DNA of 33,569 nt from Dicyema japonicum (taxonomy: Eukaryota; Animalia; Dicyemida). The notes below the pieces were generated by a model. The model saw nothing but the letters and a program-made list of their open reading frames with translations. It searched no databases and was not told the DNA's origin. The translations under genes were made by a program, and so were the position numbers. Shown here one piece after another: positions 1-33,569 of this stretch. Where the stretch lies: contig RDEW01000017.1 of assembly GCA_011109175.1 (NCBI GenBank), positions 1,166,539-1,200,107 of the forward strand. Reading direction: 5' to 3'. How positions within the stretch are numbered: position 1 is the stretch's first letter; each line of letters begins with the position of its first letter.

Positions 1-904
1 ATGTCCATACCTTGAAGTTTTTAAAACCCTTCCAAAACAGAGGGAGAAATCAAATGATTCTATTTTGTGCCAGCCTGGCATGGGATCCAAGTAATAACAT
101 GACGCCAATAGAATTGGAGGAGAAGGAAAAGACAAAACAACAAAAAACATGTAATTTCGTTTGACCATTTTCCGTCTTCTATCTCCAGATCAACTGTGCC
201 ATATGGAGAGGTATCCTGCAGACTCTTCACCCGATCTCTGACGATTACGATGGGAGTCGAAGATTAATTTTATCAACAACTGTCATGAGTTCAAAGAGGT
301 TATATATACTGCTCGCTTTCTTGACTCTAAAATATTTTAATTAATATTTATTACTTTAACAAATCACGAAAAGCAGAGGAGTCTAAAACAGAGATAGGCC
401 CAAGCATTTGCAGGACTTGCGGCATGAGGCCAACTAACTCCCTCTATAACATTCCTTGCTAATAAAGATGTTAAAGTTAAGTTATTATAGGAGTTGAGTT
501 TTCCTGTTCAATTTTAGCATTCAGAGTTTCAAGCAATCCGACTCATTTCAATCAGTCGTATACACGAGAATGTCTAAGAATTATTAGCAACAATAGAGTA
601 TACGGAGTGTGTCTTGAGTATTTAAGTCTTCTTCAATTCTATCTTGACGACACAGGTATAAATGTATGCATTTAACCATCTTATCTTTCCAGGTAGTCGC
701 CGTTTAACATATAGTCACACTTTTCCGTAAAGTTTCAAACAACCCAATTAAAGCATGTTCATTTACGGCCGAGTCCAATCTTGTATTTCCCACGGTGTCG
801 ATCATTTTTTTACACCATCATATTTTGATTTCACTTGGTTTTCAAAAAATGTTCCATTTTTATCCTCTAACAAACAAAGGAATGAGTTCCATCTATTTCT
901 TAAG

Positions 905-1221
905 TAACTAGCTTCAGATCCCAAGGATAAGCACATTATTAGATGATTTTTGACGTTTCCTTAAATTCCGGCAACTTCAAAAAAATTAAAAAAAGTCGGA
1001 GTCACCCTGCAGTATCCCGTTTTACATCATGATTTTTTTTCTTGTCAACTAAAGTTTCCATTTAACTAGCTTCAGATCCCAAGGATAAGCACATTATTAA
1101 ATGATTTTTGACGTTTCCTTAAATTCCGGCAACTTCAAAGAAATTAAAAAAAGTCGGAGTCACCCTGCAGTATCCCTTTTTACATCATGATTTTTTTTCT
1201 TGTCAACTAAAGTTTCCATTT
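905..1221. repeat. Tandem near-identical duplication, 158-bp unit
   Basis: taactagcttcagatcccaagg...gtttccattt starts at 905 and again at 1063, with only a few differences. Confidence 0.95.
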
Positions 1222-1639
1222 CGTGACCAAATATTTAATCCACAAAGCTAGAATCATGAAAGGGAGTGCAAGCTTATCGAGCAATAAGGAATGATTAGTG
1301 ATTCAAAAAAAAGTAAACTCTCTAAAGTGTGCCACTCTTAAATTTGTCAATTCTGAAATTTGCCATTTTTATTGATTTTTTCTATTTTTCAATGATATTT
1401 GCCAATTCTGAAATTTGCTAACATTTAAAAAAAATTATTTTTGAATTAAGATACCAGTAAAGAGTACAAGCCATATAGAATGATTTTAATAAAAGTCCCC
1501 ATTTTTACTTTTCATCTTATTTATTCCGGCTTTAAAGCATAAAATATAGGGTTTCCAGAGCATTAACGTAACTTTTTCAATCAATAGCGTAACTATTTTT
1601 AAGGATAAAAAACAAAAAAATTATTTACTGAACCACCGA

Positions 1640-1865
1640 AGCACTTTACTGAAAAACTCAGAACAATCATTTTAGTTAATACTTTCCATGTTCAGCCCAT
1701 TGCTCTTGAGACAAGTGGAGTCTTCGGGTCTAGACGGTCACTTTTCTTAGATCGCTTGGGTCTGTGATCTCTAAAGTCAGCAACAAATGTTGTTCCAAAG
1801 GATTTCTCTGGCAGATGTCAGGACGAACAGCCAATCCATTATTACAGCTGGATTAATTTGATTAT
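1640..1865 (+). mobile_element. CRE-clade non-LTR retrotransposon, C-terminal (restriction-like endonuclease) fragment
   Basis: Reads FHVQPIALETSGVFGSRRSLFLDRLG...LFQRISLADVRTNSQSII, matching the P-x-A-x-ET-x-G...FQRISLA-x-x-RGN C-terminus of CRE elements. DNA is homologous to 32130-32220. Confidence 0.75.
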
Positions 1866-2248
1866 CTTGCTTTCGTAATATTTTTTTTGGCTTTTAATTT
1901 TTTTTTAATTAGTCAATAATTTTTTTCATTTTCATCCACTCCTCTGGAAATATAATTTTTCCATGTGCTGAATACATTCTTAATTGTATTGAGAAATGGT
2001 GAGTAAATATAAACAAGTAGGTTTTCTGTTTCTATAAATTCTTTAATACCCATATAATGATGAATTCGGGCATTACCAAAAATCTAAATTACCATAAAAT
2101 TCAGAACTAAGATTTTTTAAGGACTCCAGAAAATCTTAAAATCCTCTCCGTTAACAGGTCTTTAGTTTTAGATGGTAAGTTAAGTATACCATATTTAGTC
2201 ATTGATGCAAAATGACTGAAATTTCTGTTTCTGATGTTCCCTTCAAGA

Positions 2249-2514
2249 ATGTAGGCATAGATCCTGAAACATCTCTTAAACGTCCAGGCCTTAATTATTA
2301 TTCAAATTCATCAATAAATACGAATATGTTGTTTCGACTCTGTGGTTAGTTTGGTCCTACTGTCACCCCTGCAAGAAGTTGATGTAGGCATAGATCCTGA
2401 AACATCTCTTAAACGTCCAGGCCTTAATGATTATTCAAATTCATCAATAAATACGAATATGTTGTTTCGACTCTGTGGTTAGTTTGGTCCTACTGTCACC
2501 CCCGCAAGAAGTTG
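2249..2514. repeat. Tandem near-identical duplication, 133-bp unit
   Basis: atgtaggcatagatcctgaaac...gcaagaagttg starts at 2249 and at 2382. Confidence 0.95.
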
Positions 2515-2748
2515 CTGTGAATACACCCTGTTTTGTAAATTTTAAAACAATTGTTTTTGAAATTTTCTACATACGTGAAATGGTTGCATTGTCACAACCG
2601 TAATTGACTTTATTATAATTAGCATTTTCACGAGAGCCATAATATTTATAGCTCCTAATGTGCAGCAAAAATATAAGAGAAAGATTTAGCTTGTTCCAGG
2701 CTTTTCCTGACTTTATTGACATTAAAAATTCAAAATTTTGACCTTCAA

Positions 2749-3235
2749 ACAAGTTTTGTAAACTTTACTGTTCAACTTATGCACGGAAAATCATATTCGA
2801 CTAAGCTCTAGTGATGTAGTGACCTTATTGATTCTAGAGTCGGTAGATGTAATTTGAAAATATATTTTTACAGTGAAACACTATTAAAAATAGACACGTT
2901 AGTAATTTATTCAAATACTATNACAAGTTTTGTAAACTTTACTGTTCAGCTTATGCACGGAAAATCATATTCGACTAAGCTGTAGTGATGTAGTGACCTT
3001 ATTGATCCTAGAGTCGGTGGATGTAATTTGAAAATCATATATTTTTACAGTGGCATCTGTGAAATTCTAATAAAAATGATAAACCTCTAGTTTGAAATGT
3101 TTATTAGACGAAAATTCAATAAAAAGTTGTTGATATAAAATTCTCCAAGATATTTTTTAATGAGTTTTAACTTTTTCAATAACTTTCTTGATTGAACGAA
3201 GCATAAGACACGTTAGTAATTTATTCGAAAACTAT
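2749..3235. repeat. Duplicated segment joined by a single N; second copy carries ~150 bp extra
   Basis: acaagttttgtaaac...tttacagtg starts at 2749 and 2923, with N at 2922. agacacgttagtaatttattc follows closely in copy 1 but only at ~3206 in copy 2. Confidence 0.9.
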
Positions 3236-4289
3236 AAAAAATTAAAAAATACAAATCAATAAATAATTTATTTTTATAAATTTTAAACAATTTTAAATAA
3301 CTTGAATTTTTGACTAATACAAAAATTGCCCTATCTATTATTGTGACGTTATTTTAGCCTTAATGTCATTTACTCTACAGAATTTTTGTTTTTCGATAAA
3401 ATCTTTGAAGACTTTGTGGATGGACAACATCACTTCAAATTTCAATCGGTTCTTTGTGTTAGCTGCCGACTAGGCACCGGGCTTCTCTTGTGAGGAATGA
3501 ATTTTTAACTCCATAATAACTTTTTAACGACTATTAACTACGAGTAGCCAAACTTAGTCACATACCAACCTCTGATAGGTCTTTATTCAAGATAGTCGGA
3601 AGTTTCGTTCTTTCCCTTCAGCGGAATCCGCCTCTTGTGTGCGCGAACTATCCTTAAATAAATATTTAAATAAACAAATTTAATAATTATGTAAATTTAT
3701 TTTACATTATATTTAAAATTTATAATCTTATAAATGTCTTCTACTGGCAAAATTATATACATTATGTAATTTACTATTCATTCCTACTTCCTTGATTTAC
3801 AGATGCTCTAAGAATTAGATTGGAGATATTTCGATTGATGCTCCGACATAAGGGATATTCAATCTGTTGTGTGAAAAGACGCTGGAAAGAAAATTGACTG
3901 ATCATAAACATGTTTGAAAGCAAGGTAGTAAGAGTTCATGTCTAGATTCTGGTGGGGTCTACACGACGATTGATCTTAATGACAAACTCAGGACCGCTAT
4001 GAAGACCAATTGGATGAGTCATTGTATTTTGTGGTCGTAATAGGTTTTCAGCCAGGTAATTTTGCCAAGAGTATAGAGGAGATAAGGGAGCTGTTGCTTC
4101 TGTTGTCTCATGTGTTAAGGATACATTTAGTGATTTTGTTAGTTTTAGATTCAGGCTTTGACAAAAATGAGTTATCATCACTTTGACAGACCTTCTAACA
4201 AACGAATGTTGGAAGTAGGGAGGGTCGTCGGTGCTGGTTTCAAAACCATTGACGCTACTTACGTTTTTGCAAGTCGAAAGAGTTTAAAT

Positions 4290-4900
4290 GCCAAGATACA
4301 CAATACAAGGCCATATTACAAGACGATCTGAAGATACACATTACAAGGGCCATACTACAATACGAAGGAACCTATTCACTCCGAGTGAATCTTCTCAAGA
4401 CAAATAAACATATCACAAACGAAGGAACCCATTACATGGTGGAGAAGCATATCACAAGTCGGAAGGATATGTTCACAATTACGAAGGAACCCATTATACT
4501 GTGGAGAAGCATATCACAAGTTGGAAGGATTATTCACAATTACGATGAAAGCGCAGTAGACGAAAGGTCAAAATCTCTGGATATTCTCCTAGTTGGACCT
4601 GGTACCCACAACAATTGAATCCCTACATTCGAATCCGGGTCTACACGGAACTTTGTCATCGTGCGGACTTTGATCCCTACAGGACCTGGGACTATCGTAG
4701 ATGCACATACTAGAGTTGGGACCTACCGGGGGTACCCATACCAAATGTTCCCTACATTCGAATTGGGTTCTACGCAAGACTTTGTTAACCACATTATTGG
4801 TCCCTAGAGGGGGCTTGGGACCACTGTGGAAAAAAATATACTGGGAAGGGACTTACTATGGGAGAACTAACTGGAGATGGGCTTACTAGCTTTGTACCTA
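4290..4900 (+). repeat. Internally repetitive dispersed element (~61-bp tandem unit plus sub-repeats), related to 24050-24330
   Basis: acgaaggaacccatta...gtggagaagcatatcacaagt occurs at ~4419 and ~4480; tccctacattcgaat occurs twice. Motifs cattacaagacga, tggacct-gtacccaca and ggac-tact-tgg-agaactaact recur at 24050-24330. Confidence 0.7.
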
Positions 4901-6239
4901 CTACGCTCTGGAGATAAGGTCAGGATTCATGGGATCCAACACTAGGACGAAATTCAATTAACGATAGAAGATAACTAAATGGAGTGTGAATACATCGGAA
5001 GTGTCCAGTCCGCATAGGCGGACACGTATAAATATCCATAAAATAACTCCTTACTTTGGAATGAATTTGGTTTTCGGTTTTTTCGGTAAGGAAACTCATC
5101 CGTGTGGGAAAATGCTTATATTATAATTTATGATGTAATTTGAGAATTCCTATATTGATTCCTTTACTGGAAGTGAAATTCAAAGTTTTATAGGATTCAG
5201 ATATATTTCATAATATAAACATGATTAAACATTCATAATATAAACATGAAGCTGGAATATAATATTTAATCGTCGTTTGATCGGGAAAATTGAATCCCTT
5301 CAAGGAGTGATCCAGCGAATTAAGAGTTAAAATGATAACAAATCCTTTAAAGTGAAAAACAAAGAATAATGGAAAGAATGTTATTAGATGATTTAATATC
5401 GATAATATACCTACAAGCTTGATCGTCGTGTTAACTCTCAAGGAACCTCGACTCTTTTAAAGAGGGTTTTGACTGTCAAAAGATAAACGTAGGTCGAGGG
5501 TAGGTTGATAATCTTCCCATTGATTCAATTTATGCTCAGCTTTAAAACCAAGATAAATCTCTTCTAGTTGTACGGCCGTGGTCGGAAAGTATCAGCAAGA
5601 AATGAGGTTGTTTCCCTGTGATACTTAGTGCTCTTCTGTGAGCATCGAGATCACTGATAGGAATCCTATGATATTCTAAAAAAACGGGAAAACAGGGAAT
5701 CTTAACAGTCCCAATGTGATTTTAAAAGAAAGAGGCGACTTTAGTCATCTTTTATTCTCATTAAATTACCCGCTCCGTGTTGCCACAAACTAAAACATGT
5801 GAAAACTACTTGATCTATTTATATCTGCAAAGCGTTCAATTTATCCAATTAAATATTCTCGTGTATAAGATTTTCAAATTGGAGTCTCTAGAAATTTTAA
5901 ACTCGGCTGGCTCACTTCCGTTGCGATTGGTTGACTCGTTTACTTTGGATATCACGGATTCTTTCTAATTACGTTCTAGGAATCACCACTATCCCCTATT
6001 TTTTTTAACTTAATCTTAACCAGCCTTTCATAGTGGGAATGAAAACGAACTATACGGTTCGATCATGAGGAAATTTAACATTTGGTTAACTATACGTTTG
6101 TTAAGTACCACCGACTATCTATTAACCCAAAAAAATCAGTCGCCTATCTATTCACGGCCGGACAAGAGACTGAGAAAGCAAATAATCTCATGAAAACGAT
6201 ATCAATACCCCTTTAACAAATTCCAAAAAATCACTATTA

Positions 6240-6655
6240 TGTACATGTGCTTCTCATGACACGTGAAGATCTACTGAAAATCTCTCAAGGCTATGTAAGA
6301 CAACCCCTTATTCTAACAACGTAATACAACCACTAAATCGAGCCATATATTTAGCTTACATGCGTCTTGTAAGCAAAACATGGCTGTCCAGAGAAGGGCG
6401 AACAGAGTGAACGTAGATATAAACATAATGAAAAGATTGTCACTGATATTAAAAGAAGGAAGTATCATAAGATTCGGGATCGGTTAGATTCCAGTCGATC
6501 TTCGTTGAGACGTCTGGCGATCTTTACTTCATCCCAGCAAAGTTTATCATGTTAATTAGGAGGCTTGTAGGACTATGGAATGGAGAGTAAGAATGACACG
6601 ATGGCTCTCGCGATCATGAAGCGTAACTTCCATGTTAATTACCTGCTGACCATGT
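6240..6655 (+). pseudogene. Possible highly decayed eIF4A-like DEAD-box helicase C-terminal fragment
   Basis: Scattered remnants lie in the expected order (IIRFGIG..., DVWR, QQ..., RDHE...LPAD) and resemble IMKEFRSG...TDVWARGLDVPQVSL...RDIE. Many stops and frameshifts. Confidence 0.3.
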
Positions 6656-6723
6656 CTTAAAAATTGAAAAATATTAACTGATCCACCCAAATATTTTCAA
6701 TTTTATTAATCTCCAATATAACG

Positions 6724-6795
6724 ATTTATTTATTTAAATCCAAGAATCACCGACAAAACAAAAAAGAGTAAAGGCCGTCAGGTGATCCCGGCCCC
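6724..6795 (-). mobile_element. 3' terminus of a retroposon: stem-loop plus (TAAA)n tail
   Basis: Minus strand reads ccgggatcacctgac...gtcggtgattcttgga tttaaataaataaat, homologous to the 3' end at 16845-16913. Confidence 0.65.
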
Positions 6796-7374
6796 ATTAA
6801 CGATGAATAAATTAACATTGAACAATAAATTAAACGATAGAATCATACATTAATTAATCATACCTTGGCCATGGAAGGAAAATTGTTACTGACTTTTACA
6901 AGGACAAATGGTGACGCTAAAAGGCATCTAATGTATCTAGAAGGAAAACCGTTCACTCCACTCCACCGGGAAACAATTTTTTCCTCCAAGGCTAGAGACA
7001 CATTGAAAAGCAATCACGTCCACGAACTCAATAGTTTATACGAAAGAAACAAATCAGTCACCAGTGACCAAGAAACAGTGAACGATGGCGGGAACGATTG
7101 CAATTCCAAGTCATTCGCGAAATTTACGCGGATTATCGGATGTGTAAATCACTTTGTAATGGTACTGCTGATATTTCGAGCATAAAACAAGTCCTTTCAA
7201 ACACATGAGACAATTTTATATATTTATCTTCAAAGATACGCGTAGATAATATAATGATTAGACACAGGTCACACATTTCTAACAATCTTCCTTAAAAGCA
7301 ATCCCTTCAAAATTAGAACATATAAACTGATTTGATTCCATATTCCAGCTTGATTCGTCACAGACCCCTTTGCC

Positions 7375-7840
7375 ATTATGTTATGTTGTCTAATTAAGTC
7401 GTGTCCGACCCTTGGAGATCTCATGAACGAGTTTCTTCCACTCTCCCCGATCCGTTGCAATTTGGAGTAGCCTTGATATAGGCATTCCCATGACGTCTTC
7501 CACCGTGGATAGCCACCGAGTCCTTGGTCGGCCAGGTCTTCTCTTCCCAGTAATATTGCTCAGCATAATGGTTATTTAGTGAATCAGAGAGGACAACATG
7601 CCCAAAGAACGCCAATCTGTGTTTTACGATTCTTCCCTCTAGCGAAATGTCAGTCTCTACCCGTTTGAGTAAATCGATGTTTGTTATTTTGGAAGTCCAA
7701 GAGATTCTTAGTAACCTCCTCCAGCACAACAGTTCGAAAGCATCAATTTTTCGTCTATCGCCTTCTTCAATATCCATGATTCTACGCCGTATAAAAAAAC
7801 CGGGAACACGATTGCATTAACTAGTCTGCATTTGGTCCTT
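7375..7840 (-). mobile_element. RTE-clade (BovB-like) non-LTR retrotransposon 3' fragment
   Basis: Reads TKCRLVNAIVFPVFLYGVESW...RRKIDAFELLCWRRLLRISW...RLAFFGHV...GKRRPGRPRTRWL across frameshifts. It ends gtcggacacgact followed by an (acata) repeat tail, typical of RTE 3' ends. Confidence 0.9.
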
Positions 7841-9978
7841 TGCCATTACATTCTTTTAAAATATTGATAACCAAGTACCTCTATTTACTACCCTTCTTTG
7901 CACAAAATGAGAATCCTAAAGTTTTATAAACTAAGTCTCAATATCAGCAATGTGATACTCGTTAAATCATCACAAACATATCTGGGAACACTTTCTACTA
8001 TAAATCTGATGAAGGGGAGAAGAATAAAAATCCAATAGACGTGCTTAGTGTCCACAATGTCTATGGGAATCTAGTTTCAGAATAACTAATACCGTCATGT
8101 CGAGTGATCCTTCACCAAATTGTACTTTTTTGGTTCAAACAACCCGTACATACAGTATCAGTCAGAAGAACAGTTTGTGCATAATTCCGTTCATTTGTGT
8201 ATTCCCAACCCACAATTCGGTGAAAGATATCAAGAAATTGTTTACTAATATGTCTCCCACCGACCATACGAGACGAATGCCTATTTTTATGAAATTATAA
8301 AACTTTAGCAATTCTGCGTGAATAATTCTCTGTAATAACAAAAAGGCAGATTATCTTATAAAACAGGCCTAATGAGTCCAGAGTGTCCCAACTAAATTTT
8401 ACACAACTAAATACTAGTAAATCGTCTCCGAACTAGAACGACTGGGTACATAATTTATGTTTTATCCATGAAGGTTGATTTGATTTGTTTGCAGGGAGAG
8501 ATATCAGCAAATAGCCGATAAAACCCATGACGCTGTACAAATTGATTGGATTGTTACCCAGACACCTATTTTGGATTAAACGACAAATTACAACTCCAAA
8601 CGTTTGAAAATCAAATCAAAGAAGTAATTTGAGGTTCAAAGGCAGATGTGCACCTCAAATCAACAAATACTCTCAATAAATTCGCTATTAGCAAAACACA
8701 CAAGTCTTTGTCGATAAAATTGAAATGAGAGTGAGTCAAGAGCAATTGTCTTATTTTCCAATGTTATAAACAAATGATTGCAAGTTGTCACTAAAATATA
8801 TTTTATGAATTCAATTGGAACTAGTTTTTCGCAAACCGCCCACTTGAGGGACAAAATCACAACTATAGTCAGAAATGACTCCAAGCCAGTTGAGACGGTC
8901 TTGGTTTTCTGAATGTTAATCCGTTCTAAGCAAGTAGAAATCGTCATACATAATCACCTTTTCGTACTTCATTTCTTCACCATCATTTTGCTTACATTCT
9001 ACGTATGTGAGAAGGATCAGGATTAGTGTCATTTAAGTATCTCCAAAATTTGTTCTGACTGAAGTATGGGGGACTAACCTGTCTAAACAAATCTCAAAAA
9101 GTTCAATTCACAGATTAGGTAGGAATTTGGTCTTTTAGTTCAAATTAATAAAAACCGTGGAAAATTATAACTGTCGGCAAAATATAGAAGAAACAAATAC
9201 TAGATGGCTTGATGTCCTTTGATTACCAGAGTCAACCACATGTAGGTAAATTCGGGATGATATGGCGTAATTTTATAAGTCGAACTGGGCAACCATATCA
9301 CAAATTTGTAACCTTTTAGTCAATATTTACAAAACCAGTACTCAGACGCTAAAGGTAACCCATCTAATAATTCCTGACTTTATAGTTGAACTAAGAGTAC
9401 TTATGCATCATTACCTTAAAAGAAGATTTACTCATCAAGAACGGAAGGGATAACTTCCTGAACCTATTAGACGAGTCGGAATGTTTAGAAACAGCTATAC
9501 CAAGTTCACCTTGTCCATTTTTGACGAGAGTTGATATTGTTTAGTGCCATCGCTGTAATTTATGCAGTAAATGCTATCAGAATAGGTTTCTTGGCTGATA
9601 TGGCTGATAACTGCTTTTATAATGTTCACCCACCTTCGATTAAAAGCGAAGAAAAACCTTTTTGGCTTCCTTTGAAAAAAGGTAATCATGCATGAAAATA
9701 TGAGGACTCTGTCAAGAATCCCTCGTAAGGGATATAAGCTTATTGAATTTAAGTCATATACACAATATAAGGCTAAGGGACAACTCGCCTAAAAATACTT
9801 TAAGGACAACTAACCTATAGATTGAATGTTAAAATAATTTTTAAATAGGTCATTTTATTAATACTCATTTTTATACATTTAAAAAAGAAAAAATAAGAAT
9901 TATTTATATAATTATATTTATTACATGTAATTTCTACTCAAGTTGTCTCTCCTCGTAAGTGATGAGAGGAGTAGTTTT

Positions 9979-10600
9979 TTAGATTCCCAGATTACTAATA
10001 GTATTGGCTGTCAGGGACTCAATGTTGCACTTTTTTTGTTTGTTCGTCCAGCACAAATTGATTCCCCAGGACACACTGATATAACTAACAGATAGTTCAA
10101 TGAATAATTTCAATGCCGGAAAAGGTGTCTCAATGCCACCAAAAATAGATTTGATTATCCCTAGCTTTCTTCGGCAAGCTTTCGGAGATGCATTCGAAAT
10201 GAGAGGAAAAAGATATTCCTTGTCGAAGGTGATCCTCAAGTTTTTCAGTTTCTTCGTTAATGGTATTTTAATGTGGTTGATAAATATTCTCGCGGTCATT
10301 TTCCAAGTGTATTTAGAAATTAATAATAGTTAAAAATTTCAAATTTAACCTTTCCGTTTAGCAGCAACCAGTCCCAGTCTATGGATAAACGAATCCTTTG
10401 AAGTCAGAGGCGGAAGTCCATCTACTACCAACAGTCCAAGGAAGACCATGTGGGTGGTAAACTCAAAGAGCGATCTTAATTGGGCGTAGATAATACTCTT
10501 CTCCAGCTTATTGAGCACTTATAATGAGGCCGAATTCTTTGCCTGCTGTTTCCGAGAGCCTTTGCCTGTAACTGAGATGACCCGACTGTTAGAGTGCACG
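9979..10600 (-). mobile_element. Decayed RT fragment of the Ingi-like family (paralog of 17150-17480 and upstream RT sequence)
   Basis: ORF 9979-10299 (KIPLTKKLKNLRITFD...RKLGIIKSIFGGIETPFPALKL...SWGINLCWTNKQK) aligns with the full-length copy. Weaker RT-like remnants (RP...LNKLEKSII) extend to ~10600. Confidence 0.8.
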
Positions 10601-11098
10601 TGAAATGGTAAAAAACAGTTCCTCGTTTATGCTCGAGTATTTTCACACTAGAAGGAGGTAAATTCTGTAGGCTAAGCAGGGTTAAAAGACTACCGTAATT
10701 ATTCTGAAAAGGGGAGATCGGAACTTGGAAAATACGACATGGGAGATCTTTAAAAAGACTACGGAGTTTTAAAGCAGCGCCTTTCCGGCATCTTTCCTGT
10801 TTCTACCAATCTCAGTGGCCTCGTAGATGTTTGCCGTGATTATGCACTCATAGAAGTTGTTATCTGAGTTGATGCACCTTTCTTTGAACATTGGAAAAGG
10901 AATTTTGTTCTTACTACAGAAATATGAATCCAGGATATGTCATCTTCATTCATTTTTAATATTGAATATTACACAACCAAACAATCCCAAACACATATAT
11001 TTAAATAATTGTTTTACTCTATAATATATTAATATATTTATACATTAATTATTAAAAATTGACTTAAAAAAGACTAGACTAATTAACTTAGAATTTTA

Positions 11099-11170
11099 GT
11101 GGCGTGGTCTACCAAATCAAAAAGATTTGGAAACGCCCAGGAGGCACCTAATGCCCACCGAGAAAGGACC
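11099..11170 (+). ncRNA. Putative HDV-like pseudoknot/ribozyme, copy A
   Basis: P1 GGCGU/ACGCC, P2 GGUCU/GGACC, P3 CCAAAUC/GAUUUGG, P4 GGCA/UGCC. Confidence 0.55.
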
Positions 11171-11750
11171 GATAGACCCCATCCTCCTGGGGATATTCTC
11201 GTCTCGGGCGATGCATTTCACGGAAGATCGAACCTTCGCGGAGGCAATCCTTAGCCCATCGAAGAGAAAAACACTTAACGAGTCTCCAGCTAAACATAAA
11301 TGGAATTAAAGGAAAAATCAGTGAACTCCGCTGACTCCTGGCTTTTCAAGAGATTAACGTTGCGATGATTCAAAAGACCAAACTCTCTTTTAATGACCCT
11401 ACCCCTACATTCCCAGGATACAAAGCTACCAGGAAGGACCGTTAAGAAAAAAGGTGGATGTCTGCTCACTCTATTCAAAAAGAACATGAAATGCAGAGAC
11501 ATCTCGGAAATGAGGAAACTTGTTGGGGATGATGATGTAACAGAAATAATTGGAATCTCGCTCTGGACAACGGAAGGTAGACTATGCCTTGTGATTATCT
11601 ACGTTCCGCCTCCTGGTTCCTGTCCGAAGAGCTATGCCAAACCTATCAAGACTGTCTTTCTTCGATGAAATCAACATCGGCGGGGATTTGTATGCGAAAC
11701 ATCCATTATGGCTGTCAACTAAACTACAATGTTGGAGGGGCAAAGGGAGT
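11099..11750 (+). mobile_element. 5' fragment (copy A) of the Ingi-like retroposon: structured leader plus decayed APE endonuclease
   Basis: Begins GTGGCGT after AT-rich flank. Reads LQLNINGIKGKISELR..., GGCLLTL, IIYVPPPGSCP, GDLYAKHPLW with stops and frameshifts. Confidence 0.85.
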
Positions 11751-12029
11751 CGACGCAAGTAGCAACCCATACCAAAGGTTTCAATCATTTGCTTTTTTAA
11801 TCTCAAAGGAAGGAATAAAAGAATTAATCTTTTATCGAAGACATTCAACAGAAAACCATTTACTTGCTTGTCAGTGTCACAGAAATAGAATAATTCGGAT
11901 AAATAATATCCAAATAACTTAGACTTATTAAGAAAATTTGACAATATCGATTATCCTGATTGTCTGTCACTTTTTGTTTTCAAAGCGACACGCTTTTAAT
12001 CGTCAAATACATGATAATATGGTTAGTTA

Positions 12030-12290
12030 AGTAACTACGGCCATACAAACTTGTAGGAGCCCTGCAGCTATTAAATAAGACGCAGTAAATGCCGGTCTCT
12101 ACCATAGATTGGTCAGTCCTGGCATTGTAGACAAACGTTGTTATAATTCATGACATTCAAATATGTGATTTTTTGCCACTCGGATATGTTTAAATATGGT
12201 TGTGTTAACTTAACTCGAATATCAAACATAATTAAGATAAAATTACATAAATCACACACTGGAGATTTCTGTGAACGCTGTTTGATATTT
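12030..12290 (-). mobile_element. 3' fragment of a CCHC-bearing Ingi/I-type retroposon
   Basis: Reads CHEL*QRLSTMPGLTNLW*RPAFTASYLIAAGLLQV; DNA is homologous to 30668-30745 and 32565-32637. Confidence 0.7.
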
Positions 12291-12539
12291 GAGCGAATCT
12301 CGTTTACACTCCTGGCTAGATAGTCAAGGGGGTTACTGTCATGGGGGAACATTATGAATTAGATTGATTGTTTCTTATTTAATAAATAAACTGTCAATCA
12401 TGGCAAGTTTAATCTCTAAAGACTCCAACATACAGTATGACAGTCACTGAGGAATCTAGAGAGCCAATTAATTCAAGCTCTCCATTAGGGTGTGCAGACT
12501 TTGAGCACGCAATGGGAGTTACCCCTTTAATCCTATGAG

Positions 12540-13200
12540 TAATGCATTCTTTGGATTGTGACGTTTATAGTAAAATAAACAATAGATTGCCCTGAAAAAC
12601 GTAGTTTCCAAGACCCATTTTTTCACCAGACTGAGTAAGATTATTTTGCAAGAATGGTTATTAGCCACAATGGCTACCAAATGGCCCACACCATAGTAAG
12701 AGAAACACCCCCAGATCATGATATTTTCTAAAATTGAAATTTCAGTAAAACCTTTTCCAAACTTATGAGCTTGCGCGATGAATTCCGGTTTCGAAGAGCC
12801 TTTTGAACTTTTATAAACCATTGCGTTCTAATTTGTCGGTCTCAGTTCAAATGAACATTCGTCAAAAAAGATAAAAGTTCCTCCCATAATCATAAACTTG
12901 TAATAAAAGTTAACGATTTTCGTCTTTCCAGTATGTTTCATTCAACTTTGGTAGACGCCCTGTACCCGGTTTACAAGAAATCCTTCCGGTCTTTTTTGTA
13001 TCTACTGATGAAACTTCCGACAGTTTAAAAGGGGGACAACAGTCTCTCTGGAAATTTGTCTAAGAGACATTTTTTGGTTATGCAGTGCAGTTATTTGACT
13101 TTTTAAAACTTCAGATAAGTGATTTTTTTCTAAAAACTATCGAAAATTATAGGTAAATTAAGAAATTTAAGAGGTGTACAATTTTCTGTGAGCAACAGGA
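12540..13200 (-). mobile_element. Tc1/mariner transposon relic
   Basis: Motifs GRLPKL, FFDECSFEL and IMIWGCFSYYGVGHLV; TIR-like tgttgctcacagaaaattgtacacc on the minus strand at ~13173-13197. Confidence 0.85.
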
Positions 13201-15173
13201 TTCATCACGATGAAAAATTATATTCAAAATAAGAAATAAATCGACGTATAAAATATATTACAAATCAACTTATTAAAAAAATTTGACAGTCTTTCTTGAA
13301 GATATCTTGGTATAGGATCAAACTTCTGAAATTATCTTCAGGGGTCGAAGGCATGTACCCAGTTAAAACAGATGTCTCAAAATAGTTGACACCTCCCGTG
13401 AAACAATTCTCCGCAAGATCTTTCCAATAGACTAAATCTTGTGCCTTGGCATATAATTTTTCGATGACTTTCAGAAGATTGAATTTCATTAATCAAGTTT
13501 TTGCTTTCATCCACCACCTCAATCATCAACTCTAAGTAGGCTATCGATTAAAAGAATAGCCAATTTATGTTAGAGACCATTTGTTACCCAAAGCATATCC
13601 CAGAAGATCAATGCAAACTCCCATGATTGGGTCATAATTATAAGAACTGTAATCACGTTATATCTCATCGGTTTTGTGAGTTAAAAAGGGAAAAATCTCC
13701 ATATTATATAACATTTGCATGATTCATTCGAAATGTATTTGTTGAAGAAAAGTTTGGAGGGAATTTTGTAAATCCAGCAGGGCTTTAAGGTGTTCTTTAG
13801 ACGATGTCAATAAAATTCGTCGAATTGGAGAAACAGACACCTGTCCAGAGTATTCTATCTCTATTAAGTAAGAGCAGGAAATCATTTAGCTTAGATTTGG
13901 CAGAGTCTTTTCTTAGATTAGGATATCTATATTTTTAAGGTTTAAAATTATACCACAATTATTCGTGATGTCAACTGATCTGACATTGAGTTGACAATGA
14001 CGTTCATTTGTTTTCTCCCAACCTAGTCTCTACGTAAAATCGTTTGGTATTTTTAATCACCAACGAACCCCACAAGATCAAATATTTAAATTTTAATCAA
14101 ATAATAAAAATATTTTAATTTTATAAGAATTAAGGCTTAATTATAACTTTCTATTTAATTAATATATTTAGGCACGTGTCTAAGCTAGGAAACTTAAAAA
14201 TTTAGACACTCAAAAAATTAGCCACGTGGTCGGGCCCAGGTGGTCAAGACATGTGGGTACTCCAAATAAATCGGGGCTCATTTGCTATTGAAATATTTAA
14301 AGCAAATTAACAAATAAGCTTATTAAATCAATTTAAAAAATAGCTTTTTAATTTCTAAAACCAAATTATTAAAAGTGTTATTTTGAGCTTAAAACAAGCA
14401 CTTTTTCTGGTCCACGAATAGATAAAGATTCTCCGGGATTTGACCCCACTTGCCCCAACTTTTTTCGGGTACGCACTTGCATATATGTTGCCCCTTTAAG
14501 ACTGGCATACTTGTCCTGACCTTCGGTCCCCCAGGGATCACAAATGAAGACTTTGAGTTTCGTGAAATTTCACTAATATCACCTGTCAAGTGGCGTGACC
14601 TTCAATGCTAATTTCAAAAACTTTCAACTTTAATCATTTCTAGGCATTAATACAAGAACCCAGAGATCCCTGAGATGGGACACTGGGAGACAGCCCACGT
14701 GGGTAAAAAATCAAAACTTTATTTTTTTAAACTGTTAATTTAAACACTTTTCTTCTTACAAATGCAATAATAAACTACTTATTTCAAGTCTCCTAAGCAC
14801 TTTAAATCAAAATAAAAGTGTCCCACAAAAAACTAAAAAGCACGTGGTCAAAAAACTTTTTCAAAAGTGAGATATAATATAACTAAAATTCATTATAATT
14901 GTAAGTAATACTATGGCTACAGTCTGGTTACAATCGGTTACTTCTAGAGGAAGTTTTGGTCGAAAAATGTGGACCTTTTATTGGGGTAACTGACAAATCA
15001 TGTACTCTGAGGTGTTTAATAAGTTATACAGCGTTTTAAATAATGTAAATAAACTTAATTAGCTTTATAAAGATTTTAAGTAATCTCAAGTCAGTCCTAG
15101 ACCTTCAAAATCTTGAGTAATTTGCTTAACATAGTCGATGATCCATGTCCAAATAATCGAAATTGCTTTTCTA

Positions 15174-15276
15174 GGGACCAGATCTCCCAAACTACGGGAC
15201 GGATCAAGCTAATTTTTTCGGAGGAACTATATTAAAGAGAGAAAAAGGGTTTTGAATTTTTTGGGAGATCGGTCCC
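15174..15276. repeat. Short inverted repeat (17-bp arms)
   Basis: gggacc(a)gatctcccaaa at 15174-15191 versus tttgggagatcggtccc at 15260-15276. Confidence 0.7.
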
Positions 15277-15984
15277 AGCTAGCGGGAGATACAGGAACTT
15301 TTGTGATGGTTCAGATATCATTTCGATATTAAAGCAATCTTGACTGAATTTAATATGCGGAATTTATTAACTTTACTAAAGTAAAACACATTTGATATTT
15401 TTTTAGGGATCAATCACTTTATTAGTGAGATCCACTCGATGTCTCATAGTGGGGTCAATTTGACCACCTATATCCCCACAATAGCAGATTGGAAGACAAA
15501 AGCTGAATTACTGTTAGAGTCAATGTGGGGAGAAATTGTATTAAAAAGTTATAGAGGTTTGTGCACAAAACACAGAGAATTAGCTGATGACTTAGGATAT
15601 AGAATGGATATAGAATGTATCATAGTGATCTCTAGAATCCTTTTATAATCAAAAAAAATCAGTTTTGACGAAAATTGAAATCAAAGTTCGTTTGATATAA
15701 AACAGAATTTTTAGTAGTCGATCACTAATTTGAAAGGTTATACGAGGAGATTAAGAAAACAAGAGACTTTTCTATATATTTTGTGACCGCAAATTTATAG
15801 AAAACTCATAAAATTAAAAGAAACTAGGGGAATTATGGACGTATGGAGATATTCTAGATAAGTGGGATCCGGTATTGATTTTGACAGAATACATTAAACA
15901 AAAAAATTTATAGATGGACTTCTTCTGACAAGTGGAGGCAAGGCGGGAAAAATCACAACAAAATTTTTCAAAAATTTTAAACTT

Positions 15985-16460
15985 AATCGACATCGTACAT
16001 CGGTAGAGAGGGGTGGTGCCCACATAGTTGACTTGCAAGGTTTACCTGGACGTCCCTCGGAAGAGAGGATTCTGTTGGTCTATTGGAGGCGGGGCCGGTG
16101 TAGTATTTTGTTATCATTGAGTCTTCGGATGCTTCTCGTAGCACAACAAAATCGTGTGTCTGTTTCAGACGAGTCCGATCATTGGTGGTGGAAGAGATGG
16201 ATGATACCATTCGGATGTTGGTTATAATAATCCTTCTTTTGTTTTGTGGTTTGCATAGAAAGTGATAGGGTTGGTCTGAGCTTGGGAGAGGAACTGCATA
16301 GCTCTCATTTCCGAATGGTTTTCAATTAGAAGGATCTTTGATTCCCAATGTAGATGATCAATAAGGGGTTGATTTGAGACATTCAGTAATGTTTGGACTT
16401 TTGTAGTTCGTCGATGCCACTCAACCAGCAAACTTGAAGCGATTAAAGGTAAATAAATAA
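15985..16460 (-). mobile_element. Post-RT C-terminal fragment of an Ingi/I-type retroposon
   Basis: Reads PLIDHLHWESKILLIENH...QFL and PPPIDQQ/ESSLPRDVQVNLA..GHHPSL. The gggcaccac-ctctctacc-a--tacgat stretch matches 30780-30810. Confidence 0.7.
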
Positions 16461-16499
16461 TAAAATAACACAGGAAATATTCGTCTTGATCGTCTGCGA

Positions 16500-16840
16500 C
16501 CCCGTTCACAACGTAATCTTCCACAGGTGTCCTGGAAAGACAACCACTTGCACGTCATCTGAATGTAGAAAATTCTTCCATGGCGGCATTGCAGTGTGTT
16601 TCTTTACCCATCCGTAAAATATGTCCAAAAGACGCCAACGGAATTCAAGTACGTTCAAACTTATTGGTCCACAATTAGTCTGTATAATTTATTGTTTGAG
16701 ATTTTCTTTGTACAATAATATCCAAGGAATTTTCTTAGTTGGCCACTGTGAAATCAGTCGAGTTGTTCCATGACTTTCTTTGACGTTCCCCAAGTACCTG
16801 CGTTGTACAAGAAAACAGTACATACGGCAATAACTATATA
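16500..16840 (-). mobile_element. RTE-like RT C-terminal fragment
   Basis: Reads VFLYNAGTWG...EQLD*FHSGQLRKFLG...CGPISLNVLEFRWRL/FGHILRM across frameshifts. Confidence 0.7.
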
Positions 16841-16896
16841 TATTTATTTTATTTATTTAACCCAAGAACACCAATAGTTAATTTAATTGTATTAAA

Positions 16897-19726
16897 CTAA
16901 TTAGGTGATCCGGCTGCCTCCATCAGGTCTCTCATCTTTCTCCGGTGGACCTTCCGAGATTCAACACAGCTTCTTTGGGGACGGGAGGGTTTTGAAAGAA
17001 AAGCAAGCGCGGTGATGTAAAGTCTTCTAGTAAGACCCAATCCATTGGAGCATTGTAGGAAGTTGGATTTTCGGCACAGAGCGGCGAATCCCTTCCCATT
17101 TTGTCCAATAAGGTCTTCCAGAGAGGTGGGTGTGAGACTGACTGTTCTCACGAGCTTGCCGATAGTTGTAGCTGATAGGGACTGAATATCACTGATTTTC
17201 TGTTTGTTCGTCCAGGATAGGTTGATTCTCAAGACGCACAGGCGTAGCTGATAGATGGCTCAATGAATTGTTTATGTAGTAGTTTCAATGCTGGGAAAGG
17301 GGTTCTGATGCAACCAAAAATAGATTTGATCAAACCAAGCTTTCTTGAAAAGGCTCCGGAGATATATTCGACATGAGAGAAGAAGGTCATGTGCGTGTCA
17401 AAGGCGACTCCTAAGATTTTCAATTTCTTCGTAAAAGGAATTTTAGTTTGATTGATAAATAAATCAACGGTCATTCTTCCAAGACGTTTGTCTGAGGTAA
17501 ATAGGGATGTGGAGGACTTCTCAGGAGATATATCAAGTCTGTTGTAGACTAACCAATTTTGAATCACGTGTAGTTGTTTTTGAACTCTTTCTGAGGCTTT
17601 TAGGAAATCCTGGTCACGAAATCCAATTAGAATGTCATCAGCATAAAAGAGGAGAATATCGTCTTTATCAACTGATCGTGGCATATCAAACATAAAAAGG
17701 TTGAATAAGGCGGGGACGAAGGAGAGCCTTGCGGAACACCATTGGGAAGTAGTCTCGAAAGTGATTTGGTCCCATCCATACAAACCCGGGCCCTTCTCCC
17801 GCTGAGGAAATTCGAAAGCCAGAGTTTTAGATTGAGGTTAATGGAGAGTCCAAATAATTTCCTGGTTAAGATTTTCCTGGAGACAGAGTCAAAGGCTTTA
17901 CGCAGATCCACAGAGCAGACGATGGTTTTAAGGTGACGAGGACTTGAGTTGAAGCCATCAAGGATAAATTGATTGAGAGAAGTAAGGTGGGTGGACGTCG
18001 AATAGAACTTTCTGAAGCCATGTTGAGAGGAACTGAAGGAAAGGGACGGGGAAATGAGATAAAGTACCAGTTTTTCCAATAATTTTGAAAATTAACATAA
18101 TAGAGAAATTGGTCGGTATAAAGCGGGATTGTTTTTGTCCTTGCCAGGTTTTGGTATTGGGCGTATGTGGGAAAGTTTCCAAATCGTAGGGATGGAATTC
18201 ATGTTCAAAGAATAGTTGAAAATAAGTGAGATTACCCCAATAGTAACCGGTCCAAGGTGTTTAAGAAGTATTGAAGGGATGCCATCTGGACCACAAGAGC
18301 GGGAGGGATTTCATCTTCAAGCCTTCGAATACGTTTAAATGAGAAATAAAGGTGATCGGCGGGATTCTTTTAGGTCTATCGAGAACAAAGAGGGTCCATC
18401 CATTTTCTTGAAGGTTTTGTGACTTATACCGGTATGTTTTCTTTAGGGCCAAGTCTTTTTATTGACTTCCAGACCATCTGGGCAGATTTATGAAATGGGA
18501 GAGAGCAGATTCGCTTTTCCCACTTGTTTGCTTCAGCCCTTCTGATCCTTTTTGAAATTTCATCATTGAGAGACTTTGTCTGGGATTTCTGTCCCAGGAG
18601 GGGAGGTACGTGTCTTTTCAAGCGGTTTCTTTCTCTGATTAGTGATTTGGTATTCTGATCCAAAAATTCGTTGTAGTATTTGAACCTTCCACGTGGGATG
18701 AATCTACTACAAGCTTCAAGAATTATTTTGTTCAAATGGTAGACGGCCTCATCAATAGAACGGAATATTTTCAAGTCAAAGCAAAGTAGTGCCTGGTCAA
18801 CATGTTTTGAGTAGCCGTCCCAATTTGCTTTTTTGTAGTTGAAGAATGAAACAGTTGTTTTTGGAAGATAGAGAAATTTTTTGAATCGAATGTTTATTAA
18901 ATTAATCCGTAGCGTACTGTCCATGAAATGTTGGGTCCAAGAGTTGATGAACAGAAAGTGATGTCGGGGGATGTAGATGAATCACCTTTTTTGATTGGAG
19001 TTGTCGTATGCATAGTGGGGCTGTTGAGGATTGACATGGAGAAGAGTTGGTTTATTAGGGATAGTCCTCTTGAGTCAGTTGTTTGCGATTTCAACCAGGC
19101 AGGGTGCTTTGCATTAAAATCCACACAAAGTATTAGGTTTTCTAAGTTGTTTAGTCAGGATAAGTCCTACGAGAATCCTTTCGGGCAAGAGGACGGAGGA
19201 GGGACATATATGTTAGCAATTTTGAAAGTACTCGATCCGTTTGATATTGAAATTCCGGAGATTTCCGTGGTCCCATCGTTAGTTAGCGACTTAAGTTCAG
19301 CGGATATGTCAGAATAACGAAGGTTCTTTCTGATGATGGTAAGAAGGCCTCCACCGAGGCGGTTCGAGGCGGTTCGCGGATGCAGTCAAAACCTGGAAAA
19401 TGAATGGTAGTCGCGGACTGAGTCAACTTGCTTTCTTGAAGCAGGATCACGTCAATGTTTTGGTTGTTTGTGAAGGATCGTAATTCGAGAATTTTGCTCT
19501 TTATTCCGTTGATGTTAATCTGTAGAATTGAAAGTTGGGGACCTGGGTTGAGCTCGATGTCGCCAGAGAGTAGTAGAAGGATCCCATTGAGAGTTGATGG
19601 GAGAAGAGTTGAAGGAAGCCGTCCGAAGGAACCAACTTCGGATGGGGGTGAGCAAATGGTCCTTTTCCTAGGTGCATTATGTGCACCCTGAGCGCCTCCA
19701 GAAACGTTATGACTGGTAGACCACAT
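16897..19726 (-). pseudogene. Disrupted 2A-APE-reverse transcriptase polyprotein (~940 codons)
   Basis: Joins ORFs 19283-19726, 18897-19124, 18424-18924, 17627-18079, 17229-17783 and 16897-17232 through several frameshifts and stops. Confidence 0.9.
19538..19579 (-). other. 2A/StopGo ribosome-skipping motif LLLLSGDIELNPG|P
   Basis: Exact D(V/I)ExNPGP consensus with upstream leucines, placed directly before the APE domain. Confidence 0.9.
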
Positions 19727-19734
19727 GACGCCAC
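19657..19734 (-). ncRNA. Putative HDV-like pseudoknot/ribozyme, copy B (78 nt)
   Basis: P1 GGCGUC/GGCGCU, P2 UGGUCU/GGACCA, P3 CCAG/CUGG, P4 GGUGCA/UGCACC, in HDV strand order and at the exact 5' boundary of the element. Confidence 0.6.
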
Positions 19735-22605
19735 GTTTAACTGTTTAATCTTCTAAACCAAAAAACATTTGCAGTGAAATATTTATTTTTTATTTATTTT
19801 TATTTTAATAAATTATCAAAGACAAAAAAAATTATTAATTAGCAGATGAATATTTATTTTAAACAAGATTTTCAATTATGGCGACTACGTTGAGAAACGT
19901 TGAGTTAGATAAGTAAGCATTTATTTACGTGAAAACTCCAGGCTTAATTTATTGCCAGGGACAAGAGCTGGGAATACCTAAAAACATCGAGCTAAGGTAT
20001 GAGGTTACTGCGGGATCAAGCTGATTTGAAAACAATGTCCAACCTTTCAAAGAGCCTATTTACAAAATCTTACTTAGAAATCCTAAAGACAGCCAAAATA
20101 TTAACTAACAAAGCGTCAAATAAAAAAAGTTCGAATACTCAGTGTACTGTAGCGTTGAGGAAAACGCTAGAGAACACGTTATTATTTATCATTAACCCCA
20201 GTTTTACAAGTCCAGCACAAACAGTCACAACTAATTTTTCCAAGTAAGGTACCCAAGGGAGAATGTCTGCTTGTGCCGACGAAATCCATCCTCCAAATAG
20301 TTCATTACATGCTTCCGTTTCCGAAGAGAGGTGGGGAAGTAGTCCGCCCTTTTCCATTTTCATCACACGCCCTACCGTTGCGGGGATCACTTCATTCTGT
20401 AGCGGAAGAGTTTTCTTCATCATTGTATGCAATAAAGGAAAAAATAGGAAGATCACTCACAACTGATATGTCGTATCAGAAGAACTCGTCGCCTCATGGG
20501 TAGGATCTGTTTGACGAGAATTGACCTTCGCTGAAAACACCATCTTTCAGATTCTAATGTTGGGTCAGAAAGCCAAAAATATGTTTTGCTGTAAAAGCTA
20601 CGTTTCGAAAATATTCCTCATTCTGATAACTGTTAACAGATACTGGCACAAATATTACTTTATATATGGAAATGAATGAAGAGGCCTTAAGAGACTACAG
20701 CTGAAGAGACTGAATAATACATCCCCGAAGCAAAAACCGATAGTAGTAAAAATAATATATTCATGAATCTGAATAAAACTGAATTGCTTCAACAGGTACG
20801 CATAAGATCCATGTACAAGGATATCGTAGGACTAACTACACTAGTTCGTCTTGAGGTGTTACGAATGGGGGTCGCATGGAACTCTGAAGTACAATCGCAT
20901 CAGCTACACTTGGTATATGCAGATTGGATAAGCGAAAAAAAATCCTAATTTATGTTGGGGTTCAAGTTGTAAGATGCCTGGACCTTTGAAGCTGAGATTA
21001 TCGAGAAACAACACTCGGTCCTGAACACATAAGATGTCCTAGGTGAAACCGAAGTAGAAAGAAGCTGTCATACTAGTCTTTGGAGTCTTTCTGGACTTCT
21101 CATAATATGATTTAGTTGACACATTGGAAGGACTTCCCATCAAGGTTCAAAATTGAACGATTCACAAATGTGGTAAGGAGGCTGAAAACCATGATGGTGT
21201 TCCTCCATTCTGAGGACATAACCAGATCTTCTTTGACAAGGTTAGGGTAGTTTAGATTTGGTGCGGTTCAGAAGCGACCTGTAGCAATCCAACGTAAAGA
21301 TCGCGGAGATCTGCCCGCACGAGTTTTCGTCGCTCTTTAAAGAGAAATGCCTTTTATGTGAGGGTTCACATTCATTCAAAAAAGTCATCTGATGCATGTC
21401 GTCGCTAAAATCTTAAGAAAGTGATACATCAAAGGGTGCATAATGAAATACAACTTTCCAGACCTCCATATAGAGTTCTTTCGGGGGTGATCTTGAGGTT
21501 ACTGCCTCTTGAGGAGATAATGAAACAGTAAAATATGGCAATGTTCTCTGGTGTGGACATACCCAGAGATCGAAGACGAAGAAAGAAAAGAAAAAAACCC
21601 ATCTTCTGGTCGTCTAGATAAAAAAAACGACACATCAACGAAGCCGATTGCTTGATACTGCTTGTATAGTCTTGTAAAGTTGAATAGTGTCTGCAGCGGA
21701 GGCGCACAAAGTAGTCACACACTTCCCAGAGTAGAATAGCTTCACTTTCATCAATTTTGGGGGACTTCTTCGTGTTTTTCTAGGACTCTTACTAACTAAT
21801 AAATCAAAATAAAAAATAAAATATGTATGGAAATACTGTCAGATCTGTATAAATGTGCATATATCTGTGAGAAATACGGCACTCTAATTAAGTATATACC
21901 AACTGGAAGAAATCCTATGTGAAGTCTGCTCTACGTCAAATTGAGTAAATGAGAACAAATTAAATACTAAAGTTTATGAGGTTTTTTTCGTTTTCAGAGA
22001 TTCAAAGGTTTCCTGATCAATGGACCAGCATAAAAATTATTATTTTTAAAATTAAAAAAAAGTCATTCTAATAAAGACTTACTGATAGATAATGCATCTT
22101 GTCTGCTTGTATCCAATATTCAAACATCGACATGGTATTTGTTTCAAAAAAGTACGACTTCTTTAATATAGCAATGTATAGCAAGAAATAAGCTTTTAAA
22201 ATGGGATATACTTTAAAAATGAGCACGTGGTTGAAAACAGAACTCGAATCCTACATCAGAAACTACACAGTTTTAAAGCAGATATTGTGCATTCACTAGG
22301 AAAAAACTACTTATTTTGGAAAAATCTCAATATTGGGGAATTTTTGCCCCATTTCCGGGTCGGATTGTTTTTATCCTAAAATCTGTGGGAAGGCCATATG
22401 GTAGTTCCCGCCTCTCAGTACCGATTTCAACTTTTCCCAATGTTTCTTTACCGACGCATTCAATGAGTTATTACTACGATTTTTGACTAAAAACCTTTCA
22501 GATTTTTAACTAAAAAAACTGATCGTCATACAAGAGGATAACAAATTAAAAGACTATAAAAAACCTTGACTTAGTGAAAAGATTTCAAACTAATAAAAAA
22601 TTAGT

Positions 22606-23745
22606 TTGTCTATTAAAATTAACGAGAAAACTGCTCGACGCTACCAACTAATAATTGACATTGTGTATAAAGTTTTGGATCATGCTGCCTCCAATCAGGT
22701 TTATGTTGTTTATCAACGTAAGTTCTTATTTGTACATTCACGGAAAAAGACAGCAAAGACAAAACGTTCCTTAAAGGCAATAAGTTTGGGTAATGATACA
22801 TTGGGAGTGTTTATCAAAGAAAGCAATAAATCTATTGATATATTAATAACTGAAGCGGAACATGATAGGAATTTGGATTTGAAAGATTTGTTGCTTTTTG
22901 GTTTTGCTATTCATTACACTGGGAGTAAAAGTTATATAAATTATCAATTTTAGACTGGTCACTAGTTAAGGATTTATTTAGTCACATACTTATTCAAGTT
23001 CTTTATAATAAATAAAATAAAATCAACAACCAATCTGGCATGGGGATGAACCTTCTTGAACACACAGTCATCACTATACCCAATTGTACAGTCCTGAAAA
23101 AAGTAAATGGGTTGAGTTGTCTGGATGTTATACAAATGATGGAACTAGCGGAACGTCCACAGTTCGAAACACGTGGGATTGGAATATTGATAACTAACCA
23201 CACTGACATGTCTTATTATCAGTTACTAATGAATCAACATTTACCTATTGAAAGTCAGATGTTACATTGTCAGATAATTTGAATGCTGAAATTACACTAG
23301 GAAATGTTCATGATTTGTTTGACGCTGCTGAATGGCTGAGTTTTGTAAATTTTATGATTTTGATAGAATACAATTATAAAAATTCTAAAACAACCGGTTC
23401 TGTATGGAATATCATTGTAAGATTTCGAGAAAGACATTGGAACAAAGAAGACTCAATCTGATTCAGTCTGCATCTCTAATATTGAGTTCTCTAATATAGT
23501 ATGACAGAAAAACTGGGTCATTTACATAAACCATCCTTGGACAGATTCGAATATTACTGCTACAATGAGTTTGTGTGTTTAATCAGTACCCCCAAACCAA
23601 CTCAAGCGAAAATGTAACTATTTAGAGTGTATACCTTAGCATCATAGTTAAATTTTATATCAATGAGAAGTCATTATTTTTGCTTATTTAAAAAAGGAAA
23701 ATTTGAACTACAGAAATTGGTGGAGCGTGTACCCATTCCATATTT
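22606..23745 (+). pseudogene. SNRNP200: Intron-containing pseudogene fragment of the U5 snRNP 200-kDa helicase Brr2
   Basis: Reads NQV..FVHSRKKTAKT...DTLGVF...LKDLL.FGFAIH; LAWG/MNL..HTVI; LDVIQMMELAERPQFETRGIGILIT...LMNQHLPIESQM; DNLNAEITLGNV; YDRKTG; ELQKLVERVPIP. Helicase motif VI is degenerate (GRAGRPQ to ELAERPQ) and there are frameshifts. Confidence 0.9.
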
Positions 23746-24049
23746 GAGAGCATTAAGAGTTATCAGAAATTATATGTGTAATAAAGAAGGTGAATGTATT
23801 ATAACATGCAACATTCTAATTTAAAATTTTCATGGATTTAGCTCAATTTCTGAATAGATTTTTATATTTTGGAATAAAGTCTAGTATGTCCACCAAGATT
23901 CTCTTTGATTAAGGTTATTCACTTAATAATAAAATAATAACAGTTACTTGTATCATTTTTACTCGTGTTGGAGATATTTTATATTCTTTGGGATTATTTT
24001 CCTCGTGGCACCATTAGTGGCATTGAATTTTTAATTTAATGTAGAGTAT

Positions 24050-24330
24050 TTCAAAACAGAGTTTCAAGACAAAGGGTCACATTACAAGACGAAGGAACTA
24101 TTTACAAAACGAATGAGCCTATTGCGAAGTAAAAGAACATATAGTAACTCAAATCTTGAATAATTTCCACGCTGGACCTTGTACCCACATCATTTACATT
24201 ACATGCAGAAACTAAAAGAGTTTGTCATTCACATCATTGGTCCCTATATTTGAATCTGGATTATTTATGAAGGAAATAAGAGGGAAAGGACCTACTGTGG
24301 AAGAACTAACTTAGAAGGACCTACTATATT
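24050..24330 (+). repeat. Diverged copy of the 4290-4900 repeat family
   Basis: Shares cattacaagacga-, tggacct-gtacccaca, tcccta-att-gaatc-gg and ggac-tact-tgg-agaactaact motifs in the same order. Confidence 0.65.
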
Positions 24331-24467
24331 TGGACTTAATGGGTTATGTACACATTGGGCGTTTAATAATGAAAAAGATGAAAAAACTACTGCATCCCTT
24401 AATACTACAATTATTCGACGACTATTACATCTCAGACTACAACTACTCCAAATATATTGATTTTCTC

Positions 24468-24530
24468 GTGGCGTCATGTGGTTTACCTTTTGTGGTGGCG
24501 CTCAGTGTAATAATACACCAAAAAGAACCA
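24468..24530 (+). ncRNA. Putative HDV-like pseudoknot/ribozyme, copy C (63 nt)
   Basis: P1 GGCGUC/GGCGCU, P2 UGGUUU/GAACCA, P3 ACC-UUUUGU-GGU, P4 GUGUA/UACAC, J4/2 CAAAAA. Confidence 0.6.
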
Positions 24531-24610
24531 ATTGCTCTTCTCCATCCAGACTCTTTATGTCTGGATGGTATACCTCAACTGGAAACTCGAGATGTTGTTT
24601 GTTTCCCTGG

Positions 24611-24652
24611 ATTCTATTGCTTTCTGGAGATATTGAACAAAACCCTGGACCA
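24611..24652 (+). other. 2A/StopGo motif ILLLSGDIEQNPG|P
   Basis: Consensus D(V/I)ExNPGP, in frame with ATG 24476 and the start of the APE domain. Confidence 0.88.
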
Positions 24653-24910
24653 AAACACTTTTTTATTATGCAACTCAATGCTAACGAAATAAAAACAAAG
24701 ATTCTGGAGTTATGATGTTTATTAACGAAGCACAAGATTGACATCTGCCTTATCTAAAGTCAAAACTTTCTACAAAGAGTTCAACCCCACTTTTTCCTGG
24801 ATACATCTCTATCAGAAAAGATCGCATTGGATGTGTGTGGCGGGTTACTCAACACTATTAAAAACGGTTTATCCTTCCACGATGTGAGCTCGCAAGTGGA
24901 TGATTTAATT

Positions 24911-25173
24911 CTACACGACAAGACCGCGGATCAAATTTCTATTGATCTTATTAATGCGTCAGAACATCTTATTCTAATCAACATTTACATTCCACCGCCG
25001 GGATCCAGTCCTAATAACTATGTTCCGAAGCTCGACAAACTACACGACAAGACCGCGGATCAAATTTCTATTGATCTTATTAATGCGTCAGAACATCTTA
25101 TTCTAATCAACATTTACATTTCACCGCCGGGATCCTGTCCTAATAACTATGTTCCGAAGCTCGACAAACTACA
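24911..25173. repeat. Tandem duplication, 129-bp unit (in-frame 43 aa within APE)
   Basis: ctacacgacaagaccgcgg starts at 24911 and at 25040. Confidence 0.95.
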
Positions 25174-25337
25174 AGAAATTCGGAATTTGTTACTATGTGG
25201 GGATTTCAAAGCCAAACATCCGCAATGGCTTAGTACCAAGTTAGAGATAATTACCGACTCTATCGAATAAACGGTGATTCTTATTCCCGTATATCTTCAC
25301 AAGGACACCTATCAGAAGAAATGACAATAAAATGACA

Positions 25338-25504
25338 ACCCAACCTCCCCGATATATCCATTGATTCCACTAGGATAGGCCCGAAGATTTCATAGAACGT
25401 CTCCTACGATTTTCATAGTGNACCCAACCTCCCCGATATATCCATTGATTCCTCTAGGATTGCCCCGAAGATTTCATAGAACGTCTCCTACGATTTTCAT
25501 AGTG
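25338..25504. repeat. 83-bp duplication around a single N
   Basis: acccaacctccccg...catagtg starts at 25338 and 25422; N at 25421. Confidence 0.95.
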
Positions 25505-25758
25505 ATCATAATCCGATTATATTAAAACTGAGGACTGTGACATAAAATATTTATTAGAAGCTTATGTTTACCGAAATTGCAATACGCTCTTCGGAGTTTC
25601 TCCGTGAATCGGACATCTAGATTTTTTACTGTGCCTGGATCAGACGCTAAGTCAAAGAGTCGAGTCACTACTGAATTTACGAATGGACGTACTGAGTTGG
25701 ATACCTATACCTGATACAAAAAATTATTATTTCTGAACAAATTAAAGGCATTATGTAA

Positions 25759-26075
25759 ATCAAAAAAGTAGACTCCGTTCTCATTTTCGAAAACGATAGA
25801 TACACAGCTCAAAAAGTATCTTTAGCATGTTTTCCCGCAACAGTCAGCTTTAACCAAAACACTCAACTGTGAAGGATACAAATAGCCTGAATGTTTCCGA
25901 TCACAAGTCGACAGCANATCAAAAAAGTAGACTCCGTTCTCATTTTCGAAAACGATAGATACACAGCTCAAAAAGTATCTTTAGCATGTTTTCCCGCAAC
26001 AGTCAGCTTTAACCAAAACACTCAACTGTGAAGGATACAAATAGCCTGAATGTTTCCAATCACAAGTCGACAGCA
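25759..26075. repeat. 158-bp duplication around a single N
   Basis: atcaaaaaagtagactcc...gacagca starts at 25759 and 25918; N at 25917. Confidence 0.95.
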
Positions 26076-26289
26076 ATCTTCGATATAATTAAGCTAAAAA
26101 AGCTGTCCATAGAATAGGCCACATTCCACATTTTTTTCCAAGTACGTATAGATTAACCGAAGCATCAAGTTTACGAGATGAAGGATTCTCCCTGCAGTAT
26201 GGTCCCATGAATTTTTAATTTTCGGCATTTTAGCGTAATCACATCTTCGATTATTAAATTAATTATTATATTGAGCGACTTTAATAACT

Positions 26290-27060
26290 AGGTATTTTAC
26301 CTTATAAGATATGACCTCGAAACAATCAGTCCCACGATCCTAGGAGATTTTGATGATCCTCAATGTCATAAACTGGATATCAGCCAAATTTGTTGGAGAG
26401 TATATTTTAACATGTGTAACGCCCCAAGCAAAGTTTTGACCATAGCAAATAGGAATATCGTTATCCTTTCCATCGCAAAAAAGAAAAAACTAGTGGTGGC
26501 CAGAAGAAAAAGTGCATTTTTTAATGTCAAGTTGTTACCTCATGTCGGGACCAGCTATAAATTTGCTTAAAGGATGATAACCATCGATTCAGTGTCCAGA
26601 AATGCATTTTCATTAACACAAAATTAAGGTGAAAACGGAACAAGGTAGCTATTCTCACTGCATCGTCGTCAGAACGTTGCTAATTTTACCACATTGATAA
26701 ACATTCAACCAAGCATTTGTTAATTAATTTCTAGTCGTCTTGAAGCAGACCTCCAGTATCATATTGGTCTCAATTAACTCTTTCTTTTTCAAACCATATT
26801 TAGTGTGATTTCAGAATAATTCAGTCTTTTAGATCAATAAGAAAATGTCATCCTAATCGTCCACAGATCCAGAAATAAGAGATGTGGGAAAGTCAGAATA
26901 AACCAATTTTCAAACCATATTTAGTGTGATTTCAGAATAATTCAGTCTTTTAGATCAATAAGAAAATGTCATCCTAATCGTCCACAGATCCAGAAATAAG
27001 AGAAGTGGGAAAGTCAGAATAAACCAATTGCATCCACATTTGGTTGCGAATAATATTAAG
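26290..27060 (-). pseudogene. Possible decayed CLC chloride channel/antiporter fragment
   Basis: Ordered remnants YGLKIGLF../FPTSLISG../GRLG (cf. YGL...G.F.PSL..GA..GRL.G), VRI (cf. VRM), LDIK/NALFL and G*YPVYD...IVGLIVSRSYL (cf. first CBS domain GFPV...L.G.I.RS.L). Confidence 0.4.
26786..27029. repeat. Tandem duplication, 121-bp unit
   Basis: ttttcaaaccatatttagtg...aaaccaatt occurs twice. Confidence 0.95.
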
Positions 27061-27197
27061 GATACTAATAGCATCTATAGTCATCAAATGTATATTTAAA
27101 ATTACATTAACGGTTGACCTAATTTTACGGTCAAAGAGAAATATGACCTTTTTTTTATTTCAAGTAAAAAGATCATCGGAGATTGAAAATCTTTTAG

Positions 27198-27503
27198 TCC
27201 TGATAGATACGTAGCCTAAATCGCACAAAAAATTATTTTGTCATTAATTGATTACCTAATTCGATTTTTTAATATTTCACATAAAATCAATTCGAGAGAG
27301 CAAATGTTGGTCATTCGTTACTTAGAAAAATATCATCTATTTGATTCTAATCCTGATAGATATGTAGCATAAATCGCACAAAAAATTATTTTGTCATTAA
27401 TTGATTACCTAATTCGATTTTTTAATATTTCACATAAAATCAATTCGAGAGAGCAAATGTTGGTCATTCGTTACTTAGAAAAATATCATCTATTTGATTC
27501 TAA
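27198..27503. repeat. Tandem duplication, 153-bp unit
   Basis: tcctgatagata...ttgattctaa starts at 27198 and at 27351. Confidence 0.95.
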
Positions 27504-30345
27504 AGAAGCAAAAGATTCTCCCATCATACTCAGACTAACTACTTAATACTGTTTTGTGTTAACTTCACGTCTAATCCTCCAAAATAAGACAATTAAATTA
27601 CCTTGCAGAACTATTTCTGAAAAAAAAATTTCATTTACCCTGCAGTACTCGGGTTAGAAAAAGAAATAGATATCATCATAATTCAAAACTAAAATCCAGG
27701 TCATCCGCATATCATAATTCCTATATAGAAGTAGGACAATTTTTAGCACTCAAATTACGAAGAGCAGCTTCCAGATAGACAACAAAATTATTGGTTATTG
27801 TGAGTCAACTTCTGAAGAGTCAATGTGCGTAGCCTCTCTTCAGATTCACTTAAAATTTAATTTTTGCGCAAATTGACCTGTAATTAAACATTATTCAAAA
27901 GGTATTAAACTTTTTGACACAATTTTTAAACATTTTGATAAGGTTACTAAACATTAAAAAAAAGTTATTAAACATTTTTGACAAATTTATTAAACTTTAT
28001 GGTAAAATTATTAAACAAATCGGAAAACCATGTTAATTGTGTGAATTTAATTAAATTATTTTTTAATTTTATTTATTTAATCCAACACTTTAGTTAATAA
28101 AATTATTATTAATTATGACGACTGTATTTCATGTAGTAATTTTTATTTCTTGTGGTAATCGTATATTCATTATTTTGGTATTTAATCTCATAGATGTTCA
28201 CTTTTCTCGTGTTAAACTTGTCATTCGATATTTTGACATCACAGAATATATGCAAAAACGAATTAACAGTAACTAGAACTCTGTATTAAATATAATTTAT
28301 TAAGATATTGGATTAATTGTACCTATTCGATAACTGGCCTACCTGATTTTAAAGTAGTTGCATTAAGTGTTCAAAATGTTAAAATTAAACCTGATGTCAA
28401 ATTTTCATTATTGAGAATGAATTTAGATAGATTGTATTAATTATTAATTATTCATAGTCAATGTGATTATTATGATGAAAGTTTAAAAACTGTAGACAAC
28501 CAAACATTCCCACCTACCATTAAGATATTGTTACATATTTTTTTAAATTTATAGATATTTTTAATACTGTAATTCCCTCAAATTCATATCGATCGAATTT
28601 GCGGAAAATTTATCATTACTTTCTTAAGTGTATATATTTGTAATTAACGTAGATGGTTTCCTCGAGGAATAAGTGTAATTCAAATTTTTAAAATTACTTC
28701 CAACTTTATTATTTTTAATGAGTATTTTTAATAATAATAATATAGTGTTATCGTTTGCATCAATTCATTCAATAATCCAGAGGCGTATGATATTATATTT
28801 AGTATAGATATGAAGCAATAACTAATAGACAATTAGCTATCGAAGATAATAAATTGTATATGTTAGAAAATAATACATTTAGAAAATACGGCAGGCCGAC
28901 AAGTGAATATTTCAGTCTATTAATCTGCAGTTGCATTAAAAACAAGTATAATGTACTTGGAAATTGAGGAGTTCAATTAAACAATTAACTACTTAATCGT
29001 TCATTTTTCTGGGATATAAAATTGGTGTTAATTAATTCAAATTTATTATGATTTAATTATTATCCTGGTTGGACAACTGAATCACACAGCTATACTTTTG
29101 TCACTAAAAGAATAATTTCACTTAAAAAGACGATTACAGAAGGAATCGACTCTGATAGGTGTTAAAGAACAACGGTTTTCTTCTATTTATGCAAAACGGC
29201 GTATGCAATAACCTAATTAATCATATAAGGAATTAACTACTAGCTTTACTCACACACGATTATTCTCAATGAAGAGGAATATTTTCAAACAGTTGTGAAC
29301 GATGATGGGAGTATTGACTATATAAGGAGCATCGTCATTTTACTTCGAATACTGCAATATAAACCAAAATGGTGACATATAATGAAATATTTAGACCAGG
29401 TGAGTTAATACAACTCTCTTTGAAAGATTCCGAAACTGATCAAAACACTCCATGAAGACGAGGACGTTTATCTTCCCTACCCATAAAGAACACAGTAAAA
29501 CGAAGCACAAAATTAATAAAAACGAACCATACCCTCTTTCTAGAACACCAATTGGGGTGACCTTTATCAAAAACTCAAAAACAACACCAAACAGAACTGG
29601 ATCCTTCTCCACAAACTTACAGGTACAGCGACAGCTTGAATAACACCAAGTTCAACTTGAGAATGACATGCGCACAACATCTACGCTACGAGTTCCAGCA
29701 TCCCATTGAAGGTCCGTCTTACACGAACCTGGATCTGCTAAATCGTAACTAAAGCGGAGTTCAGCATGCATTTCAGCGGGGAGGTTCTCACAGAGATAAT
29801 CTTTGAGAAATTATTTTGAATAATTAACTCAAGGTTGTTCCGTTCACTCAAATCCTTGAAATCCAGTATAAAAAAGACACTCCTTGCGGCTAGGCTTGAC
29901 AAGTGACGCCGTCATCAGTGGAGATTCACTGCTGAACTGATAGTCAAAAGGACATACACACAAGAAAAAGAAAAAGCAAAGAAGTAAGAGCATTCCTTAG
30001 TTCCCCTTTTACGAATAGTTATAATAACTGTTCTTTACTTAAATAAAGTGTGTGTACTGCACGAGCGATACCCTAGGTATCTTACGTTTTATGGCAACGC
30101 GGGAGTGCTTAATTATTATTATTGCGGCTAGTCACAATGGAAGCTTTATTTCTACATTCTACCTAACATAGTTTCACTAGTGATCGTGCTATTATTTTCC
30201 AAAGTGTCGTTAAAACATAAGTGGCCATTTTTTATTTGGATTTTATTTGAGGTTACCAATTTTTCTAAACTTTTCTCTATTAAAATAGCAAAAACTATGT
30301 TCATGCCTCAAATAATGCAAGTTTCCAAATAAAAAAGGGAGAAAC

Positions 30346-30605
30346 CTTAGGTTTAGAGAAGAATCGGCTTGTGGAAAAATAACCCTAGGGATGACTTTAT
30401 TGTACCAAAATGAACCCACTAGTAGAAACATTGTATTTAAAGGGAAGGCCATGATGCTTACCACATGGGGAAAAAAACTTTAGGTTTAGAGAAGAATCGG
30501 CTTGTGAAAAAATAACCCAAGGGATGACTTTATTGTACCATAATGAACCCACTAGTAGGAACATTATATTTGAAGGGGAGACCATGATGCGTACCACATG
30601 GAGAA
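30346..30605. repeat. Diverged tandem duplication, 134-bp unit
   Basis: ttaggtttagagaagaatcggcttgtg...accacatgg starts at 30346 and 30480, with more substitutions than the other pairs. Confidence 0.9.
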
Positions 30606-30667
30606 AAATGCAAATCATTTTAAAATACCGCTATGACGTGTGCTATAGGAGAAACATGCAAATCATC

Positions 30668-30822
30668 GTTCCCATAGATCGGTCAGTCCCGACATTGTAG
30701 ACGAACGTTGTGCTAATTCATGACATTCAAATAGGTGATTTGTTATCAACACGTAGATGTTGCAAAAAGGACAGAGGATATCGTATGTTGGTAGAGAGAG
30801 GTGGTGCCCAGACTTATTTGTC
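30668..30822 (-). mobile_element. C-terminal CCHC zinc-knuckle fragment of an Ingi/I-type retroposon
   Basis: Reads YDILCPFCNIYVLITNHLFECHELAQRSSTMSGLTDLWER (CxxC-x8-H-xxx-C). Confidence 0.8.
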
Positions 30823-30824
30823 TG

Positions 30825-30910
30825 TTATTATTATTATTATCCCCAGGATCACTGGGTCTAAGAAAATGAAATAAAAGTTATCATCTAACTAAGTCATCCC
30901 AGGCCGACAA
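30825..30910 (-). mobile_element. Retroposon 3' terminus: stem-loop plus (TAA)n
   Basis: Minus strand reads ggcctgggatgact...agtgatcctgggga taataataataa. Confidence 0.6.
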
Positions 30911-31239
30911 AGGAGAGGACGAGTCTGTTGTGGTCGAGAGTCCTGAACAGCTTTTTTAATTGTATGTGGATCACGGTACATTCGAAGAAATACTACTTTA
31001 CCTGCGAGATCGAAAAAGTAGTACGTGTCTTGTGGATACTACAACGCGAGGAAGTACGGGTTGAATTACACATGTTGCGGGGGAGTTTTTTACCTCGGGT
31101 GTGTCCGAATTTCAAAATTGGCTGCGAGATCGCTTTACAAATAGTTCTGCGCATACTGTATGGATACCGACCTCGTTCGGTACCGTCATCCGGCTGAATT
31201 CAGTCATCCCTCTTATTCTTGACAAATCGAACCCTTTTT

Positions 31240-32240
31240 GTTACTTCTATCGGAGAGTCGGAAAGGTAAACGGATTCAACTGAGGATACCAAAGGCCGTT
31301 CGAATTCCCGCTGCTAGTTGCCTCACGTCATTAATTTATAAAGCCATCAGCACCAGCGACCAGGGCTCTTGGATACGTCTACTGAGCTTCGCACCTATGA
31401 CCCTAGGAATTTCTGCATCAGTGCAAGCTCGCAAGGATCACTGGTCTCAAAAATCAAGAAGAATACTTCTGCCGTTTTGGCCACTTCAACGCAGCAAGAC
31501 TCAGGAATCGAGCCTGAGCAAGCACTTCGGCGTAAAAAGTTGTCTTCAGAAGCTGGGTGTCAACAGGAAGATTCTAAAACATTTCAAGAGAGAGTAAACC
31601 GAAAACTGATTTAAGGAGACGTTAGCGCAGCTGTAAGAGTAGTATCTTATGACGAATCACTGTTTAAGACGTGCCTGGAAGACTTGGATTTACTGAGAAG
31701 GAAGCTTTCTGCTCCACCACCGAACCAGCGGAACTTGACAATGCCAAAAGACCTCCCGGCATTTACTCTCACGGAATTCGAATTAGTGCGTGGAATAAAG
31801 TCTTTTGCTACCAGTTGCTTCGGATGTCTTGATAGACTGCGCCCAATCAATACAAAGGACTTAACCTTTAAAGCTACTGCTGAAGCTGGCCGTGCCTTGT
31901 TAACGTCTATCACTTTGTTGCTCACTTGAATAGTTAATGGTGATATCCCAAAATTTGCTAGAGATCTTCTTTTTTGTGGACATCTATTGGCATTCCGAAA
32001 AGGAGAAAGGTGTCCACCAAATTTTTCCCTGTTAAACTGCAGAGAAATCCGCTTCTTACTGTTCTCTTTTTTTAAAATCGCTTGGATAATGATTTCCAAA
32101 TTCAGCAACGAACTTCGGGAAACTGAATGGTGGTTCCAAAGGATTTCTCTGGCAGTTGTCAGGGAGAACAGCCATTTCATTCTATTAGTTGGATTATTTT
32201 GATTTTCTGTTTCGTAATAAATTTTTTCCCAAAATAGAAA
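31240..32240 (+). mobile_element. Internally deleted CRE-clade non-LTR retrotransposon
   Basis: Reads RIPKAVR...W.RLLSF; GDVSAAVRVV; IKSF....G.D.LRP...KDL...EAGRALL; LLAFRKG. This N-terminal RT region joins directly to the C-terminal FQRISLAVVRENS. Confidence 0.85.
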
Positions 32241-32519
32241 AGTTTGTTTTTTTTATAAAACACGTTTTATTTAACAATAAAAGTTTTTAAATTTAAGAAG
32301 TAAGTACATTCTTGTTAATTAATCCAAGGAAATTAACCCTATGCATAGAAAATGTTCATGGCTTCTCGTTCTTTTTTTATGATTGTGAGCGAGTCTCATT
32401 GTTTCGAGAATCGTAGTTTGATAATATATGCCAACAAGTGAGAAATTGATTCGTTTTTGATACGAATTTTAAGTTCGTCATTTTTAATTCAATCGGGTCT
32501 TTTATTTCCCTTTACGTAT

Positions 32520-32638
32520 CAAACTAGGATGATTAGTTTGTTAGTTTAGTAACCCCAGCCTTACTAACTTGTAGGAGGCCAGAAGCTATTATGTAGGATG
32601 CAGCAGATCTTGGTCGCTCCCATAGATCGGTCAGTTCG
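32520..32638 (-). mobile_element. 3' end of the CCHC-type Ingi/I retroposon
   Basis: Reads LTDLWERPRSAASYIIASGLLQVS, followed by an imperfect ctggggttact...atcctag stem. Confidence 0.7.
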
Positions 32639-32639
32639 T

Positions 32640-32995
32640 AATTCGAAGTTGTGCATAGAATAAATTCTATTGTTCCAGTAGCTTCGGAGGTCTGGACAAA
32701 CTGCGCCCAAGCATGTAAAGGACTTAACCTCCGAAGCTACTGCTGAGGCTGGCCGTGCCTTGCTAACGTCGTCATTTTGATGCTCACTCTAATAGTTAAT
32801 GATGATATTCTAAAAATTGAATAGAGATTTTCTTTTTTGTGGACATTTATTGGTATTTCGAAAAGGAGATGGAAGTGTCAGTCCAATTGCGATCGGTACA
32901 TACATTTAAAAGCTTGCTGCTAAAATCTCTGCCCGGAGAGTTTCCCTCAATATTGCTGAAGAGCTGTTTTTGACTCAACATGGGGTGGGAGTGAC
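32640..32995 (+). mobile_element. Second CRE-clade RT fragment
   Basis: Reads GGLDKLRP...EATAEAGRALLT...FRKGDGSVSPIAIG...LAAK...QHGVGV; paralog of 31775-32005. Confidence 0.85.
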
Positions 32996-33569
32996 CGATC
33001 AACGGATTTTTCAAATATCAGGCAGAAAATGACATTGGATTTCGACATTCTAATAGTTGCCTTTAGAATCAAAAATGACCTTAAAAGTGAATTAAATTGC
33101 CCTAAAAATTAAATTGTTGACTTAAAAGTTACTTAATATAAGGTTAATTTTATTTGTTAGATTAGAGTTAAGGTTAATTTTTATTTGTTAGATTAAAAAC
33201 TAAATTAAAATGATCTCTTGAATATTATTCAATTAATTTGACCTATGAGGACCATTCGTCAAAGCTTAACATCCTTTCGCATACAAATTCAATATTGCTA
33301 ATTCAAAGTTAATTCTTTCATACTTTTCTATCCTCATAATAATTCACGAATATTAAACCACTCATATCTGCTGAAACTTTATCGTTGACCTTAGCAAGGC
33401 TAGCCTAAAAAGAGTCTATTATATTACGGAACGATATATTTCTTAGGGTACCACCATCCAATGTCTATAGAATCCAATATACGCATGAACCGTGGAACGT
33501 ATTGTTTTGACTACGAAGATTTAGTTTTTCGTCCGATATGTGCTTGTGTGGGATCGAGGGAGCAACATC

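Follow-up and report, generated by a model that had tools for sequence, protein, structure and literature searches.

A selected pseudoknot of HDV topology is a 5′ module of a dicyemid 2A-LINE family

HDV-like self-cleaving ribozymes occur at the 5′ ends of R2, R4, RTE, Baggins and L1Tc, where the cut accounts for the freeing of a promoter-less element from host transcripts. Their P3 measures 3 bp, their L3, about 6–8 nt long, pairs with J1/4 to form P1.1, and the catalytic C starts a short J4/2 (C-N-R-A), while P4 is known to be dispensable; in the HDV genomic ribozyme J4/2 is 4 nt long and L3 reads UCCUCGCU, followed by GG. Cleavage takes place at the first base of P1, and such ribozymes have been tied to translation initiation of retrotransposon mRNAs (PMC4908430). 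The ribozymes of R2 are described as having a P1 of 6–7 bp, a P2 of at least 5 bp, a J1/4 of 0–2 nt and a variable P4, and sequence upstream of their cut is not propagated, being absent from the template RNA (PMC3774820). In L1Tc, an APE LINE of Trypanosoma cruzi belonging to the ingi clade, the first ~77 nt likewise adopt an HDV-like fold, L1TcRz/Pr77 (PMC3383444, PMC3185411), and combine an N-terminal 2A, an internal promoter and the HDV-like ribozyme within that stretch (PMC3383444). Beyond the HDV class, Twister T-variants place a self-cleaving RNA at the 5′ end of Perere-3, a non-site-specific LINE of the parasitic spiralian Schistosoma, and their cleavage enables downstream translation (PMC8501958). 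Single-ORF APE LINEs of the CR1, L2, Rex1, Crack and Ingi clades carry a 2A peptide just upstream of the endonuclease (PMC3708506).

Here we analyse a window of 33,569 nt from the dicyemid Dicyema japonicum, for which an earlier note had proposed that a covarying pseudoknot of HDV topology heads divergent retroposon copies at their exact 5′ end. The fold and its covariation hold; the exact placement at the 5′ end does not. Of known systems, the first 77 nt of L1Tc come closest, with two differences of position: L1TcRz spans +1 to +77 and its cut is the element start, whereas 7–11 inherited nt precede P1 in the dicyemid LINE, and the dicyemid AUG lies inside the fold.

Motif copies in the window and in two dicyemids

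The three stretches A, B and C are present where the earlier note had placed them and are the 5′ parts of related APE/RT LINE copies (Table 1); the helices described for them can be found, and the strand order P1a-P2a-P3-P1b-P4-P2b holds. Copy A also pairs as described, but it is a damaged representative of a lineage that reads GGCGUU/AACGCC with the AUG intact. The ORF of copy B opens at an ATG that lies nine bases inside the motif, reads through it to the 2A core and continues into the endonuclease. Endonuclease and RT share a single ORF with GD(V/I)ExNPGP upstream of the endonuclease, the hallmarks of an APE non-LTR element with a 2A; most lineages of the family carry this N-terminal peptide, and lineage A has lost the 2A consensus.

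Table 1. Positions of the pseudoknot, its parts and related LINE features in the window, and of further lineages in fetched loci.
Feature	Position	Strand	Description
Copy B (lineage B1), double pseudoknot	19656–19734	−	79 nt
Copy B, GU	19733–19734	−	
Copy B, P1	19727–19732 with 19691–19696	−	
Copy B, start codon AUG	19724–19726	−	Within J1/2 and the start of P2
Copy B, P2	19718–19724 with 19656–19662	−	
Copy B, P3	19715–19717 with 19697–19699	−	Two more pairs inside
Copy B, L3	19700–19714	−	
Copy B, J1/4	19689–19690	−	CA
Copy B, P4 hairpin	19670–19688	−	
Copy B, J4/2	19663–19669	−	
Copy B, leader	19735–19740	−	TTAAAC, inherited in lineage B1, abutting GTGGCG upstream
Copy B, ORF	19283–19726	−	147 aa from the AUG within the fold; leader peptide, 2A core, endonuclease start
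Copy B, 2A core	19538–19564	−	GDIELNPGP
Copy B, LINE body	15990–19740	−	Frameshifted; ends at ~15989, where another repeat cuts in
Copy B, RT pieces	17229–18079	−	Pfam RVT_1 matches
Exo_endo_phos_2 match	24827–25270	+	Pfam, E 1.4e-4, under the gathering score
Copy A (lineage A), same fold	11099–11172	+	5-nt deletion takes out J1/2 and the AUG
Copy A, element fragment	11093–11726	+	
Copy C (lineage C), compact fold	24468–24531	+	64 nt; P3 3 bp, L3 6 nt, P4 GUGUA/UACAC
Copy C, ORF start	24476	+	
Copy C, leader	24461–24467	+	TTTTCTC, inherited in the young C lineage
Decayed D-type motif copy	40–114	−	18.8 bits
Related LINE 3′ end	12022–12179	−	Finishes GGTTAC-TTAAC-(TAAC)n
Similar LINE 3′ ends	30666–30785; 32533–32637	−	
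Lineage D, example	L010:759–843	−	
Lineage E	L051:1720–1799		
Lineage E2	L086:1796–1885		

The genome searched comprised 67,542,437 bases in 377 contigs (described as 67.5 Mb in 377 scaffolds with 36.7% GC; PMC6736024). BLAST searches with the 200-nt 5′ end of each copy returned at least 40 matches per query, and a covariance model made from 70 copies found at least 150 matches genome-wide; in the window and 90 fetched loci it matched 107 places. The lineages A, B1, B2, young C, old C, D, E, E2, F and G could be told apart; at least nine lineages of this one APE/RT LINE family keep the order P1-P2-P3-P1′-P4-P2′, which is retained both in D. japonicum and in a sister dicyemid.

The evidence for this second species comes from a single contig, VCDQ01001009.1 (assembly GCA_006345805.1, Octopus sinensis), the source of lineages F and G. 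It bears the one close protein relative found by HMMER search, P0001, which has the same N-terminus at 49% identity. A 2.58-kb unique flank at this locus is 91% identical to a D. japonicum contig (G000:C173), so that the contig is most simply explained as DNA of a dicyemid near D. japonicum. A word-index protein search found no relatives, and exact-protein look-ups of P0010 and of the ORF at L041 gave no record. The HMMER search also yielded many more distant 2A-LINE relatives and, unlike the dicyemid family, those that were fetched lack the RNA motif in their 5′ regions.

Architecture of the fold and selection on its pairing

Numbering from the G of GTGGCG and marking 3′ partner strands with a prime, we find P1 at bases 3–8 (GGCGUC with GGCGCU; 6 bp, or 7 bp in lineage G), then J1/2 (AU), with the AUG spanning J1/2 and the first base of P2. 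P2, the pseudoknot helix, occupies bases 11–17 (GUGGUCU with GGACCAU), and its 3′ strand ends the motif; it had been described as 5 bp, and the pairing is indeed there but extends over 7 bp. P3 is ACC with GGU (3 bp), and P1′ follows directly after P3′. L3 is 6–7 nt long in C, D, E, F and G and 15 nt, with extra pairing, in A and B. The 2-nt J1/4 is CA, but GG in lineages F and G, and it leads to P4, a variable hairpin of 3–8 bp. A sub-lineage of B1 has lost 9 nt of P4 and kept a mini-hairpin, GGG-UGCA-CCU, which fits the dispensability of P4. J4/2 is A-rich and 6–7 nt long (CAAAAA, CGAAAAA, ACAAACA), with a C at the P4 end: all lineages have a C 5–7 nt ahead of P2′, at or adjoining the end of P4, its column not being fixed. 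The pair at the base of P1 is G·U in B1, B2, C and G (U at −1 to P1) and G-C in lineages A and D and in a single old C copy. Only C, D, F and G allow a P1.1 (UG:CA or UC:GG), and lineage G has L3 UUCUCGU and a GG after P1′. Alternative P1 registers taking in G1, U2 or the leader were ruled out, as U2 faces C and G1 faces A, and pairing between leader and L3 was rejected, being possible in B1 alone.

Covariation, which the earlier note had put forward as a check on its claim, was examined in larger alignments and lies well over chance. Across 70 copies, 86% of pair cells pair, versus 30–47% with the partners slid by 1–3 columns, and across 14 lineage representatives the figures are 93.7% versus 31–62%; none of 500 shuffles equalled the observed pairing or covariation score in the first set, and none of 500 reached it in the second, although, the independent events being few and the sequences related, these shuffle counts are not probabilities and it is their uniform direction that counts. 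RNAalifold, run without a supplied structure, recovers the 7-bp P2 with two of its pairs changed on both sides.

Two-sided compensatory changes are seen in P1, P2, the P3 extension and P4. C8-G of P1 becomes U-A in lineage A, while lineage G has rebuilt the helix as GAUCGUC with GACGAUU, replacing G-C by A-U and adding one U-A pair with the G·U base kept. In P2, lineage D has A-U in place of G14-C, while U-A stands in place of C16-G in C, E, F and G; the P3 extension goes from G-C in B to A-U in A. The P4 stems differ by lineage (GUGCA, GGGCA, GUGUA, GUGCC, GAUA, GAUAC, GCUGAU, CUGUGGA), each with its complement. Single-sequence folding energies are ordinary (z −0.1 to −2.3), and these scores are uninformative because nested folding takes either P1 or P2.

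Part of this conservation might in principle come from the encoded N-terminal leader peptide, as in A, B, C, F and G the ORF stays open from the AUG across the whole fold, with MW(F/S)T in common. We give this reading next to no credence. Lineage D already contradicts it: UGA directly follows its AUG, most D copies have stops in the other frames too, and yet all helices, including a compensated P2, are kept, from which we conclude that the constraint acts on the RNA and not on the peptide. In lineage G the peptide beyond MWFTF has diverged fully from that of C with the pairing retained, and between A and B, where the motif is the sole stretch still alignable as DNA, the compensatory changes in P4 fall on synonymous sites. 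The fold is thus a real, selected pseudoknot of HDV topology and a 5′ module of this 2A-LINE family.

The arrangement P1-P2-P3-L3-P3′-P1′-P4-P2′, a nested double pseudoknot, is that of HDV-like ribozymes, and its P1 and P2 are backed by two-sided changes. The dicyemid helix sizes (P1 6–7 bp, P2 7 bp, J1/4 2 nt, variable P4) lie within the R2-ribozyme range, a likeness that extends to R4 and Dong and to their tolerance of a large J1/2; lineage D also recalls the duplicated P1 strands and long J1/2 at an extended 5′ end described for R2 (PMC3774820). With the HDV genomic and CPEB3 ribozymes the dicyemid fold has in common the nested double pseudoknot, a predicted cut at the first P1 base, a C at the border of P4 and J4/2 and, in several lineages, the G·U base of P1, and the L3 and GG of lineage G come close to those of HDV. 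It differs from them in a J4/2 that is 2–3 nt longer than in HDV and A-rich, in an L3 that is U-rich and variable, or 15 nt long in A and B, and in a J1/4 that is mostly CA. The poorly conserved L3, the long J4/2, the first P1 pair, G-C in A and D, a P1.1 confined to some lineages and the ordinary folding energies are observations that count against an HDV-like core.

Comparison with the Rfam models of HDV-like ribozymes, another check named in the earlier note, gave no HDV-type match (HDV, CPEB3 and drz families) in the window, at the gathering threshold or at E up to 10, and, at E up to 0.5, nothing relevant in the loci L092 and L093. Since such models are narrow and blind to pseudoknots, the absent match is weak counter-evidence.

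An inherited leader upstream of the predicted cut

The earlier note had described the flanks of the three copies as unrelated, the motif as standing at the exact 5′ end and the cut as falling just before the first G. Instead, each lineage has its own constant set of 5–9 nt ahead of GTGGCG, so that an inherited, lineage-specific leader followed by GT precedes P1; P1 itself starts at the third base, and the HDV rule would put the cut at U2|G3. The leader is TTAAAC in B1 (15–18 of 18 copies per position), TAAAAC in B2 (5–8 of 8), TTTTCTC in young C (14–19 of 19) and TTAGC in A (20–25 of 27), some lineage A copies having 13–15 upstream nt in common. Individual old C copies have GTTAGC or GAAAC, four D copies GCCGC, one E copy (L051) ATTAGC, and a single G copy CTTCTC. 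In lineage F it is TTTTAGC (L091), and the D. japonicum (G000) matches to this copy begin at 2987–2988; F copies, 77% identical between the two species, start at the leader in no fewer than 10 of the 12 full-length matches. At position −1, before GTGGCG, 74 of 82 copies have a C, and GTG forms the first three bases in 72 of 82, the remainder looking like point mutations. Contigs from four sequencing runs of one sample part from a young C copy at −1 or −7. Lineage D carries a second, internal motif copy and has a 65-nt 5′ extension that itself opens GCCGC-GTGGCGCC-ATGTGG.

The fold therefore starts behind the 2 nt of the conserved GU and 7–11 nt past the inherited 5′ end of the element, and not one of the 82 copies begins at the predicted cut. 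Leader and GU have been propagated within lineages and across two species, a pattern at odds with the earlier proposal that cleavage defines the element's 5′ end; the R2 and L1Tc situation, in which the copy's 5′ end is the cleavage site and nothing upstream is inherited, is not that of the dicyemid LINE. Because leader and GU are inherited and none of the copies starts at G3, the RNAs copied into the genome appear to have been uncut at the canonical site, and the pseudoknot probably does not set the element's 5′ end. In R2, by contrast, upstream sequence is lost in every cycle or else is target rRNA forming part of P1; the dicyemid leader is neither lost nor paired in P1. Perere-3, besides using another ribozyme class, has target duplications abutting its cut site. 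A search downstream of the three window copies, of which B and C are broken up by other repeats, showed no recurrence of the 5′ flank. The full-length F copy in L091 has no target duplication of 6 bp or more, and a search for empty sites among the fetched loci showed just insertions adjoining the tails of other elements.

Such insertions bear on a reading in which an active ribozyme does free the template and define its 5′ end, the leader being derived from the target through a short duplication, a site preference or a jump of the template onto a tail. There is a likeness between TTAGC, TTAAC and TTAAAC and the units TTAAC and (TAAC)n of the 3′ tails, the 3′ ends reading GGGGTTAC-TTAAC-(TAAC)n, and new 5′ ends often lie directly behind another element's tail (L016, L067, L085). 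Yet the GU upstream of P1 is constant whereas GT occurs at no 3′ junction; GCCGC in D, TTTTCTC in C and TTTTAGC in F, whose tail is (TAA)n, are unlike the elements' own tails; and a leader that is lineage-specific and common to two species, together with the longer upstream identity of some A copies and the want of any copy starting at G3, leaves this reading only a small chance of being right.

The conservation could alternatively reflect an internal promoter or initiator acting at the DNA level (terminal GTGGCGTCATGTGG), with RNA pairing secondary. The 5′ ends are uniform, lineage D with its second internal copy still has the terminal motif at its very 5′ end, and the first 77 nt of L1Tc act as a promoter (PMC3383444). 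A DNA-binding site, however, predicts no two-sided compensation in four helices, some partners being 60 nt apart, and we regard this explanation as a slim prospect.

Possible roles of the fold

The reading that we tentatively favour, with slightly less than even confidence, is that a selected HDV-like nested double pseudoknot serves as a 5′ cis-module of single-ORF APE/RT LINEs and does not define the ends of their copies. The fold probably is, or descends from, an HDV-like ribozyme, and whether it self-cleaves, at least in the compact lineages, is close to an even call that tips marginally towards no. Transcription would begin at the element's own start in the leader through an internal promoter, for which the uniformity of the inherited 5′ ends is the one ground. 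The RNA that is reverse-transcribed into new copies would be uncut. If cutting does occur, it would remove the short leader and leave for translation a 5′-OH RNA whose AUG lies 6 nt from its end. On this reading the fold would have its role at the 5′ end in translation or in RNP assembly, and not in the definition of copy ends.

A more specific version, which we consider rather unlikely, has the motif as a structural variant of the HDV-like ribozyme in which J1/2 holds the start codon, L3 can expand and J4/2 is A-rich and 6–7 nt long, and which acts as a switch of RNA fate. Cutting would take a short capped leader off the transcript to give a 5′-OH messenger in which the ribozyme forms the first codons, the peptide that it encodes would afterwards be shed by the 2A, and uncut RNA would be the template for new copies. 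A division between cut messenger and uncut template sits awkwardly with LINE cis-preference.

The pseudoknot may instead be non-catalytic, either HDV-like in topology only or a dead descendant, and act as a purely structural 5′ element that, for example, places the start codon, binds the element's protein or blocks 5′ decay. The uncut state of the copied RNA would follow directly; the variable L3 with its expansion in A and B, the long J4/2, the lack of an Rfam match and the retention of the fold in lineage D, which is non-coding and possibly non-autonomous, also agree with it. Against it, the G·U base of P1 with its preceding U survives the rebuilding of P1 in lineage G, the C next to P4 is kept, the L3 and GG of lineage G are HDV-like, and known ribozymes, too, are placed at the 5′ ends of LINEs. 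We hold this reading to be the less likely one and prefer a selected cis-module that is probably a ribozyme or derived from one.

In this dicyemid LINE family, then, an HDV fold is under selection at the RNA level, yet the RNA that is copied retains bases from before the predicted cut. That start codon, leader peptide and predicted ribozyme overlap and are followed by a 2A is an unusual economy of coding, and with so many covarying lineages nature has in effect supplied a series of mutants. Should the RNA cleave, the cut must have a purpose other than defining ends, for instance in translation or in the fate of the RNA; if it does not, the family would be a natural example of an HDV fold reused as a structural module.

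Changes in the 5′ fold and the 2A segment

The LINE family shows several departures from its common 5′ structure, the HDV-topology double pseudoknot. Lineage D carries a 65-nt extension at its 5′ end that starts with a second GCCGC-GTGGCGCC-ATGTGG, giving P1 two copies of its 5′ strand. The same lineage has a short upstream ORF and an AUG UGA within the fold, and may be a non-autonomous derivative. In a sub-lineage of B1, a common in-frame loss of 9 nt between direct repeats reduces P4 to a mini-hairpin of 3 bp, and the sub-lineage spread despite this deletion. The 2A consensus GDIExNPGP is kept in lineages B, C, F and G; it is gone in lineage A (loci L062–L087), which reads PPGDIFVPGR instead, approximately 100–130 nt past the AUG.

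Coordinates of LINE features and associated repeats, by window or numbered genomic locus
Feature	Location	Positions	Strand
LINE 3′ end	Window	12022-12179	-
LINE 3′ end	Window	30666-30785	-
LINE 3′ end	Window	32533-32637	-
Lineage D, 5′ region with extension	L010	759-930	-
Lineage D, 5′ region with extension	L088	2500-2671	+
Lineage D, 5′ region with extension	L014	62-230	-
Lineage D, 5′ region with extension	L081	2867-3005	+
B1, common P4 deletion	L011, L012, L014, L018	~1590-1700 in each	
(TTA)n-tailed short repeat	L067		
(TTA)n-tailed short repeat	L088	2249-2466	
(TTA)n-tailed short repeat	L052	309-525	
(TTA)n-tailed short repeat	L029	645-846	
Other abundant repeat	Window	25900-29400	+
Other abundant repeat	Window	15001-15989	

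Related LINEs in an octopus assembly

Dicyemid-type LINEs are also present at two loci (L091 and L096) on the 509-kb contig VCDQ01001009.1 of the Octopus sinensis assembly GCA_006345805.1. A 2.58-kb unique flank on this contig is 91% identical to G000:C173:1220-3805 of the D. japonicum genome. These LINEs are likely to have come with dicyemid parasite DNA that entered the host assembly, and not by horizontal transfer.

Neighbouring repeats and insertion sites

Two other repeats are abundant in the window, one of at least 3.5 kb with internal sub-repeats and at least 40 copies at 80–92% identity, while the second breaks into the B1 LINE copy B at ~15989. A short repeat with a terminal (TTA)n tail, which may be a non-autonomous partner element, directly adjoins the upstream side of a LINE 5′ end in two loci. 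The LINE 3′ ends in the window share a conserved 3′ UTR terminating in GGGGTTAC-TTAAC-(TAAC)n. Because new LINE 5′ ends often lie directly behind (TAAC)n-type tails (L016, L067, L085), insertion into tail-like microsatellites is suggested.
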